Part shown: positions 1 to 64,000 of the stretch, one piece after another
Numbering within the stretch: the stretch's first letter is position 1
Layout of the letters: each line of letters starts with the position of its first letter
From: an uncultured archaeon
GTDB lineage: Archaea > Asgardarchaeota > Lokiarchaeia > Sigyniarchaeales > SOKP01
Direction of reading: 5' to 3'
DNA: 64,000 nucleotides
NCBI GenBank assembly: GCA_964486045.1
Contig: CAZALK010000006.1
Coordinates: forward strand, 96,001-160,000
The notes under the pieces: model-generated
The model's input: only the letters and a program-made list of their open reading frames with translations
Databases searched by the model: none
What the model was told of the DNA's origin: nothing
Program-made: the position numbers and the translations under genes

Positions 1-2373
1 ATTCTTCCTGTTTATGTCAGAGATAGACTCGATATAATGATGGGTTTTGACAATTTCTCAAAACCAAAAGATTTAAAAACTGATGATATTACATTATTGC
101 GTGTAACATCAAATATCATTGGTAGTGCTATGGAACGAAGACTTTCTGAGGATATAATAAAAGAATCTGAGGAAAAATATCGATTAATAACTGAAAATGC
201 AAATGATATGATTGGTATATTGAACGATAGGTTTGAGTGGGAATACATTAATGAAGAAACGTTTCTAAAAGTTTTAGGATACTCAAATGAAGATCTGATT
301 GGAAAGTCATCACTACTTTTTGTTCATCCAGAAGACATACGAAGAACAGCGAGAAAGTTAAGAATAGGTTTTAAAACAGGAATAGGGAGTGATGAGCTAA
401 GATTTCGAGGGAGAAATGGAGATTACGTATGGTTAGAGACAAAAGGAAGCACATTTACTAATAGAAACGGAGAGTTAAAAGCTCTTCTCATTTCAAGGGA
501 TATTTCTGAACGTAAAAAGGCAGAGGAACGGATACGAAATTCAGAACGCAAATATCGCCATTTATACGAAAACTCTCCTAATGCAATTGTCATTAGTAAT
601 AAGGATGGAATCATCTTGGAAAGCAATTCGATAACAACAGAGATTTTTGGATATGGAAAATCGGAATTTATAGGTAAAAATTATGCTGATTTAAGAATAT
701 TTACCAAAGAGCAAATAATTTTACTTCAAACTAGATTTGAAGATATGATGAAGGGAAAGAAGGTACCACCCCAAGAATTTCAAATACAAAAAGAAAATGG
801 AAAGTCAGCTTGGGTCTATTATCAAAGCTCACTTATAAAATTGCATGACGATTTTATGGTCGAAGCCTTAATTCAAGATATTTCCCAACAAAAAATAGCT
901 GAAAAGTTATTAAGAGAATCAGAAGAAAAATATCGAGTAATCTCTGAAACGGCATATGACTTGATTGGCATCTTAAATAGCAAATTTAAGTATGAATATA
1001 TTAACGAACAAGCTTTCAAACAAATTCTCGGTTATTTTAGCAAAGATCTTATTGGAAAGTCAGCTCTGAAATTTACTCATCCCGACGACATGATAGAAAC
1101 AGCTCAAGCATTAAGGGATGGATTTAAAGAGGGAAGTGGGGGTAAAGAACTAAGATTTAAACATGCTGATGGACACTGGGTTTGGATTGAAGCAAAAGGT
1201 AAGACATATCATGACATCAATGGAGATTTAAAAGCAATTGTTATTTCAAGAGATATATCCGAAAGGAAAAAAGCTGAGCAAAAATTGCAAGCCACTGAAA
1301 GGAATCTTAGAGAAAGAGTTAAAGAACTCAGTGTTTTATTTGGGATTTCTCAAATCTTAGAAAAAGGAAATATTTCAATAGAAGAAATACTATTTGGAGT
1401 TCTTCACTTAATTCCTTCAGCTTGGCAATATCCAGAGGTGACTTGTGCAAGAATCGCATTAGATAATAAATCATATAAAACAGAAAATTTTAGAGAAACT
1501 GAATGGAAATTAATTACTCAAGTTGATATTAATGAGAAACCAATGAAAATTGAAGTTTTCTACCTTGAAGATAATCCATTTCTTGAAGAAGAAAAAGCGC
1601 TAATAAGAGAGATTGGTAATCGTTTAAAAATAACTATTGAAAAAATAGATACAGAGCAAAATTTAAGAGCGTCTGAGATAAAATATAGGAAATTGGTTAA
1701 CAGCATTTCAGATCTTTTGTTAGAGGTAGATTTAAAAGGAAAAATCACCTACGCTAGTCCTCAAATTTATGATATGTTTGGATTTACTCCTTCTGAAATT
1801 CAAAATACACGAATCCATAAGTTTATTCATCCCGATGATATGCAATACGTAATGGAAACAATGAAAAAGGGATTTGAAACGAAAAAAGAAACAACACTCG
1901 AATATCGAACTCGACATAAAGACGGTCACTATATTCATGCTTCAGTAAAAGGAATAGTATTGAGTAATGGAAGATTCTATGGTGTTGTTCGAGATATAAC
2001 TAGCATAAAAATAGCCGAACATAAGTTTAGAAGCCTGCTTGACACTTCTCCAGTTGGAATTATAGAGCTTAATTTGATAACAATGAAAATAGATTATATT
2101 AATCCGAAATTAAGGGAAGCTATTGGCTTAGATTTAGTTGAATTAAATCGAAAACACGTCTACGTAGATAATTTTGACTTATCTAACAATACAGCCATAG
2201 AATTTAAGATTTATAACAAGGGTGGATTAATTTGGTTAACTGGAAAAAAGATACTGCAACATAACAAACCAGATGAGCTAAAAAGTGCGATAATATGGAT
2301 AACTGAGATTTCTGACAATAAGAAATTAGAATCGACATACGTAGCAGCTGCTAGCAGTATACGGTTGAGATGA
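1..2373 (+). CDS. Multi-PAS sensor protein, 5'-partial (frame open from position 1); no kinase domain at the C-terminus
   Basis: Repeated PAS/PAC units (ESEEKYR...HPED/HPDD...RDISERKKAE) plus a GAF-like segment (IPSAWQYPEVTCARI). Frame 1 has no stop between 1 and 37. Confidence 0.85.
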   Translation: MLPVYVRDRLDIMMGFDNFSKPKDLKTDDITLLRVTSNIIGSAMERRLSEDIIKESEEKYRLITENANDMIGILNDRFEWEYINEETFLKVLGYSNEDLIGKSSLLFVHPEDIRRTARKLRIGFKTGIGSDELRFRGRNGDYVWLETKGSTFTNRNGELKALLISRDISERKKAEERIRNSERKYRHLYENSPNAIVISNKDGIILESNSITTEIFGYGKSEFIGKNYADLRIFTKEQIILLQTRFEDMMKGKKVPPQEFQIQKENGKSAWVYYQSSLIKLHDDFMVEALIQDISQQKIAEKLLRESEEKYRVISETAYDLIGILNSKFKYEYINEQAFKQILGYFSKDLIGKSALKFTHPDDMIETAQALRDGFKEGSGGKELRFKHADGHWVWIEAKGKTYHDINGDLKAIVISRDISERKKAEQKLQATERNLRERVKELSVLFGISQILEKGNISIEEILFGVLHLIPSAWQYPEVTCARIALDNKSYKTENFRETEWKLITQVDINEKPMKIEVFYLEDNPFLEEEKALIREIGNRLKITIEKIDTEQNLRASEIKYRKLVNSISDLLLEVDLKGKITYASPQIYDMFGFTPSEIQNTRIHKFIHPDDMQYVMETMKKGFETKKETTLEYRTRHKDGHYIHASVKGIVLSNGRFYGVVRDITSIKIAEHKFRSLLDTSPVGIIELNLITMKIDYINPKLREAIGLDLVELNRKHVYVDNFDLSNNTAIEFKIYNKGGLIWLTGKKILQHNKPDELKSAIIWITEISDNKKLESTYVAAASSIRLR

Positions 2374-2435
2374 AGAAAAAATAAAACACCGAATATAAAT
2401 ATTAGATTTTAAAAAAGAAAATACAAAAAAAAATT

Positions 2436-2768
2436 TTAAATTACAGCTACTAAATCTTGTGATTTTACTTGCTTATTTACATATTTGTGAAATTGAAGTA
2501 CATTAAATTCGTATGGGTGTGTTTTTTTTAAGGTTTTAAAAAAATCACATTTTACACAATCTTTAGCTTTGTCAATAAATGATCCATTCACAGTACCAGT
2601 ACAAATAGTACCAGTAATATATGCACAAGCTCTACCTCCATTGTTTCCTTCGCAAAAACCATCTGCAGAAACATATGTTGCAGCGGGACATACACCCAAA
2701 GATTTAACATTCACTCCACCAACTTCTCTTCCACATTTTTTAAATTCCCAACAATTTAATTTATCCAT
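2436..2768 (-). CDS. Small Cys-rich CW-type domain protein (putative metal binding)
   Basis: NCWEFKKCGRE...CPA...GGRAC...GTIC...CVKCDFF pattern. Confidence 0.7.
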   Translation of the reverse strand: MDKLNCWEFKKCGREVGGVNVKSLGVCPAATYVSADGFCEGNNGGRACAYITGTICTGTVNGSFIDKAKDCVKCDFFKTLKKTHPYEFNVLQFHKYVNKQVKSQDLVAVI

Positions 2769-3059
2769 TTTTTTTACCTTCCATTTTTTATTATGATATT
2801 ATTATGATATTATATTATTATGTTATCTTAATTATTTAATATATAATAATTTTGATATTTAAATGTTTGCATATTTAATGAAAAATTTAGAAGAAATTCA
2901 TATTAACTGTTTTAAAACGCTCTTTTAGGAGAATCTAAAATAAATATAAATTAATCAGTAGTACAATAGAGACCTTTTTTTGAGGATTAATAAATTAAAA
3001 ACGAAATTTTAAAAAAAAATGAAAACCATATGTGGATATAGAAGTTAAAAGGTGTAATA

Positions 3060-4418
3060 ATGGAAATAAATAACACAACAAAAATAATAACAATAATGGA
3101 CAATTACCCTCAAGTCTACGATGAGATTTATAAACTTAATCCTAAAGTAAAGCGTTTTAAAAACCCAATAGCTCGTAAAACAATGGGTAAGAAGGCAACT
3201 ATAGAAATGGTATCAAAGATGTTGAAAATCCCAATTGAAAAACTAATTTCGACAATTACAGAAGCAATTGAATTGAGTAGTGGAGAACTGACAGATGAGG
3301 AACGTAAAGATATTTTAAAAAATATCCTATTAAAAATACATGAGGGAGGGGAATTTGGTGAGCTTAAAGAAATGTTCAGAAAAGCTGTGGGAGATATAAC
3401 TGCTCCTGAAATTGGCCAATTAGAGCAGGAATTAATTAGCGAGGGTACTTTAGAAATAAAAGATATCGCTAAATTAAGTGACTTACATGTAGCACTATTT
3501 AAAGAATCCTTGGATGAAAAACCAGATTATGATACCATACCTGGCCATCCCGTTCACACTTATCTTCAAGAGAACCTCGAAATTGCCAATTTGATTAGAC
3601 GAATCAGGACTGCGCAGGGGGATGAAAAATTAAGCTTATTCAAACAACTGGCACAAGTAGAACTTCATTATACCCGAAAAGAAAACCAAGTGTTTCCGAT
3701 ACTAGAAAAAATTGGGATATCGGGACCTCCTCAAGTGATGTGGGCGGTTCACGACAAGATCAGAACGGGTTTAAAAACTGAAAATATAGAAGACATTGAA
3801 CCGGTATTAGTACAAGTCGAAGATATGATTTATAAAGAAGAACATATCCTAATTCCAATGATAATGGAAGGATTCGAGGAGTCTCATTGGGTGAGTGTTC
3901 GTGATGGTGAAGAAGAGATTGGGTTTGCATTCGGTGTTACCCCCGGAACCAAGTGGAAACCAATTTCTGCAAGTGATGTTCACATACCCGTAGAAGCTAA
4001 ATCTTTAGGAGATAAGATTAACTTAGATGTTGGAAGCTTATCCCAGAAACAAATTAATATTATGCTTAAAACACTTCCTGTAGATATTACATTTGTCGAC
4101 GATAAAGACGAAGTTGCCTATTATTCTGACACTGAAGATAGGATCTTCCCTCGAAGTAAAGGTATAATTGGAAGAAAAGTTCAAAACTGCCATCCACCTG
4201 ATAGTGTCCATGTTGTAGAAGATATTTTAAATAAATTCAAATCTGGTGAAAAAGACGTGGCAGAGTTTTGGATACAAATGGAAGATAATTTCATAATGAT
4301 TCGTTATTTTGCTATGCGAGATGAAGAAGGGAAATATGTTGGCACGCTAGAAGTTTCTCAAGAACTTTCACGCTTAAGAACACTAGAAGGGGAGCGTCGA
4401 TTGGTTCAATGGTCCTAA
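3060..4418 (+). CDS. DUF438/DUF1858 family hemerythrin-like + PAS domain protein
   Basis: GHPVHTY..EN, HYTRKENQVFP, VMWAVHD, C-terminal PAS (LPVDITFVD...IGRKVQNCHPP). Confidence 0.85.
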   Translation: MEINNTTKIITIMDNYPQVYDEIYKLNPKVKRFKNPIARKTMGKKATIEMVSKMLKIPIEKLISTITEAIELSSGELTDEERKDILKNILLKIHEGGEFGELKEMFRKAVGDITAPEIGQLEQELISEGTLEIKDIAKLSDLHVALFKESLDEKPDYDTIPGHPVHTYLQENLEIANLIRRIRTAQGDEKLSLFKQLAQVELHYTRKENQVFPILEKIGISGPPQVMWAVHDKIRTGLKTENIEDIEPVLVQVEDMIYKEEHILIPMIMEGFEESHWVSVRDGEEEIGFAFGVTPGTKWKPISASDVHIPVEAKSLGDKINLDVGSLSQKQINIMLKTLPVDITFVDDKDEVAYYSDTEDRIFPRSKGIIGRKVQNCHPPDSVHVVEDILNKFKSGEKDVAEFWIQMEDNFIMIRYFAMRDEEGKYVGTLEVSQELSRLRTLEGERRLVQWS

Positions 4419-4516
4419 TTTACGTCTAAAAAAATGCAATTTTTACATTAATTCAATAATTTTATATCATATTGATATAGTCAAAATTTTTATCTATTTT
4501 TTCATTAATTTAATTC

Positions 4517-4951
4517 ATGTCAGATTTAGAACCAGTAAAGTATGAGGACTATAAAGTTGGTGATTCGGCAGAATTTACTAAAACGATAACCGAAAAAGAC
4601 GTTATGGCATTTGCAGAAGTGACTGGGGATTTCAACCCTATCCATGTTAATCCTGAATTTGCAAAAACCCAGATGTTTGGGAAACAAGTTGCACATGGAG
4701 CTTTGAGTTCTGGTTTAATTTCAGCGGTTTTAGGTACTAAATTATTTGGACCAGGCATACTATATGGAGGTCAAACAGTCAAATTTGTTAAACCTGTGTT
4801 TTTTGGTGATACATTAACCGCAATTGCCACTGTAAAAGATATGTTTACGAAAAAAGAAGGTAAATTGAAATTTATCATCTGTGATACCACTGTAAAAAAC
4901 CAGAATGATGAAGTAGTAACTACGGGAGAAGGTACAATAATATTTATGTGA
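4517..4951 (+). CDS. MaoC family (R)-specific enoyl-CoA hydratase
   Basis: FAEVTGDFNPIH...AHG hydratase-2 motif. Confidence 0.9.
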   Translation: MSDLEPVKYEDYKVGDSAEFTKTITEKDVMAFAEVTGDFNPIHVNPEFAKTQMFGKQVAHGALSSGLISAVLGTKLFGPGILYGGQTVKFVKPVFFGDTLTAIATVKDMFTKKEGKLKFIICDTTVKNQNDEVVTTGEGTIIFM

Positions 4952-5140
4952 CTTTTTCACTCTTTTTTTTCATTTTATTTATGTTACTATGAACCTTCTT
5001 ATATCCTAAATTTTACTTTAGTTGATATTAGTACATCTTAAATTAGTAAATGGTTTAAATTCATCATTTTCGGAAAGATTACACTTATTTTTCTTTGTTC
5101 AAAAATATACCCGAGTATATTCCTAATTATCTCAAATTAT

Positions 5141-6301
5141 TTATAGTCCTAACTGTTCTTTCATCTTATCCGCTCCTGGCCAGTTTTGTAGAGTAATATA
5201 CCGTCGGTCACGAATGATCAAGCCATCTTTGTCTAGCAGAAGAAATGAAATAAAGGGTGTCTCCTTGAAGATTCCCTTTACGTTCCAGGAAATGATACCT
5301 TCTACCACTACTTGGTTTCCTTTGGCATAAATCATAGCGAGACGCATTTTCCTGTCTGGTGCTTTTTCTTTAATGATTGCCTCGATTTTTTTTGCTATAC
5401 CCAGATTATAGGAGCATCTCTGTGTTGGTAGCTGCATTCTGAACCTTTTTGTGTGGAAAATCTTAGCATTGAGGTTGGTGTTGTAGGTATCTAGCCATTC
5501 ATTTTCGATAATTAACAGATTTCTCTTTTCCAAATCGCTGAGGTTGAGTGTTGATTGCTGGGATTTCTGGTAATCGTATAACTGATCCGTTACGCCCTTT
5601 TTCTGTGATTGATTTCCTGTTCCCGATGTACTCTGTTCTCGTCTACCGCGCGAAGATGGCCAATTATCTAAATCAATGTAGCTTCGATCCATCAGGACTG
5701 TGCCGTCCACATCATAAAGTAGCACTACGCCAAAAGCAGTTTCTCTCAAGATATTATCTTTGCTCCAGGTGACGATGACCTCAGTCAAAATCTGGTTGTT
5801 GACTGGGATGATGGAACCGATCCGTATGATACGATCTGGATTGCCAAGGAAAGATCGCCATGATGCTCTTGGAGTTATCTTTCGGGAGTTTTCCATGATT
5901 TTCCATCCTGTTCTTTCCATCCATGCATCGAAATTAGCTTGCACTCCTTCAGCAGTTGTGTAAACTCGATTTCTATCCTCCACTGCTGGCACAAAATATT
6001 TAATACCCATAAGATAAGTCTGTAGCGCCATCTGTAGTACTGCTCCCCGGTACAGGAAGGGATAGGCTGCATTACCTACGATATAAATATTATATGCATC
6101 TCGCCACAGGATTTCTGTAACTTCTTTATTGCGCTTTTCCAGTTCTGTCAGCTCACCGGGATTTACTTTATCTCGGTAGATAAAATGTAGGGGTACATTA
6201 TCAAAAACGAAGAAATAGTCCAATGGTCGGTTCTTGGTGATTTTCTGATAAAACGCATCTCTTTCCTGATCTGTTAATGTTAATTTTTCTATAATCGTCA
6301 C
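5141..6301 (-). CDS. Hypothetical protein with two tandem NTF2/SnoaL-like domains
   Basis: Internal duplication (LEKRN...W.D.YN; PDR...N...E....W.....ET.F...L..D.DG....DR.YI.L.NWP occurs twice). GTG start directly abuts the upstream stop. Confidence 0.6.
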   Translation of the reverse strand: MTIIEKLTLTDQERDAFYQKITKNRPLDYFFVFDNVPLHFIYRDKVNPGELTELEKRNKEVTEILWRDAYNIYIVGNAAYPFLYRGAVLQMALQTYLMGIKYFVPAVEDRNRVYTTAEGVQANFDAWMERTGWKIMENSRKITPRASWRSFLGNPDRIIRIGSIIPVNNQILTEVIVTWSKDNILRETAFGVVLLYDVDGTVLMDRSYIDLDNWPSSRGRREQSTSGTGNQSQKKGVTDQLYDYQKSQQSTLNLSDLEKRNLLIIENEWLDTYNTNLNAKIFHTKRFRMQLPTQRCSYNLGIAKKIEAIIKEKAPDRKMRLAMIYAKGNQVVVEGIISWNVKGIFKETPFISFLLLDKDGLIIRDRRYITLQNWPGADKMKEQLGL

Positions 6302-9055
6302 CTACTCGGAAACTAACCGTACCTCGCCGTTGTCGCCGTTCATTGTAATTATAGATCCATCTTTGATGAGTTTTAAGGCTTTTGGAAGTGATACCGCCGG
6401 TAAACCGTATTCTCGCGACAGGCACGAGAAGTGCGCAAGCATACCCCCAGTCTGGGCGATCACGCCACTAACGATGCTGAACGCCGATGTCCAGCCTGGA
6501 TCCGTGCCGTGACAGATAAGGATGTCACCTTTCTCCAGTCGGCCAATGTCCTTCAATGTGGGAATGATCTTAGCTCGCCCTGTTGCTATCCCACGACTGG
6601 TCCCGATTCCTTTCAAAATATCATCGCTATCATCACCTGCTGCCTCAACCTCGTCCATTGGTATATTACCCTTAAGAAAAAGTGGAGGATCTTCTTCATG
6701 CGTAAGGAAACGGTTGAAAGACTTCTTACGAGCAGCAATTTTTGCCCTAGCAAGTGTTTGTGATTCACTTCCTTCAAGCAGCCTACCAAGTTCGTCTAGT
6801 GAAAGGAAATAGAAATCATTTTCTCCCTCTAACAGACCTCGGGACACTGTTCTCCTTCCAAGCTCCCCGAGTATTTTCTTCTTCCAGAAGGTCATAGCAT
6901 CCCCTGCGGAGCGACCTTCATCGCGTGATTCCAACATAAGCAAACAATAATGAACTAGAAACTTGAAAATTGGTACTTTTACTTCGCCCAATGGCTGCTT
7001 GGAGAGATTCTCGATCACTTCTATAGTTGCGGCTTCTCGTCGTCCCCTCAATTTCTCTTCTCTTTCTTCTGGAGATTCAACATCATCAGTAGTCGCAAGA
7101 AGCCGTAGAGCCTTGTAATCAAGCGTTGGATCCTCAATACGGCGTTGATAATAAATATCTCGGTCGGCATGGCCCCGGTAGAAGTTCATCTCCAAGAATT
7201 CCTCATATTGAGAGAGAAAAGCGCGTCCTTCCTCGTGATTCTTGAGTTCCTCAAAGAATGTATCCCCTCTGAACTCCATGAGTAGTGTACGTAGCTTTTC
7301 AGATTTCCTGATCTTCTCCCCAAGTTTCCAGAAATCATAATCGTCGTTAAACTGATTTGTACGCTCAGGAAGGCCGGTAATCACATCTGTAAATGCGTTT
7401 AGATTATCACCTTTATACCAGTAACGCAGTACACCCTCCAGAAGGGCTTGGATCACGGGACCATAGAGAAAAGAAGAAGCCCAACCTCCTCTTCCAGCTG
7501 CTTTGCCAAAGGCCTTAAGAAAATTTTCCAAGATAAGCTTAATTTCGTTGTCTCCTTTTTTATAAAACTCCTTCAAGGATGAAAACTGTGCTTTTACTTG
7601 GTTACGTCTCTGGTCATAACGTTTCCCCCCCTTACGACTCGCGCGTAATATCGGTCTTCTATTAGCGAAACCATTTACTCCCATCTCGGGATGATTTATC
7701 TCAACGCTGCTATAGATTTTCAATGATCGCCAAAGATCAAATGGTGCATTCAATGCACTTTTCAGCTGTGATGGATGAAGTCGTCGGAGCATGGGTTCCC
7801 TCAAACTTGGCGGAAGACTGTACTCAGCCATGAGCATATCGACTTTAGTGTTGTAATACATTGTACCTCGTGAATATTTCATCCATCGAATCTCAGCCAG
7901 ATCTCCCATGTTGAAAGGTTGGTAGCTACCTCTAGCACCATCACGGATCCAGCGACCACGGACTGACCAGAATAAGGGTGTAATCGCACCAGTCCACCAC
8001 TCATCTGCTGCTGCCCTTGTCCAGATAACGTCTTCCTCTTCCGGGAGTGACGGCCACAAGTCAAGATCCTCTTCCCAAGTGAACTCCACCCCGGTCACCG
8101 GACGGGACTGGAGAAGGAAGAAGGAACCACCCTCCAATGCCCATTCTATGTCTTGTGGCAAACCATCGTAATATTCAGCAGTTTTCCTACCCATTTCCGC
8201 AAGGATGCAAATTTGATCATCCATAAGAGTATATTGGTTCTGAAGAGTAACAGGTATTGGTTTTTGGATCGTACCACTTCCGGATTCCAGATCTCGGATT
8301 ATCTGTAGCTCTTTGCTGCCAAGGCTGCGGCGTTTTACCGTGAGAGAATCCCGATCGACAATGTATTCATCCGGTGTAACACTACCCGATACTACTGTCT
8401 CACCGAGTCCCCAGCTTGAATTGATTACAATCTCATCAGCCCTAGCATTCATTGGATTTCCGACAAACATCACCCCAGCAACATCAGGTTTGACCATTTT
8501 CTGGATTACAACTGCAATACCAATAGATTCATGCTTGAATCCCTTATTATGACGATATTCTGTGACTCGCGTGGTCCATATAGACGCCCAGCACCGTTGA
8601 ACAGCATCTACTAGCATATTCTCTCCTCTCACATCAAGATATGTCTCGTATTGCCCAGCAAATGATGCTCCTGCTAAATCCTCAGCAGTTGCTGATGAAC
8701 GAACCGCCACATATGCCATTTCATCCCCAAACTTCTTGTATTCCAGCATGATCTCTTGGATCAAGCCATCAGGGAGATTGGAACCTGTGATTGCATCTCT
8801 GATCTTCTCTGTCTTTTTCTCCAACTCATCGAGGTTCTCATAATCAAGCCCACCCAAGATCTTTTCTATCTTGAGCTCAAGTTCATTTGCCCGAAGAAAC
8901 TCCGTGTAGGCACCTGTTGTAACTACAAACCCGGATGGAACAGGGAATCCAGCTTTAACCAACTTACCCAAACTCGCACCTTTACCACCCACCGCGGCAA
9001 TCTGGGTTGAGTCATCTGTACCAAGACTAACTAGAAAACTTTCTGTTTTTGACAT
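6302..9055 (-). CDS. PEP-utilising / rifampicin phosphotransferase-like ATP-dependent dikinase (ATP-grasp, substrate domain, C-terminal phospho-His swivel)
   Basis: VGGKGASL, AVRSSATAEDL..ASFAGQY, PQDIEWA..LLQSRPVT; C-terminal TDPGWT...GGMLAH..LSREYGLPAV. Confidence 0.85.
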   Translation of the reverse strand: MSKTESFLVSLGTDDSTQIAAVGGKGASLGKLVKAGFPVPSGFVVTTGAYTEFLRANELELKIEKILGGLDYENLDELEKKTEKIRDAITGSNLPDGLIQEIMLEYKKFGDEMAYVAVRSSATAEDLAGASFAGQYETYLDVRGENMLVDAVQRCWASIWTTRVTEYRHNKGFKHESIGIAVVIQKMVKPDVAGVMFVGNPMNARADEIVINSSWGLGETVVSGSVTPDEYIVDRDSLTVKRRSLGSKELQIIRDLESGSGTIQKPIPVTLQNQYTLMDDQICILAEMGRKTAEYYDGLPQDIEWALEGGSFFLLQSRPVTGVEFTWEEDLDLWPSLPEEEDVIWTRAAADEWWTGAITPLFWSVRGRWIRDGARGSYQPFNMGDLAEIRWMKYSRGTMYYNTKVDMLMAEYSLPPSLREPMLRRLHPSQLKSALNAPFDLWRSLKIYSSVEINHPEMGVNGFANRRPILRASRKGGKRYDQRRNQVKAQFSSLKEFYKKGDNEIKLILENFLKAFGKAAGRGGWASSFLYGPVIQALLEGVLRYWYKGDNLNAFTDVITGLPERTNQFNDDYDFWKLGEKIRKSEKLRTLLMEFRGDTFFEELKNHEEGRAFLSQYEEFLEMNFYRGHADRDIYYQRRIEDPTLDYKALRLLATTDDVESPEEREEKLRGRREAATIEVIENLSKQPLGEVKVPIFKFLVHYCLLMLESRDEGRSAGDAMTFWKKKILGELGRRTVSRGLLEGENDFYFLSLDELGRLLEGSESQTLARAKIAARKKSFNRFLTHEEDPPLFLKGNIPMDEVEAAGDDSDDILKGIGTSRGIATGRAKIIPTLKDIGRLEKGDILICHGTDPGWTSAFSIVSGVIAQTGGMLAHFSCLSREYGLPAVSLPKALKLIKDGSIITMNGDNGEVRLVSE

Positions 9056-9297
9056 TATAATCTTCTTATTTATAATAATGAGTAAGGAAAAAATTATTTC
9101 TATAACTCTTTATTTTAAACAATTATTTTTTAAAAACTAAATAATTATTTTTTTATTATCGATATTAATAAATCTTACCAATTACAACAAAATAAATCAA
9201 AATGACTTTGTAATATAGTTTGCTTTAAAATAATATCTTATTTATGGATCAATGGAGTAGATTTTAAAAATATATAAAATCGAACAAAAAGTGTTTA

Positions 9298-9840
9298 TTA
9301 ATATTCAATTCCATATCGAGCTGTTATCCCCTTTGAAGAATAGTAATGTTTTATCATCTTCATTTCGGTCACTAAATCTGCCATCTCTTTTATTTTAGGA
9401 TGCATTTTTGGGCCTCCTGTTAGAACCAACTCTACTTTTTCTGGTTTATTTTTTATTAGCTTTAATACTGGTTCAACGGAGATTACATTCATTGATATAG
9501 CAACACCAACCTCATCAAGAATCACGATATCATATTCATCACTCATGATAATCTCTTCTGCAAAATCGAGTGCTTTGTTTCCTTCATTTATATCGAATTC
9601 CCCTGGCTCTGAAATTAGTTCAGGGCTCCCAAACTGTTTTAACTCAAAATTAGAAACAGCTTTAATGGCTTTGATTTCCCCATATTTATAATTACCTTTC
9701 ATAAATTGTATCATAAATACTTTAAAACCATGCCCGGTTGCACGTATACCTTGTCCTATCGCTGCTGTAGTTTTCCCCTTACCACGTCCAAAATAAACTT
9801 GTACTAATCCTTCTTTTAATCTTTTTCTTGAAATACTCAT
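9298..9840 (-). CDS. cobO: Cob(I)yrinic acid a,c-diamide adenosyltransferase (CobO/BtuR type)
   Basis: QVYFGRGKGKTTAAIG, QFMKG, DIVILDEV, ADLVTEM..IKH. Confidence 0.92.
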   Translation of the reverse strand: MSISRKRLKEGLVQVYFGRGKGKTTAAIGQGIRATGHGFKVFMIQFMKGNYKYGEIKAIKAVSNFELKQFGSPELISEPGEFDINEGNKALDFAEEIIMSDEYDIVILDEVGVAISMNVISVEPVLKLIKNKPEKVELVLTGGPKMHPKIKEMADLVTEMKMIKHYYSSKGITARYGIEY

Positions 9841-9888
9841 TTTTAAAAAATCCTTTTTATACTTATTGAAGTGGTTGAAAAAATCATG

Positions 9889-11616
9889 CTATGCCTCTTT
9901 CATATCTTTAGCTTTCTCTAAAAATATGTCAAGAGTCCTCCTTATCTCCCTCTTATTAAATTTCCCAACACTCGTTCTAGGGATGTCATCAACAATTGCT
10001 ATTAATTTAGGTAACATCCATTTTGTTATCTTTCCTTTTTCTACTCCCTCAGTAATAAGGAAATTTATCAAGTCTTCTTCATTTTTGTCAGAATTAGGGA
10101 CAAGTTTCACAACGGCCATAGCTTTTTCTCCCCATACTTCATCGGGGACTCCTACTACAGTTGCTTCAAGGACAAAGTCGGCCATAGCAACTAAGTTTTC
10201 TAGTAACACTGTGGGTACCATCTCGGCTCCACTTCTGATGATATCTGATATCCTATCTGCGATTACTATAAAATCTTCTTCATCAACTTTTGCCAAATCC
10301 CCGGTGTGAAACCAACCATCGTACCATACCTCAGCCGTTTTTTCAGGATTTTTATAATATTTTTCCATAACCCAGGGACCCCGAATAACTATCTGACCCA
10401 GAGATTCATTATCATGGGGGATTGGTTTTCCATTCTCATCAATAACTTCGACTTCAAGTCCTGGTAGAGGTAACCCCGTCTTTACTCTGACTTCATCCAA
10501 TTTTTCTTTAGACCAGTTTCTCATATACTTCTTTATAAAAGCCGTAACTGTTGTTGGTGCTGTTTCAGTCATACCATACCCCGAACTTGCTGTAAATCCA
10601 GGAATCTTCTTTTCGATCTTGGTTTTTAGCCCTAATGGTAGAGCACCCCCACCAACACCAACCTGTACAAGACTACTCAAATCGTATTTATCCAGATCTT
10701 TATACTCAAGGAGTAGTGCTAAAATCGTTGGAACTACACCAACACTTGTTACTTTCTCTGTTTGTACCAACTCGCAGAATCCCTCAACAGTAAACGTGCC
10801 AGGAAGTACTATTTTTGCTGCTATAAAAACTTGGCTGAAAGGTGTACCCCACCCATGGATGTGAAATAGAGGTGTTATCATCAAAGGGATTCTATTCTCT
10901 CCAAGATGTATATATGAGGGATCATTACTAAAACCACCATAAGCAATTACGTGTAATGTAAAAATGTAAAGAGCTCTATGGGTGAACATAGCACCTTTTG
11001 GAGTACCGGTGGTTCCAGTAGTATAACAGAGAGTAGCATAATTATCCTCACTTAAATAAGGCCAATTGTATTCATCAGATTCATTTTTAAGCAATTCTTC
11101 ATACTCGTAAAGGTTCTCTATCTTCGTGTCAGGCAATCCTGGTTTATCCGACATGTAAACGAAAAATTTTACAGTGTCTTTTATTTTATCGTAAATTTCT
11201 TCAAGCAAAGGAAGGAGTAAGTCGTCAAAAAATATGATTTTATCTTCAGCATGATTTACTGTAAAAATTATATGATCTGAAGCAAGCCTTATATTTATAG
11301 GATGAAGCATTGCACCACTACAAGGAGCAGCATAATAAAGCTCTAAATGCCTATGCGTGTTAAATGCCATTGTGGCAATCCTATCACCAGGTGATTCTGG
11401 ATTACCAGGTTTTACACCTAAAGTTTTTAAAGCATTTGCCAGACGACATGTACGTTTATACCATTCAACCCAAGTAAACCGATAATATTTGCCAGTTATA
11501 TGGTTTCTGTAGACCACACCTATTTCATTTGGATAAACTTTTACTGGTCTTTTCATAAACGTTGTAAGAAGTAACGGATAATGTGAACTATATTCGGGAT
11601 ATGTTTTATTTTCCAT
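9889..11616 (-). CDS. Long/medium-chain fatty-acid-CoA ligase
   Basis: YTTGTTGTPKG, GYGMTET, WFHTGD; ANL family. Confidence 0.9.
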   Translation of the reverse strand: MENKTYPEYSSHYPLLLTTFMKRPVKVYPNEIGVVYRNHITGKYYRFTWVEWYKRTCRLANALKTLGVKPGNPESPGDRIATMAFNTHRHLELYYAAPCSGAMLHPINIRLASDHIIFTVNHAEDKIIFFDDLLLPLLEEIYDKIKDTVKFFVYMSDKPGLPDTKIENLYEYEELLKNESDEYNWPYLSEDNYATLCYTTGTTGTPKGAMFTHRALYIFTLHVIAYGGFSNDPSYIHLGENRIPLMITPLFHIHGWGTPFSQVFIAAKIVLPGTFTVEGFCELVQTEKVTSVGVVPTILALLLEYKDLDKYDLSSLVQVGVGGGALPLGLKTKIEKKIPGFTASSGYGMTETAPTTVTAFIKKYMRNWSKEKLDEVRVKTGLPLPGLEVEVIDENGKPIPHDNESLGQIVIRGPWVMEKYYKNPEKTAEVWYDGWFHTGDLAKVDEEDFIVIADRISDIIRSGAEMVPTVLLENLVAMADFVLEATVVGVPDEVWGEKAMAVVKLVPNSDKNEEDLINFLITEGVEKGKITKWMLPKLIAIVDDIPRTSVGKFNKREIRRTLDIFLEKAKDMKEA

Positions 11617-11780
11617 ATTTGATCTACATCTTTCTATTTTTTATTTCTTTTTACCTAGTTTCATAATTTATGATTTAGATCATAAAATTATTATTATTTT
11701 TATTTTAATCGATATTCTTTAACCAATATGATACATTGATTTGTTAAAAAAAAAGAAATAGTAATAAAAAACTTATAATA

Positions 11781-13502
11781 TTAGTGGATTTGTGTTTTTA
11801 ATTCCATATTTCTTAGCTCTTTTCTATCTATTTTGCGAACTGGAGTTCTTGGAAGTTCGTCAATAAATTCAACAATTCGAGGATATTTATATCCAGCCAT
11901 ACGTTCTTTACACCATTCAATAATGTCTTGTTCTGAGACATTATTATCCCTGTAATTTTCCTTTAAGACTACAAATGCTTTTATAGTTTCGCCTATATTC
12001 GGATCTGGGGCTGCTACTACCCCTGCTTCCAGAATTGCAGGATGTTCAACTAGTTTATATTCAACTTCAACAGGTAAGATTTTATATCCCTTGTATTTAA
12101 TCATGTCTTTTGAACGACCCTCTATATAAAAAAAGCCATCTTCATCAATTTTTCCAAGATCTCCAGTACGGAACCATATATTGCCGTCTTCTCGTTTTAC
12201 TAGTACATTAGAGGTAGCTTCTGGTCTCTTCCAATATCCTTTCATAATTTGTGGTCCTCTAATCCAGATCTCCCCAACCTCTCCTATTTTCACCTCCTTG
12301 TTCGTTACCGTATTTACTATAATAGAATCAGTGTCAATTGCTGGGGCTCCGATACTCCTTCGTTTGACTTTTGGCATCCAGGCCGCATTTCCATGTGTAA
12401 ATGGACTTGTTTCAGTGAGTCCATACCCTTGACCAACTTTAAGACCAGTAACTTGTTCCCATTTCTTATTAATTTCAGGAGATAACGCAGCAGAACCAGA
12501 ACTTGCACCAAGTAGACTTGAAATATCTCGCTTGGTAAAATCGGGGCTATTTACTAACATCTGATACATTGCAGGAACAGCACCAAAAAATCTAATTTTG
12601 TAAGATTCTATTGCTTCTAAAACTTTTGAAGGTTCAAACCGCAACATTACCATATGAATAGCCAAACAAAGCGAACGAATAAAGCCTGCAAACCCCATAG
12701 CATGGCATAAGGGTAATATTTGGAGTACTGTTAGCTTTCCGTAAATCAATGGCTCAAAAGCTTCACCCCCATTATATAAACCTTGAAGAATATTCATTAC
12801 TAAATTATTATGGGTTAACATTACGCCTTTTGGTAAACCCGTTGTTCCCCCAGTGAATAACATAGCAGCTAAGTCATTTTCCGGGTCAATATCCACATCA
12901 GGAGGTTTGGGAACTTTATTTTCTATAAATTCATCAAAAGAAGGGTAACCCTCTTTTCCTTCTTTTGTTCCGAGTAAAATGATATTATCTAATTTTGCAC
13001 CCTCTTTTATTGTTTTCTTAACCACTTTTAACAGATCTATATGGACAAAAATAGTGTTTATGTTTCCAGCTTCTCGAATTATGTGAGAAACATCTGATTC
13101 TTTAAGAAGTTTATTTATTGGAGAAACAGATGCCCCCGTTTCTAAAATACCCAGACTACAAAAAATAAATTCAGGATTATTCGGTGTGAATATCCCAACT
13201 GAATCACCCTTTTTAATCCCTAACTCCCATAAGGCATTTGCAACCCTATCTGAATAATTTAGCAACTCACGATATGTATATGTTATATCATTTTTTTTAA
13301 ATTCCACGCACACCTTGTCTAAATGATCTTTAATTCTTAATTTGATAAATTCATGCAAGGGAATCGGTTCTATCTTTATTGTCTTCGGTAACTTTTGAGA
13401 TTTAGCAGCGTATCTATGTTTTAACCATGGTCTGTTAGGATTAACCCAGGGAGAATCATTTTCATAATCTAAAAATGGTTTCCAATTTGAATAATCTTTC
13501 AT
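11781..13502 (-). CDS. Long-chain fatty-acid-CoA ligase (FadD-like)
   Basis: FTGGTTGLPKG, GYGLTETSP, FRTGDLG, YKYPRIVEF. Confidence 0.9.
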   Translation of the reverse strand: MKDYSNWKPFLDYENDSPWVNPNRPWLKHRYAAKSQKLPKTIKIEPIPLHEFIKLRIKDHLDKVCVEFKKNDITYTYRELLNYSDRVANALWELGIKKGDSVGIFTPNNPEFIFCSLGILETGASVSPINKLLKESDVSHIIREAGNINTIFVHIDLLKVVKKTIKEGAKLDNIILLGTKEGKEGYPSFDEFIENKVPKPPDVDIDPENDLAAMLFTGGTTGLPKGVMLTHNNLVMNILQGLYNGGEAFEPLIYGKLTVLQILPLCHAMGFAGFIRSLCLAIHMVMLRFEPSKVLEAIESYKIRFFGAVPAMYQMLVNSPDFTKRDISSLLGASSGSAALSPEINKKWEQVTGLKVGQGYGLTETSPFTHGNAAWMPKVKRRSIGAPAIDTDSIIVNTVTNKEVKIGEVGEIWIRGPQIMKGYWKRPEATSNVLVKREDGNIWFRTGDLGKIDEDGFFYIEGRSKDMIKYKGYKILPVEVEYKLVEHPAILEAGVVAAPDPNIGETIKAFVVLKENYRDNNVSEQDIIEWCKERMAGYKYPRIVEFIDELPRTPVRKIDRKELRNMELKTQIH

Positions 13503-13765
13503 TTAAACCATTAAATTTTTTTTTATTTAGTTTTCATGATTTTTTAGTTTGTTATAAATCAATGATTATATTAAATTTAAACCTTATTGCTTAAAAAATT
13601 AGAATTTTTCTACATCTTCCGATTATTAACCTCACTACTAAGATGAAAAGAAGCAATTTGAACCAAAATTGTTTAGTTAGATTGTAAATTTAAACTTGAT
13701 TTTCAGAGAAAGCTTAAAATAGCTATTTAATCTCGAAAAATTTAATAAAAAAAAAGTAATGATAT

Positions 13766-14653
13766 TTATCTTTTTTCTTGAAACACTATTTCTACTTTTT
13801 TAGATATTCCAAATTTCTCTGCCCATTTTCTCACATAATTAATTCTGTGTTTTTTTGTGATATCTAGAAGTATAAATGCGGGAATTGCTGCGATTGATAA
13901 AAAAAACATAATGGGTAATAAAAGAATTAGGTTTATTATGAGAGCAATTAAATCACTACCTCCTGTAAATTCGGTAATGTATGTTGATATCAATTGATAA
14001 TATGAAAAAATTACCGCAATCCCTGCGTAACCTTTTAAAAGATACATATACCACCCACCTACAGATCTCCCTATGATAGGATTGTCAAGTTGTTTTGTCT
14101 CTACTCTTTCTTGATTACTATAGACGATTCCCGCATCTGAAAGAAACCAAACAGGAGAAAATAATGCCCATGCGATAATATTAGTAATTGTTAATATTAC
14201 GGTAAAAGCGATTATTAAGATAACGCTTGGCATTTCGCTGACATCTCCAATATCATGTACAACCGCATTAGCTATAGTAGTGTTTAATGCAAACATCAAA
14301 GAGAAATTAATTGCCATTAAAGCTGGAAAAATTCCTTTAAATATACTTTTAAATTTCGGCGATTCACGATTATCTTGAATTCCATAACTCATCTTTATTC
14401 CAATTGTTTTCTTATGAAAAAACAGAAATAATGGTGATAAAATGTATCCAGCAAATAGACCACCTACTATAATCCCAAGAGGCCAGAAAACAAGGAATAG
14501 AAGAATAATTTCAACAAACCTTACTCCTGGCAAAAGAAGTGAAAAGTCTTGAGAGCTTCGAGAAGGATTGATTATTATAAATATTATTACGACAAAAATA
14601 GCAAAAATAGCCAATACGATAAGTGATTTTTTATATTTAGAAATTCCCACCAT
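13766..14653 (-). CDS. Multi-pass membrane protein of unknown function
   Basis: 295-aa ORF with about 6 hydrophobic segments. Confidence 0.7.
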   Translation of the reverse strand: MVGISKYKKSLIVLAIFAIFVVIIFIIINPSRSSQDFSLLLPGVRFVEIILLFLVFWPLGIIVGGLFAGYILSPLFLFFHKKTIGIKMSYGIQDNRESPKFKSIFKGIFPALMAINFSLMFALNTTIANAVVHDIGDVSEMPSVILIIAFTVILTITNIIAWALFSPVWFLSDAGIVYSNQERVETKQLDNPIIGRSVGGWYMYLLKGYAGIAVIFSYYQLISTYITEFTGGSDLIALIINLILLLPIMFFLSIAAIPAFILLDITKKHRINYVRKWAEKFGISKKVEIVFQEKR

Positions 14654-14754
14654 TTAATTTCAACCAAAATGTTAGGTATTTATTATTATGTCTATGAAAA
14701 ATTTAAAGATTGTTTAATAAAATGAAAATTTTATAATACAGAAAAAAAGTAGAA

Positions 14755-17022
14755 TTATTGTTTTGACATTTCTGCACGAAATTTATCTTCAGCATCTATA
14801 TGTGTATCTGCTGGTTTTTTATAGCGAGGTAGCTTAATATTTATTTTTTTTATAATACCAGTAAAATCAAAAGGTGATTTATAGTCATCTGTGATGGGCG
14901 ATAGACTATTTCTCCCAATATCAAATCCTGTTGATGATATCATACGCATTATATATGAAACATTAATCGACCCGCAATCTTTATCATTTATAGTAAGTCT
15001 AATTGTGCCTCTCCTTCCTTTTCGTTCAAAATTTACTCCAAGTCTGCATTCTCCAGTTGGAACTATAGTATCAGAACGCACAATGTGATGATCTGTGAAG
15101 ATATTATAGTCAAATACAGAATAATTGTCTTTAATATACCAAACATATCCACAATTCTGAGTTCCCATCGCAACAATTACTCCTGCATCTATTTCACTAG
15201 ATCTCTCAATATTTGCTGTCATTATCCAGCTTCGATTTCCAACAGCAGGAGAGACTTCGGCGGGTAAATGAGCAATTGGAGGAAAATAGGTATATTCTCG
15301 GTGTGCATGAGGGGATCCAAGTTCAAATCTAACCCCAAATAGTTCACCTCTCCTATCATCTAAGGGTAGCACCCCGTGTTTACCAGCTTCAACCCACCAG
15401 AGGTCAATTAGCTTCCTCAACTTTTTAGGATGCTTCTCAGCTAGATTATTGCATTCTGAAAAATCCTCGCGTAGGTTATAAAGCTCCCACTCTTCATCAT
15501 CATATGGTTGTCCCTGTCTATGGACTGTTACAGCCTTCCAACCATCAACCCAGATACCACGATTGCCAAACATCTCAAAATATTGAATGTTCTTTTGAGA
15601 CTTTTCATTAGGATTATTGAAAGTATAAACCATTGATGTACCTGATATTGGTATTTGATTATATCCTCTATATATTGAAGGTGGTTCAATTTTGAGGATA
15701 TCAAGGATTGTCGGTGCGATATCTGTTATATAATGGAATTGGTTGCGCATCCCACCCTGACTTTTAATCTGCTTTGGCCAATGGATAATTAATGGATCAC
15801 GAACACCACCCCCAAAAATATGTGATTTATACCATTTAAGAGGTGTATTACCTACTTGTGCCCATCCCCAAGGAATGTTGGTGTGACTTCGAGGTCCACC
15901 AATATCATCCAATCTATCTTGTATGGCATCTACGTCCTCCGATACGGCATTAAAGTATTTAAACTCATCCATTACTCCAGTAGGTCCCCCTTCCATGCTT
16001 GCACCATTGTCAGCCAATAATATAATAAGAGTGTTATCTAATTCGTCTATCTCCTCAAGAAAAGAGATAAGCCTTCCAATTTGATGATCGGTGTGATCAA
16101 GAAATGCTGCGAAAACTTCTTGAAGTCTTAAAGCAAATTTTTTCATATTCTCTGACAATTCATCCCAAGGTTGTACTCCAGGATTACGAGGGGCAAGTTC
16201 GGTTTCAGGTGGGATAATACCCTGTCGGATTTGCCTTTCATACCATTCTTTTCGAAGAATATCCCACCCTGCATCAAATCGACCTTGATATTTTTCAATA
16301 AACTCTTTTGGTGCTTGATGTGGTGCATGCGTTGCACCAGTTGCTAGATAGAGAAAGAATGGCTGATCAGGTCTTATTGATTTTTGGTCCCGTATGAATT
16401 GAATAGATTTGTCAATGAAATCCTCAGTAACATGATATCCTTCTTCAGGACTGTAAGGTGGATCGATAGGATGATTATCATAGGTTAACTCAGGATAAAA
16501 TTGATCAGTTTCACCTTGCATAAATCCATAAAATCGATTAAATCCACGTTGAAGAGGCCAATGGTCAAATGGTCCTGCAACTGATGCATGTTCCATAGGA
16601 GCTAGATGCCATTTACCAACAGCCATGGTAGCATAACCTTCGTCACGTAAGATTTCTGCCAAGGTAGCTGTATGTGGAGTGATATATCCTCGCATATTAG
16701 GAAAACCAGGATTAAAATTGGAAATAGCTCGCATGCCTACAGTGTGATGATTACGTCCGGTTAATAAACAAGCGCGTGTAGGAGAACATAAAGCTGTAGT
16801 ATGAAAATTAGTGTATTGTAAACCACCTTCAGCTAGACGATCAAAAGTGGGAGTTTCAATGCTAGAACCATAACAACCAAAATGGGCAAAACCAGTATCA
16901 TCAAGCAGGATTATAATCACATTTGGGCTACTGTCCCCTATTCGCTTCGGAGTAGGCCACCAAGGAGTTGAATCATTATGGGTACGACCAATTTTACCCT
17001 CAAATTTTTCATATTTATTCAC
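14755..17022 (-). CDS. Arylsulfatase (formylglycine-dependent)
   Basis: LLDD, CSPTRACLLTG (CxPxR), GKWHL motifs. Confidence 0.92.
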   Translation of the reverse strand: MNKYEKFEGKIGRTHNDSTPWWPTPKRIGDSSPNVIIILLDDTGFAHFGCYGSSIETPTFDRLAEGGLQYTNFHTTALCSPTRACLLTGRNHHTVGMRAISNFNPGFPNMRGYITPHTATLAEILRDEGYATMAVGKWHLAPMEHASVAGPFDHWPLQRGFNRFYGFMQGETDQFYPELTYDNHPIDPPYSPEEGYHVTEDFIDKSIQFIRDQKSIRPDQPFFLYLATGATHAPHQAPKEFIEKYQGRFDAGWDILRKEWYERQIRQGIIPPETELAPRNPGVQPWDELSENMKKFALRLQEVFAAFLDHTDHQIGRLISFLEEIDELDNTLIILLADNGASMEGGPTGVMDEFKYFNAVSEDVDAIQDRLDDIGGPRSHTNIPWGWAQVGNTPLKWYKSHIFGGGVRDPLIIHWPKQIKSQGGMRNQFHYITDIAPTILDILKIEPPSIYRGYNQIPISGTSMVYTFNNPNEKSQKNIQYFEMFGNRGIWVDGWKAVTVHRQGQPYDDEEWELYNLREDFSECNNLAEKHPKKLRKLIDLWWVEAGKHGVLPLDDRRGELFGVRFELGSPHAHREYTYFPPIAHLPAEVSPAVGNRSWIMTANIERSSEIDAGVIVAMGTQNCGYVWYIKDNYSVFDYNIFTDHHIVRSDTIVPTGECRLGVNFERKGRRGTIRLTINDKDCGSINVSYIMRMISSTGFDIGRNSLSPITDDYKSPFDFTGIIKKINIKLPRYKKPADTHIDAEDKFRAEMSKQ

Positions 17023-17220
17023 AATAATTTACCCTTTTTGTATCATATCAATATACTCAAAACATATGAAATTTTATAAAACTATTACTATTTTTTACTG
17101 AATTTTTTATTAAACTTTTATTTCTTAAAAACTTTAAAATGTGTGTATTCATCCTAAATTCTTTAATTAGATAGATGATTATCTTGCGTATATATTAAGT
17201 TTAAAAAATTGATTTAAATC

Positions 17221-17313
17221 ATGTTCGCGAAACCAAAGAAAATTGGGAACTTACAAATTAAAAATAGGTTTGTAAGATCTGCAACTTATGAAGGTTTAGC
17301 TGCTGAGAACTGA
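17221..17313 (+). pseudogene. N-terminal relic of an NADH:flavin oxidoreductase (Old Yellow Enzyme family)
   Basis: MFAKPKKIGNLQIKNRFVRSATYEGLAAEN* matches the family N-terminus; no downstream continuation. Confidence 0.7.
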
Positions 17314-17403
17314 ACTTCTCCTAAATATTCCTTCAGAAAAATTAGATCAAATTTTAATTTTAAATTTAAACCAAATAAAAAATGGGTGTCTCCGACTGGA
17401 AAA

Positions 17404-17431
17404 TTTTTTAGGGCTTTTATGCCCTAAAAAA
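17404..17431. terminator. Perfect 11-bp hairpin with T/A tails, possible bidirectional terminator
   Basis: TTTTTTAGGGC-TTTTAT-GCCCTAAAAAA. Confidence 0.4.
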
Positions 17432-17578
17432 GCAGAATCATAAAGATAAAAGTCTGATATTAAAGATATTTCGACCTAATTGTATTATTATTTGAGTTTT
17501 CTGATTTTCTAAAAGTAAGTTTTGGAAATGAATTTATCATTTAATAATTTAGAATATACCCTAAAATTTGCTAAAATT

Positions 17579-19027
17579 TTATTGAATTTTGTTAATAGAA
17601 AGATTAAATTTGGTTTTTATTACTACTGGTAATGTAAAATTAAAAGTAGATCCTTTATTTCTTCCCTTAGATTCAACCCAAATTACGCCACTATGCAATT
17701 CAAGAATTTTTTTTGAAATATATAATCCTAAACCAGAACCTTCGGAGATTACATCTAATCCCTGTCCATAACGTTCAATCTTCCCAAATTGTTTAAATAT
17801 CTTTTCCATTTCTCCTTTAGTTATGCCAATTCCAGTATCCACAATTGAAATTTTAATAAAATCATCTTGAAATTCAGAATTAATTTCAATAACTCCCTCT
17901 GGGGGGGTATATTTTATGGCATTATTTAATAAATTATTTATAACCTGATGAATAAGTTCTTTTTCAATACTTACCTTTAAGTTATTGTGAATTTTTAAAT
18001 TAATTGTAATGTTCCTCAGTTTTGCTAACCCTTGGGACTCTCTTACACTCAATTTTATAAGAAAGGATAGATCTTCCTCTGTTTTTTTCAGTTGAATTGC
18101 GCCAGATTCTAATTCGGATGTTTTTAGAATATCGTGTATAAGACTTTCAAGTCGTTCGCATCCAAGTTTGATTTCATTAATTGTTTCTAAAACGTAATCG
18201 TCTAATTTTTCCTTATGTGCATATAATAAGAGATCGGAAAAACCTTTTATCGATACTAATGGAGTTTTTAATTCATGGGAAATTCTTCTGAGAATTTCTG
18301 ATTTTAAATTGTTAAGTTTTATTAATTCTTGTTCAGCTTCTTTTTTTTCCGTAATATCCATAATGGTTACTAATTCTGAGGGTTTTTCTTTAAAAATTAT
18401 AGATCTCGAGAATTGGTCAATCCACTTTAATTTTTTTGATTTTGTGAATATTCTATAGGTATAATATGGTTGGATGTTAGGATCATCGATTCTTAATTTT
18501 TGGTAATAATCTTGTAATATTGGTAAATCATCAGGATGAATTATTTGAAGTAATTCTTTTTTTGACCACCTAATAACATCTTCATATGAGTATTCAAATA
18601 TTTGTAGTAATGTATTATTTGCATACTTAACATTTTCATCTTGAATAACAAAAATCCCCATAAATGATTGTTCCGCTATTGTTCTAAAATTTTCTACTGA
18701 TTCTCTAATTTCTTTTTCAGTGAGTTTCATCATTTTTATATTTCTTGAGAGCTTTTCTTGCTTTTTTTTATAATTTTTTATTTTTCGTTCTAATTTAATT
18801 TTTTCCATGATACTAAAATAAGAAGTATTTGACATTTCTAATAAATAAATCAAGGGAATTATTATAAAAAAGGCCATGCTAAAAGCTCGAAAAATATTGT
18901 ATAACTCGATTTCATAATTAAATCCCTCAAAAAAGGCATAAAAAGTCAGCATTATAATCGACAATGCTGTGACCCGAGAAATTCTTGGATCGATAGAAAT
19001 TAACTCTTTTTTTGCATGCCATTTCAA
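17579..19027 (-). CDS. Membrane PAS histidine kinase (probably the C-terminal part of a frameshifted gene)
   Basis: TM helices, PAS, SHELKTPL H-box, NLLNNAIKY, DTGIG, GSGLGL. Confidence 0.85.
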   Translation of the reverse strand: MKWHAKKELISIDPRISRVTALSIIMLTFYAFFEGFNYEIELYNIFRAFSMAFFIIIPLIYLLEMSNTSYFSIMEKIKLERKIKNYKKKQEKLSRNIKMMKLTEKEIRESVENFRTIAEQSFMGIFVIQDENVKYANNTLLQIFEYSYEDVIRWSKKELLQIIHPDDLPILQDYYQKLRIDDPNIQPYYTYRIFTKSKKLKWIDQFSRSIIFKEKPSELVTIMDITEKKEAEQELIKLNNLKSEILRRISHELKTPLVSIKGFSDLLLYAHKEKLDDYVLETINEIKLGCERLESLIHDILKTSELESGAIQLKKTEEDLSFLIKLSVRESQGLAKLRNITINLKIHNNLKVSIEKELIHQVINNLLNNAIKYTPPEGVIEINSEFQDDFIKISIVDTGIGITKGEMEKIFKQFGKIERYGQGLDVISEGSGLGLYISKKILELHSGVIWVESKGRNKGSTFNFTLPVVIKTKFNLSINKIQ

Positions 19028-19509
19028 ATAAATAAAGTAAGGAAAGTAGCAATGATTGCTATGAATGATAGAAAAAATCCTTGAAAAAATCTAAAAGAGG
19101 TTGATTGAAACAAACCAAAATTTAGAACCATGTTACTTAAAGACTCAATTGCCTCATCAGGAACAACAAAAATGAAATAACTTACTGTTGTCACTCCGAT
19201 TATAGAGGTTAATTTCCCAAATGGTTTAGCAATGGCTCCATTAAATTCAATTACAGCTGCTAGTAATGAAAAAGCACCTAGAACAGCAGTAAATGTTTCA
19301 ATACGTTCTAATAGAATAGATTCTTGAATTTGATGGAAAAATTCCATAAATTCATGTAACCCATGAAATATAGGAAAAAGCCCAAATAAAATTGTATTAG
19401 GTACTTCTCTTTTATTACCTAGATAAATTACGGTAATCCCACAAATAACCATAACTGTACCAATTATAATTAGGAGAAAACTCATGAGTTTAGTATATAA
19501 ATCAACCAC
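19024..19509 (-). CDS. Membrane sensor domain (probably the N-terminal part of the adjacent kinase)
   Basis: Multi-TM ORF with HGLHEF; 4-nt overlap with the kinase ORF in a TTTA tandem tract. Confidence 0.65.
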   Translation of the reverse strand: MVDLYTKLMSFLLIIIGTVMVICGITVIYLGNKREVPNTILFGLFPIFHGLHEFMEFFHQIQESILLERIETFTAVLGAFSLLAAVIEFNGAIAKPFGKLTSIIGVTTVSYFIFVVPDEAIESLSNMVLNFGLFQSTSFRFFQGFFLSFIAIIATFLTLFI

Positions 19510-19810
19510 ATTTTTGCATAAGTGGTCTTTTGATTTTTTGACTTTTTTATGAAAAAATTATATCATTTTTCATATTTAAAACTTGCCCTCTCCCAATTAA
19601 ATTCTACCTTACAAGTAAAAAATAGGATGGAAGCCTACGTTTATACTATAAAGTCGAATGTCGGTTAGAAAGTCGTGAGTTAATTTAATAATCTCAACTA
19701 TTTTATCTAAGTTTGACGAAAGAACTACTTAATGACCAATAATTATAATTTGTTAAGATTATATTTTACTAATTTTAAACTATACAAAATTAAGCGAGCT
19801 TCATTATATT

Positions 19811-19933
19811 ATGAAGAGCAAATTGATGTCTTTAGGAGATGCAATTTCTGCTTTTGTTCAAGATGGAGATTTAGTAGGATTGATGACTTTAGCTAAGACA
19901 AGTCTTTTATACCCAAAAAAAGAAGAATCCTAG
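19811..19933 (+). pseudogene. N-terminal relic of a CoA-transferase alpha subunit paralog
   Basis: MKSKLMSLGDAISAFVQDGDLVGL versus MVKSKLMNLKEAISTYVQDGDLIGI at 22408. Confidence 0.7.
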
Positions 19934-19975
19934 AAATTCTAAGGAACAACAAGTAAATCCTTAACTGTTCGAATA

Positions 19976-21499
19976 TTAATTAAAAAGCTTAAGGAAATCT
20001 GGATTGTCTTTTAAAGGTTTAAAAGATTTTGATTCCTTAATTGTCTTAAACCCGGGATGCGATTTCTTTTTAGCTTCCTTCAAATAATGAATCGCTTCAT
20101 TTATTTTTTCTTTCTTAAGGAAATACCAAGCGATATTTTCGTATATAGCGGGATGCATCTTGTCTAGCTTATTCAATATCTCATCTACAATTTCTTCTAA
20201 AGTTTCATTTATAATATCAGCCACCATGAAAGTATCAGTCATATTAACCCATAGGGAAGGAATCATCGCATTTTTTTCTACTTGCTTTGCAACTATCCTT
20301 GGAATCCCTATATTTATTAAGGTTTTTTTTAATCTTTTTGAACTAGTAATTGGGGATTTATGGTTGGTCCAATAATTTTTTGTTATTGTTAGGGCTTTCT
20401 CACTCGCTTCTTTTGTTTCTTTTCGATTCAAGGCATAAATCACATTCGAAATCGAATACGGATCATCCAAAACTTCTGGGTTCTTAATTGATTGTTCGAG
20501 ATATTTATCTATAATATCTTGACGTCCTGTATAAAATGCAGCTAAGAAAATTCCTGTAATATATAAAGGTTTTATACCGTTATATTCAATTCCTTTCTCA
20601 TAGATAGTTATAGCTTTATCCCATGTATTTTTTGTTCCATATAGATTTGGTAAAAGCTCAAACACCTTATCAGGGCAATTAGGATAGTCCGCTGCTAATT
20701 CAAATATTTTAATTGCTAATTCTATGTTTGAATCTTTTGATTTCTGAACTTGAACTTGAGTGTCAAAGTTTATCGGTTTTAATTTTACATTCGCTATGCT
20801 TTCTCCAATTAAGCTTAAGAGTTTAGCACTCCTTTCTGATGGAATACCATCTACCACTTCTTTAATGTATTGAAAAGGTTTTTTTGTTGTAAAGGAGTTA
20901 ATTATCATTATTGTATATTGCGGTGCAACCTCCAAGAGCATCTCGGGATTCTCTTTATAAGCCTCAAATAATGTTTTCAGTTCTTCTTCATTCAGATAAC
21001 TTAGATATCCTTTGACTGCCAAATATTTCATGACTGTGCTATGACCGCTTGAGAACCTTTCAGCGATCTCATCCTTAAAAACTTTTTTAGCAATTAAATC
21101 TCCCGCTTTCGTCAATTTCTTTAGTAGGGGAAAAGAGAGATTCGAATGAAGAAGCCTTGTGTCATAATTATTCTCAGACCATACTTGCAGGTTGCTACAA
21201 TGCCCCCAAAATTCAGTAGTTGGAGGAACATCAACTGTTTTATTCCCGCGCTCCATCGATTTATCTAATCTTTCAGCGGCTTCATCTATTGATTCGAAGT
21301 TATCAAAGGTTTCAATCTCATCAATTGGGATTTTTAATAATAAATATTTACAATGGTTGAATTTTTGACCGTTTACATAAATAACAGTACTATTTCCTTC
21401 CAATTTTAAGGTAATAAATTCATTGACTTTAAACTCTTGCAAAGGCAATTGTTTTTCAATATATGGGTTCATTTTTTTGACATTTCTCCTTTTTATCAA
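19976..21499 (-). CDS. Lokiarchaeal-type conserved N-terminal domain fused to TPR-like helical repeats (likely start 21472)
   Basis: FKVNEFITLKLE...EFWGHCSNLQVW.ENNYDTRLLHSNL.FPLLKKL, then a TPR-like region ending YENIAWYF...AIHYL. Confidence 0.7.
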   Translation of the reverse strand: MIKRRNVKKMNPYIEKQLPLQEFKVNEFITLKLEGNSTVIYVNGQKFNHCKYLLLKIPIDEIETFDNFESIDEAAERLDKSMERGNKTVDVPPTTEFWGHCSNLQVWSENNYDTRLLHSNLSFPLLKKLTKAGDLIAKKVFKDEIAERFSSGHSTVMKYLAVKGYLSYLNEEELKTLFEAYKENPEMLLEVAPQYTIMIINSFTTKKPFQYIKEVVDGIPSERSAKLLSLIGESIANVKLKPINFDTQVQVQKSKDSNIELAIKIFELAADYPNCPDKVFELLPNLYGTKNTWDKAITIYEKGIEYNGIKPLYITGIFLAAFYTGRQDIIDKYLEQSIKNPEVLDDPYSISNVIYALNRKETKEASEKALTITKNYWTNHKSPITSSKRLKKTLINIGIPRIVAKQVEKNAMIPSLWVNMTDTFMVADIINETLEEIVDEILNKLDKMHPAIYENIAWYFLKKEKINEAIHYLKEAKKKSHPGFKTIKESKSFKPLKDNPDFLKLFN

Positions 21500-22196
21500 T
21501 TTTTTTTATAATTTCATTTAACACTCTACTAGCACTCTCATTGAATCTTAAATTTGCTAATCGATCTAAGGCTGTTTCCCCTCGATTCACGAAAATTAGC
21601 TTAGCATCGTTCTTTTTAGCAGTTTTTGGTAAAGCTCCAGCTGGTTGTGTTATTAAAGAAGAGCCTACCATCAAGAAGACATCGGCTAGTTTTGTATGCT
21701 TAAACGACCTATCTAATTCCTCTTTGGGAAGATCATCCCCAAATTTAATGATAAACGACTTAATGGCACCTCCACAAAAACATTGATTTGGGCGATCCCA
21801 TGTTTTAGTATATTTTTTACCACATTGCTGGCATCTGGCTAAAGTTACATTTCCATGAAGTTCTGCTATTTTTTCATCGTGAATTCCAGAAGTCAAGTGG
21901 AGATTATCGATATTTTGAGAAATAAGAAATTTCAATAGGTTTAGTTCTTGAAGTTTAACTAATGCCATATGAGCAACATTGGGTTTTATATTTTTCCAAT
22001 TGACTGATAATGCATTATAGAGAGTGTCTTTATTAGTTTTTGAGCTCCATATTCCTCTGTAATCAGGAAGCCCAGATTCAGTGCTAATCCCCGCCCCTGT
22101 AAAAGCAACGAGATATTTCGAATTTTTAATCCACTTCGCTGCAAGATCGATGCGTTTTCTATATGAAGTTACTTCTTCACCATCTTTTAGGACCAT
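21456..22196 (-). CDS. cobB: Sir2 family NAD-dependent deacylase
   Basis: TGAGISTESGLPDYRG, SQNIDNLH, ELHG, CxxC...CxC, GSSL. Confidence 0.9.
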   Translation of the reverse strand: MVLKDGEEVTSYRKRIDLAAKWIKNSKYLVAFTGAGISTESGLPDYRGIWSSKTNKDTLYNALSVNWKNIKPNVAHMALVKLQELNLLKFLISQNIDNLHLTSGIHDEKIAELHGNVTLARCQQCGKKYTKTWDRPNQCFCGGAIKSFIIKFGDDLPKEELDRSFKHTKLADVFLMVGSSLITQPAGALPKTAKKNDAKLIFVNRGETALDRLANLRFNESASRVLNEIIKKIDKKEKCQKNEPIY

Positions 22197-22407
22197 CGTT
22201 AATCATTAAGTTTATTTTTCATAAAACCTTCAGAACTAAATAATCCTTGGTTGTAATTTAAGTAAGAAAGTTATACATTTAAATTAAAACCCTTATGAGA
22301 AATCATATGAAAAATATTATAATATTACTTTTAATTCGAAAAACATTTATAATTCCTAAATGAAACTCTAAAAGATCCTAAAGTAGCTTAAAAATTGGGG
22401 AGACTTA

Positions 22408-23268
22408 ATGGTTAAGAGTAAATTAATGAATTTAAAGGAAGCAATTTCAACTTACGTCCAAGATGGAGATCTTATAGGAATTGGGGGGCTTTCTTTTTGG
22501 AGAAAGCCTATTAATGCTTGTAGAGAGATTATAAGACAAAACAAAAAGGATTTAACGATATGTACTTTTGTCGGAGGAATCGATGTCGATATGCTTATAG
22601 CTGGAGAATGTGTTTCAGAAGTAAGGAGTTGCTTTGTCGGACTAGAGATTTTTGGTATGGCTCCAAATTATCGAAGAGCAGTTGAGTCGAGGAAAATTAA
22701 GATTACTGAAGAAAGTGAAGCTACAATTGCTTTAGGATTAAGAGCTTCTTACTTGAAAGTTCCATTCATGCCATTAAAAGGTATTATTGGCACAGATTTA
22801 GAAAAGGTTAGAAACGATATTAAGCAAATTGAAGATCCTCTTGGCTCAGGAACTCAGATTATGGCTGTCCCGAAGATTGATCTGGATGTGGCTATCTTGC
22901 ATGTGCCATATGCAGATGAATTTGGGAATGGAAATATTGCTGGTGCTGTGTGGTTGGATGATGACATGGCTAAAACGGCAAAAAACACTATTATAACATG
23001 TGAAAAATTAGTGGAAATAGAAGACATTAGAAATTTACCCGGTAAAGCGCAATTACCAATGCAAACCACGAATGCGGTTGTTAAAATACCCTTTGGTGCT
23101 CATCCTACTAGTTGTTATCCAACATATACTTATGACTCACATCACATTCAAAAATATCTTAAGGCTAATTTTAATGATTATAAAGAGAAATTTATAGAGC
23201 TCAAAACTCACGCTCAGTATTTAGAAAATACTGGAGGAGCTCAAACTATTTTAGATATACTATTATAA
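22408..23268 (+). CDS. Family I CoA transferase alpha subunit (glutaconate CoA-transferase-like)
   Basis: VQDGDLIGIGG, GLRA..LKVPFMP, ADEFGN, PFGAHPT. Confidence 0.85.
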   Translation: MVKSKLMNLKEAISTYVQDGDLIGIGGLSFWRKPINACREIIRQNKKDLTICTFVGGIDVDMLIAGECVSEVRSCFVGLEIFGMAPNYRRAVESRKIKITEESEATIALGLRASYLKVPFMPLKGIIGTDLEKVRNDIKQIEDPLGSGTQIMAVPKIDLDVAILHVPYADEFGNGNIAGAVWLDDDMAKTAKNTIITCEKLVEIEDIRNLPGKAQLPMQTTNAVVKIPFGAHPTSCYPTYTYDSHHIQKYLKANFNDYKEKFIELKTHAQYLENTGGAQTILDILL

Positions 23269-23288
23269 TCCAATTTAAAGGTAGAACT

Positions 23289-24098
23289 ATGTCTGAGGAA
23301 TTAAAAACAAATAAAACTTTAAATCTGATAGAAAATCGAAGAACCATTCGGGCATATAATAAAAAAGATTTAACCGAGGTTGAAATAAATACTATCTTAC
23401 GAGGTGCAATGAGAGCACCTACAGCTGGAAACATGATGCTTTATACAATTCTCCAAATCACTGACCAAAATCTTAAAAATAAACTTGTAAAAACATGTGA
23501 TAATCAGCCACACATTGCTAAAGCTCCTTTAGTTTTGATTTTTTTAGCAGATATGCAACGTTGGTGGGATTATTTTTCTAATTGTAAAGTTCCTGAATTA
23601 TGTGCAGAACTTAGAATGCAATTTCAAACTCCACAAGAATCTGATTTATTACTTGCTTGTTGTGACGCTTTAATAGCAGCACAAAATGCTGTTATTTCAG
23701 CTGAAGCTTTAGGCATTGGTTCTTGTTATATTGGGGATATTATGGAAAATTATGAGATTCATCGAGAAATGTTCAATCTTCCTAAATGGGTGTTTCCTAT
23801 AGCGATGGTTTGCTTTGGATATCCAAAAGGTAGTAAGGATAAAATTCCTCTAACATCTCGCTATCCTAAGAAATTTATCCATTTTCAGAATAAATATAAG
23901 AGATTAAATGAGCAAGAATTATCAGATATGTTTCAACATGATAATAAAAAAGTAGTTGAAAAAAGAGCTAAGAATTTGGGTCAAGATGTTTATCTTCGCA
24001 AGACTGGTGCTGATTTTTCAATTGAAATGAGACGGTCAGTAAAAGCAGCCCTTAATGTATGGTTATCTGAAAATAATAAATCGGGAAAGAGGGATTAA
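23289..24098 (+). CDS. Nitroreductase / flavin reductase (NfsA-like)
   Basis: RRTIRAY, APTAGN, DALIAAQN..ISAEALGIGSCYIG. Confidence 0.85.
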   Translation: MSEELKTNKTLNLIENRRTIRAYNKKDLTEVEINTILRGAMRAPTAGNMMLYTILQITDQNLKNKLVKTCDNQPHIAKAPLVLIFLADMQRWWDYFSNCKVPELCAELRMQFQTPQESDLLLACCDALIAAQNAVISAEALGIGSCYIGDIMENYEIHREMFNLPKWVFPIAMVCFGYPKGSKDKIPLTSRYPKKFIHFQNKYKRLNEQELSDMFQHDNKKVVEKRAKNLGQDVYLRKTGADFSIEMRRSVKAALNVWLSENNKSGKRD

Positions 24099-24100
24099 TT

Positions 24101-24988
24101 ATGACCGAAAATTCAAAGGATTATACTATAGATGAATTAATGACTGTTTTAATGGCACGTGAAGTCAATAATGATGATGTCATGATCGTTGGAGTTGCAA
24201 CTCCTATGGTTTGGGCAGCTTTTACTTTAGCAAAGGTAACACATGCTCCTGATGCGGTCTATCATTATATTATGGGAAATACATTCGTATTTGAGCCTCG
24301 GCAAGTTAGTTTGTTATATCTTGAAATGAATACCGCTAGAGCATATAGACTCCAGAATAGTGCTGAATGTACGTTGGAATCGCTACCATCTGATAAATTA
24401 ACCACGATAGAATTTTTTAGACCTGCTCAAATCGACCAGTTCGGCAATACAAACAATATTTGTATTGGAGAATGGGATAAGCCAAAAATAAGACTCCCTG
24501 GAGCCGCGGGCATTTTTGATTTTAGCATGTTTTATAAACGGGGATCTTTCCTTTATACTCCTAGACATGATACAAGAACTTTCGTTCCTACTGAAAAATT
24601 GGACTTTGTCTCTGGAGTAGGGTTCCCAAATGGAAAACCTTCGATATGTGGTGGTTCGGGACCTCAGTGTGTTATCACTAATCTCGCATATTTAACTTTT
24701 GATGACGATAATAATAATAAAAAAAGGATGAAATTAGGATCGATGCATCCTGGCGTTAGCCTTGAAACTCTTAAAAATTCAACTGGATTTGAGCTATTGA
24801 TTCCAGATTCTGTGAAGAAAACTAAACCGCCAACTGTTACTGAAATCTCCCTATTGAGGAATAAAGTGGATCCTTTAAATATTAGAAAATTAGAAGTTTC
24901 ATCTGGTAAAGAACGTGAAGAACTCTTAAACAAGGTTATTGATATTGAAATTGGAATGGAAAATAAATACCCTAAATTATTAATTTAA
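24101..24988 (+). CDS. Family I CoA transferase beta subunit
   Basis: AQIDQFGNTN, RLPGAAG, HPGVS, TGFEL. Confidence 0.85.
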   Translation: MTENSKDYTIDELMTVLMAREVNNDDVMIVGVATPMVWAAFTLAKVTHAPDAVYHYIMGNTFVFEPRQVSLLYLEMNTARAYRLQNSAECTLESLPSDKLTTIEFFRPAQIDQFGNTNNICIGEWDKPKIRLPGAAGIFDFSMFYKRGSFLYTPRHDTRTFVPTEKLDFVSGVGFPNGKPSICGGSGPQCVITNLAYLTFDDDNNNKKRMKLGSMHPGVSLETLKNSTGFELLIPDSVKKTKPPTVTEISLLRNKVDPLNIRKLEVSSGKEREELLNKVIDIEIGMENKYPKLLI

Positions 24989-25237
24989 TCGATATTAGAA
25001 AAAATCTCCTCGACAGCCGTTTTTAAACCTTTTTTTGTATCAGAAATAAAAACTTTAGTCACTTTCTTTCCATCTCAAACTTAGACTTAATTAATTTCAA
25101 ACTACTTTAATCTTAAAAGGATTATAAACTTTTCATTCAAGATAGAGAGTTAAAGACCTCAGACAAATTGCTCTTAGAGCCCCAAGATATATTTAAAATA
25201 TATAAAATATAATTATAAATCAAATATAAAAAATAAA

Positions 25238-26224
25238 GTGATAAATATTTCAAAAAATGAAAAAAAACACACCGGAACTCTTATGAAAGCAATGGTATAT
25301 ACAGAATACGGAAGCCCAGAGGTTTTTCATCTCAAGGAAGTAGAAAAACCTACTCCTAAGGACAATGAGATACTCGTTAAAATATACGCATCTACAGTCT
25401 CATTCGGGGTAAGGATAGCTCGAAGTGGTAAGCACCCAGATTCCAAACTATTTACTTTTGCGTCGCGATTCATGTTTGGTCTCAGAAAACCAAAAAAGAA
25501 ATTCCATATATTAGGGTGGGAGTTAGCAGGGGAAATTGAATCAGTAGGCAAAGATGTAAAGTTATTTAAGATAGGTGACCAAGTTTTTGGAACTACCACA
25601 GGATTGAGTACTGGTGCTTATGCGGAATATGTATGTCTGCCTGAAGAATGGCAGAAGGGAGTGGTTGCAGTAAAACCAGTCAATATGACTCATGAGGAAG
25701 CCGCTGCCGTTCCAATTGGGGGAATGGCATCACTATATTTACTTAAAAAAGCAAATATCCAGAAGGGTCAAAAAATTCTTATCTATGGGGCTTCAGGCAC
25801 TTTAGGTACTTTTGCGGTGCAACTGGCTAAATACTTTGGGGCAGAAGTTACCGGAGTATGTAGTACCACAAATTTAGAAATGGTGAAATCTCTGGGAGCC
25901 GATAATCTAGTTGATTACACTAAAGAGGATTTTACTAAAAGTGGTCCGATTTATGATGTAGTTTTTGAGGCAGTAGGCAAGATTTCTTCCTCACGTTGTA
26001 AAAAAACATTGAAGAAAAATGGAACTTATCTTTCTTCTAAATCAATAACAAAGGAAATAACTGAAAACTTAATTTTTCTCAAAGAACTTATTGAAGCGGG
26101 AAAACTTAAATCGGTTATAGACAGGAGCTATCCATTGGAACAGATGGTCGAAGCTCACACTTACGTTGATAAAGGGCATAAAAAGGGAAATGTATCTATT
26201 ACAATTAATGCGGAAGGAACTTAA
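25238..26224 (+). CDS. MDR-family NAD(P)-dependent oxidoreductase, paralog 1
   Basis: [36 protein letters not shown]. Confidence 0.9.
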
Positions 26225-26335
26225 ATTTTTTAATTAGAAAATAAGTATTATCAGTAATTTTTAATTATATTAGCGATCTTTAAAAATGAATTATATTGAA
26301 AATAACCGAATCAAAGTAATCTTGGAGAGCTGCTT

Positions 26336-27313
26336 ATGAAAGGGATTGTGTGGACAAAATACGGGGGTCCTGAGGTTCTTCAGTTCAGGGAGTTGGATAA
26401 ACCTACTCCCCAAGATAATGAAGTATTGATAAAGATACATGCAACAACAGTAATAGCAGGGGACTGTGAGATGCGAAGTTCTAAATTTTCCTCACGTTTT
26501 ATGTGGTTTGTCATGCGAATGTGGCTTGGTCTCAGAAAACCCAAAAGAAATTTACTTGGACAAGAGTTTGCCGGGGAAATTGAAGCAGTAGGTAAAGATA
26601 TAACACTTTTTAGTAAAGGTAACCAAATTTTTGCTAATATTGGTATAGAATTGGGTTGCTATGCAGAATACATTTGTTTACCTGAAGATGGATTGCTGAC
26701 AATAAAACCAGACAATATGACCTATGAAGAAGCAGCTAGCGTTCCTTTTGGGGCTCTTGAAGCATTGGCTTATCTCAGAAAAGCAAATATCCAGAACGGT
26801 CATAAAGTTCTTCTATGTGGTGCTTCGGGAACAGTGGGTACATTTGCCATACAGCTTGCTAAGTATTATGGAGCAGAAATTACTGCAATTGGTAATCCCA
26901 CGAGTTTAGAAGTGATGAAATCTCTGGGTGCAGATAAAATAATTGATTATACTAAAGAGGATTTTACCGCTAAAAGCAGAGAAACCTTCGATGTTATTTT
27001 TGATATAGTAGGCAAAAGTTCTTATTCAAATATTAAAAGATTGCTAAAGAAAGGTGGTGTTTATCTTTTATCCAACCTTAGGATTTCACATCTTCTTCGA
27101 CGTAAACGGTCTTCAATGAAACGAATATTTGGGGCTCAAAACGAAGGGATTGAAGACTTAATTTTTCTAAAAAACCTTATTGAAGCGGGAAAGTTAAAAT
27201 CGGTAATAGATAAAAGATATCCATTCGAACAAATTGTTGAGGCTCACAGTTATGTTGATACAGGGCAAAAGACGGGAAATGTAGTAATAACTTTGGAGCA
27301 TAATAACAAATAA
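26336..27313 (+). CDS. MDR-family NAD(P)-dependent oxidoreductase, paralog 2
   Basis: Same motifs as paralog 1 (GASGTVG). Confidence 0.9.
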   Translation: MKGIVWTKYGGPEVLQFRELDKPTPQDNEVLIKIHATTVIAGDCEMRSSKFSSRFMWFVMRMWLGLRKPKRNLLGQEFAGEIEAVGKDITLFSKGNQIFANIGIELGCYAEYICLPEDGLLTIKPDNMTYEEAASVPFGALEALAYLRKANIQNGHKVLLCGASGTVGTFAIQLAKYYGAEITAIGNPTSLEVMKSLGADKIIDYTKEDFTAKSRETFDVIFDIVGKSSYSNIKRLLKKGGVYLLSNLRISHLLRRKRSSMKRIFGAQNEGIEDLIFLKNLIEAGKLKSVIDKRYPFEQIVEAHSYVDTGQKTGNVVITLEHNNK

Positions 27314-27444
27314 TAATAATAATAATAATAATAAATTTTCAAACTATAAAGGAAAATGACTGAATCAAAATATCTTGAGGGAAAACTCATGAAAGCAATT
27401 GTATATACAAAATACGGACCACCGGATGTCCTTCAGCTTAAAGA
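27300..27444 (+). repeat. 145-bp identical inverted repeat, copy A, containing (TAA)8
   Basis: Exact reverse complement of 31906-32050 by manual comparison. Confidence 0.85.
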
Positions 27445-28384
27445 TGTAGATAAGCCTATTCCCCAGGATAATGAAATACTCATAAAAATACATGCAACAT
27501 CAGTAACCATGGGGGATTGTGAGATGCGAGGTCTCAAATTCTCTGGGATGTTAAAGTACCTCATGCGACTCGGACTTGGTCTCAGAGGACCAAAAAAAAA
27601 ATACTCTATACCAGGACAGGAGTTAGCCGGGGAAATTGAGGCAGTTGGTGGTGAAGTAAATCTGTTTAAGGAAGGTGACTCAGTTTATGCTTCGACCGGT
27701 TTTCATTTTGGTGCTTATGCTGAATATGTAAGTCTACCTGAAGATGCAGAGATAGCAATAAAACCGACCAATATGACCTATGAAGACGCTGCCGTTATTC
27801 CTGTTGGGGGAATGGAGGCATTACATTATATTAGAAAAGCAAATATTCAGAAAGGGCAAACAATACTTATCAGTGGAGCTTCTGGAAGTATAGGTACTGC
27901 TGCGATACAGCTTGCTAAGTATTATGGAGCTGATGTTACCGCAGTTGGTAATCCCACCAGTTTAGAGGTTATGAAATCTTTAGGAGCTGATTATGTAGTT
28001 GATTACACTAAAGAGGATTTTACCCAAAGCGGGGAGACCTATGATGTTATTTTTGATGTGATTGGTAAGTGCTCGTTTACAAATTGTTTAAGTTCGTTAA
28101 ATGAAGGAGGAGTTTTTCTTAATGCTAATCCTCAGCTGACATTGATTAATCATCAAAAAAGGGCTTCAAAGGGAAGCGGAATAAAATTGATAAGTAGGAA
28201 CATGGACAAACCAATGGAAAGGATTGAACAATTGTATAAGCTCAAAGAGCTTATTGAAGCGGAAAAGATAAAATCAGTAGTGGATAAGCGCTATCCACTG
28301 AAACAAATTGTCGAGGCTCATAGCTATGTCGAAAAGGGGCAGAAAACAGGAAATGTGTCTATCTCTTTGGAGGAATATTTATGA
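27356..28384 (+). CDS. MDR-family NAD(P)-dependent oxidoreductase, paralog 3
   Basis: Same motifs (GASGSIG). Confidence 0.9.
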   Translation: MTESKYLEGKLMKAIVYTKYGPPDVLQLKDVDKPIPQDNEILIKIHATSVTMGDCEMRGLKFSGMLKYLMRLGLGLRGPKKKYSIPGQELAGEIEAVGGEVNLFKEGDSVYASTGFHFGAYAEYVSLPEDAEIAIKPTNMTYEDAAVIPVGGMEALHYIRKANIQKGQTILISGASGSIGTAAIQLAKYYGADVTAVGNPTSLEVMKSLGADYVVDYTKEDFTQSGETYDVIFDVIGKCSFTNCLSSLNEGGVFLNANPQLTLINHQKRASKGSGIKLISRNMDKPMERIEQLYKLKELIEAEKIKSVVDKRYPLKQIVEAHSYVEKGQKTGNVSISLEEYL

Positions 28385-29346
28385 AAGCGATTGTGTATAC
28401 AGAATACGGGGGGCCGGAGGTTCTCCATCTCAAGGAGATAGATAAACCTACACCTAATGATAATGAAGTTCTGATAAAAATTCATGCGTCAACCTTAAAT
28501 GCTGCTGATTTGGATTTTCTGAGAGGTAAGATTCAATTCTCTCGAAAACCAAGATATGAGATACTCGGATCTGACATAGCAGGGGTTATTGAAGAGATTG
28601 GCGGAAATGTAAAGGAGTTTCAGCTTGGTGATGAGATATTCTTAGACTCATCCCGGTGCGGTTTTAGCGCTTTTGCTGAGTATGTATGTATTCCTGAAAA
28701 TGCATTAAGACTGAAACCATCCAGCATAACATTCGAAGAAGCAGCAACCTTACCTCAAGCGGGAATCCTCGCCTTGCAGGGTCTTCGCGATAAAAGACAG
28801 ATTCAACCAGGAAAAAAGGTTTTGATAAATGGTGCAGGTGGTGGTGTGGGTACCTTTGCAGTGCAGATTGCCAAATTATTTGGGGCTGAAGTGACTGGTG
28901 TAGACAGCCCGGAAAAATTAGAAATAGTGCGCTCGATTGGTGCTGACCACGTTATTGATTACACGAAGGAGGACTTTACTAAAAATGAGCAGCGTTATGA
29001 CATGATACTTGATGTTGTGGTATCTCATTCTATTTCAGATTATAAGAGCGTTCTGAATCCCAGCGGGATTCTTCGCATGGTTGGAGGTTCTATGAGTAAA
29101 GTTTTCAAAGCTGCATTACTCGGACCATTGATTTCAAGGAATAAAAAAATGACTATTGTAGTGTGGAGACCAAATAAAAAAGAAGATATGCTTTTTTTGA
29201 CAGAACTTCTTGAATCCGGCAAAATAGTTCCTGTTATAGATAAACGTTATCCATTAAGTGAAGTAGCTGAAGCTTTCCGGTATCTTGAAGAAGGACACCA
29301 CAAAGGAAAAATTGTAATTACAATGGAACAAAATAGCAAAACCTAG
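28381..29346 (+). CDS. MDR-family NAD(P)-dependent oxidoreductase, paralog 4
   Basis: Same motifs (GAGGGVG); ATGA overlap with paralog 3. Confidence 0.9.
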   Translation: MKAIVYTEYGGPEVLHLKEIDKPTPNDNEVLIKIHASTLNAADLDFLRGKIQFSRKPRYEILGSDIAGVIEEIGGNVKEFQLGDEIFLDSSRCGFSAFAEYVCIPENALRLKPSSITFEEAATLPQAGILALQGLRDKRQIQPGKKVLINGAGGGVGTFAVQIAKLFGAEVTGVDSPEKLEIVRSIGADHVIDYTKEDFTKNEQRYDMILDVVVSHSISDYKSVLNPSGILRMVGGSMSKVFKAALLGPLISRNKKMTIVVWRPNKKEDMLFLTELLESGKIVPVIDKRYPLSEVAEAFRYLEEGHHKGKIVITMEQNSKT

Positions 29347-29449
29347 CAAAACTCTATGCTCGCTATTCCTGTTGAAGTGTTATAGATTCTGTAATTTAGA
29401 TACTTCAAAATTGATGTATTTCATAGGTACTATATAACTATAAAAATAA

Positions 29450-29854
29450 TTATTGTAGGTTAATGTTTACCTTAAAATTTACGTCAGTTATCCATGAAAT
29501 GGCTGGAATACTCTCTGTACCTGCTGTAAACTCAAACGATCCTAGATTTTGAGACTTCATCACATCAATGATACGGTCTTTTGCTTTCTCTAATAACTTT
29601 TTCAAGAATTTTTCAAGTTTAGACGATTCTTCTTCCACGTTTTCTTCACTTAGAAGATCTTCCCTTTGGTATTCAAAAGTAGCTACTGTACCTACCCCTG
29701 CGATTTTACACGTTATTTCGAGATTTACAACGAAATTTCTTGTTATTGAGTCTAAGATATCCTTGATAGCTCTTAAAAGAGCGCTTTTTATCTCATCAAA
29801 TCCCTTTTTAGACTTTGCTTTCTCTTTAATCATTTCTTTTATTTTTTTTGACAT
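29450..29854 (-). CDS. Hypothetical protein
   Basis: 134-aa Lys/Glu-rich ORF with a GAGG-like RBS upstream. Confidence 0.55.
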   Translation of the reverse strand: MSKKIKEMIKEKAKSKKGFDEIKSALLRAIKDILDSITRNFVVNLEITCKIAGVGTVATFEYQREDLLSEENVEEESSKLEKFLKKLLEKAKDRIIDVMKSQNLGSFEFTAGTESIPAISWITDVNFKVNINLQ

Positions 29855-29976
29855 AAAAACTCTATACCTCTTAACTTTTATAATTATTTGGATTTAAACT
29901 TGCTATTGAATAATGTTCTTAGCTTTTGATGCATAAAAAATAAATTAGATTAAGATTATTATCTAAAAATATTAAT

Positions 29977-30996
29977 TTAAATTTTATAGAGATGGTCTAA
30001 AGTTATTACTACATGTCCCTTTTTTTCTCCTGTTTCAACATATCTGTGAGCTTCGGCAGTCTGTTCCAGTGGATAGCGTCTATCTATAACCGATTTTATC
30101 TTTCCTCCCTCAATAAGCCCCTTGAGGAAGAGTAAATCTTCAGTTTTTGGGTATGTTGCCCCGAATATCACTTTCTTGCTGCTCTTCTTTGAAATTTTTC
30201 TTCCTCGTAACTTCTGTGATGTCCCAGGGTTAGCTATAAGATAATGTCCGTTTTGTCTTAGCGAATTTATACTACCTGAAAATGAACTCTTGCTTATGAT
30301 GTCAAGAATAAAATCATAGGTTTCACCGCTCTTAGTGAAATCTTCTTGTGTGTAATCAATGACATGGTCAGCACCAATCGAGCGCAACATGTCCAATTTC
30401 TCTGTGCTTTCTACACCAGTCACTTCCGTCCCAAAGTACTTGGCAAGCTGCACCGCAAATGTACCTATAGTTCCACCCGCACCATTAATCAGAACCTTTT
30501 GTCCGCTCTGAATATTTCCTTTTCTAAGAAAATTCAATGCTTCAAGTCCCCCAACAGGAACGGTGGCTGCTTCCTCATGGGTCATATTGGTCGGTTTTAT
30601 TGCCATCTGACTATTGTTCGACTTATCTCCTTGTTCAGGTTCTTCAGGTAGACATATGTACTCAGCACAAGTACCCATACCAACAAAACCAGTAGCAGCA
30701 AAAACTTGGTCACCTTCTTTAAATAGTTTTATATCTTTGCCCACTGATTCTATTTCCCCGGATAACTCCATACCTAGTATTGTGATTCTCTTTGGTTTTC
30801 TGAGTCCGATATATAGTCGCATAAGCAGACGAAACTTCAGTGGCAATTTGAGATTTCGTTGTTCACAGTCCCCTGAAGTTACTGTTGTCGCATATATCCT
30901 TATCAATACTTCATTGTCTTTGGGAGTAGGTTTAACCACCTCTGCGAGCTGAAGAACTTCCGGATCCCCGTATTTTGTCCACACAATCGCTTTCAT
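29977..30996 (-). CDS. MDR-family NAD(P)-dependent oxidoreductase, paralog 5
   Basis: Same motifs (GAGGTIG). Confidence 0.9.
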   Translation of the reverse strand: MKAIVWTKYGDPEVLQLAEVVKPTPKDNEVLIRIYATTVTSGDCEQRNLKLPLKFRLLMRLYIGLRKPKRITILGMELSGEIESVGKDIKLFKEGDQVFAATGFVGMGTCAEYICLPEEPEQGDKSNNSQMAIKPTNMTHEEAATVPVGGLEALNFLRKGNIQSGQKVLINGAGGTIGTFAVQLAKYFGTEVTGVESTEKLDMLRSIGADHVIDYTQEDFTKSGETYDFILDIISKSSFSGSINSLRQNGHYLIANPGTSQKLRGRKISKKSSKKVIFGATYPKTEDLLFLKGLIEGGKIKSVIDRRYPLEQTAEAHRYVETGEKKGHVVITLDHLYKI

Positions 30997-31037
30997 GAAT
31001 ATTCCTATAAGGGTTGTCTTATTTCGAGGAAAATCAT

Positions 31038-31994
31038 CTAATTCTGGGCCACAGTTATAGCTACATTTCCCTTTTTGTGTCCTTTGTCTACGTATGCATG
31101 AGCTTCGACAATCTGCTCAAAAGTATAGGTTCTATCTATGACCGATTTTAACTTCCCAGCTTCAAGGAGCTCTTTGAGGAAAAGTAGATCATCAACCGTT
31201 TCCTTTCCTATTGATTTAAACACGGAAAGAAAGACTCCATTCTCCTTTAATGCACCCTTAATTCTTGAAGACGAAATTTTCCCTGCAGCATTAAAAATGA
31301 TATCATAGAGCTCTCCACTTTCTGTAAAATCCTCTTTAGTGTAGTCAATTACTTTATCGGCTCCTAGAGATTTCACCAATTCTAAGTTCGTGGTACTGCA
31401 GACCCCGGTAACTTCTGCTCCATAGTACTTAGCAAGTTGTACAGCAAATGTACCTACGCTACCAGAAGCTCCATGGATAAGAACTTTTTGTCCTTTCTGG
31501 ATATTTTCCTTTCTAAGATGACGCAATGCTGTAATTCCTCCATTAACAACAGCAGCAGCCTCCCCATATGTTATATTGGCTGGTTTTATTACAATCAATC
31601 CGTCTTCAGGTAAGCATTTGTACTCGGCATAAGCACCGAATTTCGTCGAGAAAGTAGATGCAAGAACCTGATCGCCTTTCTTAAATAATGTTACATCTTT
31701 ACCCACTGCTTCAATTTCCCCAGCTAACTCCATTCCAAGTATCGTTCTCTTTGGTTTTCTAAAACCTACAACAAAATGCATCATTATAGAATAAAATTTG
31801 GAATCTGGGTGTTTGCCTCTCCGAAGTATTGTGTCACCTACGTGTACTGTTGTTGCATATATTTTTACCAGTACTTCATTTTCCTTGGGAGTTGGTTTTT
31901 CTACCTCTTTAAGCTGAAGGACATCCGGTGGTCCGTATTTTGTATATACAATTGCTTTCATGAGTTTTCCCTCAAGATATTTTGATTCAGTCAT
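31038..31994 (-). CDS. MDR-family NAD(P)-dependent oxidoreductase, paralog 6
   Basis: Same motifs (GASGSVG); N-terminus identical to paralog 3. Confidence 0.9.
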
Positions 31995-32050
31995 TTTCCT
32001 TTATAGTTTGAAAATTTATTATTATTATTATTATTATTATTTGTTATTAT
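31906..32050 (-). repeat. 145-bp identical inverted repeat, copy B
   Basis: Exact reverse complement of 27300-27444. Confidence 0.85.
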
Positions 32051-32189
32051 TATTATTATTTCACTCATAGATTTTAATTTCTTAATATCAACCAACTCTT
32101 GAAATTTTACTTTATCATCTTTCTTGATGAATATCTTTAATAATCACTTTTTTGTAAAATTTTAATATATTCTAGAGAGAATTTGAATT

Positions 32190-33122
32190 TTATCCTCCTA
32201 TTTGAGCCTTTACTCCGCAAGATTCAACAATTTCCTTAAGTTTTATCATATGGTCCTCACTAGGTGGTTCAACATCTGTAAGGTTATAGTCCATTCCAAT
32301 ACGACTGTATGTTTGAGTACCAAATTTATGGTAAGGCAAAAGATCTATTCTTTTAAGATTATCACCTAAATTCAAAGCAAATCTTGCTGTAGCTGTTATG
32401 TTGTCATCAGTATCATTAAAACCCGGTATTATGGGGATGCGTATTATCATAGGATTTATCGTAGAAATCTTTTTAGCATTCTCTAAAATAAGTTCATTAG
32501 AAACACCAGTTAATTCTTTATGGACAATGGGATCCATATGTTTAATATCTATAAACACGAGGTCCACATACTTAAGGATATTTTCCATATTATTCCATTT
32601 TACATAACCGCATGTTTCTATTGCTGTATGTATGTAAATCTGCTTACATCTTTTAAGGAATGCAGAGACAAACTCGGGTTGCATGGTAGGTTCACCGCCA
32701 CCAACAGTGACACCACCATTTGATCGTCTATAAAATGGGCTATCCTTATTAACTTCTTGGAATAGTTCCTCAAACGTTATATGATAACCAATAAGTTTCA
32801 ATGCCTGATTTGGGCAGGATTCAAGACATTTCCCGCAATATGTACAGAGTTTTCTGTCAATAATTATCTTATCTTCACCAGAAATTGTAATACCATGAAT
32901 AGGGCATACATCAACACAGCTACCGCACTTTTTACAATTAAATTCATTATGCATAATTTCAGGTTTTGATTTCTGCGTTTGAGGAGAAGAACACCACAAG
33001 CACTTTAAGGGACATCCCTTCATGTAAACCAGAGTCCGAATTCCGGGACCATCATGGATGGCAAACCTTTGTAAGTCATAAACGAAACCCTTACGTATAG
33101 GTTCATTTTTTGGCTGGACCAT
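32190..33122 (-). CDS. Glycyl-radical enzyme activating protein (radical SAM with 2x[4Fe-4S] insert)
   Basis: HDGPGIRT...GCPLKCLWC; CKKCGSCVDVCP and CTYCGKCLESCP; GGGEP. Confidence 0.93.
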   Translation of the reverse strand: MVQPKNEPIRKGFVYDLQRFAIHDGPGIRTLVYMKGCPLKCLWCSSPQTQKSKPEIMHNEFNCKKCGSCVDVCPIHGITISGEDKIIIDRKLCTYCGKCLESCPNQALKLIGYHITFEELFQEVNKDSPFYRRSNGGVTVGGGEPTMQPEFVSAFLKRCKQIYIHTAIETCGYVKWNNMENILKYVDLVFIDIKHMDPIVHKELTGVSNELILENAKKISTINPMIIRIPIIPGFNDTDDNITATARFALNLGDNLKRIDLLPYHKFGTQTYSRIGMDYNLTDVEPPSEDHMIKLKEIVESCGVKAQIGG

Positions 33123-33564
33123 GCTGTTTTACCTCATAATGTAGATAGGATTGTGATGTAAATAAAAAATTAGATAAATCTTTGAGTTTGTTTTATTAAA
33201 GTACTATTTCTAACTTAAATTTTTTTTATTTGAGATAAAGATCTGAAAGATTCCTATAAGATTTATTTCAGATACTGCAATTCTTTGTTTTATTTTATAG
33301 AAATCAATTATTTTTTCAATGCATTTTAACTAAATAGGAAGCATTTTCTTTAATTAATATCCGTCTTTTTGTTTCTTCTATTCCAATCCAATTTCTAAGA
33401 TTAATTCTTTTGTAGACTAAATCTTTACTTCGGAGTGTTCTTTAAATTATTTATTTTCAATTAATGTTCTATTATTTTATTAATAGAGATTTTAATCAGT
33501 GAAAGGAATTTGCGAATAATATAAAAAAAAACAAAGAAATACTAAACTAACCTTTTCATTTCTT

Positions 33565-36003
33565 CTACAGTCGATGTTCCGTTCGAGCGATGATACTGTC
33601 TTGGACTTGCTTATGCAGATCCACAAACCGGGCATTATATCCTGCCACCTTGACGACTAAATCTTTAAACTTTTCTGGATTTTTTTGAGCGGCTTTTAAA
33701 GTCTCAACAGAAACGACATTAATCTGAATATGATCGACTTTTTGATCTACAAAAGCCCTGATAAGGGCTGCTAACCTTTGGATTCCATTATCATTTTCAA
33801 AAACAATTGGATCTAGCTTCATATTCAATGATTGACCAAGTGAAAGTTCTGCGTTATTGATTTTTCCGACAGACTTGAGAACTGATGTGGGACCATTTAT
33901 ATCACTCCCCATTGTTGGAGAGACTCCGTCTGAAACAGGAGCTCCAGAATTTCTTCCTGAAGGTAGTGCCCCCACCATTAAACCGTGAGGTACATACGAT
34001 GACATTGGTACTTGATAGGCATATTTTGTTCCCCCATATGTTGTCTTGTATTTCATCGCTTCCTTTGCGACAAGGTGACTTACCCAGACAACCTGTTCAT
34101 CAGCATAATCATCATCATTGCCAAACTTAGGGGCTTCCAAGCACATTTTATGGATTTCTTCAAACCCTTCAAAATTACTTTCTAGTGCCTGACACAACTG
34201 ATCCATTGTAATCTTTTTTTCATCATACACCAGCTTTTTAATTGCAGCAAGAGAATTGCCCGCATCGACTGTTCCTAATGTAGTAACCGCACCGAGATTG
34301 TATCGCGCACCACCTTCTTCTCTACATTTGCCATTTTCAATGCAATCTTCGGTTAAGGCTGATGTGAAAATGGTTGGTTGAAGCATTTGCTCACCGAGGT
34401 TAGAGGCGACTGCACCTCTTTTCATCTCAAAAACAACTTGCTTACGAAATGCATCTCTTACCTCTTCAAATGATTTAAATTGTTTGGGATCACCTGTCTC
34501 TAATCCTCTTCTTTTACCGAAAATTCTACTCCAACCATTAGTCATCACGAGTTCCGTGGTAAGAGCCAGTAGCTGTGATTGGTTAACTGCCCATCCTCCT
34601 TCCATCGTATGCAAACTGGGTTCATGACAACCCACGCAACCTCCGAATTCCCGCGCCATCTCTAATGTAACCGGTCGTCCTCCAACGGTGGCTCCCCGTC
34701 CGAGAAGATTATTTACCAGAACATCATGATTGATATATTGGGGGTTTCCGCTCCCCACCGAAGTCAGTTGACATGCTTTTATTAGCAGATCATCCGGTGT
34801 TTTACTGTGGACTAAAAGACCGATAGCAGGTTCAACCATCCCAGGAGTATGCATTATTGCCTCGATGAACATGTAAGACAATTCGTTGGTGGCATCTGTT
34901 CCATCGGCTTTTAAACCACCAATATCAACATGATGACCAGGTGTATATTGCGAAATAAATCCTCCTTTCGTCCAAAGACCAAACGACTGAGAAAATCGCA
35001 TAAACCAACAATCAATCAACTCTTGGGCTTGTTCCTTTGTTATTCTTCCCTCTGTTATATCCTTTTCATAGAATGGGTATAAATATTGATCGGCTCTTCC
35101 TAGGCTTATTCCGCCGTGAAATGATAACTCCCATCCGAGCATCATATGAATGAACCAGACTGATTGTAGCGCTTGGTAGAATGAATTTGCTGGATTTGCT
35201 GGAACATTTTCACAGATATCACCAATTTTTAACAGTTCAGCTTTTCTCTTGCCATCCTCTTCCACTTCTGCTAGGGATTTTGCCTTGATCGCAAATCTTT
35301 TCCCGATCTCAGCAGCTGTTTCTAATGCTAGGATAACACCCTGAAGGAAGGGAGCCTTTTTAACCTCTTCCGAATCCGTTAGGTTTAATCTGTCCAATCT
35401 TTCCTCAGCATCTCGTTTTATCCCCAGAAGACCTTTTTTCAGAACTTTTGGGTAGTTAACAACATAATGGTCAACTTTCGGTGATGGAATCGCATATTTT
35501 ATTCCCAATTTCTTTGCCTCTGGAGGTATTGTTGGCATAAAATGATGTTCTTTCCAATAAGGATAGATCTCCTCCCTTAAAATTTTCTTATCTTCATCAT
35601 CAATAAGGAATGGATCGATCGTTCTAGTACTTAGAGAATCTAATTCCTTTTCCAGCCCAAATGCTGTATAAGGAATTGAATAAAAGGGGATTTCAGTACC
35701 CCGTGGCTCAGAAAATAACCACCCCACGAAAAGCTCATCAGGATAAATATTTATCGGTACTCCTTTAACAATTGCGCCAAATGATTTAGCCCGTCGAGTG
35801 ACCAATGGTTCTCCTTCAGTTTCCTTCCTACTTTGGGTTCGATTACGTGCAATATCGATAACTACCTTATTCCGAATGTTCAAATATCGCTGTCTTAGTA
35901 TTTCAACCCTTGGTGATGGTTTTATCGTAAAATGCCTGGCCCACATCGCTGTTGGATTAGCAATGGGTTCTTTAACAATTTGTTCCTTTATTATCTGGAC
36001 CAT
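33565..36003 (-). CDS. Glycyl radical enzyme (PFL2/dehydratase-like, specificity unknown)
   Basis: Cys loop VGCHEP; Gly-radical motif VKVAGYN; PKFGNDDDYAD; adjacent activase. Confidence 0.9.
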   Translation of the reverse strand: MVQIIKEQIVKEPIANPTAMWARHFTIKPSPRVEILRQRYLNIRNKVVIDIARNRTQSRKETEGEPLVTRRAKSFGAIVKGVPINIYPDELFVGWLFSEPRGTEIPFYSIPYTAFGLEKELDSLSTRTIDPFLIDDEDKKILREEIYPYWKEHHFMPTIPPEAKKLGIKYAIPSPKVDHYVVNYPKVLKKGLLGIKRDAEERLDRLNLTDSEEVKKAPFLQGVILALETAAEIGKRFAIKAKSLAEVEEDGKRKAELLKIGDICENVPANPANSFYQALQSVWFIHMMLGWELSFHGGISLGRADQYLYPFYEKDITEGRITKEQAQELIDCWFMRFSQSFGLWTKGGFISQYTPGHHVDIGGLKADGTDATNELSYMFIEAIMHTPGMVEPAIGLLVHSKTPDDLLIKACQLTSVGSGNPQYINHDVLVNNLLGRGATVGGRPVTLEMAREFGGCVGCHEPSLHTMEGGWAVNQSQLLALTTELVMTNGWSRIFGKRRGLETGDPKQFKSFEEVRDAFRKQVVFEMKRGAVASNLGEQMLQPTIFTSALTEDCIENGKCREEGGARYNLGAVTTLGTVDAGNSLAAIKKLVYDEKKITMDQLCQALESNFEGFEEIHKMCLEAPKFGNDDDYADEQVVWVSHLVAKEAMKYKTTYGGTKYAYQVPMSSYVPHGLMVGALPSGRNSGAPVSDGVSPTMGSDINGPTSVLKSVGKINNAELSLGQSLNMKLDPIVFENDNGIQRLAALIRAFVDQKVDHIQINVVSVETLKAAQKNPEKFKDLVVKVAGYNARFVDLHKQVQDSIIARTEHRL

Positions 36004-36267
36004 ATTCTTTCCTCATTGTGTAGATAGGATGATAGATTTAAATAAAATTAGGTAAATTTTTGATTCTTTAATAATAAAATTACATTACTTACTTAAATCT
36101 TTTTCATATGATTAAAGATTTCAAATGTGATTAAAGTCTCATTACAAACATTAGAATAATAAAATGAAAAAAGATTTTCCCTACGGAAGGTCCACCAATA
36201 ATATTATTCTTGTTGAGATCTTTAAATTTATAAATGTCTAATCCTACTAGGTGTTTGCTTTTATTAG

Positions 36268-36888
36268 GTGGGGCAAATTTTTATGAGTACAATTCAAGAT
36301 TTTGTGAAGGAAGCAAGCGAGAAATTATCCAAAACGGGAAAGAAAACCGGTTTAATGGTAAGAATTGGAGAAAAAGAGTCATACATCGTTCCTATATTCG
36401 AAACATTCGTCGTGAACCACGCAATAATAAATTTTGAAATCACTGGAGAAATTATAGCAAAATATTTTAGGAGATTAGGACAACAAGAAAGTGGTGGAGG
36501 GAGTAGTGGTCCAAAAGTTTCCGATAGACTAATAAAATATAGGAATAGGTCGGTGTATGTTGCATTGGATCCAGATAAGGAATCAGCCCGTATTAAAAGA
36601 GAAAATGATTCCCCTGAGCCCAAGGAAACGCGGCAAAAACTGAAAGAATCACATTATATGGCAGCAGAATGTATTTTCAAACCAAGTTTAGTAGGGAAAG
36701 ACAGTGAAGCATTAGATGGAGCGATATTGAGTGTGTTAAGCCTGTGTGAAGTTAATTTTAGGCGCGGATTATGTAATAATATCGTGGTATATGGACCAGC
36801 AGTATTCCGTGGGCTAAGTGAGAGATTACAATTAGAAATTCAAAAGAAATTTCAAGGTAAAATAGAAGTTAACGTCTCTAGTCTTTAA
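36268..36888 (+). CDS. Divergent, truncated actin-related protein (actin subdomains 3-4 only; likely start 36283)
   Basis: TGLMVRIGEKESYIVPIFE...HAI, YVALD and AECIFKPSLVG...CEVNFRRGLCNNIVVYG...GLSERLQ.EI align to the actin C-terminal half. Confidence 0.75.
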   Translation: MGQIFMSTIQDFVKEASEKLSKTGKKTGLMVRIGEKESYIVPIFETFVVNHAIINFEITGEIIAKYFRRLGQQESGGGSSGPKVSDRLIKYRNRSVYVALDPDKESARIKRENDSPEPKETRQKLKESHYMAAECIFKPSLVGKDSEALDGAILSVLSLCEVNFRRGLCNNIVVYGPAVFRGLSERLQLEIQKKFQGKIEVNVSSL

Positions 36889-37117
36889 TTATTTTTTTCC
36901 CATACTCCAACAATTTTTTAGGATTACTCTTTTCTTTAAGGATATTCAAGATAAGATGTATATTCGTTCGAAATATTGCAAAGCATAATATATCAATGAC
37001 TTTAAATAAATTCTCGAAATCTACTTATCTAAGAAATAATTATAAAAAATTAATATACTCCTACAAAATACAGATTAGGTTTATTTTAATTGAAGAAAAG
37101 AATTTAGTAAGAAAAAA

Positions 37118-37978
37118 ATGGTTGAAATTCTAAATGGTTTGGTTCTGAAAGAAGAAATTTTTGAAGATTTAACCAAAAAAATTAAGTTATCAACAGAGGA
37201 ATATGAAAGAGCTCCTGGTCTTGCAACTATTCTTATTGGAGAAGATGAAGCAAGTAAAATGTATATCAGAATGAAACATGAAACATGTAGGAGGTTAGGT
37301 ATATATTCTCTCAACGTGCATCTTCCCATCGAAAGTTCGATAGAGAGTATTAGAGAAAAAATTCAAAAGTTAAATAGAAATGATAATATTGATGGAATTC
37401 TTCTACAACTCCCTCTTCCTCTCAAGTTTAGAAAAGACCTCGATGAATTATTGAACTTAATTTCACCAAATAAGGACGTGGATGGATTAACTCCAAAAAG
37501 TATGGGTTTATGTATGATGGGTGATGAAACTTTTGCTGCGGCTACCCCAAAGGGGATCTTAAAGTTATTGGAAAATGCAGAAATTACAATTGAAGGTAAA
37601 GAAGTTGTTATTATTAATCGGACAACAGTAATAGGTAAACCTCTTGCTATGATGTTCTTAAAAAGGCACGGAACTGTAACAGTATGTCATACGAAAACGA
37701 AAAACCTTGATTTCCATATGAAAAGAGCAGATATCTTGGTATCAGGAACTAGTAACCTTAATTTTATCACTGCTGATAAAATCAAATATGGTGTTGTTAT
37801 CATTGATGCTGGTATTAATAAAAATGCAGAAGGAAAACTATGCGGTGATGTTGATTTTGAGGGAGTCAAGGATAAATGTTCTGCGATTTCTCCAGTTCCT
37901 GGTGGTGTTGGTCCAATGACAATTGCCATGCTTATGCAAAACACACATAACTCATTTCTAAAAAGAATTTCAGCCTGA
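37118..37978 (+). CDS. folD: Bifunctional methylenetetrahydrofolate dehydrogenase/cyclohydrolase
   Basis: YIRMK, DGILLQLPLP, KDVDG, PVPGGVGPMTIAML. Confidence 0.95.
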   Translation: MVEILNGLVLKEEIFEDLTKKIKLSTEEYERAPGLATILIGEDEASKMYIRMKHETCRRLGIYSLNVHLPIESSIESIREKIQKLNRNDNIDGILLQLPLPLKFRKDLDELLNLISPNKDVDGLTPKSMGLCMMGDETFAAATPKGILKLLENAEITIEGKEVVIINRTTVIGKPLAMMFLKRHGTVTVCHTKTKNLDFHMKRADILVSGTSNLNFITADKIKYGVVIIDAGINKNAEGKLCGDVDFEGVKDKCSAISPVPGGVGPMTIAMLMQNTHNSFLKRISA

Positions 37979-38348
37979 AAAACCTTCTTGGGAGACTAAG
38001 GATTTAATCTTAATATATATTTAAAATTTATATTGGACTTGGATGATCAGATTTGATCCAAAAACGGTGAGAGAAAGAAAAACTAACAAATATTTTTAGG
38101 TTAATAAAATGCATCCAAGATCCCACAATTAAGAAGTCTCATTAGTTTAATAAAGATGCAGGGTGGAATTAGCAAAGGAACTCTTTTTTATACAATAATT
38201 AAACAATGTGAGAAGGAATGGTAAGAGAAAATAGAAAAAATAATAAGGATTTTGACAGATTTATCCATATTTTATTTTGCTTAACTTGACTTTTTACCAT
38301 CCGAATATTTCTGAGGTCACATAAATATATTCATCGAGATTCTTGTTG

Positions 38349-38507
38349 TTAAATTTCTCGCCGTCTTAATCTTAATCTATATTTTCTTAATTCATCTATT
38401 ACAAACACACTAAAAGCTCCAAGAAAAAGTGCTAGCCAATATTCCCCTCGAAGTAAGGGCACAACATTAAACAAACCTCCAATGGGGGTAAATAATATTA
38501 ATAATTG
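38349..38507 (-). pseudogene. C-terminal relic of a second P-type ATPase paralog
   Basis: QLLILFTPIGGLFNVVPL...AFSVFVIDELRKYR* versus QLLILYTPMGIAFHVVPL...AFSVSVVDELRKWR in the adjacent gene. Confidence 0.75.
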
Positions 38508-38596
38508 AGAGAATTACTAATTCAATTTCGAATAAATTGACGGAATTATAAAATTAATAAAAATTAAAGATAAGAGCTAGATTAGATAATTATCTA

Positions 38597-41434
38597 CTAA
38601 GATTTTCTAAGGATTAACATTCCTCTCTTTTTTCGAATTCTCCATTTTCTCAGTTCATCCACTACAGAAACGCTAAACGCAGCAAGGATAAGGGTTATCC
38701 AATAAAACGGATGAAATAAAGGCACAACATGAAATGCGATTCCCATAGGTGTATATAATATAAGGAGCTGTAGCGCTAAAGAAAGACCTGTTGCCCAAAA
38801 TAAATGTTTATTTGGAAATAAGTAAAATGGTTTTATGTTTGAAGTACATGTGTAGACAAACAGTAATTCACAAACAACCAGATTCGTAAATATTATCGTT
38901 TGAGATAACTGGATAGCATAATAGTAAGCATCAGAACCGACTGTTGAGTAAGCCATTGTGAGTTGAGGGTCTATTCCAGCTTGAGCCCAACCAGGGATTA
39001 AAACACTCCATAATAATAAATAGAGAGCGATATCCGTGATAGAAGTATATATCCCTAAGAGAAGAACCGGTCCCTTAATTTCAGGCAATAAAGTAAATCC
39101 TATTCGTGGTTTCTCTTGCATGACATCTGGATCTGTTGGTGTAAGTCCTAACACCATAGCCGGAATTCCATCTGTTGCTATATTAAGCCATAAAATTTGA
39201 ATTGGCTTAACTGGGAGTGCCAGAAATACATTGACAAACAGTTTCATAACAATATATGCCGTAAGAATTAAAAATATTTCATCAAAATTAGTACTTAACA
39301 TATATCTAAAGAAACCTTTAGTGGTCTCGAAGATACCTCTCCCTTCTTCTATAGCATTGACTATTGTTGCATAATTATCATCAATCAATATCATTTCAGA
39401 AGCTTCTTGAGTAACTTCTGTACCCTTTAAGCCCATAGCCACACCTACATGTGCTCCTTTCACAGCGGGGGCATCATTTACGCCATCTCCAGTCATTGAA
39501 ACTACTAAATCTAATTCCTTCAATCTACGTAATATTCTTAATTTATGCTCAGATGTAACTCTAGCAAAAACATCTACCGTTTTTACCCTCTCACGAAGTT
39601 CCTCATCATTCATTTCTTCTAAGTCTATTCCAGTAATTGCTTCTGATGATTCAGTTAAACCAATCTCATGCGCAATCGCAATTGCAGTAATTTTATGATC
39701 ACCTGTAATCATAATTGTTCTAATTCCCGCCATCCTTGCCTCCGCAATTGCATCCTTGACTTCATCCCTAGCTGGATCAATAATACCTGCCAAGCCAAGA
39801 TAAATGTAGTCTTGCTCCATTTCTTCTTCCTTATATCCTTCATTTAATGGTTTATAAGCAATTCCTAAAACTCGTAGCGCATTTTTAGCAAATTCCTCAT
39901 TTTTTCCGAGGATCTTATCTTTTACTTCATTTATTGGTTTTACCTGATCATCATATATAGCATGACTCGCATTATTTAGCAGAATATCTGGGGCACCTTT
40001 TATTAATGAATACAATTTACTATCGATTCTTACTGCAACTGACATCATCTTCCTATCAGAATTAAAGGGTATCTCAGCTAATTTCTCTGATTTGGTGTCA
40101 AGTTCCATTTTCATAGCCAATATTTTCATTGAAATTTCAGTTGGATCCCCAACGACATCAGTATCATTTGTCCCATCATTTCTAAGCGACACATTTGAGT
40201 TATTACAAAACATACACACTTCTAAGTATTTTCTTAAATTATCTGTAATTTGGACCTTTTGACTTTTGTCATCAATAATTTTACCTTCAAGAGCATAACC
40301 TACACCCTCCACGTTATATTCAATACCTCCCATAAAAATCTTTACCACAGTCATTTCATTCTTTGTTAAAGTTCCCGTTTTATCTGAACAAATTACATTC
40401 ACTCTTCCTAATGTCTCGACGGCAGTTAATTTTCTTACTAAAGCATTTCTATCAGCCATTTTACGCATTCCGAGAGACATGACTACTGTAATTACAACGA
40501 TTAAACCTTCAGGAACAGCTGATACCGCTAAACTAATTGATATTTCAAATGCTTCAATTATTTCATCAAGTCCCCCTCCTGGAAAGGCTAGAACTAATAC
40601 AAGCTCAGTTACAAACACTATAGCACATATTATCAATATTAAAATTCCAAGAAGCTTTCCAAATCGATTCACCTCTTTTTGAAAAGGACTAAGCTCAAAT
40701 TCTTCTTCTTGTAAACTTGTCGCAATTTTTCCAATCTCTGTGTTCATACCCGTTCCAATTACGATCCCCTCTCCATTTCCTCTCGTAATAATAGTATTCA
40801 TATATCCGAGGTTAGTTCTATCAGCTAAAATCATTTTCTCCTCAACAGGTTTTATCTGCTTTTTAACTGTTTTTGATTCCCCAGTTAGAATCGCCTCATC
40901 CACATATAACGAAAATTCTTTATGAAATCGAATATCCGCGGGAAATTTGTCTCCTTCTCCTACGAGAACAATATCTCCAGGAACAACCTCTTCAACAGCA
41001 ATTTCTATTACTCTTCCACCTCTACGAACTTTAGCAAAATGAGGTGCTAATTTCTTTAAGCTATCTAAAGATTTCTCTGCCTGGTATTCTTGGTAAAATC
41101 CAAGTACAGCGTTTACAATTAAAATAGCCCCTATTACAAGAGCATCAGTATATTCTGTGGACCAAGTTTCACCTGATGTTGCCGCTTTATATAATCCAAT
41201 TACAATTGATATAATAACTGCAAAAATTAATAAATAGATAAGAAAATCCTTAAATTGTCCTATAAAGATTTGTAATGCTGTCTTTCCTTTTTCTTTTACT
41301 AGCTCATTTCTACCGTATTTTTCAAGTCTAGCTTTTACTTCTACTTCTGTTAATCCTTTATCTGTTGAAGTATTCATTACTTTTAGAACTTCGCTAACAT
41401 CTATAGAATGTGCGTTAATATTTTCCAAGTTCAA
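38597..41434 (-). CDS. Cation-transporting P-type ATPase (P2, Ca2+-type)
   Basis: TGES, VPEGL, DKTGTLT, TGDGVNDAP. Confidence 0.95.
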   Translation of the reverse strand: MNLENINAHSIDVSEVLKVMNTSTDKGLTEVEVKARLEKYGRNELVKEKGKTALQIFIGQFKDFLIYLLIFAVIISIVIGLYKAATSGETWSTEYTDALVIGAILIVNAVLGFYQEYQAEKSLDSLKKLAPHFAKVRRGGRVIEIAVEEVVPGDIVLVGEGDKFPADIRFHKEFSLYVDEAILTGESKTVKKQIKPVEEKMILADRTNLGYMNTIITRGNGEGIVIGTGMNTEIGKIATSLQEEEFELSPFQKEVNRFGKLLGILILIICAIVFVTELVLVLAFPGGGLDEIIEAFEISISLAVSAVPEGLIVVITVVMSLGMRKMADRNALVRKLTAVETLGRVNVICSDKTGTLTKNEMTVVKIFMGGIEYNVEGVGYALEGKIIDDKSQKVQITDNLRKYLEVCMFCNNSNVSLRNDGTNDTDVVGDPTEISMKILAMKMELDTKSEKLAEIPFNSDRKMMSVAVRIDSKLYSLIKGAPDILLNNASHAIYDDQVKPINEVKDKILGKNEEFAKNALRVLGIAYKPLNEGYKEEEMEQDYIYLGLAGIIDPARDEVKDAIAEARMAGIRTIMITGDHKITAIAIAHEIGLTESSEAITGIDLEEMNDEELRERVKTVDVFARVTSEHKLRILRRLKELDLVVSMTGDGVNDAPAVKGAHVGVAMGLKGTEVTQEASEMILIDDNYATIVNAIEEGRGIFETTKGFFRYMLSTNFDEIFLILTAYIVMKLFVNVFLALPVKPIQILWLNIATDGIPAMVLGLTPTDPDVMQEKPRIGFTLLPEIKGPVLLLGIYTSITDIALYLLLWSVLIPGWAQAGIDPQLTMAYSTVGSDAYYYAIQLSQTIIFTNLVVCELLFVYTCTSNIKPFYLFPNKHLFWATGLSLALQLLILYTPMGIAFHVVPLFHPFYWITLILAAFSVSVVDELRKWRIRKKRGMLILRKS

Positions 41435-42187
41435 TCAATTCTTTTTATTTTCATATTAATTCGGGGATAATTAAAAAAATCTTAAAATTGAATTTTTTTT
41501 AAATTTTTGTTTCGTTATAATATGTTATTTTAGGCGATAAAATAATAAATGTATTATTAAATTATTGTACAAATTCAGTATATTTAAATTTATGATTTTA
41601 CTATAATTTTTGATTTTTATCAAAGATTGACTATCTGATTAGAGTGGAAAAAATGAAAAAAAACAAAGTAGTGTTTATATGTGCCATCAGCGGCATCTTA
41701 ATGTTCTCGTATCCTATAATCGGGATGTTTTTATTTTCGATTGATTTTTTAATCTTATAATTATCTTTTCATATTCCGGTCTTTATGCAGGTTTCTTAAC
41801 ATTATTTGGGGCAATTATTTCAAAGATGGATTATAGTCTTCTTGGCATAGATTATATTAAAATAGGAATAAATTCTATAAGGATTGGAATTATATTAGGG
41901 CTTACTAGTTTAATGGTCTTTATAGTTTTAAGCATATTAAATATTATTTTTTTTGATAGATATTTTATCTAAACGATTATTTTTTTTAGTTTTATATACA
42001 GGATCTTCAATAAAAAGTTCAGTATTATAATATGGGCAGATATGTCAGCATTGAGCATAATCAGTTTATGTGTCTTCATCCCAGATAGTATTATATTCAC
42101 CCCAAATGCTCGGGTTAATTAAACAACTACTAAAATTAATAATTTCTTCTTCATCACAGTGCTATACACCAACTTTTAAAGATTTTA

Positions 42188-43699
42188 TCAACCGAGGAAT
42201 TTTCTTATATTTGCTGCACTTAAAATATATTCTTCTAGATTTCCTTTTTCACTATTTTTTATATCTTGAATTTTTTCTGTTATCTTCTTATGAACTTCAT
42301 CGATTTCTGGAAATTTTGGAAAATCTTTCAGAAACTCTTTAAGTTCTTTTGGTATAAAACGACTTTCAATGTTAAAGTATTTCAATGAGTCTTTTAAATC
42401 TTTTTCAAAATGTACATAGACTTCACTAACAAATTGGTAGTCATCGTTATCTAATGCATTCAGACCTAAGATTTCTGGGGGTAATCCCAAAGAATAGAGA
42501 GCCGCGGTAAACTTAATTGCTCTAGGCAAAGCAATTCCTCCCATGTTGCGAGAATAACCAAATAGACCTATGTGTAACTTCCTTTTTCTTCTACTAGGTA
42601 CATATCTTGCAATATCATTGATTACTGGTGCTAATTTTACTACTTGTTTTTGATATTCTTTCAAATATTTATAAATTATCTCTAAGCATCTTTCTTCATT
42701 TATTTCTTGAGGTTGTTTTATTCTTATTTTTTTTAACTTGCTAATGGCTTTAATAACGTCTTCAGGAGGATTATCATACTTAAATGCTGATTGTATAGTA
42801 AATGTGCTTACACTTGGATATTCCTCAGTGACATTTTCTACATTTTGTGGTCTAAGATTACCTCTAAATGGAGCAGACCCGACCCCTATAATTGGACAAA
42901 TTTTAACCCCTATATCTTCTGATAATCTATATAATCTTTGTAGGGTAATCTTGTTCAAAAGAACAGCGCTAATTAGACCATAATTTAATGCGGGGTCTGA
43001 TCTTGCTAAAAAAACTCGTTGATATTCTAAATTCTTATCTTGTAAGTAGTCTCGTGTTATGTTGTGTGCATTTAGCATGTGCTCAATATCTTCAAAAAGA
43101 GGTATAACGTTAATTTTTTTAGGTTTGAATTCTCCGATCCAATCACCAATCGTTGTCTTTCCACTTGTTAATATTTTCTTTTCTTTTCCTACTACGATAT
43201 CTGAGTAATACCTGTAAACATTGTTTATTTCCATTGATGATGCAGTCATTGGTAGGATAATCTCAAAAATTGGTGCTTTATCGTTATTGTAAAATATTCT
43301 AGCAGCATCAAACGACCTTGGAATGCTTTCTAATGCTTCTAATAAGACTTTTCCTTCCGCTTTTTCAACTGATGGGTTTGGTCCTCTTAAAGTTAGATTT
43401 AAATCCTCGCCTAATGTTTTTTCTTTGAAAAAAGATTTATATTTTGTTAATAATTTTTTAACAACATAACTATCAACTTCCTTCCCTTCACAATCCCACA
43501 TTTGCTCGTCACATCCTAAATGAGAAAATGCATAATATGCTTCTTTTATTTCATCTTCACCACCAATAACTGCATTATTCACAAAAAAAGGAGAATTTAC
43601 ATTATCAGGGTGTTGCGTACTCATACATCTGGGGATTTTTACCTTTGTATTTACCATAGTTTTAATATTTAATTGTTTTGATAAAAAAATTACCTTCAA
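42188..43699 (-). CDS. ppcA: Archaeal-type phosphoenolpyruvate carboxylase (likely start 43657)
   Basis: IPRCMSTQHPDN, FLARSDPALNYG, GSAPFRG, LPRAIKFT. Confidence 0.93.
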   Translation of the reverse strand: MKVIFLSKQLNIKTMVNTKVKIPRCMSTQHPDNVNSPFFVNNAVIGGEDEIKEAYYAFSHLGCDEQMWDCEGKEVDSYVVKKLLTKYKSFFKEKTLGEDLNLTLRGPNPSVEKAEGKVLLEALESIPRSFDAARIFYNNDKAPIFEIILPMTASSMEINNVYRYYSDIVVGKEKKILTSGKTTIGDWIGEFKPKKINVIPLFEDIEHMLNAHNITRDYLQDKNLEYQRVFLARSDPALNYGLISAVLLNKITLQRLYRLSEDIGVKICPIIGVGSAPFRGNLRPQNVENVTEEYPSVSTFTIQSAFKYDNPPEDVIKAISKLKKIRIKQPQEINEERCLEIIYKYLKEYQKQVVKLAPVINDIARYVPSRRKRKLHIGLFGYSRNMGGIALPRAIKFTAALYSLGLPPEILGLNALDNDDYQFVSEVYVHFEKDLKDSLKYFNIESRFIPKELKEFLKDFPKFPEIDEVHKKITEKIQDIKNSEKGNLEEYILSAANIRKFLG

Positions 43700-43802
43700 T
43701 TGTTGCTTAAATATTTATTTTTATATTTACAATGAAATATTTCTGTGTAATAATAAAGACAGTTACTGCATGAAAAAAGACAGCTTAAATGGTTTATTAA
43801 AT

Positions 43803-44606
43803 CTATTCCAGTTCATCTACTCCCTTAGTTCTTATGTCAGGACGTGGTGGTACTTGATAATATCTCTGTGTGGGATATCCAAGGATTATAACACCCCAAA
43901 CATTTCCAGTTACACCAAATTGTTCTCGGACTCCTTTATTTGATCTCAGAACTCCATGAGCTAACCCGATCCAGCAAGATCCCAACCCTAAAGTTTGGGC
44001 GCATAACATCCCATATGTCAGAGCTATTGTAGAATTCATAGCATCTCCTGGATTTCTTGAATGTATTATCATAACATGAGGGGCGTTATAAAATATGGTA
44101 TCTATACTAAGTTTTTTAGCTTTTCTGAAATTCTCGCTGTACCTTGGGTTGCTAGAAGCAATTATCGAATCCATAACCACATCTGACAACTCTTTAATCT
44201 TCTCAGCTTCAGAAATTATTTTACATCGCAACGTTCGGATATTTGCCCCTGTAGGAGCATATTTCATGGTATCTAAAACTTTTTCTAATAATTCTTTAGG
44301 AACTTTTTTCTTTTTATATCCTCTAATCGATCTTTTAGCACTCATGAATTTATGCATGTTTTCGTATGAAATTAATTTACTCGGGTCTTGAACTTGCTCA
44401 AACGTTAAAAATTCTCCCATATTCTTGTGTAAAAACGCATCAGATTTGCATCTTGCCATGCACCGTCCGCATGAATCACATAAATGATTAGGATCTTCAA
44501 ACACTATTTTATTTTGTTCTTTATCATGTTGAAAAAATCGTGCACATGAATTTATGCATATCTGACAATTATTACATTTTTCATAATCTATTCCTAATAT
44601 TGGCAT
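43803..44606 (-). CDS. Ferredoxin-nitroreductase fusion
   Basis: CNNCQICINSC and CDSCGRCMARC, then KRSIRGY, APTGAN. Confidence 0.88.
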   Translation of the reverse strand: MPILGIDYEKCNNCQICINSCARFFQHDKEQNKIVFEDPNHLCDSCGRCMARCKSDAFLHKNMGEFLTFEQVQDPSKLISYENMHKFMSAKRSIRGYKKKKVPKELLEKVLDTMKYAPTGANIRTLRCKIISEAEKIKELSDVVMDSIIASSNPRYSENFRKAKKLSIDTIFYNAPHVMIIHSRNPGDAMNSTIALTYGMLCAQTLGLGSCWIGLAHGVLRSNKGVREQFGVTGNVWGVIILGYPTQRYYQVPPRPDIRTKGVDELE

Positions 44607-44674
44607 AATAAATAGAAATTCAGTTTAAGTAATTTTTCGATTTATTTCTGTTTCTTAGAATAATAAAGAGTGAT

Positions 44675-45652
44675 TTAATTATTTTTTTTAATTTCAAAAT
44701 TGACATTTTCGAACTTATTATGGATAGTTCGGTAAATTCTAAATTTTCCATCATCTACAGCATGAGTTATAATTTCGTCAATCTCTTTTTCATTTAGAAA
44801 TCCTTCTGAAATGATTTTGTCTATCTTTGAATACACCAATTCCCTAATTTTATATCTAAACCTATTTTTTTTCTTTTCATTAATAGCTTCAGACAATTCT
44901 AAATGTTCTTTGTGATCCATAATATTTTGCACTAAATCTTCCACTCCTTCCCCTGAAATAGCGTCAGTCATAGAAACTGGTGGTCTCCACCCACTTTGGA
45001 AAGTAGAATCGTCAAGCATCATCTCTATTTGTACAGCGATATCTTCGCCACCTAAATCTTTTTTGTTAATATCGTAAATATCACCTATTTCAATGATGCC
45101 TGCTTTCTGCATCTGTATCGCATCTCCATAACCGGGCACAAGAATAACAACAACTGAATAAACTAAATTATAAATGTCAAACTCTGCTTGACCGACACCT
45201 ACAGTTTCGATAATTATTAAATCCATCCCAAATGCTTCATATAATAAGCTTATATCAAAAACTGCTCTCGAAATCCCACCTTTATACCCTCTTGATGCGA
45301 GGCTTCTCATGAATACATTTGGGTGTAAAGAAATATTGGTCATCCTTATCCTATCACCAAGAAATGCTCCCCCGCTAAATGGACTTGTAGGATCTACGCA
45401 GATTATTCCGATCCTTTTTCCTTCATCTAATAACTTCTTGCAGATTGCCCCTGTTAATGTACTTTTTCCAACCCCAGGAGAGCCAGTAATCCCGATAATG
45501 TATGAATTATGTTTTACGTCTTCAAAATGTTTAAAAATTTCATGAGCTTTTTCTGGCTCATTTTCTATGATTGTTATTAATCTTGCTAAGGCGATTTTAT
45601 CATTATTTTTAAATTTAGTGATCAAAGCATTAATGTCATAGTTTTTTTTCAA
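44675..45652 (-). CDS. meaB: Acyl-CoA mutase-associated GTPase chaperone
   Basis: GITGSPGVGKST, DPTSPFSGGA.LGDRIRM, ETVGVGQ. Confidence 0.93.
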   Translation of the reverse strand: MKKNYDINALITKFKNNDKIALARLITIIENEPEKAHEIFKHFEDVKHNSYIIGITGSPGVGKSTLTGAICKKLLDEGKRIGIICVDPTSPFSGGAFLGDRIRMTNISLHPNVFMRSLASRGYKGGISRAVFDISLLYEAFGMDLIIIETVGVGQAEFDIYNLVYSVVVILVPGYGDAIQMQKAGIIEIGDIYDINKKDLGGEDIAVQIEMMLDDSTFQSGWRPPVSMTDAISGEGVEDLVQNIMDHKEHLELSEAINEKKKNRFRYKIRELVYSKIDKIISEGFLNEKEIDEIITHAVDDGKFRIYRTIHNKFENVNFEIKKNN

Positions 45653-45720
45653 GAAGTAGCAACCCCATTCAAAAATAGCTTAAAATTATATTATAGAAAA
45701 GAAAATATTACATAGTTTTT

Positions 45721-46119
45721 TTATTTTTTGATGTTATTTCTAATAAATTCAATAATATCTTTCGTGAGAGTTCCAGGTCCGTAGACGTTCGCTACGCCCA
45801 TTTCTCGTAGTTTTGGAAAATCTTTCGCAGGGATAACTCCCCCAAGCAGAATCATAATATCATCAAAAACACCTTTTTCTTTTAACAAATCAATGATTTC
45901 TTGAGTATAAGCAAAGTGAGCCCCTGAATGAATACTCAACCCAATTATATCAACATCTTCTTGAATTGCTGCTTCCACAATTTCCTGAACATTTTGAAAT
46001 CCACCAAATATAAGCTCCATACCTGCATCTCTAATAGCTCTTGAGACAACAATCCCACCCCGCCAATGACCATCAATTCCAGGTTTTGACATTAGTACTC
46101 TTATTTTCTTATCATCCAT
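45721..46119 (-). CDS. Acyl-CoA mutase cobalamin-binding small subunit
   Basis: KPGIDGHWRG (DxHxxG), GLSIHSG, GGVIP. Confidence 0.93.
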   Translation of the reverse strand: MDDKKIRVLMSKPGIDGHWRGGIVVSRAIRDAGMELIFGGFQNVQEIVEAAIQEDVDIIGLSIHSGAHFAYTQEIIDLLKEKGVFDDIMILLGGVIPAKDFPKLREMGVANVYGPGTLTKDIIEFIRNNIKK

Positions 46120-46137
46120 ATGATTTCACCTCAAGAT

Positions 46138-47814
46138 TTAAATTGCTAATGGAGGTTCCCAGATACCCCAAATTTCTCTATAAATATCACAAATCTCACC
46201 CACAGTTGCCCCTTCTCTAGTTGCTTCCATTATGATAGGCATAACATTTTCTTCTTTTTCGCACACATCTCTCAATTTGTCTAAAATCTTTTCTAATTTT
46301 GCGTTATCTCGTTTGGCTTTCAAATTATTAATTCTCTCAATTTCAACGGTAATAGCTTTCTTATTGGTTCTAAATACATCAGTAACATCGTCATATGGAA
46401 CGGGATACTTATTGACACCAAGCATAATTTCATCACCACTTTCAATACGTGTTCTTCTCTTGTGGAAGGCATCCCTCATTTCCTTATATAAAAATCCAGA
46501 CGAAAGAGCTTTATCAATTGATCCGGCCTGTTGGATTTTATCCATATACTTCCATACCCTCTCCTCGATTTCGTCAGTTAGCCATTCAATAAAGTATGAG
46601 CCTGCGAGAGGATCGATTGTATTATGAATCCGAGTTTCATCTGAAATTATTTGTTGGGTTCTTAAAGCAACTAAGGCAGCTTCCTCAGATGGTAAACAAA
46701 TTGCTTCATCATAAGAATTAGTGTGTAATGATTGACAACCACCGAGATTTGCTTCTAAAGCTTGAATTGCGGTTCTTACAATATTCACCTTAGGTAGTTG
46801 TGCTGTCAAAGAAGAACCTGCAGTCTGAACATGGAATCGAAATCCAAAATTTTTTGGATCCTTAGCTTCATACTTATCTTTCATTAACTTATACCAAATT
46901 CTCCTAGCTGCTCTAAATTTTGCAATTTCTTCAAAGAAGTCTTTATGGGCCGCTAAATGGAAGGCTAAACGCCCCACAAAATCATCAGCTTTCCATCCCC
47001 GTTCTATTAGATTGTCAATATGAGAACAAGCGCTAGCAAATACGAATCCAAGTTCTTGAACCGCATCTATTCCACCTTCTCGATAATTATATCCAGTAAA
47101 ATTAATAGGATGCCAATTTGGAACGTTTTTCATTGGTACTGTCCATTCAATAAAATCGCAGGCTAAACGTAGAATGTGATTAGGAGGACAATTTTTATAA
47201 GGAATGTAGCCTACTGTCATTGTTAAAATGTCATTTTGAGTAGTTCCCCTTAATTGACTTATATCATACCCACGCATTTTTGCCATATTAAAATACATAG
47301 CACATACAGGAGCAGATGTGAAAGGTTCTACTACTAAGGCTACACTTATTTTATCAATTGGAATATCTTCAGTTAAGGCAAAAAGACTATCAATACAATA
47401 TAATGGTACTCCAGATGTTCCAACTTCAGGGGCAGCATCTGGATTAGTAGGGTCAATTCCATTAAAAGTTAATGCATCAACTGCAGCGCTAAAACCCGTT
47501 TCACCATTTTCAAAGAGAAACTTCCATCTTTTATTAGTTTCTTCAGGAGTTCCGTGACCCGAAAATAATCTCATAGTCCACAATCGCCCCCTATACATAG
47601 AAGGATAAACTCCCCTTGTATATGGAGGGACTCCTGGAAAACTGATATCGCTTAAATAATCCTTTTCTTTGAGATCTAAAGGAGTATATAATTGCTTAAT
47701 TGGAATCTCAGAGTCGGTTACAAATTTAACATCGCGTTCTTTTAGACTTTCATAAAGCTTTTCCCACTTCTCTTTTTCTTCTCTGACTTTTTCCAAATAA
47801 TTTTTATCAAACAA
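46138..47814 (-). CDS. Acyl-CoA mutase large (substrate-binding) subunit, methylmalonyl/isobutyryl-CoA mutase family
   Basis: PYTRG.YP.MYRGRLWTMR, GTTQNDIL, HTNSYDEA, DPLAGS. Confidence 0.92.
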   Translation of the reverse strand: MFDKNYLEKVREEKEKWEKLYESLKERDVKFVTDSEIPIKQLYTPLDLKEKDYLSDISFPGVPPYTRGVYPSMYRGRLWTMRLFSGHGTPEETNKRWKFLFENGETGFSAAVDALTFNGIDPTNPDAAPEVGTSGVPLYCIDSLFALTEDIPIDKISVALVVEPFTSAPVCAMYFNMAKMRGYDISQLRGTTQNDILTMTVGYIPYKNCPPNHILRLACDFIEWTVPMKNVPNWHPINFTGYNYREGGIDAVQELGFVFASACSHIDNLIERGWKADDFVGRLAFHLAAHKDFFEEIAKFRAARRIWYKLMKDKYEAKDPKNFGFRFHVQTAGSSLTAQLPKVNIVRTAIQALEANLGGCQSLHTNSYDEAICLPSEEAALVALRTQQIISDETRIHNTIDPLAGSYFIEWLTDEIEERVWKYMDKIQQAGSIDKALSSGFLYKEMRDAFHKRRTRIESGDEIMLGVNKYPVPYDDVTDVFRTNKKAITVEIERINNLKAKRDNAKLEKILDKLRDVCEKEENVMPIIMEATREGATVGEICDIYREIWGIWEPPLAI

Positions 47815-47888
47815 TCTTAAATCACAGAAATTTGCTAATTATCTTTATGTAATTTAAGAAATGATATTTATATTTATTTTTTTAAAAT
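47800..47888. repeat. Mutase start/upstream segment duplicated at about 49735-49825
   Basis: AAACAATC..AAATCAC.GAAATTTGCTAATTATCTTTATGTA..TTAAGAAATGATATTT shared between copies. Confidence 0.75.
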
Positions 47889-47973
47889 AAACATATTTTA
47901 AATTTCAAAAGAAACTAAAATGCTTTACTTATTATTTAAAAATATAATAATTAAACATATTCAATTCAGCTAA

Positions 47974-48511
47974 TCAATCTGTTTTTTCTTTCTTTTCTAT
48001 TCTATCCAATACCTCTTGAATCTTTTTCAATTCTCCCAGTATTAAATTGGCATTTTGAATTTCTCGGGATTTTTTAAATCTTGATCTTGAGCATCTATAT
48101 TCCGTATTTTATCCCTTATTGCCGTACGAATAAACTCCGATTGAGTTTGATGAGAATTACGAGCATATTTTTTTAAATCATCTAATTCTGGGATAAAAAC
48201 TACAAATTTAACTTGCTTCTCTTTTAATGCTTTTTTAACTAAATGTAATTCTTCTCTTCTTCTCTCCTTCTCAATTTCTCTTGCTCTTTGTTCCTCCTCA
48301 TTAAGTTTTTCTAGATTAAATCTATCACATGTTCGTTCTCTATTTTCACTCCAAAGCTACCCACAAAGGATTTGCGCCCAATGTATTTTTTATTCAAATC
48401 CAACTGAGGAATAGAGACACCAATTAATTCTTCTAAATCTCTTAATGATTTAGCCTCAACGGGTTTTAATTTGAGTTTTTTTTCCATCCAAGAACTTTCT
48501 TTTTCAATCAT
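47974..48511 (-). pseudogene. Frameshifted ribbon-helix-helix (CopG-like) regulator relic
   Basis: A shifted frame reads QVKFVVFIPELDDLKKYARNSHQTQSEFIRTAIRDKI; at least two frame changes are needed. Confidence 0.45.
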
Positions 48512-48769
48512 TTTTAAATCTCCTTTTTTTTACAAAAAATTTCTTTCCTAATGAAACTGAACCATATAAATTCCAGTTTCAGCAAACCGGATTTTCTGCT
48601 TGGAAAGAATTAGTTCTTTTTTCTTAATAAAATAATTATTGCACAAATTTGGTACATATTTTATTGGGAGACAACAAAGTTATCCAAAAAAATTTAAAAA
48701 TCCGAAATCTGAAAAGCTTGATAATCAAATGTTTTACAATCGGGATATATAATATCTAAATTTTTTATA

Positions 48770-48910
48770 ATCAATCTGTCATGCCTCAAAAAAATCAAAA
48801 GCTCTCTTAGTATCCCATAGGTTCTTGATGTTCTTGATACCGTTATAAAGATCTGTTAAAAGGTTTTGATCACAGGGGTACATCTGATGTGATGGATAGA
48901 ATTCAAGATT
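48770..48910 (-). pseudogene. C-terminal relic of a metallo-beta-lactamase-fold paralog of 57413-58261
   Basis: Nucleotide similarity to about 57450-57590; Trp codon changed to TGA. Confidence 0.75.
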
Positions 48911-48952
48911 TTTATTTTTTTCAAATAAATCTATTAAATAAATCTCCCATTA

Positions 48953-49390
48953 TTACTCCCATAATTCAAGAAAATCAAATTCTGAAAATGCGTTAATTCG
49001 TGGAAAATGCTTTTTATCCTTTGTTATTAAAATAATCTTGTTGGCGATTGCTATAGAAGCATTTAATAAATCAAATTGAGGCACTCGCATCCCGCTTCTG
49101 TCCAATTCCGCACAAATCTCTCCATATATTTTACTAGAATTTGAATCTAATGTTTTTATTTCGGAAAGATTAGTGATAAAATTATTTAATTTTTTTGCTT
49201 CAACAATTTGTTTCTGTTTTGATTTTAGAGTATAGACTCCGTACCACAATTCACATGAAGTTAAATAAGTAATCGTTAAATCTGTTCCTTGTGATATTAA
49301 ATTTTTGATTTTTTTTTCTACTTTTGAATCATTTCCTCTCAAAAAATCAATAGCTATATTTGTTTCTACTATTTTAATCATTCTTTCCAC
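48953..49390 (-). CDS. vapC: PIN-domain toxin (VapC family)
   Basis: IVETNIAID, ELWYG, FDLLNASIA, LITKDKKHF. Confidence 0.88.
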   Translation of the reverse strand: MERMIKIVETNIAIDFLRGNDSKVEKKIKNLISQGTDLTITYLTSCELWYGVYTLKSKQKQIVEAKKLNNFITNLSEIKTLDSNSSKIYGEICAELDRSGMRVPQFDLLNASIAIANKIILITKDKKHFPRINAFSEFDFLELWE

Positions 49391-49601
49391 TACCAGTTAA
49401 ATTTTCCTCTCTGATTTTTGTTAATTTTTCCCCCAATCCTTCCCATAATTCAGGATCAAATTTTTTTTGCATCATTAACCAAGGATTTTTTTTCGTAGAT
49501 ACAAGTCTCTCAATCACATTTGAAAAAGATTCTCCTTCCCTTTTTTCTTTCTTTAATAATTTAAAAACTCGTTCTGATAATGAAATTGTTTTTTGAGTCA
49601 T
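49374..49601 (-). CDS. vapB: Archaeal VapB-type antitoxin
   Basis: KTISLSE..F..LK.EKREGESFS.VIERL; overlaps the toxin gene. Confidence 0.85.
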   Translation of the reverse strand: MTQKTISLSERVFKLLKKEKREGESFSNVIERLVSTKKNPWLMMQKKFDPELWEGLGEKLTKIREENLTGSGKND

Positions 49602-50188
49602 ATTTTAAATAAATAAATAGATCTATTTAAACAGATCTGTTTACTAAAGTTAAATGTATTTAGCATTTAGAATAAGGAACTATTAAATTAATTTATAATA
49701 TGATTAGTCTACAAAACTTGTATTTTCTAAATTGTTTTTATTAAACAATCTGAAATCACTGAAATTTGCTAATTATCTTTATGTATTTTAAGAAATGATA
49801 TTTGTATTTATTTTTTTTAAAAAATAGAATAAAAAAGATATCTATATAAACTACATTAATGAAAATTAATATTGATCTTTAAAGATTATTATTTTTGAAA
49901 GCTAGAGAATATCCAAAATAATTCCTGAAAACACTAAATCTATTACCTCAGAATGGTTTAATTCCGTATTACATAAGAATGGAGTTTCAAAGGGAGAGAA
50001 TTTTAAATCAATATCCAATTTTATTTTTCCTAAATACATTTTATCAAACATTTATAAAATCACAATAGTTTTTGTAAACTTAAGTTATAGAAATTACTAC
50101 ATCTAAAAAATTTTAATAAAAAATATATTTGAATCTAATAATTATTAAAAATCTATAATTATCTAGATTTATAGTTTTATTTTAAAAT

Positions 50189-50310
50189 AAGTATCTCAGA
50201 ATTTGATCTAATTTTTTAATACTTCAAATTCTTAAGCTCAAGTTTAAGTTAATTAGGTATCTCAAAATTTGACCTAATTTTTTAGTTCTTCAAATTCTTG
50301 TTCTCAAGTA
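50189..50310. repeat. Two imperfect about 55-bp direct repeats upstream of the histone gene
   Basis: GTATCTCA.AATTT.GA.CTAATTTTTTA.T.CTTCAAATTCTT...CTCAAGT occurs twice. Confidence 0.65.
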
Positions 50311-50549
50311 TTAAATTTGCGGAACATCAGGCTTCATTAATATTAACACTTCTCAATTTTAACGAAAAAAGAGAATCGCACGAGATTGATCATTTTCATA
50401 GTTTGGAATTTTGTCGTGTATTTTTTTATATTTCTTTTCCCATAAAATTAAGTTAAGGTAAAAATCTTTAAATAAGTAAAAGATAATTATCTATATAACA
50501 AACTCTTTAAAAATAACAAAATTTAATAAAATTATAAAAAATTATAAGT

Positions 50550-50554
50550 GGAGG
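50550..50554 (+). promoter_or_regulatory. Shine-Dalgarno site of the histone gene
   Basis: GGAGG 8 nt upstream of ATG 50563. Confidence 0.7.
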
Positions 50555-50562
50555 AAAAAAAA

Positions 50563-50856
50563 ATGGCAGGTTCTGAATATATTAGTTGGAGTCCTATTAG
50601 GCGTCTTATGAAACTATAATAATCGACTGGATTATTTCTTCAAAATAATGGCGCTTTAATCGTTGCTCGTGATGCAGTTAACGAGCTCGTTGAATGGATG
50701 GGTAGTTCCGCTGAGAAACTTACTAAAAATGCTTTAGTTTTAACTAAACACTCTAAAAGAAAGAAAATCACGAGTTTCCTTTAGAATTCCTAAAAAAGCG
50801 TGAAAAATGATATTCTTTTAGCGATTAAATACTTCAAATCAGTTAAAATAAGCTAA
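50563..50856 (+). CDS. Archaeal histone (77 aa after removing two 30-nt introns): join(50563..50614,50645..50774,50805..50856)
   Basis: Spliced product MAGSEYISWSPIRRLMKHNGALIVARDAVNELVEWMGSSAEKLTKNALVLTKHSKRKKITRNDILLAIKYFKSVKIS has histone-fold hallmarks (PI.RLMK..GA..V, H.KRK.I...DI.LA); intact RBS and poly-T terminator. Confidence 0.88.
50615..50644 (+). other. Putative BHB/BHL-type intron 1 of the histone mRNA (30 nt)
   Basis: Central helix TGAA/TTCA, 3-nt bulges ACT and AAA, inner stem AATAATC/GATTATT, outer exon stem; carries in-frame TAA TAA. Confidence 0.8.
50775..50804 (+). other. Putative BHB-type intron 2 of the histone mRNA (30 nt)
   Basis: Central helix CACG/CGTG, 3-nt bulges AGT and AAA, inner stem TTTAG/CTAAA, distal exon stem CTAAAAGAA/TTCTTTTAG; carries in-frame TAG and TAA. 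Confidence 0.82.
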
Positions 50857-50878
50857 TGCGAACTTAAAATTATATATC

Positions 50879-50896
50879 TTTTTTTTTTTTTTTTTT
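50879..50896 (+). terminator. Oligo-T archaeal terminator after the histone gene
   Basis: T18 run 22 nt after the stop codon. Confidence 0.6.
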
Positions 50897-50944
50897 ATAT
50901 TCTTATCTTATCAAAATTGATACAATTCAAGTTAAATGTTCCTC

Positions 50945-51430
50945 TTACTCCCATAATTCAAGAAAATCAAATTCTGAAAATGTGTTAATTCGTGGAAAAT
51001 GCTTTTTATCTTTTGTTATTAAAATAACTTTATTTGAAATTGCTATAGAAGCATTCAATAAATCAAATTGAGGCACTTGCTTCCCACTTTTATCTAAATC
51101 CGCGCAAATTTCGTCATAAATTTTACTAGAATTTGAATCTAATGTTTTTATTTCGGAAAGGTTGCTAATAAAACTATTTAATTTTTTTGCTTCAACAATT
51201 TGTTTCTGTTTAGATTTTAGAGCATAGATGCCGTACCACAATTCACCTGAAGTTATTTGAGTTATTGTTAAATCATTTCCCTGTGATATTAAATTTTTGA
51301 TTTTTCTTTCTACTTTTTCAAATATTTCTTGAATAAATTTTTTTGCCTTTTCAGGTGAACCTTTTGAAATATATTCAGATATAGCATCGAGGTCTAAGAG
51401 AGCGTCGGTAGACCATTTTATGTCAACCAT
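50945..51430 (-). CDS. Chimeric ParE/RelE N-terminus fused to a truncated VapC (PIN) copy
   Basis: First about 40 aa are ParE-like (IKWSTDALLDLDAISEYISKGSPEKAKKF); the remainder is nearly identical to 48953-49390 from KVE onward. Confidence 0.75.
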   Translation of the reverse strand: MVDIKWSTDALLDLDAISEYISKGSPEKAKKFIQEIFEKVERKIKNLISQGNDLTITQITSGELWYGIYALKSKQKQIVEAKKLNSFISNLSEIKTLDSNSSKIYDEICADLDKSGKQVPQFDLLNASIAISNKVILITKDKKHFPRINTFSEFDFLELWE

Positions 51431-51609
51431 TTTTTCATTCTTTCCTTTGCATCTTCATGTGTAAGAAAATTTCCATCTTTAATTTGTTGCTGAGCTTTAA
51501 TAATTCTCTCATTAACATACAATCGATATGTAATTTCTTCTACAGGTAAATCATCAGGAAGAGATTTAATAAAATTTAATACTTTATCTTTTGAAGATAA
51601 TGGTGGCAT
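51418..51609 (-). CDS. Putative antitoxin partner of a ParE/RelE toxin
   Basis: SKDKVLNFIKSLPDD...ITYRLYV...G.FLTHEDAKERM..W; overlaps the toxin start. Confidence 0.7.
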   Translation of the reverse strand: MPPLSSKDKVLNFIKSLPDDLPVEEITYRLYVNERIIKAQQQIKDGNFLTHEDAKERMKKWLT

Positions 51610-51984
51610 ACTAGAGATATAGAAATTTGATAATAAATATTTTTATACAGCTTGAAATTGTATGTGAACAATGTAATTTCTTTAAGTATTTTCCCAACAC
51701 CCCGATTTAATTCAATTTGTTATTTTAGTATGGTCACTAAGGGATAGGGGACAAATTTTGGCATATAACACTTGTTCTTTGAAAAATTTAAAGGTAAATA
51801 ATATTCTGCATCATGATCTAAATGATATCTATTTATATCAATCCGATAAATAAAGATATTATCTCAATACAATACAGCTTGATTTTTTTTTACTTTCTTT
51901 CTCTTAAACTCTTTTTTAATCTACTTCATATTTTTCTGTATTATCTAATTAAGGTGGATAAAAAAGACAATCGTTAACTGCAGT

Positions 51985-54786
51985 TTATTTCAAAAATAAT
52001 CGTATAGTAAAAGTGGATCCTTTATTCCGTCCTTTAGATTTTACAAAAATTTCACCTTTATGTAATTTAATGATTTCACTTGCGATATACAATCCAAGAC
52101 CTGGTCCTTCAATATCCACATCCATGCGTTTTCCGTACCTTTCTATTTTACCAAATTTTTTAAACAGGGTTGTCATTTCTTTATCGGTTAATCCTACACC
52201 CGTGTCTCTTATGATTATATCCATAAAATTTTGATGTTTAACTGATTTGATATATACGTCACCATTGGGTTGGGTGTTCTTAACAGCATTAGATAATAGA
52301 TTTAAAATTGCTTTTTTAATCATTCCTTTATCTATGTCTGCAATTAAATCGGTAGGAAGCTCAAGATTTATGATTATTTTACGTTTGTCAGCCTGAAAAA
52401 CTAATACTTCAACACACTCCTTTATTATAAGATTTATATCTTCTCTTTTTATATTTATCCTTATTTGACCAGTTTCTATTTCAAAGGCGGTAATTAAATT
52501 ATCAACCATTTCTTTTAATCTATAACCTCCTTGATGGATAATTTTAATAACATTTTCTACTTCATTATTCATCTTGTCATTAAAATAATCTAAAAGAAAT
52601 TGAGAACCAGTCAAAATGGAAGTTAACGGAGTGTTTAGTTCATGGGAAATTCTTGATATAAGATCATTTCTTAATTGATCGAGTTCTTTTAATTGTTTTA
52701 TTTCTCTTTTTATCATATCATCAATTTTTTTTCTTTCTGTGTTATCGCTTACTAATCCAAAAACTTTAAATTCATTATTAATTTCCACTAGGCTCCATCT
52801 AGCAGAGATTGGTACAAAGTATCCTTTTTTATGTTTTATTCTACATTCTATAAATACAGCTTTTTTAGTTTCTAATGCTTTTTCAGCTGTTTCATTAAAC
52901 AAATTCAAATCTTTAAGGTGTACAAATTCCCTAAAATTCAATCCAATTAATTCCTCTGATTGATATCCAATTAAATTATTTATTTGGGGACTAATATAGG
53001 TTAGAATCCCACTAGGTTCAGCTTCCAACAAAACATCAGAAATGTTGTTTATTAAATTTTGGATTTTTTCCTCTGATTCCTTTAATTTTATAGTCCTATC
53101 CTCTACTTTTTGTTCTAAAATGTTACTCAATCTTCTATATTTCTGCTCTGATTTCTCCAATGACTTTAGTGTTTGACTATTAAAAAGCGATATTGAAGTT
53201 AATTCGGCAAATGCGGTAACTATCCTTGATTCTTCGTCTGTAAATTCCCTTTCCTCCCTTGTTAAACCCATCAAACCTTTTACCTCATCGTTAATTATTA
53301 ATGGGGCAATTAATACATTTTTGAGTGGAACATGCCCTTTGGGTAAGAATTTTATCCAATCACTAGTAGAAAAGTCATTATAGTACATTGTTTTTTTGGA
53401 TTTGATTACCTCAGCTCGCATTCCTCTAATTAGCATTGGTAAATCTGGATCTACTTCGTTTGTCAAACTTTTAGGATTTATAAAAATTTTTTGCTGTTCT
53501 TTCTTACTTGGTGCTAATATTGCAATATAACCTGCATCCGCTCCAATTAAATTATTACAAGAATTAAATATCATTCTTTGGGCTTTTTCAAAATTAATAT
53601 ATTGTAAAACCGCCGTTGAAGCATCAAAAAGCATTGAAATTTCTTTATTTCGATTTTTTAAAGCTTCTTCCGCCTCTTTGCGTTCGGTGATATCTCGAGC
53701 AACACTAATAATTGTGTTTTTTCCCCCGAACTTAAAAACTCGAGAGCTAATTTCAATAGGAACGATGTTTCCATCTTTTGTTATATGTTCAGCTTCTATC
53801 ATGAGCTTTCCTTTTTCATGAAGAGTTTTTATATTTGCTTGTATATCAATTTTATATCCTGGAGGAGTTATATCTTTAGGAGTCAACTTCAATAATTCTT
53901 CTCTGGTATAACCCAATCGTTCGCAAGCTGTTTGATTTACCTCAATAAATTGACTACCTCTGTCATGAATGAAAATCGCATCATTAGTATTTTCAAATAG
54001 GGCTCTAAATTTTTCCTCAGAATTTTTTAAAGCTTCTTCCGCCTCTTTGCGTTCGGTGATATCTCGAGCAACACTAATAATTGTGTTTTTTCCCCCGAAC
54101 TTAAAAACTCGAGAGCTAATTTCAATAGGAACGATGTTTCCATCTTTTGTTATATGTTCAGCTTCTATCATGAGCTTTCCTTTTTCATGAAGAGTTTTTA
54201 TATTTGCTTGTATATCAATTTTATATCCTGGAGGAGTTATATCTTTAGGAGTCAACTTCAATAATTCTTCTCTGGTATAACCCAATCGTTCGCAAGCTGT
54301 TTGATTTACCTCAATAAATTGACTACCTCTGTCATGAATGAAAATCGCATCATTAGTATTTTCAAATAGGGCTCTAAATTTTTCCTCAGAATTTTTTAAA
54401 GCTTCTTCCGCCTCTTTGCGTTCGGTGATATCTCGAGCAACACTAATAATTGTGTTTTTTCCCCCGAACTTAAAAACTCGAGAGCTAATTTCAATAGGAA
54501 CGATGTTTCCATCTTTTGTTATATGTTCAGCTTCTATCATGAGCTTTCCTTTTTCATGAAGAGTTTTTATATTTGCTTGTATATCAATTTTATATCCTGG
54601 AGGAGTTATATCTTTAGGAGTCAACTTCAATAATTCTTCTCTGGTATAACCCAATCGTTCGCAAGCTGTTTGATTTACCTCAATAAATTGACTACCTCTG
54701 TCATGAATGAAAATCGCATCATTAGTATTTTCAAATAGGGCTCTAAATTTTTCCTCAGATTCTTTAATTTCTTGTTCTGTCTTCAT
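51985..54786 (-). CDS. Multi-PAS/GAF histidine kinase
   Basis: 3 identical PAS, GAF, PAS, SHELNTPL, NLLSNAVK, DTGVG, GPGLGL. Confidence 0.92.
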   Translation of the reverse strand: MKTEQEIKESEEKFRALFENTNDAIFIHDRGSQFIEVNQTACERLGYTREELLKLTPKDITPPGYKIDIQANIKTLHEKGKLMIEAEHITKDGNIVPIEISSRVFKFGGKNTIISVARDITERKEAEEALKNSEEKFRALFENTNDAIFIHDRGSQFIEVNQTACERLGYTREELLKLTPKDITPPGYKIDIQANIKTLHEKGKLMIEAEHITKDGNIVPIEISSRVFKFGGKNTIISVARDITERKEAEEALKNSEEKFRALFENTNDAIFIHDRGSQFIEVNQTACERLGYTREELLKLTPKDITPPGYKIDIQANIKTLHEKGKLMIEAEHITKDGNIVPIEISSRVFKFGGKNTIISVARDITERKEAEEALKNRNKEISMLFDASTAVLQYINFEKAQRMIFNSCNNLIGADAGYIAILAPSKKEQQKIFINPKSLTNEVDPDLPMLIRGMRAEVIKSKKTMYYNDFSTSDWIKFLPKGHVPLKNVLIAPLIINDEVKGLMGLTREEREFTDEESRIVTAFAELTSISLFNSQTLKSLEKSEQKYRRLSNILEQKVEDRTIKLKESEEKIQNLINNISDVLLEAEPSGILTYISPQINNLIGYQSEELIGLNFREFVHLKDLNLFNETAEKALETKKAVFIECRIKHKKGYFVPISARWSLVEINNEFKVFGLVSDNTERKKIDDMIKREIKQLKELDQLRNDLISRISHELNTPLTSILTGSQFLLDYFNDKMNNEVENVIKIIHQGGYRLKEMVDNLITAFEIETGQIRINIKREDINLIIKECVEVLVFQADKRKIIINLELPTDLIADIDKGMIKKAILNLLSNAVKNTQPNGDVYIKSVKHQNFMDIIIRDTGVGLTDKEMTTLFKKFGKIERYGKRMDVDIEGPGLGLYIASEIIKLHKGEIFVKSKGRNKGSTFTIRLFLK
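53653..54759. repeat. Perfect tandem triplication, 3 x 369 bp (PAS module)
   Basis: Nucleotide-identical units at 369-bp period. Confidence 0.9.
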
Positions 54787-54815
54787 ATCTTAATCTCTCT
54801 CTAATATTTTTTTTA

Positions 54816-54854
54816 ATATTCATATCATATGATTATATCATATAATATGAATAT
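54816..54854. promoter_or_regulatory. 18-bp inverted repeat (1 mismatch, 3-nt spacer) between divergent kinase genes
   Basis: ATATTCATATCATATGAT-TAT-ATCATATAATATGAATAT. Confidence 0.45.
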
Positions 54855-55195
54855 GATCATGTATTTAGATGGTGAGATAAATGATACAAAAAACACCATC
54901 AACAAGGCTTCTCAATCATTTGATAATTATAAAGACGACGTCAAAATGAATCAATAAGAACATCAATATTTAGTTGACATCAAGACTGATCTCTTGATAT
55001 CTTTAAAAGTAAAACATTTCCTTGCTGGAAATATGAAAAAGATGTCATTTTTTCTTCAGTAAACTTCTAATTGAAAAGAATTTTATATATTTCAAAATTT
55101 GTTAAACTTCGCTGATGAACTAATTTGATTTAGTGAGTACATTGCTATATTTGTTCCTAAGGGAAAATATTATGAAAGATTTTTTGTTTTACTAA

Positions 55196-57379
55196 TTGTT
55201 AAATATAGGGATTTATACTAAATATTTACATAAAAAAGATCTAACAATTATGTCATATGACGGTAAAAACATCAGTGGAAAATTACAAGCAAGTGAAATA
55301 AAATATAGAGCCATCTTCGAGCAAGCAGCAGACTCAATTATTATTATTGATCCAGAGACAGGTGAGTTGGTATTATTTAACAATAAAAGCTACGAAAGTT
55401 TAGGATACACGCATGAGGAATTTGAAAAAATTAAAATTCCTGACTTAGAAGTTATTGAATCTCCAGAGGAAGTCAAGAAACATATTGAAAAAGTTCTTAG
55501 AGATGGAGATGATGTTTTTGAAACCAAACATCGAACGAAAGATGGAAAAATCAGAGATATTTTAGTAACCTATAAGGTTATTTCTATTCATGGGAAAAAA
55601 TATATTCAATCTCTCTTTCGTGACATTACTGATATAAAGAAAACAGAAAGACAATCAAAAGAATCAAAGGAAAAACTTAGCTATGTAAAAAATAATATTT
55701 CTATAATTTTAGGTTTTGTTTTTTCAGCTTTTTATTTACTTATAGAGGGATTACTTGACAACTATATTTTCCTTCATACTGAGTTCCTCTTTCAGGATAT
55801 ATTTACAATTGATCCTCACGAGATTCTTGTGCATCTAATCCCAATCAGTTTAATGGTATTTGCTGGTATATTCAGCCAATATTTGATCAACGCACAAAGA
55901 AGAGCTGAAGATAAATTAAAAGAAGCTCAACGTGATCTTATGGAGAGAGTTAAGGAAATAACTTGTTTATATGAATTAACTAAGCTTATTGAGAAACCAG
56001 AAATATCACAAGAGGCAATACTACTAGGGACCCTAGATTTGATCCCCCCTGCATGGCAATTTCCAGAAATAACATGTGCAAGAATAAATTTTGATAATAC
56101 AGAGTTTAAAACAAATAATTTCAAAGAAACTGAATGGAAATTGTCTTCTAGTGTAATTGTAAATGAAAAATTGATGGAGATTGAGGTCTACTATTTTGAA
56201 GATAAGCCTTTTCTTGAAGAAGAAAGATCTTTAATTTATGATATTGGATACCGTTTAAAAGTAATTATCGAAAAAAAGGAAGCTAAACAAAAATTAAAAG
56301 ATTCAAAACAAAAATTTAAGGTACTATTTAATAGCGTAAACGATGCAATCTTTATTATTAGCACTAGTGGTCGATTTATAGAGGTTAATAAAACCGCTTG
56401 TGAAAGATTAGGCTATTCAAAGGAGGAATTTTTAAAGATGACCCCTAATGATATCGCTCCTCAAGAATTAAGATCCGTGTTAGAGAAAGGAATTAAGAAA
56501 ACGTTAGGAAACGGTCATACGTTTATTGAAACGATTCATCAAACAAAAACCGGGCGTGAGATACCAACTGAAGTTAATACTCGAAAGATTAAATATGATG
56601 GAAATTGGGCGATTATTGGTGTGGCTCGTGATATTACTAAACGAAAACGAGCTGAAACTTTATTAAAAGAATCTGAAGCTAAATATCGTGAAGCATTTGA
56701 TAGAACAAATTTTTATAAAGATATCTTAACTCACGACATGAACAATATTCTTCAAGTTATTCAGTTGTCTTTAGAGATAAGCTTAATGGATGAGAAAATT
56801 TCTAAGAAATCGAAAGAATCACTTGATTCGATTCAAAATCAAGTCATTAGAGGGTCAAAGCTAATTTCTAACGTTCAGAAATTAACTCAACTTGAAGAAT
56901 CTCAATTACATAACATTGATATATATAAAGTTTTGATGGATTCTTTAAATTTCTTACAACTGAGTTTTCCAAAGAAAAAGATAAATGTAAAAGTTGAAAC
57001 TCCTCGGAAAAGCTATTTAGTTAAAGCAAATAAAATTATCCGAGAAATATTTGAAAATATACTAATTAACGCTGTAAATTATAACCAGAATTCAGCGGTA
57101 GAAATTCTGATAAGATTTTCCGAAAAACAAAAAGATGACAATAATTTTATAAAAATAGAATTCATGGATAATGGGAGAGGTATACCTGATTCAATAAAAA
57201 AAATAATTTTTCATAAAGGTTTTTTGGAGGAAAAACAATCTACAGGAATGGGTATTGGGTTAACGCTTGTAAAAAAAGCTATTGAAACTTATAATGGACA
57301 AATATGGGTTGAAGATAAAATCATTGGAGATTATACTAAGGGGAGTAATGTTATTATAATGATTCCTGAAGTTGTTTAG
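55196..57379 (+). CDS. PAS/TM/GAF-like histidine kinase
   Basis: PAS, 2 TM helices, IPPAWQFPEITCARI module, PAS, THDMNN H-box, DNGRG, GMGIGL. Confidence 0.9.
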   Translation: MLNIGIYTKYLHKKDLTIMSYDGKNISGKLQASEIKYRAIFEQAADSIIIIDPETGELVLFNNKSYESLGYTHEEFEKIKIPDLEVIESPEEVKKHIEKVLRDGDDVFETKHRTKDGKIRDILVTYKVISIHGKKYIQSLFRDITDIKKTERQSKESKEKLSYVKNNISIILGFVFSAFYLLIEGLLDNYIFLHTEFLFQDIFTIDPHEILVHLIPISLMVFAGIFSQYLINAQRRAEDKLKEAQRDLMERVKEITCLYELTKLIEKPEISQEAILLGTLDLIPPAWQFPEITCARINFDNTEFKTNNFKETEWKLSSSVIVNEKLMEIEVYYFEDKPFLEEERSLIYDIGYRLKVIIEKKEAKQKLKDSKQKFKVLFNSVNDAIFIISTSGRFIEVNKTACERLGYSKEEFLKMTPNDIAPQELRSVLEKGIKKTLGNGHTFIETIHQTKTGREIPTEVNTRKIKYDGNWAIIGVARDITKRKRAETLLKESEAKYREAFDRTNFYKDILTHDMNNILQVIQLSLEISLMDEKISKKSKESLDSIQNQVIRGSKLISNVQKLTQLEESQLHNIDIYKVLMDSLNFLQLSFPKKKINVKVETPRKSYLVKANKIIREIFENILINAVNYNQNSAVEILIRFSEKQKDDNNFIKIEFMDNGRGIPDSIKKIIFHKGFLEEKQSTGMGIGLTLVKKAIETYNGQIWVEDKIIGDYTKGSNVIIMIPEVV

Positions 57380-57412
57380 ATTTCTAATTTATTTAATCTT
57401 ATAAAATAAATT

Positions 57413-58261
57413 TTACGACCTAGATATATAATACCTGAATTTTTCATCATCAATCTGCCATGCTTCAAAAAAATCAAAAGCTTTCTTAATGTTCCATAGG
57501 TTCTTTATGTTTTTGACGCCATTATAGAGATCTGTTAAAAGGTTTTTATCACAAGGATACTTCTGGTGTGACGGATAGAGTTCAAGATCTGGTTGCTCTT
57601 CACAAATTCTCATTAATTTGGACAGAGATTCAAGAACAACTGGAAATAAATCTCTCTTAGGTAGAAATATATCTCCATAATATGCTACATCACTTGTAAA
57701 AAGTTCTCCCTTGCTTGAAAGTAAACAAATTGAACCTGGAGAATGTCCAGGGCAATGGATAATCTCAACTTCTAATTCTCCTAAATCAAAAATGTCTCCA
57801 TCTCTTAATGGTTTAACCCTTTTTGCTGGGGGGATTAAAAAGTTTTGTTTCGCATATCGTTTTACAATTTCATTTGGAGAATCTTTAAAGTAGGATACAT
57901 CATAGGGTTTTGAAACAAGTTCTACTTCACTTTCATGGATATAAACCTCCCCAAATTCAACATTTCCAAGAGGATGATCCCAATGATAATGAGTGTTGAG
58001 AACTAATAGCTTTCTCTTATCTATTAAATCGTCTACAATTGGTTTTAGAGGAGACAAACCACATCCAGTATCGATTTGGAGTGCTGTATGAGATCCCAAA
58101 AGTAAGTACATATTTAGAGGATCATTTCTATAAACAGGATGAACAATTGAGATATTCTCCTTAATTACATATAAATAGTCTTTATGCTTTGAAATTTCAA
58201 AATGATGGGTATCGTTACTCATAATTCCTATTAATTTTTGACGTTTTATAATGAACCACAT
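57413..58261 (-). CDS. Metallo-beta-lactamase fold hydrolase
   Basis: THYHWDH, PGHSPGS, PSH. Confidence 0.9.
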   Translation of the reverse strand: MWFIIKRQKLIGIMSNDTHHFEISKHKDYLYVIKENISIVHPVYRNDPLNMYLLLGSHTALQIDTGCGLSPLKPIVDDLIDKRKLLVLNTHYHWDHPLGNVEFGEVYIHESEVELVSKPYDVSYFKDSPNEIVKRYAKQNFLIPPAKRVKPLRDGDIFDLGELEVEIIHCPGHSPGSICLLSSKGELFTSDVAYYGDIFLPKRDLFPVVLESLSKLMRICEEQPDLELYPSHQKYPCDKNLLTDLYNGVKNIKNLWNIKKAFDFFEAWQIDDEKFRYYISRS

Positions 58262-58448
58262 TTAAAATTTATAATATTGCATAAAAATCTTTGGCATCCG
58301 AGATATGTGGATTTCATCATGAAGAGATAAATCAAGATGAATACTTTCTTTAAACTAGCTTGGATTGATAAAATATAATTATTATCATTAACTAATTTTT
58401 TCAATAGTTAGATTTTGAATAAATAAACAAACTATAAGTTGTTGTAAA

Positions 58449-59612
58449 ATGGATTTTGCATTAAATGACCAACAAAAAATGTTGAAAAAGATCACAAGAG
58501 AATTTGCTGAAGAATATATCGCCCCCGTTGCAGAGGAGAGCGATCATAATTCAAAGTTAGATGAAAAAGTTTTTCAAAAAATGAAGGAAATGAATTATTT
58601 TGGCTCATGTATTCCTGAAGAATATGGTGGAGCCGGCCTTCATGAAGATACAATCAGTTTTAGTATCGTAACTGAGGAGATTGGTAGAGTAGATGCATCG
58701 TGGGGAATTACTACGGGTGTTCATTGTAGTGTTTGTGCATACCCTATTTTTAAATTTGGGACTGAAGACCAAAAGCAAAGATTTCTAATAGATCTTGCCA
58801 AGGGAAATAAAATAGGGGCGTTTTGTTTAACGGAAGCCAATGCTGGTTCAGATGCAGGAGGAGTTCAACTAAGCGCTGTAAAAGATGGCGATGAATGGAT
58901 ATTAAATGGAAGCAAGATTTTTGCTACAAATGGTGGAATTGCTAAAACTTTACTTATAGTGGCAAAATCGGGAGAAAAAGGATCCAGAAAAGAGTTAACG
59001 ATCTTTATCGTTGATGCTGATACTCCTGGTTATTCATTAGGTGTAAAGGAAGACAAGCTTGGAGTTCGAGCTTCAGACACATCCGAACTCGTTTTTCAAG
59101 ATGTTCATGTTCCTCATGAAAACATTTTGGGTAAGGTTGGAGAGGGTTTTAGGCTAGCTATGAAAATTTTAGATTACGGTAGAATATCTATTGCGGCTCA
59201 ATGTGTAGGCTTAGGTCAAGCTTGTTTAGAAGCTTCCATTAAATATGCAAATGAAAGAATACAATTCGGACAACCGATTGGACGATTTCAAGGTATTCAA
59301 TGGAAAATATCAGATATGGCGTGTGGAGTTGAATCTGGAAGATTATTAACATATAAAGCTGCATACATGTGTGACACTGGAGTGGAATATGGATTGGCTA
59401 GTGCTATGGCAAAATTAGTTGCATCTGAAGCAGCGATGAAAGCCGCTCATAGTGGGGTTCAAATTCATGGAGGGTATGGCTTAATGAAAGCATATGCAGT
59501 AGAAAGATACTTTAGGGATGCCAAAGTGGGAGAAATATATGAGGGGACTAGTGAAATTCAAAGGATGGTTATAGCAAATCGATTATTAAAAAAGGGGGCT
59601 AACATCTTATAA
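58449..59612 (+). CDS. Acyl-CoA dehydrogenase (butyryl-CoA dehydrogenase-like)
   Basis: FCLTEANAGSD, NGSKIF.TNG, QIHGGYG, IYEGTSEIQR. Confidence 0.93.
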   Translation: MDFALNDQQKMLKKITREFAEEYIAPVAEESDHNSKLDEKVFQKMKEMNYFGSCIPEEYGGAGLHEDTISFSIVTEEIGRVDASWGITTGVHCSVCAYPIFKFGTEDQKQRFLIDLAKGNKIGAFCLTEANAGSDAGGVQLSAVKDGDEWILNGSKIFATNGGIAKTLLIVAKSGEKGSRKELTIFIVDADTPGYSLGVKEDKLGVRASDTSELVFQDVHVPHENILGKVGEGFRLAMKILDYGRISIAAQCVGLGQACLEASIKYANERIQFGQPIGRFQGIQWKISDMACGVESGRLLTYKAAYMCDTGVEYGLASAMAKLVASEAAMKAAHSGVQIHGGYGLMKAYAVERYFRDAKVGEIYEGTSEIQRMVIANRLLKKGANIL

Positions 59613-59639
59613 GCTCACCCATTGAAATTGTGAATAATT

Positions 59640-60443
59640 TTGAAGATTTTCGTCTGTATTAAACAAGTACCAGGAGTCTCTGAAGTTAGAATTGATCCTA
59701 AGAGAAACACTTTAGTTAGAGAAGGTATTCCGTCTGTTACCAATCCTTTTGATAAGAATGCAATCGAGTTAGCTTTAACGATCAAAGAAAAACATGGCGC
59801 TGAAGTTATCGCATTAAGTATGGGTCCACCCCAAGCCAAGGAAGTTTTAAGAGAAGCTTTAGCAATGGGAGTAGATCGGGCATTTTTATTAACAGATAAA
59901 GCGTTTGCAGGAGCTGATACTTTAGCTACTTCTTATACTTTAGCTCTTGCCATTAAAAAACTATTGAAAGGTTCTAAAGACAAAATTAATTATCTTGTTA
60001 TCGTTGGTGCTCAAGCAATTGATGGAGATACAGGTCAAGTAGGACCGGAGTTAGCTGAAGAGTTAAATATACCTCAAATTACCTATATTCAGAAGTTTGA
60101 ACTAATAGAAAATAGAATTCTAGTTGAAAGGATTTTTAGAGAAGAAGAGATTGTTATTATTGAGACAAAAATACCAGCCTTAATCTCTGTTTTAAGAGAA
60201 ATCAATTCTCCCAGAAATCCCCCGATGTCTGGAATTGTAAATGCTTATAAGAAGGAAATTAAAGTTTTTAGTGTAGAAGAATTAAAACCTGATAAACGTA
60301 AAATAGGTAGACATGGTTCAATGACAGAAGTTTGGAAAATTTTTGTCCCAGAAAGAAAAGGTGAACAACTTATCCTCGAAGGCACTAATGAGGAAAAAGT
60401 TCAGGAATTATGTAGGAATTTAAAGAATGACAAAATGCTTTAA
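59640..60443 (+). CDS. etfB: Electron transfer flavoprotein beta subunit
   Basis: CIKQVP, AFAGADTLATS, QAIDGDTGQVGP. Confidence 0.93.
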   Translation: MKIFVCIKQVPGVSEVRIDPKRNTLVREGIPSVTNPFDKNAIELALTIKEKHGAEVIALSMGPPQAKEVLREALAMGVDRAFLLTDKAFAGADTLATSYTLALAIKKLLKGSKDKINYLVIVGAQAIDGDTGQVGPELAEELNIPQITYIQKFELIENRILVERIFREEEIVIIETKIPALISVLREINSPRNPPMSGIVNAYKKEIKVFSVEELKPDKRKIGRHGSMTEVWKIFVPERKGEQLILEGTNEEKVQELCRNLKNDKML

Positions 60444-61656
60444 GAGAATTTTAGAAATGAGCATATTTATAAATGATGAGCTTTGTACTGGGTGCGGGAG
60501 TTGTACGGAGACTTGTCCCTTTGTAGGGATTGAAATCATTGATAATAAAGCGGTTATTACTGAAAATTGTAATTTTTGTGGCGCCTGTCTTGACGTTTGC
60601 CCTGTTGATGCGATTTTAATTGAAAAAAAGGAATTTGAAGTAGAAAAAATCGATCTTTCAGAATATAGAGGTGTTTGGGTCATAGCTGAGCATTATAAGA
60701 ACAAAATCCATCCTGTGGTATTTCAATTGTTAGGAAAAGGACGAAACTTATCAAAAGAATTAGAAGTGAATTTAACACTTGTTATTTTAGGGTGGGATTT
60801 TGATAACCAGCTAGAAGAATTTAACTTATATGGTCCAGATGAAATAATTTATGTTAAATCACCAATTTTGAAGAATTATTACTCTGATTTATATGTTCAA
60901 GCCTTAACAGAATTGATTAATGAGAATAAGCCTGAAATTATATTAATAGGAGCTACACCAACAGGAAGAGATTTTGCTCCAAGAATTGCAAAGAGGTTAA
61001 ATGCAGGTTTAACAGCGGATTGTACGGGATTAGAGATCGATCAGACTACAAGAAACCTTTTACAGACTCGACCAACATTTGGAGGATCTCTTATGGCAAC
61101 AATTAGAACACCAAATAGTCGACCACAAATGGCAACGGTTAGACCGGGTATCTTTGAATCTCCAGAAAAATGCAAAGGGAAATCAAGAATCAAAAAAATA
61201 AACGTTGATTTCAAGGAAAAAGATTTAGTAACTAAAATAGTAAAAGTAATTGAAAGGAAGAAAATCGCAGTAAACCTTGAAGATGCCGAAATTATTGTTG
61301 CTGGGGGTAGAGGAGTTGGATCTAAAGAGAATTTTAGGATAATTGAAGAATTAGCCGAAGTATTGGGTGCTGAATTAGGAGGGTCTCGTGTTACAGTTGA
61401 ACTTGGCTGGTTAGATCAAAACAGACAAATAGGTCAAACTGGAAAAACAGTTTCTCCTAAATTATATATAGCTTGTGGTATATCCGGGGCTACTCAACAT
61501 TTAGTGGGAATGGAAAATTCAGAAATTATCGTAGCAATTAATAAGGATCGGAAAGCACCAATTTTTAATGTAGCTCACTATGGAATTGTTGGGGATCTAG
61601 ACGAAATTGTACCCTTGTTAATAGAAACCTTGAAAAAAGAATTAAACCCAGATTAA
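60427..61656 (+). CDS. etfA: Electron transfer flavoprotein alpha subunit with N-terminal 2x[4Fe-4S] ferredoxin (likely start 60457)
   Basis: CTGCGSCTETCP, CNFCGACLDVCP; GLTADCT; QIGQTGK; GISGA.QH. Confidence 0.93.
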   Translation: MTKCFKRILEMSIFINDELCTGCGSCTETCPFVGIEIIDNKAVITENCNFCGACLDVCPVDAILIEKKEFEVEKIDLSEYRGVWVIAEHYKNKIHPVVFQLLGKGRNLSKELEVNLTLVILGWDFDNQLEEFNLYGPDEIIYVKSPILKNYYSDLYVQALTELINENKPEIILIGATPTGRDFAPRIAKRLNAGLTADCTGLEIDQTTRNLLQTRPTFGGSLMATIRTPNSRPQMATVRPGIFESPEKCKGKSRIKKINVDFKEKDLVTKIVKVIERKKIAVNLEDAEIIVAGGRGVGSKENFRIIEELAEVLGAELGGSRVTVELGWLDQNRQIGQTGKTVSPKLYIACGISGATQHLVGMENSEIIVAINKDRKAPIFNVAHYGIVGDLDEIVPLLIETLKKELNPD

Positions 61657-61728
61657 AAGGTGTATACTTTTACTTCAATTAAACATTAGGAAAAGAATAA
61701 AATAAAAATAATGTAATATATTTTGACG

Positions 61729-62520
61729 TTAAACTTTGTCCAGACGCCCACCATTGATACCTATAATTTCTCCATTCATAAACCACGCAGCATCACTGCA
61801 TAAAAATAGTATCACTTGAGATACATATTTAGCTTTACCAATTCCCAAAGGTATTCTACCCGAATAATATTTTCGCCATTTCTCTTCTTGCTTGCTTAAT
61901 AAATCTTTCAGGATAGGCGTTTCGATTAAAGTTGGCATAACAGCATGAGTTCTTATGTTGTAGCGGATCAATTCTAATCCTGCAGTTTTGACCATCCCGA
62001 GCATCCCCGCTTTGGCTGCAGAATAATTCAACTGACCAATATTCCCTTCTGCTGCTTGACTACTAATCGTAATTACCCTTTTATCTGGGTATTCTGAAAT
62101 ATCATTTTTTGGATTTTCTTTGCAATAAGCGATCCACCGTTTGGCACATGCTTGTAAACTTAAGTAGAAACCCTTTAAATGAGTATTTATTACATCATCC
62201 CAGTCCTCTTCAGATAATTTATGTATCATTCCATCCTTGAGAATTCCTGCTGAATGTATTAAAAAATCGACTGTACCATATTTTTCGAATGCTTTATTAA
62301 CCCCCGATTCGATTGATTCAGAGCTTCGTACGTCTCCCTCAATGAATAAAACTTCCCCGCCAGCCTCTTTTATTTCGTTTTCAACCTGTAGACCATTTTC
62401 TTTATCAAAATCAAAAAGAACGACTTTTGCCCCTTCAGAAGCGAGTTCTTTAGCAGTTTTTTTTGCTAAGCCTGAAGCCCCACCTGTGAGAAAAGCGACT
62501 TTATCATTAAATCTTCCCAA
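61729..62520 (-). CDS. SDR family oxidoreductase (3-oxoacyl reductase-like)
   Basis: TGGASG, AGILKD, YSAAK. Confidence 0.88.
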   Translation of the reverse strand: MGRFNDKVAFLTGGASGLAKKTAKELASEGAKVVLFDFDKENGLQVENEIKEAGGEVLFIEGDVRSSESIESGVNKAFEKYGTVDFLIHSAGILKDGMIHKLSEEDWDDVINTHLKGFYLSLQACAKRWIAYCKENPKNDISEYPDKRVITISSQAAEGNIGQLNYSAAKAGMLGMVKTAGLELIRYNIRTHAVMPTLIETPILKDLLSKQEEKWRKYYSGRIPLGIGKAKYVSQVILFLCSDAAWFMNGEIIGINGGRLDKV

Positions 62521-63307
62521 TATTCTAAACCTCTAGTTTTTGATATTTAAATGAATTATTATTTCTTTTCATAAAAAATTAGGTAATGAATCTATAAATT
62601 AAATTCATTGTTCAATATAAATTTGAAGATAGGTATAAATTTAGAATTTATTGAATGTAGGGTAATTTTAATATAGTGAAGAATAAAAGAAGCTATTAGT
62701 AAAAAAAAAGTAATGGAATGAGTTTTTAGTCAAATTATTGTGGAGGAATAAATTATGGCAAAAAAACATTCCACTACAACGTAGAAAAAAAAAAATCTTT
62801 TTTCTGTTATTTATGTAGTGACCTATCCTAATAAATGTTTGGAATTTAACGTCAATTTCATGAACGCTCTATTCTATTATTCCGTAAATTTTATTGGTAT
62901 GATACAGTTTTGAGATATATAATTCTAATTTTCCTTATATCATCCTTGTTTTAAAAATAAAGGCTAAATAAAGCCATAATTTTAATGAACAAAAGAATTT
63001 TTTCTTGAAAAATATGTGAACCCAAACAATTTTTTTCAATGGCTATACCCGAATTATTAAAAAGATTTTTGATCTAAAAGTTATGGGTATATACATATTT
63101 TAATTTTATTAAGTTTTTAATAACGGCGATATCACTTTAAAACAATGATAACGTTGAATTTTTTTACAATCACTAGATTTTAAAGCAATACCGAATTTTT
63201 CTAGAGAAGATTGGGGGATTATATTTATGTTATTCTATAAATAACTATTAATTGCTCATAGATTCGAGTTGATCAAAATAACAGATGAAATAAAAGTTAG
63301 AAAAGGC

Positions 63308-64000
63308 ATGTCAATTCAAGAAATTGATGAATTCGTTGAATATGCTCTTAACGAAATGACTTTGGAGGAAAAAACATATACAATGACCGGTCATGACTTT
63401 TTTAAGTATTTTATTAAAGATAAGAAGTTTGGTGTGAGAGCCTATCCCGGGGGAGGAGTTAAGCGATTAAATATTCCTTCTTTTTTATTTACAGATGGAC
63501 CTCGGGGTGTGATAATAACGGGATCTACTTGTTTTCCTGTTTCTATGGCTAGAGGTGCCAGCTGGGATGTGAAATTAGAAGAGGAGGTGGGAGAAACAAT
63601 TGGTAAAGAAGTTCGTGCTCATGGTGGAAATCTTTTTGGCGGTGTATGTATCAATTTATTACGTCATCCCTCATGGGGAAGAGCTCAGGAAACATATGGT
63701 GAAGATCCCTTCCATATTGGACAACTTGGTTCATCATTGGTAAGAGGAGTTCAGAAACACAATGTTATGGCTACCGTAAAACATTTTGCAGCAAATAGTA
63801 TTGAAGATGCACGTTTTAAGGTTAATGTTCTAATGGAGGAACGAACCCTTCGTGAGGTTTATCTTCCCCATTTTAAATATTGCATCAAAGAAGGTTGCGC
63901 TACAGTAATGACGGCGTATAACAAACTTCAGGGAGATTTTTGTAGTCATAATAAGTATTTATTACGAGATATACTGAAAAATGAATGGAAATTTAAAGGT
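63308..64000 (+). CDS. Glycoside hydrolase family 3 (beta-glucosidase-like), 3'-partial; absent from the ORF track
   Basis: MTLEEK, TDGPRG, FPVSMARGASWD, RHPSWGRAQETYGEDP, KHFAAN. Confidence 0.9.
   Translation, partial: MSIQEIDEFVEYALNEMTLEEKTYTMTGHDFFKYFIKDKKFGVRAYPGGGVKRLNIPSFLFTDGPRGVIITGSTCFPVSMARGASWDVKLEEEVGETIGKEVRAHGGNLFGGVCINLLRHPSWGRAQETYGEDPFHIGQLGSSLVRGVQKHNVMATVKHFAANSIEDARFKVNVLMEERTLREVYLPHFKYCIKEGCATVMTAYNKLQGDFCSHNKYLLRDILKNEWKFKG

What the first reader, a model, noticed from the sequence alone, without database searches (positions are those of the whole stretch)
36268..36888. Half-actin: stand-alone actin subdomain 3/4 protein with degenerate nucleotide-binding motifs
Seen: an intact ORF of about 200 aa that aligns collinearly with the actin C-terminal half. 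TGIVMDSGDGVTHTVPIYE corresponds to TGLMVRIGEKESYIVPIFE, YVALDFEQE to YVALDPDKE, and PEALFQPSFLG...CDVDIRKDLYANTVLSGG to AECIFKPSLVG...CEVNFRRGLCNNIVVYGP. The N-terminal lobe and C-terminal return are absent, and the phosphate-2 DSG and adenosine SGG motifs are altered. Established: Asgard archaea encode actins and divergent ARPs. Inference: a non-ATPase half-actin could act as a filament cap, decoy or adaptor, or it is a decaying fragment.
Basis: partly seen in the sequence, partly recalled or inferred. Interest (0 to 1): 0.7.

Follow-up and report, generated by a model that had tools for sequence, protein, structure and literature searches.

The report
Mobile half-actin of Lokiarchaeia
Some Asgard archaea carry a real, selected and apparently laterally spreading gene for just half of an actin; it cannot bind ATP and has kept the face that docks onto a filament's slow-growing end while losing the face needed to extend it, so it is a candidate filament cap, though binding is untested.

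Summary
Confirmed. The ORF (start ATG 36283, 201 aa) is an actin lacking subdomains 1 and 2: Pfam Actin E 1.6e-19, actin residues ~129-332, AlphaFold pLDDT 89, TM 0.84 to actin. It is not a local truncation: about 70 same-length relatives form one clade, dN/dS is 0.26, no full-length member or separate N-half was found, and the genome keeps five full-length actins/ARPs. The ATP site is gone. Selection is uneven: subdomain 3, the hydrophobic plug and the lateral helix are constrained (dN/dS 0.07-0.27), while the two subdomain-4 segments that form the pointed-end contact are relaxed or neutral (0.63-0.67 and ~1.0). That pattern resembles the pointed-end cap Arp11. The gene is rare (2 of 400 Asgard species genomes), sits at many sites with empty sites elsewhere, and is far less diverged at silent sites than collinear neighbours, suggesting lateral spread. 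Best reading: ATP-independent pointed-end cap or template for Lokiactin (0.4); binding is inferred only. Two members were deposited as 'putative actin-related protein'; no paper describing the architecture was found. The scan noted it only on this same DNA.

The parts
36283..36888 (+). Half-actin gene, 201 aa, hinge helix plus subdomains 3 and 4 (actin ~129-332)
36200..36282 (+). Conserved upstream block that travels with the gene: TATA-like TTTATAAA at 36227-36234 after an A-run, and a purine-rich stretch at 36266-36273. Read as its own promoter and 5' UTR (inference).
   Evidence: Conserved across non-syntenic loci; absent from L079, L082, L089
36283..36333 (+). N-terminal helix, residues 1-17: actin hinge helix 137-145 (Q137 to E10) extended by a new helical turn that replaces a subdomain-1 strand
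   Evidence: helix 3-17 in the model; dN/dS 0.28; mapping
36334..36441 (+). Subdomain 3, first part (residues 18-53): altered phosphate-2 loop and near-invariant W-loop (actin 165-173)
   Evidence: dN/dS 0.16
36490..36552 (+). Subdomain-4 tip (residues 70-90, actin 197-216): Gly/Ser-rich, indel-prone, pointed-face residues T202/E205 and nucleotide contacts K213/E214 not kept
   Evidence: dN/dS 0.63-0.67; low pLDDT at 71-80
36598..36645 (+). Subdomain-4 hairpin (residues 106-121, actin 235-251): the P243-D244-G245 turn is lost; evolving neutrally
   Evidence: dN/dS 0.96 and 1.05, p=0.84-0.86 against 1; coil in the model
36682..36711 (+). Hydrophobic plug (residues 134-143, actin 264-273), Lokiactin-like, G268 and the acid at 270 kept
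   Evidence: dN/dS 0.11
36712..36885 (+). Subdomain 3, second part (residues 144-201): barbed-face segment 283-294 with V287, R290, R291 invariant; adenosine loop shortened; ends at the strand before the hinge loop
   Evidence: dN/dS 0.24
36889..36945 (+). T-rich downstream block shared, to varying length, by many non-syntenic copies; possible terminator (inference)

Best explanation
An ATP-independent actin regulator made from the large domain of an actin/ARP. Shown: the gene is under purifying selection, folds as actin subdomains 3+4 in a prediction, lacks the ATP site, the D-loop and subdomain 1, and keeps selection everywhere except the two pointed-face segments of subdomain 4. Inferred: its barbed face (W-loop, 283-294) docks on the D-loop and subdomain 4 of a terminal Lokiactin subunit, helped by the plug and the 181-196 helix across the strand. 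Nothing can add beyond it, so it caps the pointed end. The same geometry could seed barbed-end growth or hold a monomer by its pointed face. It is an accessory gene passed between Lokiarchaeia species with its own promoter; the advantage (less filament turnover, shorter or stabler filaments) is a guess.
For: Contacts taken from Chou & Pollard (bioRxiv 10.1101/309534) and mapped on 64 members. Barbed-face partners: R290 1.00, E167 0.92, F169 1.00, L142 1.00, I165 0.98, D286 to E 0.94. Cross-strand partners: G268 0.97, acid at 270 1.00, H173 0.98. Pointed-face partners T202, E205, D244 are not kept (majority residue 0.64, 0.62, 0.22; 12-17% gaps). Codon models: the two pointed-face segments give dN/dS 0.67 and 0.96; all eight other segments 0.11-0.28; same result on gap-free columns of 13 close sequences. 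Arp11 shows the same logic, conserved barbed face and altered pointed face (PMC2174220). Lokiactin is present in the genome.
Against: All of subdomain 3 is conserved, including surfaces outside the interface, so fold stability or another partner could explain it; no burial analysis was possible. The freed segments are also surface loops near the lost nucleotide cleft and could drift for that reason alone. Some barbed-face contacts are changed or lost: Y143 to S and T148 to K (M44 pocket), D288 to N, and the C-terminus with F375. The same barbed surface is part of the profilin site (own knowledge). The older subfamily keeps P243-D244-G245. Expression is not shown.
Confidence: 0.4

Rival explanations
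1. Decoy for proteins that bind actin's barbed face (profilin, gelsolin-like proteins, or a viral or competitor effector); it titrates them without polymerising.
For: The W-loop and 284-290 are the subdomain-3 half of the profilin site (own knowledge) and are near-invariant. Patchy, laterally spreading genes are typical of conflict (inference).
Against: The subdomain-1 half of these sites (residues 341-375, 113) is missing. The plug and the 181-196 helix, which are filament contacts, are the most constrained segments. No dN/dS clearly above 1. No viral copy found.
Confidence: 0.2
2. Subunit or adaptor acting with a divergent Asgard ARP, or a self-assembling protein, rather than with Lokiactin filaments.
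For: Trees place the clade as sister to the C10b-type divergent Lokiarchaeia ARP (SH-aLRT 97-99), with shared changes such as Y143 to S and D154 to N. The faces exposed by loss of subdomain 1 and the new N-terminal helix (dN/dS 0.28) could form a new interface.
Against: No partner gene travels with it. Its sequence is closest to Lokiactin (48-52% for subfamily B against 31% to C10b). A Lokiactin-sister tree is not rejected (p-AU 0.17).
Confidence: 0.2
3. Side-binding or barbed-end poison: it joins a filament through cross-strand contacts and weakens or terminates it.
For: Plug and lateral helix have the lowest dN/dS (0.07-0.14); cross-strand contacts are about 87% between subdomains 3 and 4.
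Against: Adding at a barbed end needs the D-loop and subdomain-4 tip, which are absent or neutral; cross-strand contacts bury only 490 square angstrom against 1180 along the strand.
Confidence: 0.12
4. A slowly decaying fragment or selfish passenger with no current role.
For: Rare; dN/dS higher than most neighbours; one copy has a premature stop (L099), one an ATA start (L092), one a 28-residue deletion (P0063); subdomain 4 erodes along the tree.
Against: dN/dS 0.26, p=7e-79; same ends kept across members down to about 40% identity; conserved upstream block; no transposase or repeats travelling with it.
Confidence: 0.08

Closest known systems
Lokiactin (Asgard actin; PMC9834061)
   Same: Collinear over Lokiactin 144-336; 33% identity for this protein, 48% for subfamily B; W-loop, plug and 283-294 segment Lokiactin-like.
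   Different: No subdomains 1 or 2, no ATP site, no D-loop; rare and mobile, while Lokiactin is in all Asgard lineages.
Divergent Asgard ARPs (C10b type, about 380 aa)
   Same: Sister group in two quick trees; altered nucleotide motifs.
   Different: Those ARPs are full length and widespread in the genus; only 26-31% identical; this genome has both.
Arp11 (ACTR10), pointed-end cap of the dynactin Arp1 filament (PMC2174220)
   Same: Actin-fold protein with a conserved barbed face and a disabled pointed face; proposed working analogy.
   Different: Arp11 keeps the four-subdomain fold and works in a complex with p62, p25, p27; no special kinship was tested or is claimed.
'Putative actin-related protein' AKC94956.1 / UniRef A0A0F6PX50 and KKK45327.1
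   Same: Members of this family (207 and 202 aa, 76-77% identical), so the sequences have been public and labelled actin-related.
   Different: No searchable paper cites them or describes a subdomain-3/4-only family. Spang et al. 2015, which I believe deposited them (memory), was not available to read.
Arcadin-2 and Asgard profilins/gelsolins
   Same: Small archaeal regulators of actin assembly (PMC5173319, PMC12993045).
   Different: They are not built from the actin fold and bind the barbed-face groove.

Membership tests
Actin family (PF00022) | Sequence homology above the Pfam cut-off | tested here: met
   70.3 bits vs 27, E 1.6e-19
Actin family (PF00022) | Actin fold in the region present | tested here: met
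   pLDDT 88.8, pTM 0.83; Foldseek TM 0.84 by query, 0.47-0.50 by target. The alignment included trimmed actins; with family members only the model failed (pLDDT 43).
Polymerising actins (Lokiactin, eukaryotic actin) | Four subdomains with a two-lobed nucleotide cleft | tested here: not met
   Covers actin ~129-332 only; no separate N-half in the genome at E<1
Polymerising actins (Lokiactin, eukaryotic actin) | Phosphate-1, phosphate-2 and adenosine motifs, Q137, H161 | tested here: not met
   Phosphate-1 absent; D154, G158, H161, R183 changed; one adenosine-loop Gly deleted; Q137 to E
Polymerising actins (Lokiactin, eukaryotic actin) | Both longitudinal faces (D-loop and subdomain 4; subdomain 3) | tested here: not met
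   D-loop absent, subdomain-4 face relaxed or neutral; only the subdomain-3 face kept
Asgard ARPs (C10b type) | Groups with that ARP clade | tested here: inconclusive
   Sister, SH-aLRT 97-99 in quick trees; long branch; Lokiactin-sister alternative not rejected, p-AU 0.17
Asgard ARPs (C10b type) | Full-length actin fold | tested here: not met
   Members are 188-208 aa; no longer member above 35% identity to the query
Pointed-end caps (Arp11-like, functional class) | Conserved barbed face, disabled pointed face | tested here: met
   (sequence level only)
Pointed-end caps (Arp11-like, functional class) | Binds and blocks filament pointed ends | not testable with these tools
   Needs biochemistry
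Insertion sequence or virus cargo | Transposase, terminal repeats or viral contigs linked to the gene | tested here: not met
   No shared neighbour across loci, ragged cassette ends, no viral hits

The most novel reading that the evidence does not exclude
A natural single-lobe actin acts as an ATP-free pointed-end cap or nucleation template for Lokiactin, a prokaryotic invention of the Arp11/Arp2-3 trick by deleting half the fold, and spreads sideways between archaeal species as a one-gene cytoskeletal regulator.
Probability: 0.35. Interest if true: 0.8.

Novelty: new variant of a known kind. Interest (0 to 1): 0.62.

Why it matters
The Asgard actin regulators in the papers read here (profilins, gelsolins) are not built from the actin fold, and I found no described Asgard pointed-end regulator or role for any Asgard ARP. 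A 22-kDa actin-derived cap would show regulators being made from actin itself in archaea, parallel to how eukaryotic ARPs arose. It would also show that actin's large domain is a viable stand-alone unit, and give a small reagent testable on rabbit actin. It is lineage-restricted, so it informs on evolvability rather than on the eukaryotic ancestor.

Tried and rejected
AlphaFold with family members only gave an unusable model. Split gene: no stand-alone N-half in the genome. Frameshift or assembly break: orthologs are stop-bounded 2-35 codons upstream and end at the same place. Antisense or overlapping gene as the source of conservation: every other frame has 4-28 stops in all orthologs. Viral origin: none in viral contigs. 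Genome-contig scan found nothing. Rfam: no match. The sigma-70 scan is at chance and does not cover archaeal promoters. NCBIfam 'syringactin' hit on P0081 is 30 bits against a cut-off of 300, ignored. Conserved operon partner: none. Literature: eight searches found no description; Spang 2015 not held.

Full report
Observation. The window holds an open frame at 36268-36888 (+) between a divergent glycyl-radical enzyme gene and folD. Orthologs start at ATG 36283, giving 201 aa. Pfam Actin matches at E 1.6e-19 and phmmer maps residues 14-189 to actin 141-320. Against this genome's Lokiactin it is 33% identical over residues 144-336. So it comprises the hinge helix and subdomains 3 and 4. An AlphaFold model built with a deep alignment has pLDDT 88.8 and matches actin at TM 0.84 over the query but about 0.48 over the target, as expected for half a molecule. 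That alignment contained trimmed actins, so the model shows compatibility with the fold, not independent proof of stability. The organism is a Lokiarchaeia-type Asgard archaeon, judged from the source names of close orthologs.

It is a family, not an accident. A search returned 71 proteins, about 65 of them 185-208 aa and 59-88% identical. A second subfamily (B, six proteins, 39-44% identical to this one) has the same ends. Orthologous loci are closed by an in-frame stop 2-35 codons upstream. Searches for longer proteins and an exhaustive profile search found only ordinary actins and ARPs at 35% identity or less. The genome has five full-length actins/ARPs and no free N-terminal half. A codon model on 23 sequences gives dN/dS 0.26, p=7e-79 against neutrality. 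A few damaged copies exist.

Origin. All half-actins fall on one branch, in the order subfamily B, two intermediates (P0086, P0067), then subfamily A, which includes this gene (SH-aLRT 97, 88; quick trees, midpoint root). Subfamily B is 48-52% identical to Lokiactins and keeps subdomain 4 intact; subfamily A has eroded it. The sister group is a divergent full-length Lokiarchaeia ARP (C10b type; 97-99), but a Lokiactin-sister tree is not rejected (p-AU 0.17). A single old truncation of a Lokiactin-like gene fits both.

No ATP site. The phosphate-1 loop, H73 and K336 lie outside the protein. D154, G158, H161 and R183 are changed, K213/E214 vary, Q137 is Glu, and one glycine of the adenosine loop is deleted in every member. 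Loss of nucleotide binding follows from established actin structure; it was not assayed.

Which surfaces are kept. Using filament contacts from Chou & Pollard (bioRxiv 10.1101/309534), the barbed-face partners R290, E167, F169, L142, I165 and an acid at 286 are 92-100% conserved in 64 members, as are the cross-strand partners G268, the acid at 270 and H173. The pointed-face partners T202, E205 and D244 are not kept. By segment, dN/dS is 0.11-0.28 everywhere except residues 70-90 (0.67) and 106-121 (0.96). On gap-free columns of 13 close sequences these are 0.63 (p=0.08) and 1.05 (p=0.86), against 0.07-0.29 elsewhere. With the D-loop absent, the protein has one working longitudinal face. Arp11 was predicted to be a pointed-end cap on the same argument (PMC2174220). 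Limits: subdomain 3 is conserved as a whole, the free segments are surface loops beside the lost cleft, Y143, T148, D288 and F375 contacts are changed or missing, and the same face is part of the profilin site (own knowledge). The cap reading is therefore the best single mechanism at about 0.4, with decoy and adaptor rivals at about 0.2 each.

Distribution and mobility. Among 400 Asgard species genomes, only this one and G022 (subfamily B) carry it, though it recurs in metagenomes; the source labels that name a habitat say marine sediment. Neighbours differ from locus to locus, but gene order is generally fluid in these genomes, so that alone is weak. Stronger: flanking genes are adjacent without it in this genome for L093 and L095, and the subfamily-B site between a methyltransferase and a GNAT gene lacks it in the 19 other species fetched, with the two genes still neighbours in 15. 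Silent divergence from this copy is 0.27-0.70 in every subfamily-A locus, while collinear neighbours give 1.5-2.1 (L072), 1.7-1.8 (L086), 1.1-2.2 (L074) and 2.3 (L095). GC3 (0.28) is near the genome's (0.23) and no overlapping frame is open, so a hidden constraint on silent sites is unlikely. Lateral spread is the simplest reading; it rests on best-hit neighbours, not on a species tree. An upstream block with a TATA-like box travels with most copies. No transposase, terminal repeat or viral copy was found. Frequent intra-Asgard transfer of eukaryotic-signature genes has been reported (bioRxiv 10.1101/2025.07.24.666526).

What is known. Two members are in public databases as 'putative actin-related protein' (AKC94956.1, KKK45327.1). 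No searchable paper cites them, and the Asgard actin papers read describe only Lokiactin and ARPs without mention of truncated forms. Spang et al. 2015 could not be read, so a passing mention there is not excluded.

Verdict. Observation confirmed; interpretation partly supported. A new architectural variant of the actin family, selected and probably mobile, with a testable but unproven role at filament ends. Interest 0.62.

Noticed in passing
window 36200-36260 and G000 C8:140854-140923: The upstream block matches (about 80% over 60-70 nt, E 1e-9 to 1e-11) an intergenic stretch between two convergent genes on another contig. Both flanks of the half-actin read on the opposite strand like short peptide remnants; origin unexplained. 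This weakens the promoter reading somewhat.
   Followed up: partly
L068:3008-9455: Here the half-actin, a serpin and an FMN reductase sit inside an ESCRT cluster between Snf7 and Vps4; in G000 the cluster lacks the insert.
   Followed up: partly
L070:6001-12159: A half-actin lies 4.4 kb from a full-length second Lokiactin paralog; not seen at other loci.
   Followed up: no
G000 C1:345094-346236 and C24:48541-49665: The genome has two Lokiactin-like genes, 82% identical.
   Followed up: no
L099:1565-2146: A divergent family member with an in-frame stop near codon 33; a 202-aa protein is in the cluster of the matching 151-aa fragment.
   Followed up: partly
window 27356-31994: Four similar zinc-type alcohol dehydrogenase/quinone reductase-like genes in two convergent pairs; two share an identical N-terminal extension.
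   Followed up: no
window 32190-36003: Glycyl-radical enzyme and its activase, below every specific NCBIfam cut-off, so of unassigned substrate.
   Followed up: partly
L075:5966-8050 and L122-L140: An N6-methyltransferase (Eco57I-like) gene is conserved in 48 of 54 genomes of the genus, unusual for a restriction-modification type gene.
   Followed up: no

What the first reader, a model, noticed from the sequence alone, without database searches (positions are those of the whole stretch)
50563..50856. Asgard-type histone gene split by two bulge-helix-bulge introns: candidate endonuclease-spliced mRNA
Seen: the gene has a GGAGG RBS, an ATG and a T18 terminator, and its histone-fold frame is broken only by two 30-nt inserts, each with two in-frame stops. 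Each insert and its flanks form a 4-bp central helix with a 3-nt bulge 3' of it on both strands. Cutting after the second nucleotide of each bulge gives AAA C|AT AAT (K-H-N-G) and ACG AG|A AAT (T-R-N-D) and a complete 77-aa histone with no other lesion. Established: that cut position is the rule for the archaeal tRNA splicing endonuclease (EndA), and BHB introns are typical of tRNA and rRNA, with cbf5 in some Crenarchaeota the classic rare mRNA case. Inference: histone expression here depends on EndA/RtcB splicing of an mRNA, which would mean multi-intron protein-coding genes in the closest archaeal relatives of eukaryotes. Standard gene callers would miss such genes. Unspliced mRNA yields only an 18-aa peptide.
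Basis: partly seen in the sequence, partly recalled or inferred. Interest (0 to 1): 0.97.

Follow-up and report, generated by a model that had tools for sequence, protein, structure and literature searches.

The report
Histone gene split by two mini-introns
A histone gene of a Lokiarchaeon (Asgard archaeon) is interrupted by two 30-base inserts with the RNA shape that the tRNA-splicing enzyme cuts. Related genomes and other essential genes show the same kind of insert, so these archaea probably splice many of their protein-coding messages, which has been shown for only one archaeal gene so far.

Summary
Window 50563-50856 (+) has a GGAGG, an ATG and a T18 run. Its histone frame is broken only by two exact 30-nt inserts (50615-50644, 50775-50804), each with two in-frame stops.

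- **Junctions.** Removing the inserts at the bulge-helix-bulge (BHB) cut sites gives a 77-aa histone (Pfam PF00808, 36 bits). About 25 uninterrupted same-genus orthologues read exactly the predicted junctions, MKHNG and (I/V)TR(N/D)D.
- **Other histone copies.** Homology searches found 30-31-nt inserts at five positions in nine histone copies from eight genomes of the family.
- **Other genes.** The same kind of insert sits in rpoA', EF-2, RNase HII, SelD and an AIR-synthase-like gene of this genome.
- **Structure test.** Over 20 such inserts, 79 of 80 central-helix positions pair in the BHB register, against 15-33 of 80 in slid registers. Compensatory changes occur between species.
- **Enzymes.** The genome encodes two EndA paralogues and RtcB.
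- **Artefact check.** DNA contigs from three studies hold the inserts.

The best reading (about 0.8) is mRNA introns spliced by EndA and RtcB. No RNA data were available, so splicing is inferred, not shown. I found nothing in print beyond cbf5 in Crenarchaeota. This scan has already noted the same phenomenon on other DNA, in this genome, in other Asgard archaea and in DPANN archaea.

The parts
50550..50554 (+). GGAGG ribosome-binding site, 8 nt before the ATG
   Evidence: read directly
50563..50614 (+). exon 1 (52 nt; MAGSEYISWSPIRRLMK plus the first base of the His codon)
   Evidence: orthologue alignment
50615..50644 (+). intron 1, 30 nt, in-frame TAA TAA; hairpin 50618-50624/50630-50636 with loop 50625-50629
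   Evidence: Absent from about 25 orthologues; present in G019, G087 and, with another hairpin, G150
50609..50612 (+). central BHB helix of intron 1, 5' strand (UGAA). It pairs with 50639-50642 (UUCA). Bulges are 50613-50615 (AC|U) and 50643-50645 (AA|A)
50600..50608 (+). exon-exon outer helix of intron 1, 5' strand (GGCGUCUUA). It pairs with 50646-50655 (UAA-U-GGCGCU)
   Evidence: minimum-free-energy fold, z = -3.5. U-G becomes C-G in G019 and G087
50645..50774 (+). exon 2 (130 nt)
50775..50804 (+). intron 2, 30 nt, in-frame TAG and TAA; hairpin 50780-50784/50790-50794
   Evidence: The same position is occupied in G019, G087 and, with another hairpin, G007
50769..50772 (+). central BHB helix of intron 2, 5' strand (CACG). 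It pairs with 50799-50802 (CGUG). Bulges are 50773-50775 (AG|U) and 50803-50805 (AA|A)
50753..50761 (+). distal exon-exon helix around intron 2 (CUAAAAGAA). It pairs with 50813-50821 (UUCUUUUAG)
   Evidence: G007 has CCAAGAGAA/UUCUCUUGG at the same place
50805..50856 (+). exon 3 (52 nt including the TAA stop at 50854-50856)
50879..50896 (+). T18 run, a likely archaeal transcription terminator
   Evidence: read directly; its function is inferred

Best explanation
The gene encodes an ordinary archaeal (HMf-type) histone whose pre-mRNA carries two 30-nt bulge-helix-bulge introns.

Proposed mechanism: in the transcript, four exon bases just upstream of each 5' splice site pair with four intron bases just upstream of the 3' splice site. 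That leaves a 3-nt bulge after the helix on each strand. An intron hairpin, and partly an exon-exon helix, hold the structure. The tRNA-splicing endonuclease EndA cuts after the second base of each bulge. Here it is probably a two-subunit, broad-specificity enzyme. RtcB then joins the exons and probably circularises the introns. The result is a 77-aa open frame.

Shown: the anatomy, the exact match of the predicted junctions to intronless orthologues, the recurrence and covariation of the motif, and the presence of the enzymes.

Inferred: that cutting and joining occur in the cell. Unspliced RNA would give only an 18-aa peptide.

The gene is one instance of a wider system. In this Lokiarchaeial family, 30-31-nt (and at least one roughly 85-nt) BHB introns come and go in many protein-coding genes, including essential ones.
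For: 1. Junctions. The spliced product is a full-length PF00808 histone. An intronless orthologue aligns without gaps to solved archaeal histones (1HTA, 1B67) across both junctions. About 25 same-genus orthologues lack the inserts and read KHNG and TR(N/D)D, the codons the BHB cut rule creates from split codons.

2. Recurrence found by homology, not by motif. There are 30-nt inserts at five positions in histone genes of G000 (C6 and C12), G019, G087, G007, G020, G079, G100 and G150, plus one 31-nt insert that shifts the frame. Every one has the 4-bp helix at the register that restores the frame.

3. Register test on 20 inserts. 79/80 helix cells pair and 19/20 helices are complete, against 15-33/80 and 0-1/20 when slid by 1-5 nt. 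The null for one register is 0.025.

4. Covariation.
- rpoA' intron, G000 versus G017: A-U to G-C in the central helix and G.U to U-A in the hairpin.
- Position C: GGCU/GGCU, AGCU/AGCU and AGCU/GGUU, with unrelated hairpins.
- Position A in G150: same central helix, wholly different 8-bp hairpin.

5. Essential genes. rpoA' has one DNA match in the genome, and EF-2 showed no second copy in the DNA search. Both carry such inserts inside conserved motifs (GHFGH|IELARP, AH|IDHGKTT), and most relatives lack them.

6. Enzymes. There are two EndA paralogues, one nearest to the catalytic subunit of the A. pernix/P. aerophilum heterotetramer, and one RtcB.

7. Not an artefact. DNA contigs of three studies hold both inserts and none skips them.

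8. Literature. The cut rule (between the 2nd and 3rd bulge residue) and the link between relaxed motifs in mRNA and hetero-tetrameric EndA are documented for cbf5 (PMC2738675).
Against: - No RNA evidence. No RNA run holds the locus, and the spliced proteins are not in the 15-billion-protein collection.
- Both window motifs are relaxed. The helix that should bound the 3' bulge is 3 bp (intron 1) or 1 bp (intron 2), and the intron 2 hairpin is weak.
- In G019 the central helix of intron 2 has one G.A mismatch.
- Among the three carriers of the same two introns, exon changes are few and not clearly under purifying selection (3-6 non-synonymous against 2-3 synonymous changes, pN/pS 0.26-0.53).
- The genome has four other intact histone genes, so this copy is not provably needed.
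- Crude genome-wide motif scans show no statistical excess of BHB-like 30-mers over background. The system can be demonstrated only gene by gene.
Confidence: 0.8

Rival explanations
1. This histone copy, and its C12 paralogue, is a decaying or silenced gene. On this reading the inserts are hairpin insertions that inactivated it, and the cell relies on its four intact histone genes.
For: Four uninterrupted histone genes exist in the genome. pN/pS among the three carriers is 0.26-0.53 on only 5-9 changes, which cannot be told apart from relaxed selection. The usual stop after KYF has mutated, adding 1-6 residues in the carriers.
Against: - The exons have no frameshift or stop in three species, and the RBS, ATG and terminator are kept.
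- The inserts obey a precise RNA geometry that a random insertion would not.
- The same kind of insert sits in rpoA' and EF-2, which cannot be pseudogenes.
- In G000 both members of this otherwise universally kept histone subfamily carry introns.
Confidence: 0.08
2. The inserts are dealt with by a mechanism other than EndA/RtcB. Candidates are translational bypassing (a ribosome hop, as in T4 gene 60 or the byps of Magnusiomyces mitochondria) or an unknown RNA-processing activity.
For: The inserts are short, mostly carry stops right after the take-off region, and contain a hairpin. These features are shared with bypass elements (my own knowledge). In-frame deletions shifted by 1-3 nt would also give plausible products, KNNG or TKND.
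Against: - There are no matching take-off and landing codons.
- The conserved His and Arg codons are assembled from bases on both sides of the insert, which a hop cannot do.
- A 31-nt insert in G100 needs exact removal to keep the frame.
- Bypassing does not predict the exon-intron 4-bp pairing seen in 19/20 cases, nor its covariation.
Confidence: 0.07
3. The inserts are assembly or sequencing artefacts, or they belong to a minority DNA variant.
For: The genome is a metagenome-assembled genome with 7.8% estimated contamination.
Against: Contigs of runs from three studies hold both inserts with 0-4 differences, and no contig joins across them. The same inserts occur in independently assembled genomes at 91-93% identity.
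Confidence: 0.01

Closest known systems
BHB intron of the cbf5 (pseudouridine synthase) pre-mRNA in Desulfurococcales and Sulfolobales (Watanabe 2002; Yoshinari 2006; Yokobori 2009, PMC2738675)
   Same: A short intron inside a coding sequence, with a relaxed BHB motif and a cut between the 2nd and 3rd bulge residue. It is tied to a hetero-oligomeric EndA and shows presence/absence among relatives.
   Different: cbf5 is one gene with one intron, in Crenarchaeota. Here there are two introns in one small gene, at least five intron positions in one histone family, and further introns in rpoA', EF-2, RNase HII, SelD and an AIR-synthase-like gene of the same Lokiarchaeial genome. Nearly all are exactly 30 nt with an AA|A 3' bulge. 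cbf5 splicing is shown by cDNA; this is not.
[quoted passage not shown]
   Same: The same motif and presumably the same enzymes. The same lineage-level tendency to accumulate many non-canonical introns. Two EndA paralogues per genome.
   Different: Those papers treat tRNA genes only. Here the host is an mRNA, so the exon half of the motif must be built from coding sequence, and splicing competes with translation.
BHB intron in the 5' UTR of Haloferax volcanii HVO_1309 (PMC7714728)
   Same: An mRNA substrate of EndA, confirmed in vitro and as a circular RNA.
   Different: It lies in the UTR, not in the reading frame. It is a single case, in an organism with a homodimeric enzyme.
Unconventional cytoplasmic splicing of HAC1/XBP1 mRNA (Ire1 cut, tRNA-ligase or RtcB join); my own knowledge
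   Same: A small (26 nt in XBP1) intron is removed from a coding mRNA by an endonuclease that reads paired stem-loops, and the exons are joined by the tRNA ligase. Splicing decides which protein is made.
   Different: The nuclease is different (Ire1, not EndA). It is a single regulated target and is eukaryotic. It works alike but is not a member of the same family.
Translational bypass elements (T4 gene 60; byps in Magnusiomyces mitochondria); my own knowledge
   Same: Short inserts bearing stops in otherwise intact genes that gene callers miss.
   Different: Those need matching take-off and landing codons and leave the RNA uncut. Neither fits here.

Membership tests
Archaeal BHB (EndA-type) intron | 4-bp central helix formed by the strand just 5' of the 5' cut and the strand just 5' of the 3' cut | tested here: met
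   UGAA/UUCA and CACG/CGUG, 4/4 Watson-Crick pairs each. Over 20 related inserts, 79/80 cells pair, against 15-33/80 in slid registers.
Archaeal BHB (EndA-type) intron | Two 3-nt bulges on opposite strands, each closed by an outer helix (h from the exons, h' in the intron): the strict hBHBh' form | tested here: inconclusive
   Intron 1: h' is 7 bp but set off by a 2x2 mismatch; h is 3 bp, then a 1-nt bulge, then 6 bp. Intron 2: h' is weak (5-bp hairpin further in); h is 1 bp, with a 9-bp helix 8-10 nt away. This is a relaxed motif. Several sister introns (G007, G020, C12 intron 1, rpoA', RNase HII) have h' abutting with 6-10 bp.
Archaeal BHB (EndA-type) intron | Cutting after the 2nd bulge nucleotide on both strands yields the functional product | tested here: met
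   It gives KHNG and TRND, identical to the intronless orthologues, and a full-length PF00808 match. It also removes exactly 31 nt in G100. The rule is as stated in PMC2738675.
Archaeal BHB (EndA-type) intron | Structure kept by compensatory change | tested here: met
   For the window's own introns only the outer helix shows it (U-G to C-G), and changes in intron 1 are confined to the loop. Sister introns show clear compensatory changes: rpoA' G000 versus G017 and positions A and C across genera.
Archaeal BHB (EndA-type) intron | Host encodes EndA of a type that accepts relaxed motifs, and the ligase RtcB | tested here: met
   Two PF01974 genes (C7:36595, C10:137165) and one PF01139 gene. The C7 protein is nearest to the catalytic chains of heterotetrameric enzymes (3P1Z_B, 3AJV_B, 2ZYZ_B). 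The quaternary form is inferred.
Archaeal BHB (EndA-type) intron | Excision and exon ligation observed in RNA (cDNA junctions, circular intron, in vitro cleavage) | not testable with these tools
   No RNA run was listed for the locus. There was no exact hit for the spliced proteins.
Archaeal histone (HMf family, Pfam PF00808) | Full-length histone-fold match above the curated cut-off | tested here: met
   The spliced product scores 36.2 bits against a 21.4 cut-off, profile positions 6-65 of 65. An intronless orthologue aligns without gaps to HMfA (1HTA, 1B67).
Translational bypass element | Matching take-off and landing codons flanking the gap | tested here: not met
   No matched codons exist. 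The conserved codons are split by the insert.

The most novel reading that the evidence does not exclude
A family of Lokiarchaeia maintains a dynamic, genome-wide population of tRNA-type (BHB) mini-introns in protein-coding genes. These include multi-intron genes and core genes such as RNA polymerase, EF-2 and histones. Introns are repeatedly gained and lost at the same few sites. Expression of much of the proteome, chromatin proteins included, therefore depends on EndA/RtcB mRNA splicing. That would be a spliceosome-independent 'genes in pieces' state in Asgard archaea.
Probability: 0.55. Interest if true: 0.93.

Novelty: new variant of a known kind. Interest (0 to 1): 0.86.

Why it matters
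Coding-sequence introns cut by the tRNA-splicing endonuclease have been shown for a single archaeal gene, cbf5 in some Crenarchaeota. A 2020 survey still calls it the only case (PMC7714728).

Here the same mechanism appears to serve many genes of one Asgard lineage. It includes two introns in a 234-nt histone gene, and introns inside the catalytic motifs of RNA polymerase and EF-2. If confirmed, four things follow.

1. Gene callers systematically miss or truncate genes in these genomes. That distorts the gene inventories, completeness estimates and phylogenies used in work on the origin of eukaryotes.
2. mRNA splicing without a spliceosome would be routine in relatives of the eukaryotic ancestor. 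That makes questions about the cost, origin and spread of introns, and about separating RNA processing from translation, testable in archaea.
3. The near-fixed 30-nt length, the AA|A 3' bulge and the recurrence at the same codon positions in different paralogues point to an unknown, site-selective way of gaining introns.
4. Histone supply could be gated by splicing.

Tried and rejected
- **RNA evidence.** No RNA holder was listed for the locus in two run searches. Expression and splicing could not be examined.
- **Exact look-up of spliced proteins.** Four spliced histone proteins (G000 C6, G000 C12, G087, G019) are not in the collection of about 15 billion proteins.
- **Genome-wide census by descriptor.** I scanned for a 4-bp helix plus an intron hairpin, with and without ORF-joining and codon-usage filters. 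There was no excess at 30 nt over other lengths, or over slid registers. In a 33% G+C genome chance BHB-like motifs swamp the true ones, so true introns had to be picked out by conserved motifs and Pfam. I give no total count.
- **Exon-flank duplex energies, carriers against intronless orthologues.** Carriers rank 1st to 5th at positions B and C, but not at D and E, and some intronless genes are equally stable at A. This is suggestive only.
- **dN/dS after intron gain.** It is underpowered, with 5-9 changes.
- **Multi-copy mobile element.** Each intron sequence is unique in the genome. In-register similarity between introns is modest; the highest is 21-22 of 30 between intron 2 of the two G000 paralogues.
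- **Homing-endonuclease neighbour (a lead from earlier notes).** The neighbours are a ParE/PIN chimera and a VapB-like antitoxin. There is no homing endonuclease.
- **Rfam.** No family matches 50300-51000.
- **Aragorn listing of tRNA introns.** It was too unreliable for comparing bulge sequences.
- **Alternative genetic code or read-through.** Rejected, because all three stop codons occur inside the inserts, one insert is 31 nt, and ten extra residues would fall inside the EF-2 P-loop.

Full report
**What is there**

The region 50540-50900 of the + strand reads as a small gene. It has GGAGG at 50550-50554, ATG at 50563, a TAA stop at 50854-50856 and a run of 18 T at 50879-50896. In frame it translates as a histone-like sequence broken twice, by L**STGLFLQN and SFL*NS*KSVK. 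Taking out 50615-50644 and 50775-50804 (30 nt each) leaves 234 nt that encode 77 aa.

That product matches Pfam PF00808 (archaeal histone/CBF-NFY) over profile positions 6-65 of 65 at 36.2 bits. This is in the range of the four uninterrupted histone genes of the same genome (37-42 bits). The read-through product falls below the cut-off. The unspliced frame ends after 18 residues.

**The organism**

The window is contig 6 (96001-160000) of a 5.18-Mb, 45-contig, 33% G+C assembly. The closest public records holding the orthologous histone are metagenome-assembled genomes labelled Promethearchaeota/Promethearchaeia, the current name of the Lokiarchaeia, from marine sediments. 'Asgard' is therefore right.

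**Comparative test of the junctions**

A six-frame search of 40 relatives found uninterrupted orthologues at 82-93% identity in almost every genome of the genus. In a DNA alignment the two inserts of the window appear as clean 30-column gaps. The orthologues read ATGAAAC-ATAATGG (M K H N G) and ACxCG-xAAyGA (T R N/D D) across them.

The His codon and the Arg codon are each assembled from bases on both sides of an insert, exactly as the BHB cut rule predicts. One intronless orthologue aligns without any gap to the solved archaeal histones HMfA (1HTA, 1B67) across both junctions.

**More inserts, found by homology alone**

The same searches turned up further interrupted copies.

| Genome | Inserts |
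|---|---|
| G019, G087 | the same two inserts as the window, at 91-93% identity |
| G007 | a 30-nt insert at the window's second position, with an unrelated hairpin, in the other histone paralogue type |
| G020 | one insert after TRDD |
| G000 contig 12 (paralogue) | two inserts at two further positions (after HNGA-V and after KHSK) |
| G079, G100 | inserts at the first of those two positions |
| G100 | a 31-nt insert at the second of those positions, which shifts the frame |
| G150 (another genus) | a 30-nt insert at the window's first position, with the same central helix but a completely different 8-bp hairpin and, by chance, no stop codon |

In G000 both members of this otherwise universally kept histone subfamily are interrupted.

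**Is it a BHB motif?**

For each insert I asked whether the four bases ending 2 nt before the 5' boundary pair with the four bases ending 2 nt before the 3' boundary. This is the geometry in which both bulges lie 3' of the central helix and the cut falls after the second bulge base. The rule is stated for cbf5 in PMC2738675.

Both window introns have four Watson-Crick pairs, UGAA/UUCA and CACG/CGUG. I tested 20 inserts: 15 from histone genes and 5 from other genes. In the BHB register, 79 of 80 cells pair and 19 of 20 helices are complete. With the 3' strand slid by 1 to 5 nt either way, only 15-33 of 80 cells pair and 0-1 helices are complete.

In this genome a random position has such a helix with probability 0.025. 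With an abutting intron hairpin of 5 bp or more the probability is 0.0003. For a few inserts the boundary is ambiguous by up to four positions and I took the one that pairs. That cannot explain 13 of 13 homology-found inserts conforming (12 of them fully). The 3' bulge is AA|A in 17 of 20.

**Caveat on strictness**

The window's two motifs are relaxed.

- Intron 1 has a 7-bp hairpin separated from the 5' bulge by a 2x2 mismatch. Its exon-exon helix is 3 bp, then a bulged U, then 6 bp (fold z = -3.5).
- Intron 2 has only a 5-bp hairpin, 1 bp next to the 3' bulge, and a 9-bp exon-exon helix further out (z = -2.2).

Relaxed motifs in a non-tRNA context are what the hetero-tetrameric endonucleases of Crenarchaeota cut (PMC2738675). 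This genome has two EndA paralogues. One is nearest to the catalytic chains of the A. pernix and P. aerophilum heterotetramers. It also has one RtcB.

**Covariation**

- Between G000, G019 and G087, the differences in intron 1 all lie in the 5-nt loop, and the outer helix improves from U-G to C-G.
- In G019 intron 2 has one G.A mismatch in the central helix.
- The 30-nt intron of rpoA' is shared by G000 and G017. It differs by an A-U to G-C change in the central helix and a G.U to U-A change in the hairpin.
- The position-C histone introns have central helices GGCU/GGCU, AGCU/AGCU and AGCU/GGUU, with unrelated hairpins.
- The G150 intron keeps UGAA/UUCA with a new hairpin.

**Not a pseudogene phenomenon**

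A scan of the genome followed by inspection found the same 30-nt inserts in five other genes.

| Gene | Position in G000 | Junction restored by removal |
|---|---|---|
| RNA polymerase subunit A' | C13:44101-44130 | GHFGH/IELARP |
| EF-2 | C13:92018-92047 | AH/IDHGKTT |
| RNase HII | C1:474859-474888 | DEAGR/GPV |
| SelD-like gene | C1:759271-759300 | junction falls between the AIRS N- and C-terminal domain matches |
| AIR-synthase-like gene | C5:195271-195300 | junction falls between the AIRS N- and C-terminal domain matches |

Single Pfam domain matches run across the insert in rpoA' and RNase HII. In alignments with 15-19 relatives the EF-2 insert is absent from all of them. The rpoA' insert is absent from all but G017. 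Two other species carry an insert of about 85 nt four bases further on, which also fits the BHB register.

rpoA' gives a single DNA match in the genome. An insert with a stop codon in the zinc-clamp motif of the only RNA polymerase A' gene must be removed or bypassed for the cell to live.

**Not an artefact**

Contigs from runs of three studies cover 50450-50864 with both inserts and 0-4 differences. None joins across an insert. The contig-12 paralogue with its own introns is also seen in runs X1 and X2.

**What could not be shown**

No RNA run holds the locus, and the spliced proteins are not in the large protein collection. Splicing is therefore inferred.

Selection on the exons since intron gain cannot be measured. 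There are only 5-9 changes among the three carriers (pN/pS 0.26-0.53). Comparisons with intronless orthologues (dN/dS 0.01-0.08) mostly reflect the time before the gain.

My descriptor scans gave no genome-wide statistical excess, so I cannot give a count of introns.

The introns are single-copy sequences, and no homing endonuclease lies nearby. How they arrive is open. Introns occupy the same codon positions in different paralogue types with unrelated hairpins. Intron 2 of the two G000 paralogues is 21 of 30 identical although it sits 17 nt apart. Both facts hint at site-selective gain or sliding.

**Rivals**

- Translational bypassing does not fit. The conserved codons are split by the inserts, there are no matched take-off and landing codons, one insert is 31 nt, and bypassing predicts no exon-intron pairing.
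- Read-through or another genetic code does not fit. All three stop codons occur in the inserts.
- Decay of this particular histone copy cannot be fully excluded, because four other histone genes are intact. But intact exons, kept signals and a kept RNA geometry in three species argue against it.

**Comparison with the known**

The nearest described case is the cbf5 pre-mRNA intron of Crenarchaeota, with one UTR intron in Haloferax. Asgard tRNA genes are known to be heavily interrupted. In six full-text searches I found no paper describing BHB introns in Asgard protein-coding genes. The library lacks most subscription journals.

Earlier notes of this scan report the same phenomenon in other windows of this genome (fwdA, cdhA, GH57, adk, uL11, a Rab-like GTPase, rpoA', EF-2) and in other Asgard and DPANN genomes. 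I re-derived the rpoA', EF-2, AIR-synthase-like and contig-12 histone cases myself. The rest I treat as leads.

**Verdict**

It is of high interest because of the number and kind of genes involved and the lineage.

Noticed in passing
G000:C1:758899-758901 (L133:100-102): The SelD-like gene that carries a 30-nt BHB insert also has an in-frame TGA in the motif ...KIFG-TGA-SCKLG. That is the place of the catalytic Sec/Cys of selenophosphate synthetases (my own knowledge). It is probably a selenoprotein gene that needs both Sec decoding and splicing.
   Followed up: partly
L193 and L194 (G042:C159, G022:C59), rpoA': An insert of about 85 nt lies four bases downstream of the G000 rpoA' intron site. 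It also fits the BHB register (AUAU AG|A ... GUAU AA|A), so intron length is not always 30 nt.
   Followed up: partly
L226 (G100:C1:91600-92300, minus strand): This histone gene has two introns, one of them 31 nt. The reading frame shifts unless exactly 31 nt are removed at the BHB cut sites.
   Followed up: yes
L214 (G150:C95): A histone gene of another genus has a 30-nt BHB insert at the window's first intron position that happens to contain no stop codon. Gene callers would annotate it as a histone with a 10-residue loop insertion.
   Followed up: partly
window 50945-51430 (-): A 161-aa ORF is a chimera of the first 42 positions of a ParE toxin domain and most of a PIN domain (Pfam). It may be a fused or rearranged toxin-antitoxin remnant, or itself an interrupted gene. 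A VapB-like antitoxin lies at 49374-49601 (-).
   Followed up: partly
window 51985-54786 (-): A 933-aa sensor histidine kinase has three nearly identical tandem PAS-type modules of about 123 aa at its N-terminus, which suggests a recent internal triplication.
   Followed up: no
G000, whole genome: Aragorn finds only 31 tRNA genes, 20 of them with introns and several mistyped (for example 'tRNA-Stop' and 'tRNA-Pyl'). This suggests many tRNA genes are hidden by multiple or non-canonical introns, as published for other Asgard archaea.
   Followed up: partly
window 50775-50804 versus G000:C12:112898-112927: The second introns of the two G000 histone paralogues are 21 of 30 identical in register, and the hairpin part is 17 of 23 identical. 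Yet they sit 17 nt apart in the coding sequence, each with a 3' strand matched to its own upstream exon. This may be intron sliding or re-insertion.
   Followed up: partly

What the first reader, a model, noticed from the sequence alone, without database searches (positions are those of the whole stretch)
50601..50656. Intron 1 is a relaxed BHB (bulge-helix-loop-like) substrate
Seen: the outer exon stem pairs GCGTC/GGCGC and TTA/TAA with one bulged T. The central helix is TGAA(50609-12)/TTCA(50639-42), with bulges ACT and AAA. Two mismatches (A.C, T.T) precede a perfect 7-bp stem AATAATC/GATTATT with loop GACTG, so the 5' bulge opens into an internal loop. Established: relaxed BHL motifs are cut by the broad-specificity EndA architectures ((alpha-beta)2, epsilon2) better than by strict ones. 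Inference: the host should encode a broad-specificity EndA, and intron 1 could be the rate-limiting, regulated step.
Basis: partly seen in the sequence, partly recalled or inferred. Interest (0 to 1): 0.75.

Follow-up and report, generated by a model that had tools for sequence, protein, structure and literature searches.

The report
Relaxed tRNA-type intron in histone mRNA
A 30-base insert that breaks a histone gene of an Asgard (Loki-type) archaeon has the shape cut by the tRNA-splicing enzyme, in a loosened form, and the genome carries the enzyme type known to cut loosened forms; no spliced RNA was seen, and the scan had already found such mRNA mini-introns in this and other genomes.

Summary
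Window 50615-50644 is a 30-nt insert in a histone-fold gene (50563-50856).

Intron-free homologues in sister genomes place its borders at C50614|A50645. That is where the bulge-helix-bulge (BHB) rule cuts, and the junction rebuilds the invariant His codon.

The helices around the two cut sites:
- The 3' site is canonical.
- The 5' bulge is followed by A.C and U.U mismatches and then a 7-bp hairpin. The motif is therefore hBH-type (relaxed), not strict hBHBh'.
- The exon helix h is 10 bp. Synonymous codon choices found only in the intron-bearing lineage make it.

The genome encodes one catalytic and one His-less EndA subunit, the (alpha-beta)2 type. The catalytic subunit has the Crenarchaea-specific/L1 loop lysine. 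RtcB is also present. The inferred broad-specificity EndA is thus supported, though this was already published for Asgard archaea.

"Rate-limiting, regulated" is not supported. Folding gives the central helix about 10% occupancy (+1.8 kcal/mol), but intron 2 is relaxed too, on its other side.

No RNA data exist. This scan has already reported about-30-nt mRNA mini-introns in this genome and in other genomes. My own genome scan independently found one in the sole RNA polymerase A' gene.

The parts
50550..50554 (+). GGAGG ribosome-binding site, 8 nt before the ATG at 50563
   Evidence: Read directly from the sequence. Conserved in all homologues.
50563..50614 (+). Exon 1 of the histone-fold gene (MAGSEYISWSPIRRLMK plus the first base of the His codon)
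50599..50608 (+). 5' strand of the exon-exon outer helix h. It pairs with 50646-50656, with U50649 bulged.
   Evidence: 10/10 pairs in the intron-1-bearing genes scored (G000 and G019; G068 is identical to G019 here), 7-8/10 in the two nearest relatives and 2-5/10 in 22 other intron-free homologues that encode the same residues. U50604.G50651 becomes C-G in G068 and G019.
50609..50612 (+). Central helix H, 5' strand (TGAA). It pairs with TTCA 50639-50642.
   Evidence: 4/4 pairs at the register fixed by the comparative borders. Invariant in the 3 orthologues, so there is no covariation for or against. Ensemble probability about 0.1.
50613..50615 (+). 5' bulge ACT. Predicted cut after C50614.
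   Evidence: The alignment gap begins at 50615. C50614 + AT50645-46 gives CAT (His), which is invariant in the homologues.
50615..50644 (+). Intron 1, 30 nt, with two in-frame TAA codons
   Evidence: Absent from the intron-free homologues as an exact 30-nt gap. Present in G000, G068 and G019 only, out of 54 genomes of the genus.
50616..50617 (+). AT opposite TC 50637-38: the A.C and U.U mismatches that separate the 5' bulge from the hairpin. This is the relaxed feature.
   Evidence: h' reads 'xx|||||||' in all three orthologues. The other three intron positions of this histone family have at least 2 pairs directly next to the 5' bulge.
50618..50636 (+). Distal hairpin: 7-bp stem AATAATC/GATTATT with a 5-nt loop at 50625-29
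   Evidence: All four sites that vary among the three orthologues lie in the loop; the other 26 intron positions are invariant.
50639..50642 (+). Central helix H, 3' strand (TTCA)
50643..50645 (+). 3' bulge AAA. Predicted cut after A50644.
   Evidence: The 3' bulge reads AA|A in 11 and AA|G in 1 of the 12 histone intron copies examined.
50645..50774 (+). Exon 2
50775..50804 (+). Intron 2, 30 nt: H = CACG 50769-72 / CGTG 50799-802, bulges AGT and AAA. The junction AG|A gives the conserved Arg.
   Evidence: G007 has TACG/CGTA at the same site, a compensatory change.
50805..50856 (+). Exon 3 with the stop TAA at 50854-56, followed by a T18 run at 50879-96

Best explanation
Window 50615-50644 is a genuine tRNA-type (bulge-helix-bulge) intron in the pre-mRNA of a major histone of a Promethearchaeota/Lokiarchaeia archaeon.

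Proposed mechanism:
1. The transcript folds so that a 10-bp exon-exon helix (h) stacks on the 4-bp helix TGAA/TTCA. This presents the 3' site in a canonical 3-nt bulge (AA|A).
2. The 5' site (AC|U) sits in a 5x2 internal loop closed by a 7-bp hairpin. The motif is hBH-type, lacking the adjacent intron helix h'.
3. The genome's (alpha-beta)2 splicing endonuclease cuts after the second nucleotide of each bulge. Its catalytic subunit carries the L1/Crenarchaea-specific loop lysine.
4. RtcB joins the exons. This rebuilds the His18 codon CAT and an open 77-codon histone frame, once intron 2 is removed in the same way.

Shown here: the anatomy; borders that match intron-free homologues; conservation of everything except the loop; exon codons that build h; and the presence of the enzymes.

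Inferred: cleavage, ligation, and that the loop lysine is what makes this relaxed site cleavable.
For: 1. The borders from the alignment with intron-free homologues equal the BHB-rule cut sites to the base, and only that register gives the invariant His.
2. All 12 intron copies at four different positions of this histone family have the central helix at the register that restores the consensus protein: 4/4 pairs in 11 copies and 3/4 in one. One copy is 31 nt long and shifts the frame unless it is removed. The background for a canonical-class BHB at a fixed site is 0.0073.
3. Compensatory changes in H occur at the other positions: GGCT/GGCT vs AGCT/AGCT vs AGCT/GGTT, and CACG/CGTG vs TACG/CGTA.
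4. In intron 1, all 4 variable sites lie in the 5-nt loop and the other 26 intron positions (the 14 hairpin-stem bases included) do not vary. The one change in the exon helix turns U.G into C-G.
5. The exon helix h is 10/10 only in the intron-bearing lineage, made through synonymous codons.
6. Both G000 genes of this histone type (84% identity or more to the query; at least one uninterrupted copy listed for most of the 54 genus genomes) carry introns, so G000 would lack the type without splicing.
7. The genome's only RNA polymerase A' gene carries an analogous 30-nt BHB insert with a TAA inside GHFGH|IELA. The organism must therefore splice such inserts.
8. Enzymes:
- EndA alpha has its best PDB match to A. 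pernix alpha (E 1e-33). K59 aligns with K44 in 'KPR'. Y119 is kept in 59 of 60, and K59, H150 and K181 in all 60, Promethearchaeota orthologues.
- The second paralogue has Ser in place of the catalytic His.
- There are only two PF01974 hits in the genome.
- RtcB is present.
9. PMC5829648: an hBH mini-helix is fully cut by the loop-bearing A. pernix enzyme but not by alpha'2 or loop-less (alpha-beta)2 enzymes.
Against: - No RNA evidence of any kind (no junction reads, no circular intron).
- The TGAA/TTCA helix never varies in the three close orthologues, so there is no covariation for it. It is not in the minimum-energy fold.
- dN/dS among the three orthologues is 0.25-0.60 on only 6-10 substitutions, too few to prove purifying selection.
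- A.C and U.U may form non-canonical pairs. In that case the site would be less 'relaxed' than base-pair counting suggests.
- The genome is a metagenome assembly with 7.8% estimated contamination. However, the insert is present in three separate assemblies.
Confidence: 0.75

Rival explanations
1. The intron is real and spliced, but it is not functionally relaxed. A50616.C50638 and U50617.U50637 would stack as non-canonical pairs, so the 7-bp stem continues up to the 5' bulge and the enzyme sees an ordinary hBHBh' substrate.
For: The two mismatched positions are invariant in all three orthologues, while the nearby loop changes at 4 of 5 sites. The 2x2 mismatch is symmetric, so helix continuity is geometrically possible (inference).
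Against: Nearest-neighbour folding leaves them open and gives H about 10% occupancy. The other three intron positions of the family use Watson-Crick or G.U pairs right next to the 5' bulge. That makes intron 1 the exception by the usual counting rule (at least two contiguous standard pairs).
Confidence: 0.13
2. One reading: intron 1 is the slow step, and the cell uses it as a splicing-dependent gate on histone output.
For: The computed central-helix probability is about 0.1 for intron 1 in all three orthologues. For intron 2 it is 0.16 with 20-nt flanks but 0.91-0.95 with 40-nt flanks in G000. For position b it is 0.29-1.00. The unspliced message ends after 18 codons.
Against: Intron 2 lacks the exon helix next to its 3' bulge, and in G019 its H is 3/4. 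The energy difference is only 1.8 kcal/mol, and protein binding can pay it. The loop-bearing A. pernix enzyme cuts an hBH substrate completely in 15 min (PMC5829648). Nothing here points to a regulator.
Confidence: 0.08
3. The gene is a decaying copy disrupted by small hairpin insertions, and nothing is spliced.
For: dN/dS is not clearly below 1. Intron-bearing copies are rare: 7 genes in 6 of 54 genus genomes among the listed matches. G019 also has an intron-free copy of the same type.
Against: The exons are free of stops and frameshifts in three species. The borders fit the BHB rule to the base at four positions. Stems are conserved while the loop is free. Synonymous codons build h. G000 has no uninterrupted copy of this histone type. 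The single essential rpoA1 gene carries the same kind of insert.
Confidence: 0.04

Closest known systems
BHB intron in the cbf5 pre-mRNA of Desulfurococcales and Sulfolobales (Watanabe 2002; Yokobori 2009, PMC2738675)
   Same: It is a tRNA-type intron inside a protein-coding sequence. Its motif is often relaxed. Its hosts have the hetero-oligomeric endonuclease with the extra loop. PMC2738675 itself links the relaxed motif to that enzyme.
   Different: Here the host is an Asgard archaeon and the gene is a histone. There are two introns per gene, and four insertion positions across paralogues. All are 30 nt (one copy is 31), and they are one case among many such mRNA introns in the same genome. 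cbf5 splicing is shown by experiment; this one is not.
hBH-type non-canonical tRNA introns, e.g. ARMAN-2 pre-tRNA-Cys 59/60, used as a mini-helix substrate in PMC5829648
   Same: A central 4-bp helix and an exon helix h are present, and no adjacent intron helix h'. Cleavage needs an EndA with a specificity loop.
   Different: Intron 1 keeps a 7-bp hairpin two mismatches away, so its 5' site lies in an internal loop rather than an open or terminal loop. Its context is an mRNA, not a tRNA.
(alpha-beta)2 splicing endonuclease of Aeropyrum pernix (PDB 3P1Z, 3AJV) with the Crenarchaea-specific loop
   Same: The catalytic subunit aligns over 155 residues at E 1e-33, including the loop 'KPR' with K44 = K59 and the catalytic His. 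A second subunit without the catalytic His is encoded elsewhere.
   Different: The Asgard beta subunit is closer in sequence to the M. jannaschii homotetramer subunit (1A79, E 4e-24) than to crenarchaeal beta. The G000 alpha has a 4-residue insert (GVKG, 44-47) just before the loop, absent from 59 relatives. Its activity is untested.

Membership tests
BHB intron (substrate of archaeal EndA), any class | 4-bp central helix between the two cut sites | tested here: met
   TGAA 50609-12 / TTCA 50639-42, 4/4 pairs at the register set by the comparative borders.
BHB intron (substrate of archaeal EndA), any class | Two 3-nt bulges on opposite strands, cut after the second bulge nucleotide, giving a correct mature sequence | tested here: met
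   AC|T and AA|A. Removing 50615-50644 gives CAT (His), invariant in the homologues, and an open frame. The same rule applied with a 30-nt length to two tRNA genes of this genome (tRNA-Leu at C1:524508, tRNA-Ala at C1:626230) yields tRNAs of normal length (an approximate check).
BHB intron (substrate of archaeal EndA), any class | At least one flanking helix of 2 or more contiguous pairs | tested here: met
   Exon helix h: 3 bp, a bulged U, then 7 bp.
BHB intron (substrate of archaeal EndA), any class | Actual cleavage by EndA and ligation by RtcB | not testable with these tools
   No transcript data. Both enzymes are encoded.
Strict hBHBh' motif | Intron helix h' of 2 or more pairs directly next to the 5' bulge | tested here: not met
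   A50616.C50638 and U50617.U50637 are mismatches; h' reads 'xx|||||||'.
hBH (relaxed) motif | h and H present, h' absent next to the bulge | tested here: met
Bulge-helix-loop (BHL) | One bulge replaced by a loop that holds the cut site | tested here: inconclusive
   The 5' site lies in a 5x2 internal loop closed by a 7-bp stem, not in a terminal loop. It is 'BHL-like' only in a loose sense.
(alpha-beta)2 EndA with L1/Crenarchaea-specific loop | Two separate subunits of about 180-200 aa, one catalytic (Tyr-His-Lys) and one lacking the catalytic His | tested here: met
   L001:1168-1770 has Y119, H150 and K181. L002:1207-1806 has Ser at the His position. There are only two PF01974 hits in the genome.
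(alpha-beta)2 EndA with L1/Crenarchaea-specific loop | Loop insert in the N-terminal part of alpha, with the conserved Lys (A. pernix K44) | tested here: met
   GSPLGINKPRLEYF aligns with GQPLDVEKPRGADF, so K59 = K44. K59 is invariant in 60/60 orthologues.
(alpha-beta)2 EndA with L1/Crenarchaea-specific loop | Heterotetramer assembly and cleavage of relaxed substrates | not testable with these tools
   Needs the recombinant protein.
Archaeal histone (PF00808) | Histone-fold domain in the mature product | tested here: met
   The intron-free homologue that is 92% identical to the spliced product hits PF00808 at E 1.5e-8. The spliced G000 product is co-linear with it.

The most novel reading that the evidence does not exclude
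The about-30-nt BHB inserts are a spreading intron population in Loki-type Asgard archaea. They settle wherever exon sequence can supply one flanking helix. Intron 1 would be a case where the exon helix, tuned by synonymous codons, has taken over the role of the intron helix, leaving a weak 5' site. [quoted passage not shown]
Probability: 0.1. Interest if true: 0.85.

Novelty: new member of a known kind. Interest (0 to 1): 0.55.

Why it matters
By experiment, endonuclease-type splicing inside an archaeal coding sequence is known only for cbf5. A histone gene of an Asgard archaeon that needs two such splices would add to the case that mRNA splicing by the tRNA machinery is routine in this lineage, especially as the same genome's only RNA polymerase A' gene needs one too.

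The specific point here is narrower. Intron 1 is an hBH-type substrate, paired with a loop-bearing (alpha-beta)2 EndA and an exon helix made by codon choice. That gives a small, well-defined RNA (65 nt) and two small proteins for a direct biochemical test of how far relaxed-motif recognition extends in Asgard archaea. It also shows that coding sequence can be shaped by the need to be spliced.

Tried and rejected
- tRNA and Rfam scans of the window found nothing, so the region is not a tRNA or a known RNA family.
- Genome-wide counts of BHB geometry by length are swamped by chance hits and show no usable peak. Only with h' of 4 or more pairs plus long flanking open frames does L=30 stand out modestly: 28 hits against 9 at L=27 and 19 at L=33. 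I did not make a full census.
- A weak DNA match to the intron in G010:C9 lies inside an uninterrupted ORF on the other strand and is chance.
- An alternative register (H = GAAA/TTTC, giving a 25-nt intron) was rejected. It shifts the frame and has no exon helix (my own reading).
- A recoded stop or translational bypass was rejected. The gene ends at TAA before a T18 run, and only the BHB register rebuilds His18. One homologous intron is 31 nt long, so it cannot be read through in frame.
- An ARAGORN-based rebuild of interrupted tRNAs was too ambiguous to give an intron-length distribution.
- Five literature searches on BHB or endonuclease-type introns in histone, Asgard or protein-coding genes found no report of BHB introns in Asgard protein-coding genes.

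Full report
WHAT IS THERE. The finding lies in a small gene on the + strand. It has a GGAGG site at 50550-54, an ATG at 50563, a TAA at 50854-56 and a T18 run after it. Read straight through, the frame is a histone fold broken by two 10-codon stretches, each with two stops. The window holds no tRNA or Rfam family.

The window is contig C6:96001-160000 of a 5.18-Mb, roughly 33% G+C archaeal assembly with 99% completeness and 7.8% contamination. Its EndA gene is 72-86% identical to genes of assemblies deposited mostly under Promethearchaeota/Promethearchaeia (the Lokiarchaeia-type Asgard archaea).

BORDERS FROM COMPARISON, NOT FROM STRUCTURE. Nearly all other copies of this histone type listed for the genus are uninterrupted and read MAGSEYISWSPIRRLMKHNGA...KRKKITRNDILLAIKYF.
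- An alignment places one 30-nt gap exactly at 50615-50644 (AAAC|...|ATAATGG) and a second gap at intron 2.
- The first gap cannot slide, because the flanking bases differ.
- Removing 50615-50644 joins C50614 to AT50645-46 as CAT, the invariant His18. Shifting by one base either way gives Asn or Leu.
- The intron-free homologue hits PF00808, the archaeal histone family.

THE STRUCTURE. Counting from those borders, the BHB register holds.
- Central helix H: TGAA 50609-12 / TTCA 50639-42.
- Bulges: AC|T and AA|A, with the cuts after the second bulge nucleotide.
- Exon helix h: 50599-50608 / 50646-50656, 10 bp with U50649 bulged.
- Intron side: two mismatches (A.C, U.U), then the 7-bp stem and a 5-nt loop.

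Thermodynamically the stretch is well structured: -15.7 kcal/mol, z = -4.2. The minimum-energy fold leaves an 8x8 internal loop. The BHB conformer costs 1.8 kcal/mol more and H has about 10% ensemble probability, the same in all three orthologues.

IS IT MORE THAN CHANCE? Loose BHB geometry occurs thousands of times per intron length in this genome, and no length is preferred. At a fixed position with L=30:
- a canonical-class BHB (H 4/4 plus one flanking helix) has frequency 0.0073;
- the full intron-1 geometry has frequency 2.6e-6.
Here the position was fixed beforehand by homology.

The same coincidence recurs at three other insertion positions of the histone family. These are positions b and c in the G000 paralogue on C12 and in G061/G077, and position d (intron 2) in G000, G068, G019 and G007. 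In total there are 12 intron copies. Eleven have H 4/4 and one has 3/4, and every predicted product equals the consensus histone. One copy (G077, position c) is 31 nt long and shifts the frame unless removed.

H shows compensatory changes at positions b and d. For intron 1 itself there are only three close orthologues (91-97% identity).
- All 21 pairs are kept.
- One U.G becomes C-G.
- H never varies, which says nothing either way.
- The four variable sites of the intron all fall in the 5-nt loop.

RELAXED OR NOT. By the usual rule (two or more contiguous standard pairs next to the bulge), intron 1 lacks h' and is hBH-type. The other three positions have h' but weak or offset h, so they are HBh'-like.

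Intron 1 makes up for this with the strongest exon helix of the set. That helix is 10/10 only in the intron-1 lineage, 7-8/10 in its two nearest relatives and 2-5/10 in 22 other homologues. All of these encode the same Arg-Arg-Leu...Asn-Gly-Ala through other synonymous codons. So either the intron settled in a permissive site, or the codons were tuned to it. Either way the exon helix is part of the element.

'BHL-like' is loose, because the 5' site lies in an internal loop closed by a hairpin. Non-canonical A.C/U.U stacking could make the site less relaxed than it looks. I cannot test that.

THE ENZYME. The genome has two PF01974 genes and no more.
- L001:1168-1770 (201 aa) is best matched by the catalytic alpha subunit of A. 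pernix (3P1Z_B, E 1e-33). The match includes the loop segment where K59 aligns with K44, and the catalytic His.
- K59, H150 and K181 are kept in 60 of 60, and Y119 in 59 of 60, Promethearchaeota orthologues.
- L002:1207-1806 (200 aa) has Ser at the catalytic His position.
- RtcB is present.

This is the (alpha-beta)2 architecture with the L1 loop. PMC5829648 already reports it for Asgard archaea. The same paper shows that an hBH mini-helix is cut by the loop-bearing A. pernix enzyme but not by alpha'2 or loop-less enzymes. PMC2738675 made the same link for the relaxed cbf5 intron.

The covariance model finds only 25 tRNA genes above threshold, about half of them with inserts (ARAGORN is no better). 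That fits a heavy load of non-canonical introns.

IS IT SPLICED AT ALL? There is no RNA evidence. The indirect case is as follows.
- The exons are intact in three assemblies.
- Both G000 genes of this histone type carry introns, while nearly every other listed copy in the genus is uninterrupted.
- My own scan found analogous 30-nt BHB inserts with in-frame stops in long genes. These include the genome's only RNA polymerase A' gene, inside GHFGH|IELARPV. Others are a SelD-like gene and a PurM-like gene.
- dN/dS among the three orthologues (0.25-0.60) rests on too few changes to count.

RATE-LIMITING OR REGULATED? The low computed occupancy of H is the only hint. Intron 2 has its own defect: one exon pair next to the 3' bulge, and H of 3/4 in G019. 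The energy gap is small. I rate this as an open idea, not a finding.

EARLIER NOTES. The scan had already flagged this gene, and had reported about-30-nt mRNA mini-introns in at least 18 genes of this genome and in several other Asgard genomes. My census agrees in part and was made before I read those notes.

Searches of the paper library on BHB or endonuclease-type introns in histone, Asgard or protein-coding genes gave no report of BHB introns in Asgard protein-coding genes.

VERDICT. This is a new member of a known kind: an hBH-type BHB intron in an mRNA, matched by the expected enzyme. The interest is moderate for this particular sub-finding, because the larger phenomenon has been reported by this scan before.

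Noticed in passing
G000:C12:112703-112975 (locus L023): The second G000 gene of this histone type carries two other 30-nt BHB inserts at different codons (after NGAV and after KHSK). G061 and G077 share these positions, and the G077 copy at the second position is 31 nt and shifts the frame.
   Followed up: yes
G000:C13:44100 (locus L124, about 1713-1742): The only RNA polymerase A' (Rpb1 domain 1) gene of the genome has a 30-nt strict BHB insert with a TAA inside the GHFGH|IELARPV motif.
   Followed up: partly
G000:C1:759270, C5:195270, C7:186753(-), C18:43582(-), C4:229665: Further 30-nt BHB inserts with in-frame stops sit between long open frames. They include a SelD-like gene (which also has an in-frame TGA near its N-terminus, probably Sec), a PurM-like gene and others. 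I judged them by eye only.
   Followed up: partly
window 50799, and G019 locus L004: In G019 the central helix of intron 2 has a C-to-A change that leaves 3 of 4 pairs. G068 and G019 turn the U.G pair next to the 5' bulge of intron 2 into U-A.
   Followed up: partly
window 50836-50856: In G068 and G019 the histone ends at KYFK-TAA. In G000 that TAA is TCA, and the frame runs on five more codons (KSVKIS).
   Followed up: no
L001:1297-1308 (EndA alpha residues 44-47): The G000 catalytic EndA subunit has a 4-residue insert (GVKG, which looks like a VKG duplication) just before the specificity loop. It is absent from all 59 relatives aligned.
   Followed up: no
G160:C95:10503-10739: A histone match in a sister genus is about 27-30 nt longer than expected but has no stops inside. 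It may be a stop-free insert or a true insertion.
   Followed up: no
window 50945-51430 (- strand): The neighbouring 161-aa ORF combines a ParE-toxin-like N-terminus with a PIN domain. A second PIN ORF lies at 48953-49390.
   Followed up: no
all 12 histone intron copies: The 3' bulge reads AA|A in 11 copies and AA|G in one, far more uniform than the base composition predicts. The 5' bulge varies.
   Followed up: no

What the first reader, a model, noticed from the sequence alone, without database searches (positions are those of the whole stretch)
50615..50804. The two histone introns differ in sequence but share identical geometry, suggesting a structurally defined mini-intron class
Seen: both are exactly 30 nt with the layout 1-nt (T) + 9-nt arm + 5-nt loop + 9-nt arm + 4-nt helix strand + AA. 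Both have an AAA 3' bulge and two in-frame stops despite a length divisible by 3, yet their primary sequences are unrelated. Intron 2 has CACG/CGTG as central helix and a 9-bp distal exon stem (50753-61/50813-21). Inference: structure is under selection rather than sequence, and the stops stop unspliced transcripts from making an insert-bearing histone. The inserts fall near the alpha1-L1 and L2-alpha3 boundaries. They may derive from tRNA-intron transposition.
Basis: partly seen in the sequence, partly recalled or inferred. Interest (0 to 1): 0.8.

Follow-up and report, generated by a model that had tools for sequence, protein, structure and literature searches.

The report
Thirty-base tRNA-type introns in histone gene
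A histone gene of a Loki-type Asgard archaeon is interrupted by two 30-base hairpin inserts with the exact shape that the archaeal tRNA-splicing enzyme cuts. The same 30-base design recurs in this genome's tRNA genes, its RNA polymerase gene and several enzyme genes, so the organism very probably has to splice messenger RNAs.

Summary
Window 50615-50644 and 50775-50804 are two 30-nt inserts in a histone gene (ATG 50563, stop 50854-56). Both read 1 nt + 9-nt arm + 5-nt loop + 9-nt arm + 4 nt + AA. Both form a canonical bulge-helix-bulge (BHB) motif. Cutting after the second nucleotide of each bulge gives a product colinear with more than 80 uninterrupted orthologues.

The reading as a "structurally defined mini-intron class" is supported.
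- Orthologues and paralogues in this Promethearchaeia (Loki) genus carry the same layout at five codon positions.
- Orthologous introns show compensatory stem changes.
- Loops vary while stems do not.
- Spliced frames are under purifying selection (dN/dS 0.08-0.14).
- In a coding-aware scan of this genome, strict BHB inserts peak at exactly 30 nt (12 real, 1 decoy).
- The layout also interrupts five tRNA genes, the single rpoA' gene (GHFGH|IELA), a thiolase, an Amidohydro_3 gene (first-reader note: fwdA) and two AIR-synthase-family genes.
- Two EndA paralogues and RtcB are present.

Each of the six independent histone introns has exactly two in-frame stops, more than chance predicts.

Direct RNA evidence is missing. 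No sequence similarity to tRNA introns was found, so "transposition" stays open.

Earlier notes of this scan report BHB mRNA introns in at least 50 other Asgard genomes. I found no paper on them.

The parts
50550..50554 (+). Shine-Dalgarno GGAGG, 8 nt upstream of the ATG
   Evidence: Read from the sequence. Present in all aligned full-length orthologues.
50563..50614 (+). Exon 1: codons 1-17 plus the first base of codon 18 (MAGSEYISWSPIRRLMK + C)
   Evidence: Colinear with uninterrupted orthologues.
50599..50608 (+). 5' strand of the outer (exon) helix of BHB 1. It pairs with 50646-50656 (10 bp with one bulged U).
   Evidence: MFE fold. Duplex energy is -9.6 kcal/mol against a mean of -2.0 in 81 uninterrupted orthologues.
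50609..50612 (+). Exon strand of central 4-bp helix 1 (UGAA). It is followed by the 5' bulge 50613-50615 (ACU), with the cut after 50614.
50615..50644 (+). Intron 1, 30 nt. Inner hairpin 50618-24/50630-36 (7 bp), loop 50625-29, central-helix strand 50639-42 (UUCA). In-frame stops TAA TAA at 50617-50622.
   Evidence: The insert is absent from more than 80 orthologues. It is present in G068 and G019, with changes only in the loop.
50645..50774 (+). Exon 2: completes codon 18 (H) and runs to the first two bases of codon 61. Base 50645 is the third nucleotide of the 3' bulge AAA (50643-45).
50753..50761 (+). 5' strand of the 9-bp distal exon stem. It pairs with 50813-50821.
   Evidence: Read from the sequence; part of the MFE fold.
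50769..50772 (+). Exon strand of central helix 2 (CACG). It is followed by the 5' bulge 50773-50775 (AGU), with the cut after 50774.
50775..50804 (+). Intron 2, 30 nt. Arms 50776-84/50790-98 (7 of 9 paired), loop 50785-89, central-helix strand 50799-802 (CGUG). In-frame stops TAG at 50782-84 and TAA at 50791-93.
   Evidence: Present in G068 and G019. A different 30-nt intron sits at the same site in G007, with helix UACG/CGUA.
50805..50856 (+). Exon 3: third base of codon 61 (R), then NDILLAIKYFKSVKIS and the stop TAA at 50854-56. Base 50805 is the third nucleotide of the 3' bulge AAA (50803-05).
50879..50896 (+). Run of T after the gene; a likely archaeal terminator.
   Evidence: Read from the sequence. 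Function is inferred, not tested.

Best explanation

Proposed mechanism (inferred from the known enzymology of EndA and RtcB, not shown for this RNA):
- The transcript folds so that four exon bases pair with four intron bases, flanked by two 3-nt bulges on opposite strands.
- The heteromeric tRNA-splicing endonuclease (EndA alpha/beta) cuts after the second nucleotide of each bulge.
- RtcB joins the exons.
- Only the spliced mRNA encodes the 77-residue histone.
- Unspliced mRNA terminates at the intron's in-frame stops.

Both introns belong to a size-defined class: 1 + 9-nt arm + 5-nt loop + 9-nt arm + 4 nt + AA = 30 nt. This Promethearchaeia genus also carries the class in tRNA genes and in other protein genes. 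The class is gained and lost between close species. Selection keeps the structure and does not keep the sequence.
For: 1. Exact junctions. The canonical BHB cutting rule, with no free parameter, restores codon 18 (CAU, His) and codon 61 (AGA, Arg). The product is colinear and 92-94% identical to uninterrupted orthologues and aligns without gaps to HMfA/HMfB.

2. Same layout elsewhere in the histone family. Eight histone introns at five codon positions fit it.

3. Structural conservation across independent cases. Across 15 independent 30-nt introns, 91% of central and inner helix pairs form, against about 40% in slid registers. Each paired column shows 3-6 pair types.

4. Compensatory changes in orthologous introns and loop-only variation in intron 1.

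5. Purifying selection. The spliced frame of intron-bearing orthologues has dN/dS 0.08-0.14 at dS 0.6-1.6.

6. Genome-wide length peak. Strict BHB inserts lying between coding ORFs peak at 30 nt: 12 real against 1 decoy, with 1-2 at 28, 29 and 31 nt. A looser setting gives 18 against 3.

7. Exon halves are colinear on Pfam profiles for a thiolase, an Amidohydro_3 gene and two AIRS-family genes.

8. The single rpoA' gene is split at GHFGH|IELA by a 30-nt member of the class.

9. tRNAs use the same layout. Removing 30-nt inserts by the same rule turns five mis-called tRNA genes into canonical tRNA-Lys, Ala (two), Pro and Thr. The cell's own enzyme therefore must handle this architecture.

10. 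The enzymes are encoded: two EndA paralogues and RtcB. Published work assigns Asgard archaea the broad-specificity (alpha-beta)2 EndA (PMC5829648).

11. Exon codons fit the motif. Intron-bearing alleles use synonymous codons that build the outer exon helix, in histone site 1 and in the thiolase.

12. Not an assembly artefact. The same two introns occur in three separate genome assemblies, and a DNA contig from a public run matches the gene with zero differences.
Against: No RNA data exist for this organism, so excision is not shown.

Neither motif is a strict hBHBh'. In intron 1 two mismatches enlarge the 5' bulge. In intron 2 the outer helix next to the motif is weak and the strong exon stem lies 7 nt away.

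The genome has four other intact histone genes, so this gene is not necessarily essential.

Among the three closest two-intron orthologues, dN/dS is 0.25-0.59 on only 6-10 substitutions, which is uninformative. In G019 the central helix of intron 2 has only 3 of 4 pairs.

Five or six uninterrupted orthologues also have the strong site-1 exon helix. That helix is therefore not exclusive to intron carriers.
Confidence: 0.88

Rival explanations
1. The interrupted genes are decaying histone paralogues. The inserts would be small palindromic insertions that inactivated them, and nothing is spliced.
For: Four other intact histone genes exist in the genome. dN/dS among the three closest two-intron copies is not clearly below 1. 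G019 has a weakened central helix in intron 2.
Against: Both copies of this histone subfamily in the genome are interrupted, and their exons are intact. Intron-bearing C12-type orthologues show dN/dS 0.08-0.14 at dS up to 1.6. Stems evolve by compensatory changes. The same insert type sits in the single rpoA' gene and in tRNA-Lys(UUU), Thr, Pro and Ala genes. The junctions are exact to the base in all eight cases.
Confidence: 0.04
2. The uniform 30-nt geometry reflects how these introns are made or spread, and not selection for that exact shape. A common generating mechanism such as reverse splicing of excised intron RNA followed by reverse transcription, or another hairpin-inserting process, would fix the size. 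Only the BHB core would be under selection.
For: The class has the same size in tRNAs and mRNAs, where reading frame cannot matter. As far as is known, EndA measures only the distance between the two bulges, so a fixed 9-bp stem and 5-nt loop is not required by cleavage. Gains are recent and patchy: five sites in a 213-nt gene and two sites in rpoA' within one genus. The hairpins of window intron 2 and of the second intron of the C12 paralogue share 18 of 24 bases although they sit 17 nt apart in the coding sequence. There is a weak shared consensus: a 3' bulge AA and a loop ending in UC.
Against: No intron is repeated in the genome, and apart from that one pair the sequences are no more alike than background. 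Once present, stems are maintained by compensatory change, so selection on the hairpin itself is real. One orthologue has drifted to 31 nt (my reading of the sequences), and 65- and 85-nt inserts occupy the rpoA' site in other species. A preprint on Asgard tRNA introns found no general route of arrival (10.64898/2026.10.13.758758).
Confidence: 0.35
3. The inserts are skipped during translation (programmed ribosomal bypass, as in phage T4 gene 60 or yeast mitochondrial byp elements), or are read through under an altered genetic code.
For: They are short hairpin inserts with a stop codon directly after the upstream coding part, which resembles gene 60 superficially.
Against: There are no matching take-off and landing codons. 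The junctions split codons in phases 1 and 2, and only a join at the RNA level restores the conserved His18 and Arg61. TAA, TAG and TGA all occur inside the inserts and also end ordinary genes. The same inserts occur in tRNA genes, which are not translated.
Confidence: 0.01

Closest known systems
BHB intron of the cbf5 pre-mRNA in Crenarchaeota (Watanabe 2002; Yoshinari 2006; Yokobori 2009, PMC2738675)
   Same: A protein-coding gene interrupted by a short intron with a (often relaxed) bulge-helix-bulge motif. It is removed by a hetero-oligomeric splicing endonuclease. It is gained and lost among related species.
   Different: The phylum (Asgard/Promethearchaeia) and the gene (histone) differ. 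There are two introns in a 231-nt coding sequence and five positions in one gene family. Size and layout are fixed at 30 nt and shared with tRNA introns of the same genome. Many other genes are affected. Splicing is not yet shown experimentally.
Non-canonical archaeal tRNA introns (Marck and Grosjean 2003; Asgard tRNA censuses, PMC11291895 and bioRxiv 10.64898/2026.10.13.758758)
   Same: The same motif and the same cutting rule. In this genome they have literally the same 30-nt architecture, at non-canonical tRNA positions. They are also gained repeatedly at sites where the exon allows the motif to form.
   Different: The host RNA here is an mRNA. The exon half of the motif is therefore built from codons, partly through synonymous codon choice. 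In-frame stops and reading-frame phase become relevant.
Unconventional HAC1/XBP1 mRNA splicing (Ire1 plus the RtcB/Trl1 ligase) in eukaryotes
   Same: Protein-only, spliceosome-independent removal of a short intron (26 nt in XBP1) from an mRNA. Cuts fall at structured sites, and a tRNA ligase joins the exons.
   Different: The nuclease (Ire1) and its recognition motif (twin stem-loops) differ. That splicing is regulated by stress and changes the reading frame. Nothing here shows regulation.

Membership tests
Archaeal BHB (EndA-dependent) introns | [quoted passage not shown] | tested here: met
   Intron 1: UGAA/UUCA with bulges ACU and AAA. Intron 2: CACG/CGUG with bulges AGU and AAA. The central helix is 4/4 paired in both.
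Archaeal BHB (EndA-dependent) introns | Flanking helices h (exon) and h' (intron) directly adjoining the bulges (strict hBHBh') | tested here: inconclusive
   Intron 1: the exon helix is 10 bp with one bulged U and adjoins the motif, but the intron helix starts after two mismatches. Intron 2: the intron helix has 2 bp, then 2 mismatches, then 5 bp. The adjoining exon helix is weak, and a 9-bp stem lies 7 nt away. These are relaxed forms of the kind that (alpha-beta)2 EndA accepts (PMC5829648).
Archaeal BHB (EndA-dependent) introns | Cutting after the second nucleotide of each bulge yields the functional mature RNA | tested here: met
   The spliced frame is colinear with more than 80 uninterrupted orthologues and restores conserved His18 and Arg61. 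The same rule yields canonical tRNAs from five tRNA genes.
Archaeal BHB (EndA-dependent) introns | The genome encodes the splicing endonuclease (broad-specificity heteromeric type) and an RNA ligase | tested here: met
   Two tRNA_int_endo paralogues, at C7:36595 and C10:137165. RtcB at C1:512216. I did not examine the L1 specificity loop.
Archaeal BHB (EndA-dependent) introns | Structure maintained by covariation in homologous introns | tested here: met
   Compensatory changes at B1, B2 and B4 of the site-2 intron. In rpoA', covariation in the central helix and at B3. Loop-only variation in intron 1.
Archaeal BHB (EndA-dependent) introns | Excision observed in RNA (spliced mRNA, released or circular intron) | not testable with these tools
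   No run on record as RNA holds this locus. Contigs in runs X22-X24 are uninterrupted genes of relatives.
Programmed translational bypass elements (T4 gene 60, byp) | Matching take-off and landing codons flanking the gap | tested here: not met
   No matching codons. The junctions fall inside codons, in phases 1 and 2.
Repeated mobile elements (MITE-like or introner-like families) | Multiple near-identical copies in the genome | tested here: not met
   Of the 24 introns taken from this genome, each matches only itself over its full length; other matches are 22 nt or shorter at E of 0.07 or more (blastn-short). Background pairwise identity is about 7-8 of 24, with one outlier pair at 18 of 24.

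The most novel reading that the evidence does not exclude
The 30-nt hairpin introns may be an actively spreading intron family, defined by RNA structure, in Promethearchaeia. It would colonise abundant RNAs (tRNAs, histone, RNA polymerase and enzyme mRNAs) wherever the exon can supply half of a BHB motif, perhaps through reversal of the EndA/RtcB reaction followed by copying back into DNA. Host genes would then adapt their synonymous codons to the intron. That would be a protein-spliced, prokaryotic counterpart of intron invasion, in the closest known relatives of eukaryotes.
Probability: 0.25. Interest if true: 0.95.

Novelty: new variant of a known kind. Interest (0 to 1): 0.8.

Why it matters
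In the library I searched, published endonuclease-spliced introns in archaeal protein genes amount essentially to one gene, cbf5 of Crenarchaeota.

Here a Loki-type Asgard archaeon carries such introns in a chromatin protein (two per gene), in the catalytic RNA polymerase subunit, in enzymes and in tRNAs. All follow one 30-nt design, and gains and losses are visible between species of one genus.

If splicing is confirmed, three things follow:
- Gene callers systematically break or miss such genes, and tRNA finders mis-call the tRNAs.
- Intron gain, exon-intron co-adaptation and the cost of unspliced messages become directly testable in a prokaryote.

Tried and rejected
Scans and controls:
- A structure-only scan for the 30-nt BHB layout shows no enrichment (1191 hits against 1191 in reversed sequence). 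For that reason I did not build a covariance model. A structure-only model carries too little information for a 5-Mb AT-rich genome. I used a coding-aware scan with a parallel-pairing decoy instead.
- My first coding filters, with reversed-sequence controls, were uninformative.
- Stop-free 30-nt BHB motifs inside long ORFs show no excess over the decoy (162 against 156). The background is too high to exclude a few.

RNA evidence:
- No RNA holder is listed for the locus.
- Laying runs X22-X24 showed contigs that follow exon 1 and then continue into an exon-2-like sequence. Their upstream sequence and other differences show they are uninterrupted genes of relatives, so they say nothing about splicing.

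Other attempts:
- Single-sequence AlphaFold gave a poor model (pLDDT 59). It was replaced by a run with a 20-sequence alignment.
- A 32-nt candidate in an AAA+ gene (C3:187694-187725) was not confirmed, because the downstream half has no Pfam hit.
- Several low-complexity A/T-rich hits from the scan (for example C1:4008, C12:40655, C4:214162) were left unverified.
- BLAST of the introns against the genome found no repeat family.
- Translational bypass, altered genetic code, self-splicing introns (too small at 30 nt) and assembly artefact were considered and rejected. The reasons for the first two are given under the rival explanations; the case against an assembly artefact is given under the best explanation.
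- Seven literature searches found no paper on BHB introns in Asgard protein genes.

Full report
**What is at the coordinates**

The plus strand carries a small gene with a GGAGG ribosome-binding site (50550-54), an ATG at 50563 and a run of T after the stop. Read straight through, it gives MAGSEYISWSPIRRLMKL**..., then an open stretch, then two more stops.

Removing 50615-50644 and 50775-50804 gives a 77-residue protein, MAGSEYISWSPIRRLMKHNGALIVARDAVNELVEWMGSSAEKLTKNALVLTKHSKRKKITRNDILLAIKYFKSVKIS.
- It is colinear, without a gap, with uninterrupted orthologues of the same genus at 92-94% identity.
- It is colinear with the best 80 matches in a search of 185,579 species genomes. All 80 are uninterrupted, and most are labelled Promethearchaeota or Promethearchaeia.
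- An uninterrupted orthologue aligns gaplessly to the archaeal histones HMfA and HMfB.

**The layout**

Both inserts are 30 nt and read 1 nt + 9-nt arm + 5-nt loop + 9-nt arm + 4 nt + AA.
- The 4 nt pair with four exon bases that lie two bases upstream of the insert: UGAA/UUCA for intron 1 and CACG/CGUG for intron 2.
- This leaves a 3-nt bulge on each strand (ACU and AAA; AGU and AAA).
- This is the canonical bulge-helix-bulge geometry of pre-tRNA. There, positions 32-35 pair with the 3' end of the intron, the enzyme cuts after the second nucleotide of each bulge, and the third nucleotide of the 3' bulge is the first base of the downstream exon (established knowledge; Marck and Grosjean 2003).
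- Applied without any free parameter, the rule restores CAU (His18) and AGA (Arg61), both conserved in the family.

- The arms pair at 7 of 9 positions in each intron, not 9 of 9.
- The 9-bp distal exon stem 50753-61/50813-21 is real.
- Intron 1 has a 10-bp outer exon helix, 50599-608/50646-656.
- Each insert has two in-frame stops.
- The two sequences share 9 of 30 positions (my count from the sequences).
- In a confident model of an uninterrupted orthologue (pLDDT 86), alpha1 is residues 10-18 and alpha3 starts at residue 61.

**The histone family in the genus**

The genus has 54 species genomes in the collection.
- The two-intron gene of the window is shared by G068 and G019 only.
- The second copy of this histone subfamily in the same genome (G000:C12) has two other 30-nt inserts, in codon 22 and between codons 55 and 56.
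- The first of those is shared with G077 and G061. The second is shared with G077 only.
- G007 has a different 30-nt insert at the site of window intron 2, and G020 has one in codon 63.
- All eight fit the same layout. That makes five positions in a 213-nt coding sequence, against a background of uninterrupted genes.

The opposite is seen.
- Among own, G068 and G019, intron 1 has four variable positions, all in the 5-nt loop. None falls in the other 25 positions.
- The more divergent site-2 introns (own C12, G077, G061) show compensatory double changes at three stem pairs: A-U/G-C, G-C/A-U and C-G/A-U. There are compatible one-sided changes at five more pairs, and 37 of 39 cells are paired.
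- At site 3, one stem pair changes from U-A to C-G, and the G077 intron has become 31 nt (my reading of the sequences).
- The spliced frames of these carriers have dN/dS of 0.08-0.14 at dS of 0.6-1.6. The genes have therefore stayed under protein-level selection since the intron arrived.
- For the three close two-intron genes there are too few substitutions to judge.

**Is it a class?**

Structure alone is not specific in this 31% G+C genome. I therefore took every place where a coding ORF of at least 30 codons stops and another coding ORF continues within 45 nt. For each I asked whether a strict BHB insert of length L would join them in frame. As a control I used a decoy geometry with parallel instead of antiparallel pairing.
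- Real hits peak sharply at L = 30: 12 against 1 decoy. At 28, 29 and 31 nt there are 1-2 hits.
- A looser setting gives 18 against 3.
- For four of these hits, the two halves match one Pfam profile in order: Thiolase_N 1-89 then 94-258; Amidohydro_3 1-291 then 305-472; AIRS then AIRS_C; AIRS from position 43.

Following a first-stage note, I found that the only GHFGH motif in the genome, in RNA polymerase subunit A', is followed by a 30-nt insert. Its central helix is 4/4 paired, its stem 9/9 and its loop 5 nt, and IELARP follows it.

tRNA genes carry the same thing.
- cmscan shows 30-nt inserts at non-canonical positions.
- These inserts fit the layout.
- Removing them by the same rule converts genes that ARAGORN called tRNA-Stop, tRNA-Pyl or tRNA-Asp, or reported with a different or no non-canonical intron, into canonical 72-76-nt tRNA-Lys(UUU), Ala(CGC), Pro(GGG), Ala(UGC) and Thr(GGU).

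Over 15 independent members (6 histone, 5 tRNA, 4 Pfam-checked genes):
- 91% of helix pairs form, against about 40% in slid registers.
- Every paired column uses 3-6 pair types.
- The 3' bulge starts with A in 15 of 15 cases and continues with A in 12 of 15.
- The loop tends to end in UC.

The class is real and is shared by tRNAs and mRNAs. The length being divisible by 3 is therefore incidental.

**Machinery**

The genome encodes two tRNA_int_endo paralogues and an intact RtcB. Published work assigns Asgard archaea the (alpha-beta)2 endonuclease with the L1 loop that confers broad specificity (PMC5829648). Earlier work linked hetero-oligomeric endonucleases to archaeal pre-mRNA splicing (Yoshinari 2006, cited in PMC2738675).

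**Exon co-adaptation**

- At site 1, the window gene and its two-intron orthologues encode Arg-Arg-Leu and Gly-Ala as AGG CGU CUU ... GGC GCU. Most orthologues use AGA AGA UUA ... GGG GCU.
- These codons build the outer helix: -9.6 kcal/mol against a mean of -2.0 in 81 uninterrupted orthologues.
- Five or six uninterrupted genes also have this helix. That fits either precise intron loss or a pre-adapted site.
- The thiolase repeats the pattern. Carriers (own, G022) use AGC, GAC and GCU, where non-carriers use UCG/UCU, GAU and GCA/GCC. The carrier codons give a 5-bp helix, AAGCG/CGCUU.
- In rpoA', a synonymous Gly codon (GGA or GGG) co-varies with the intron base it pairs with.

**In-frame stops**

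- Each of the six independent histone introns has exactly two, 12 in total. The other two frames hold 5 and 3.
- In shuffles of each intron's bases, the mean total is 5.3. The probability of a total of 12 or more is 0.004, and the probability that all six have at least two is 5e-5.
- These introns were found through alignment length and not through their stops, so ascertainment bias is unlikely.
- Introns in other genes have one stop each.
- A safeguard role is plausible but is inferred.

**Origin**

- Of the 24 introns taken from this genome, each matches only itself over its full length. Pairwise identity over the first 24 positions centres on 7-8.
- The exception is window intron 2 and the second intron of the C12 paralogue. 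Their hairpins share 18 of 24 bases although they sit 17 nt apart in the coding sequence. Given the palindromic structure and the number of comparisons, this is suggestive only.
- No coding-gene intron resembles a tRNA intron. A shared mechanism is supported, but transposition from tRNAs is not shown.
- The rpoA' site holds 30-nt introns in three species, a 65-nt insert in one and 85-nt inserts in two. Most of the genus genomes listed have none.
- Two further species have a different 30-nt intron about 100 nt upstream in rpoA'.
- Turnover within the genus is therefore rapid.

**Rivals**

- Pseudogene decay is contradicted by purifying selection, compensatory change, and the presence of the same inserts in rpoA' and in tRNAs.
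- Translational bypass and recoding are contradicted by split codons, the lack of matching take-off and landing codons, the presence of all three stop codons, and the tRNA cases.
- Assembly artefact is contradicted by three separate genome assemblies and by a DNA contig identical over 50450-50864.

What is missing is RNA. No run on record as RNA holds the locus.

**Comparison with what is known**

- The mechanism and motif are those of archaeal BHB introns.
- The closest published case in a protein gene is cbf5 of Crenarchaeota (PMC2738675).
- The new points are the lineage, the gene, the number of introns per gene, and above all a fixed 30-nt design shared with tRNA introns and undergoing gain and loss within a genus.
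- Papers on Asgard tRNA introns (PMC11291895; bioRxiv 10.64898/2026.10.13.758758) do not mention mRNA introns.
- Earlier notes of this scan, which are unreviewed AI notes, report BHB mRNA introns in at least 50 Asgard genomes and several more in this one. The phenomenon has therefore been seen before on other DNA within the scan.

**Verdict**

Confidence that these are endonuclease-spliced introns is about 0.88. I class the finding as a new variant of a known kind and score its interest at 0.8.

Noticed in passing
G000:C12:112768-112797 and 112898-112927 (L195:1566-1595 and 1696-1725): The second copy of this histone subfamily in the same genome has two further 30-nt class introns at other codons (22 and 55/56). 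Both subfamily copies in this genome are therefore interrupted twice. The first intron is shared with G077 and G061, the second with G077.
   Followed up: yes
G000:C13:44101-44130 (L203:202-231); L206, L207, L215, L236, L237, L234, L235: rpoA' is split at GHFGH|IELA by a 30-nt class intron in G000, G017 and G065. The same site holds a 65-nt insert in G025 and 85-nt inserts in G022 and G026, and it is empty in most of the genus. G068 and G067 instead have a different 30-nt intron at DEDGL|PIPSG.
   Followed up: partly
L093, L094, L097, L098, L117, L125 (around nt 35-65 of the histone coding sequence): These uninterrupted orthologues keep the GC-rich exon-exon helix (AGGCGCC ... GGYGC) that flanks intron 1 in carriers. 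This could reflect precise intron loss or a pre-adapted insertion site.
   Followed up: partly
window 50776-50798 versus G000:C12:112899-112921: The hairpins of window intron 2 and of the second intron of the C12 paralogue are 18/24 identical (background about 7-8 of 24) although they lie 17 nt apart in the coding sequence. Only the 4-nt strand that pairs with the exon differs.
   Followed up: partly
G000:C1:527549-527652, C28:21946-22047, C12:104385-104488, C1:626230-626331, C23:44434-44535: ARAGORN mis-calls three of these five tRNA genes (as tRNA-Stop, tRNA-Pyl and tRNA-Asp) and reports a 27-nt instead of a 30-nt intron in a fourth, because of 30-nt introns at non-canonical positions. After removal all five are canonical tRNA-Lys, Ala, Pro, Ala and Thr.
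   Followed up: yes
G000:C3:186175-186204 (L165:1651-1680): A 30-nt intron splits a thiolase gene just after the active-site motif CASGM. It is shared only with G022. Carriers use a different serine codon family (AGC against UCG/UCU), which builds the outer helix.
   Followed up: yes
L196 (G077:C1, second histone intron): The orthologue of the C12 site-3 intron is 31 nt in G077, with one extra unpaired A between the stem and the central-helix strand. The 30-nt length can therefore drift.
   Followed up: partly
window 50945-51430 (-) and 51418-51609 (-): Two small overlapping minus-strand ORFs (161 and 63 aa) lie directly downstream of the histone gene, arranged like a two-gene cassette. I did not analyse them.
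   Followed up: no
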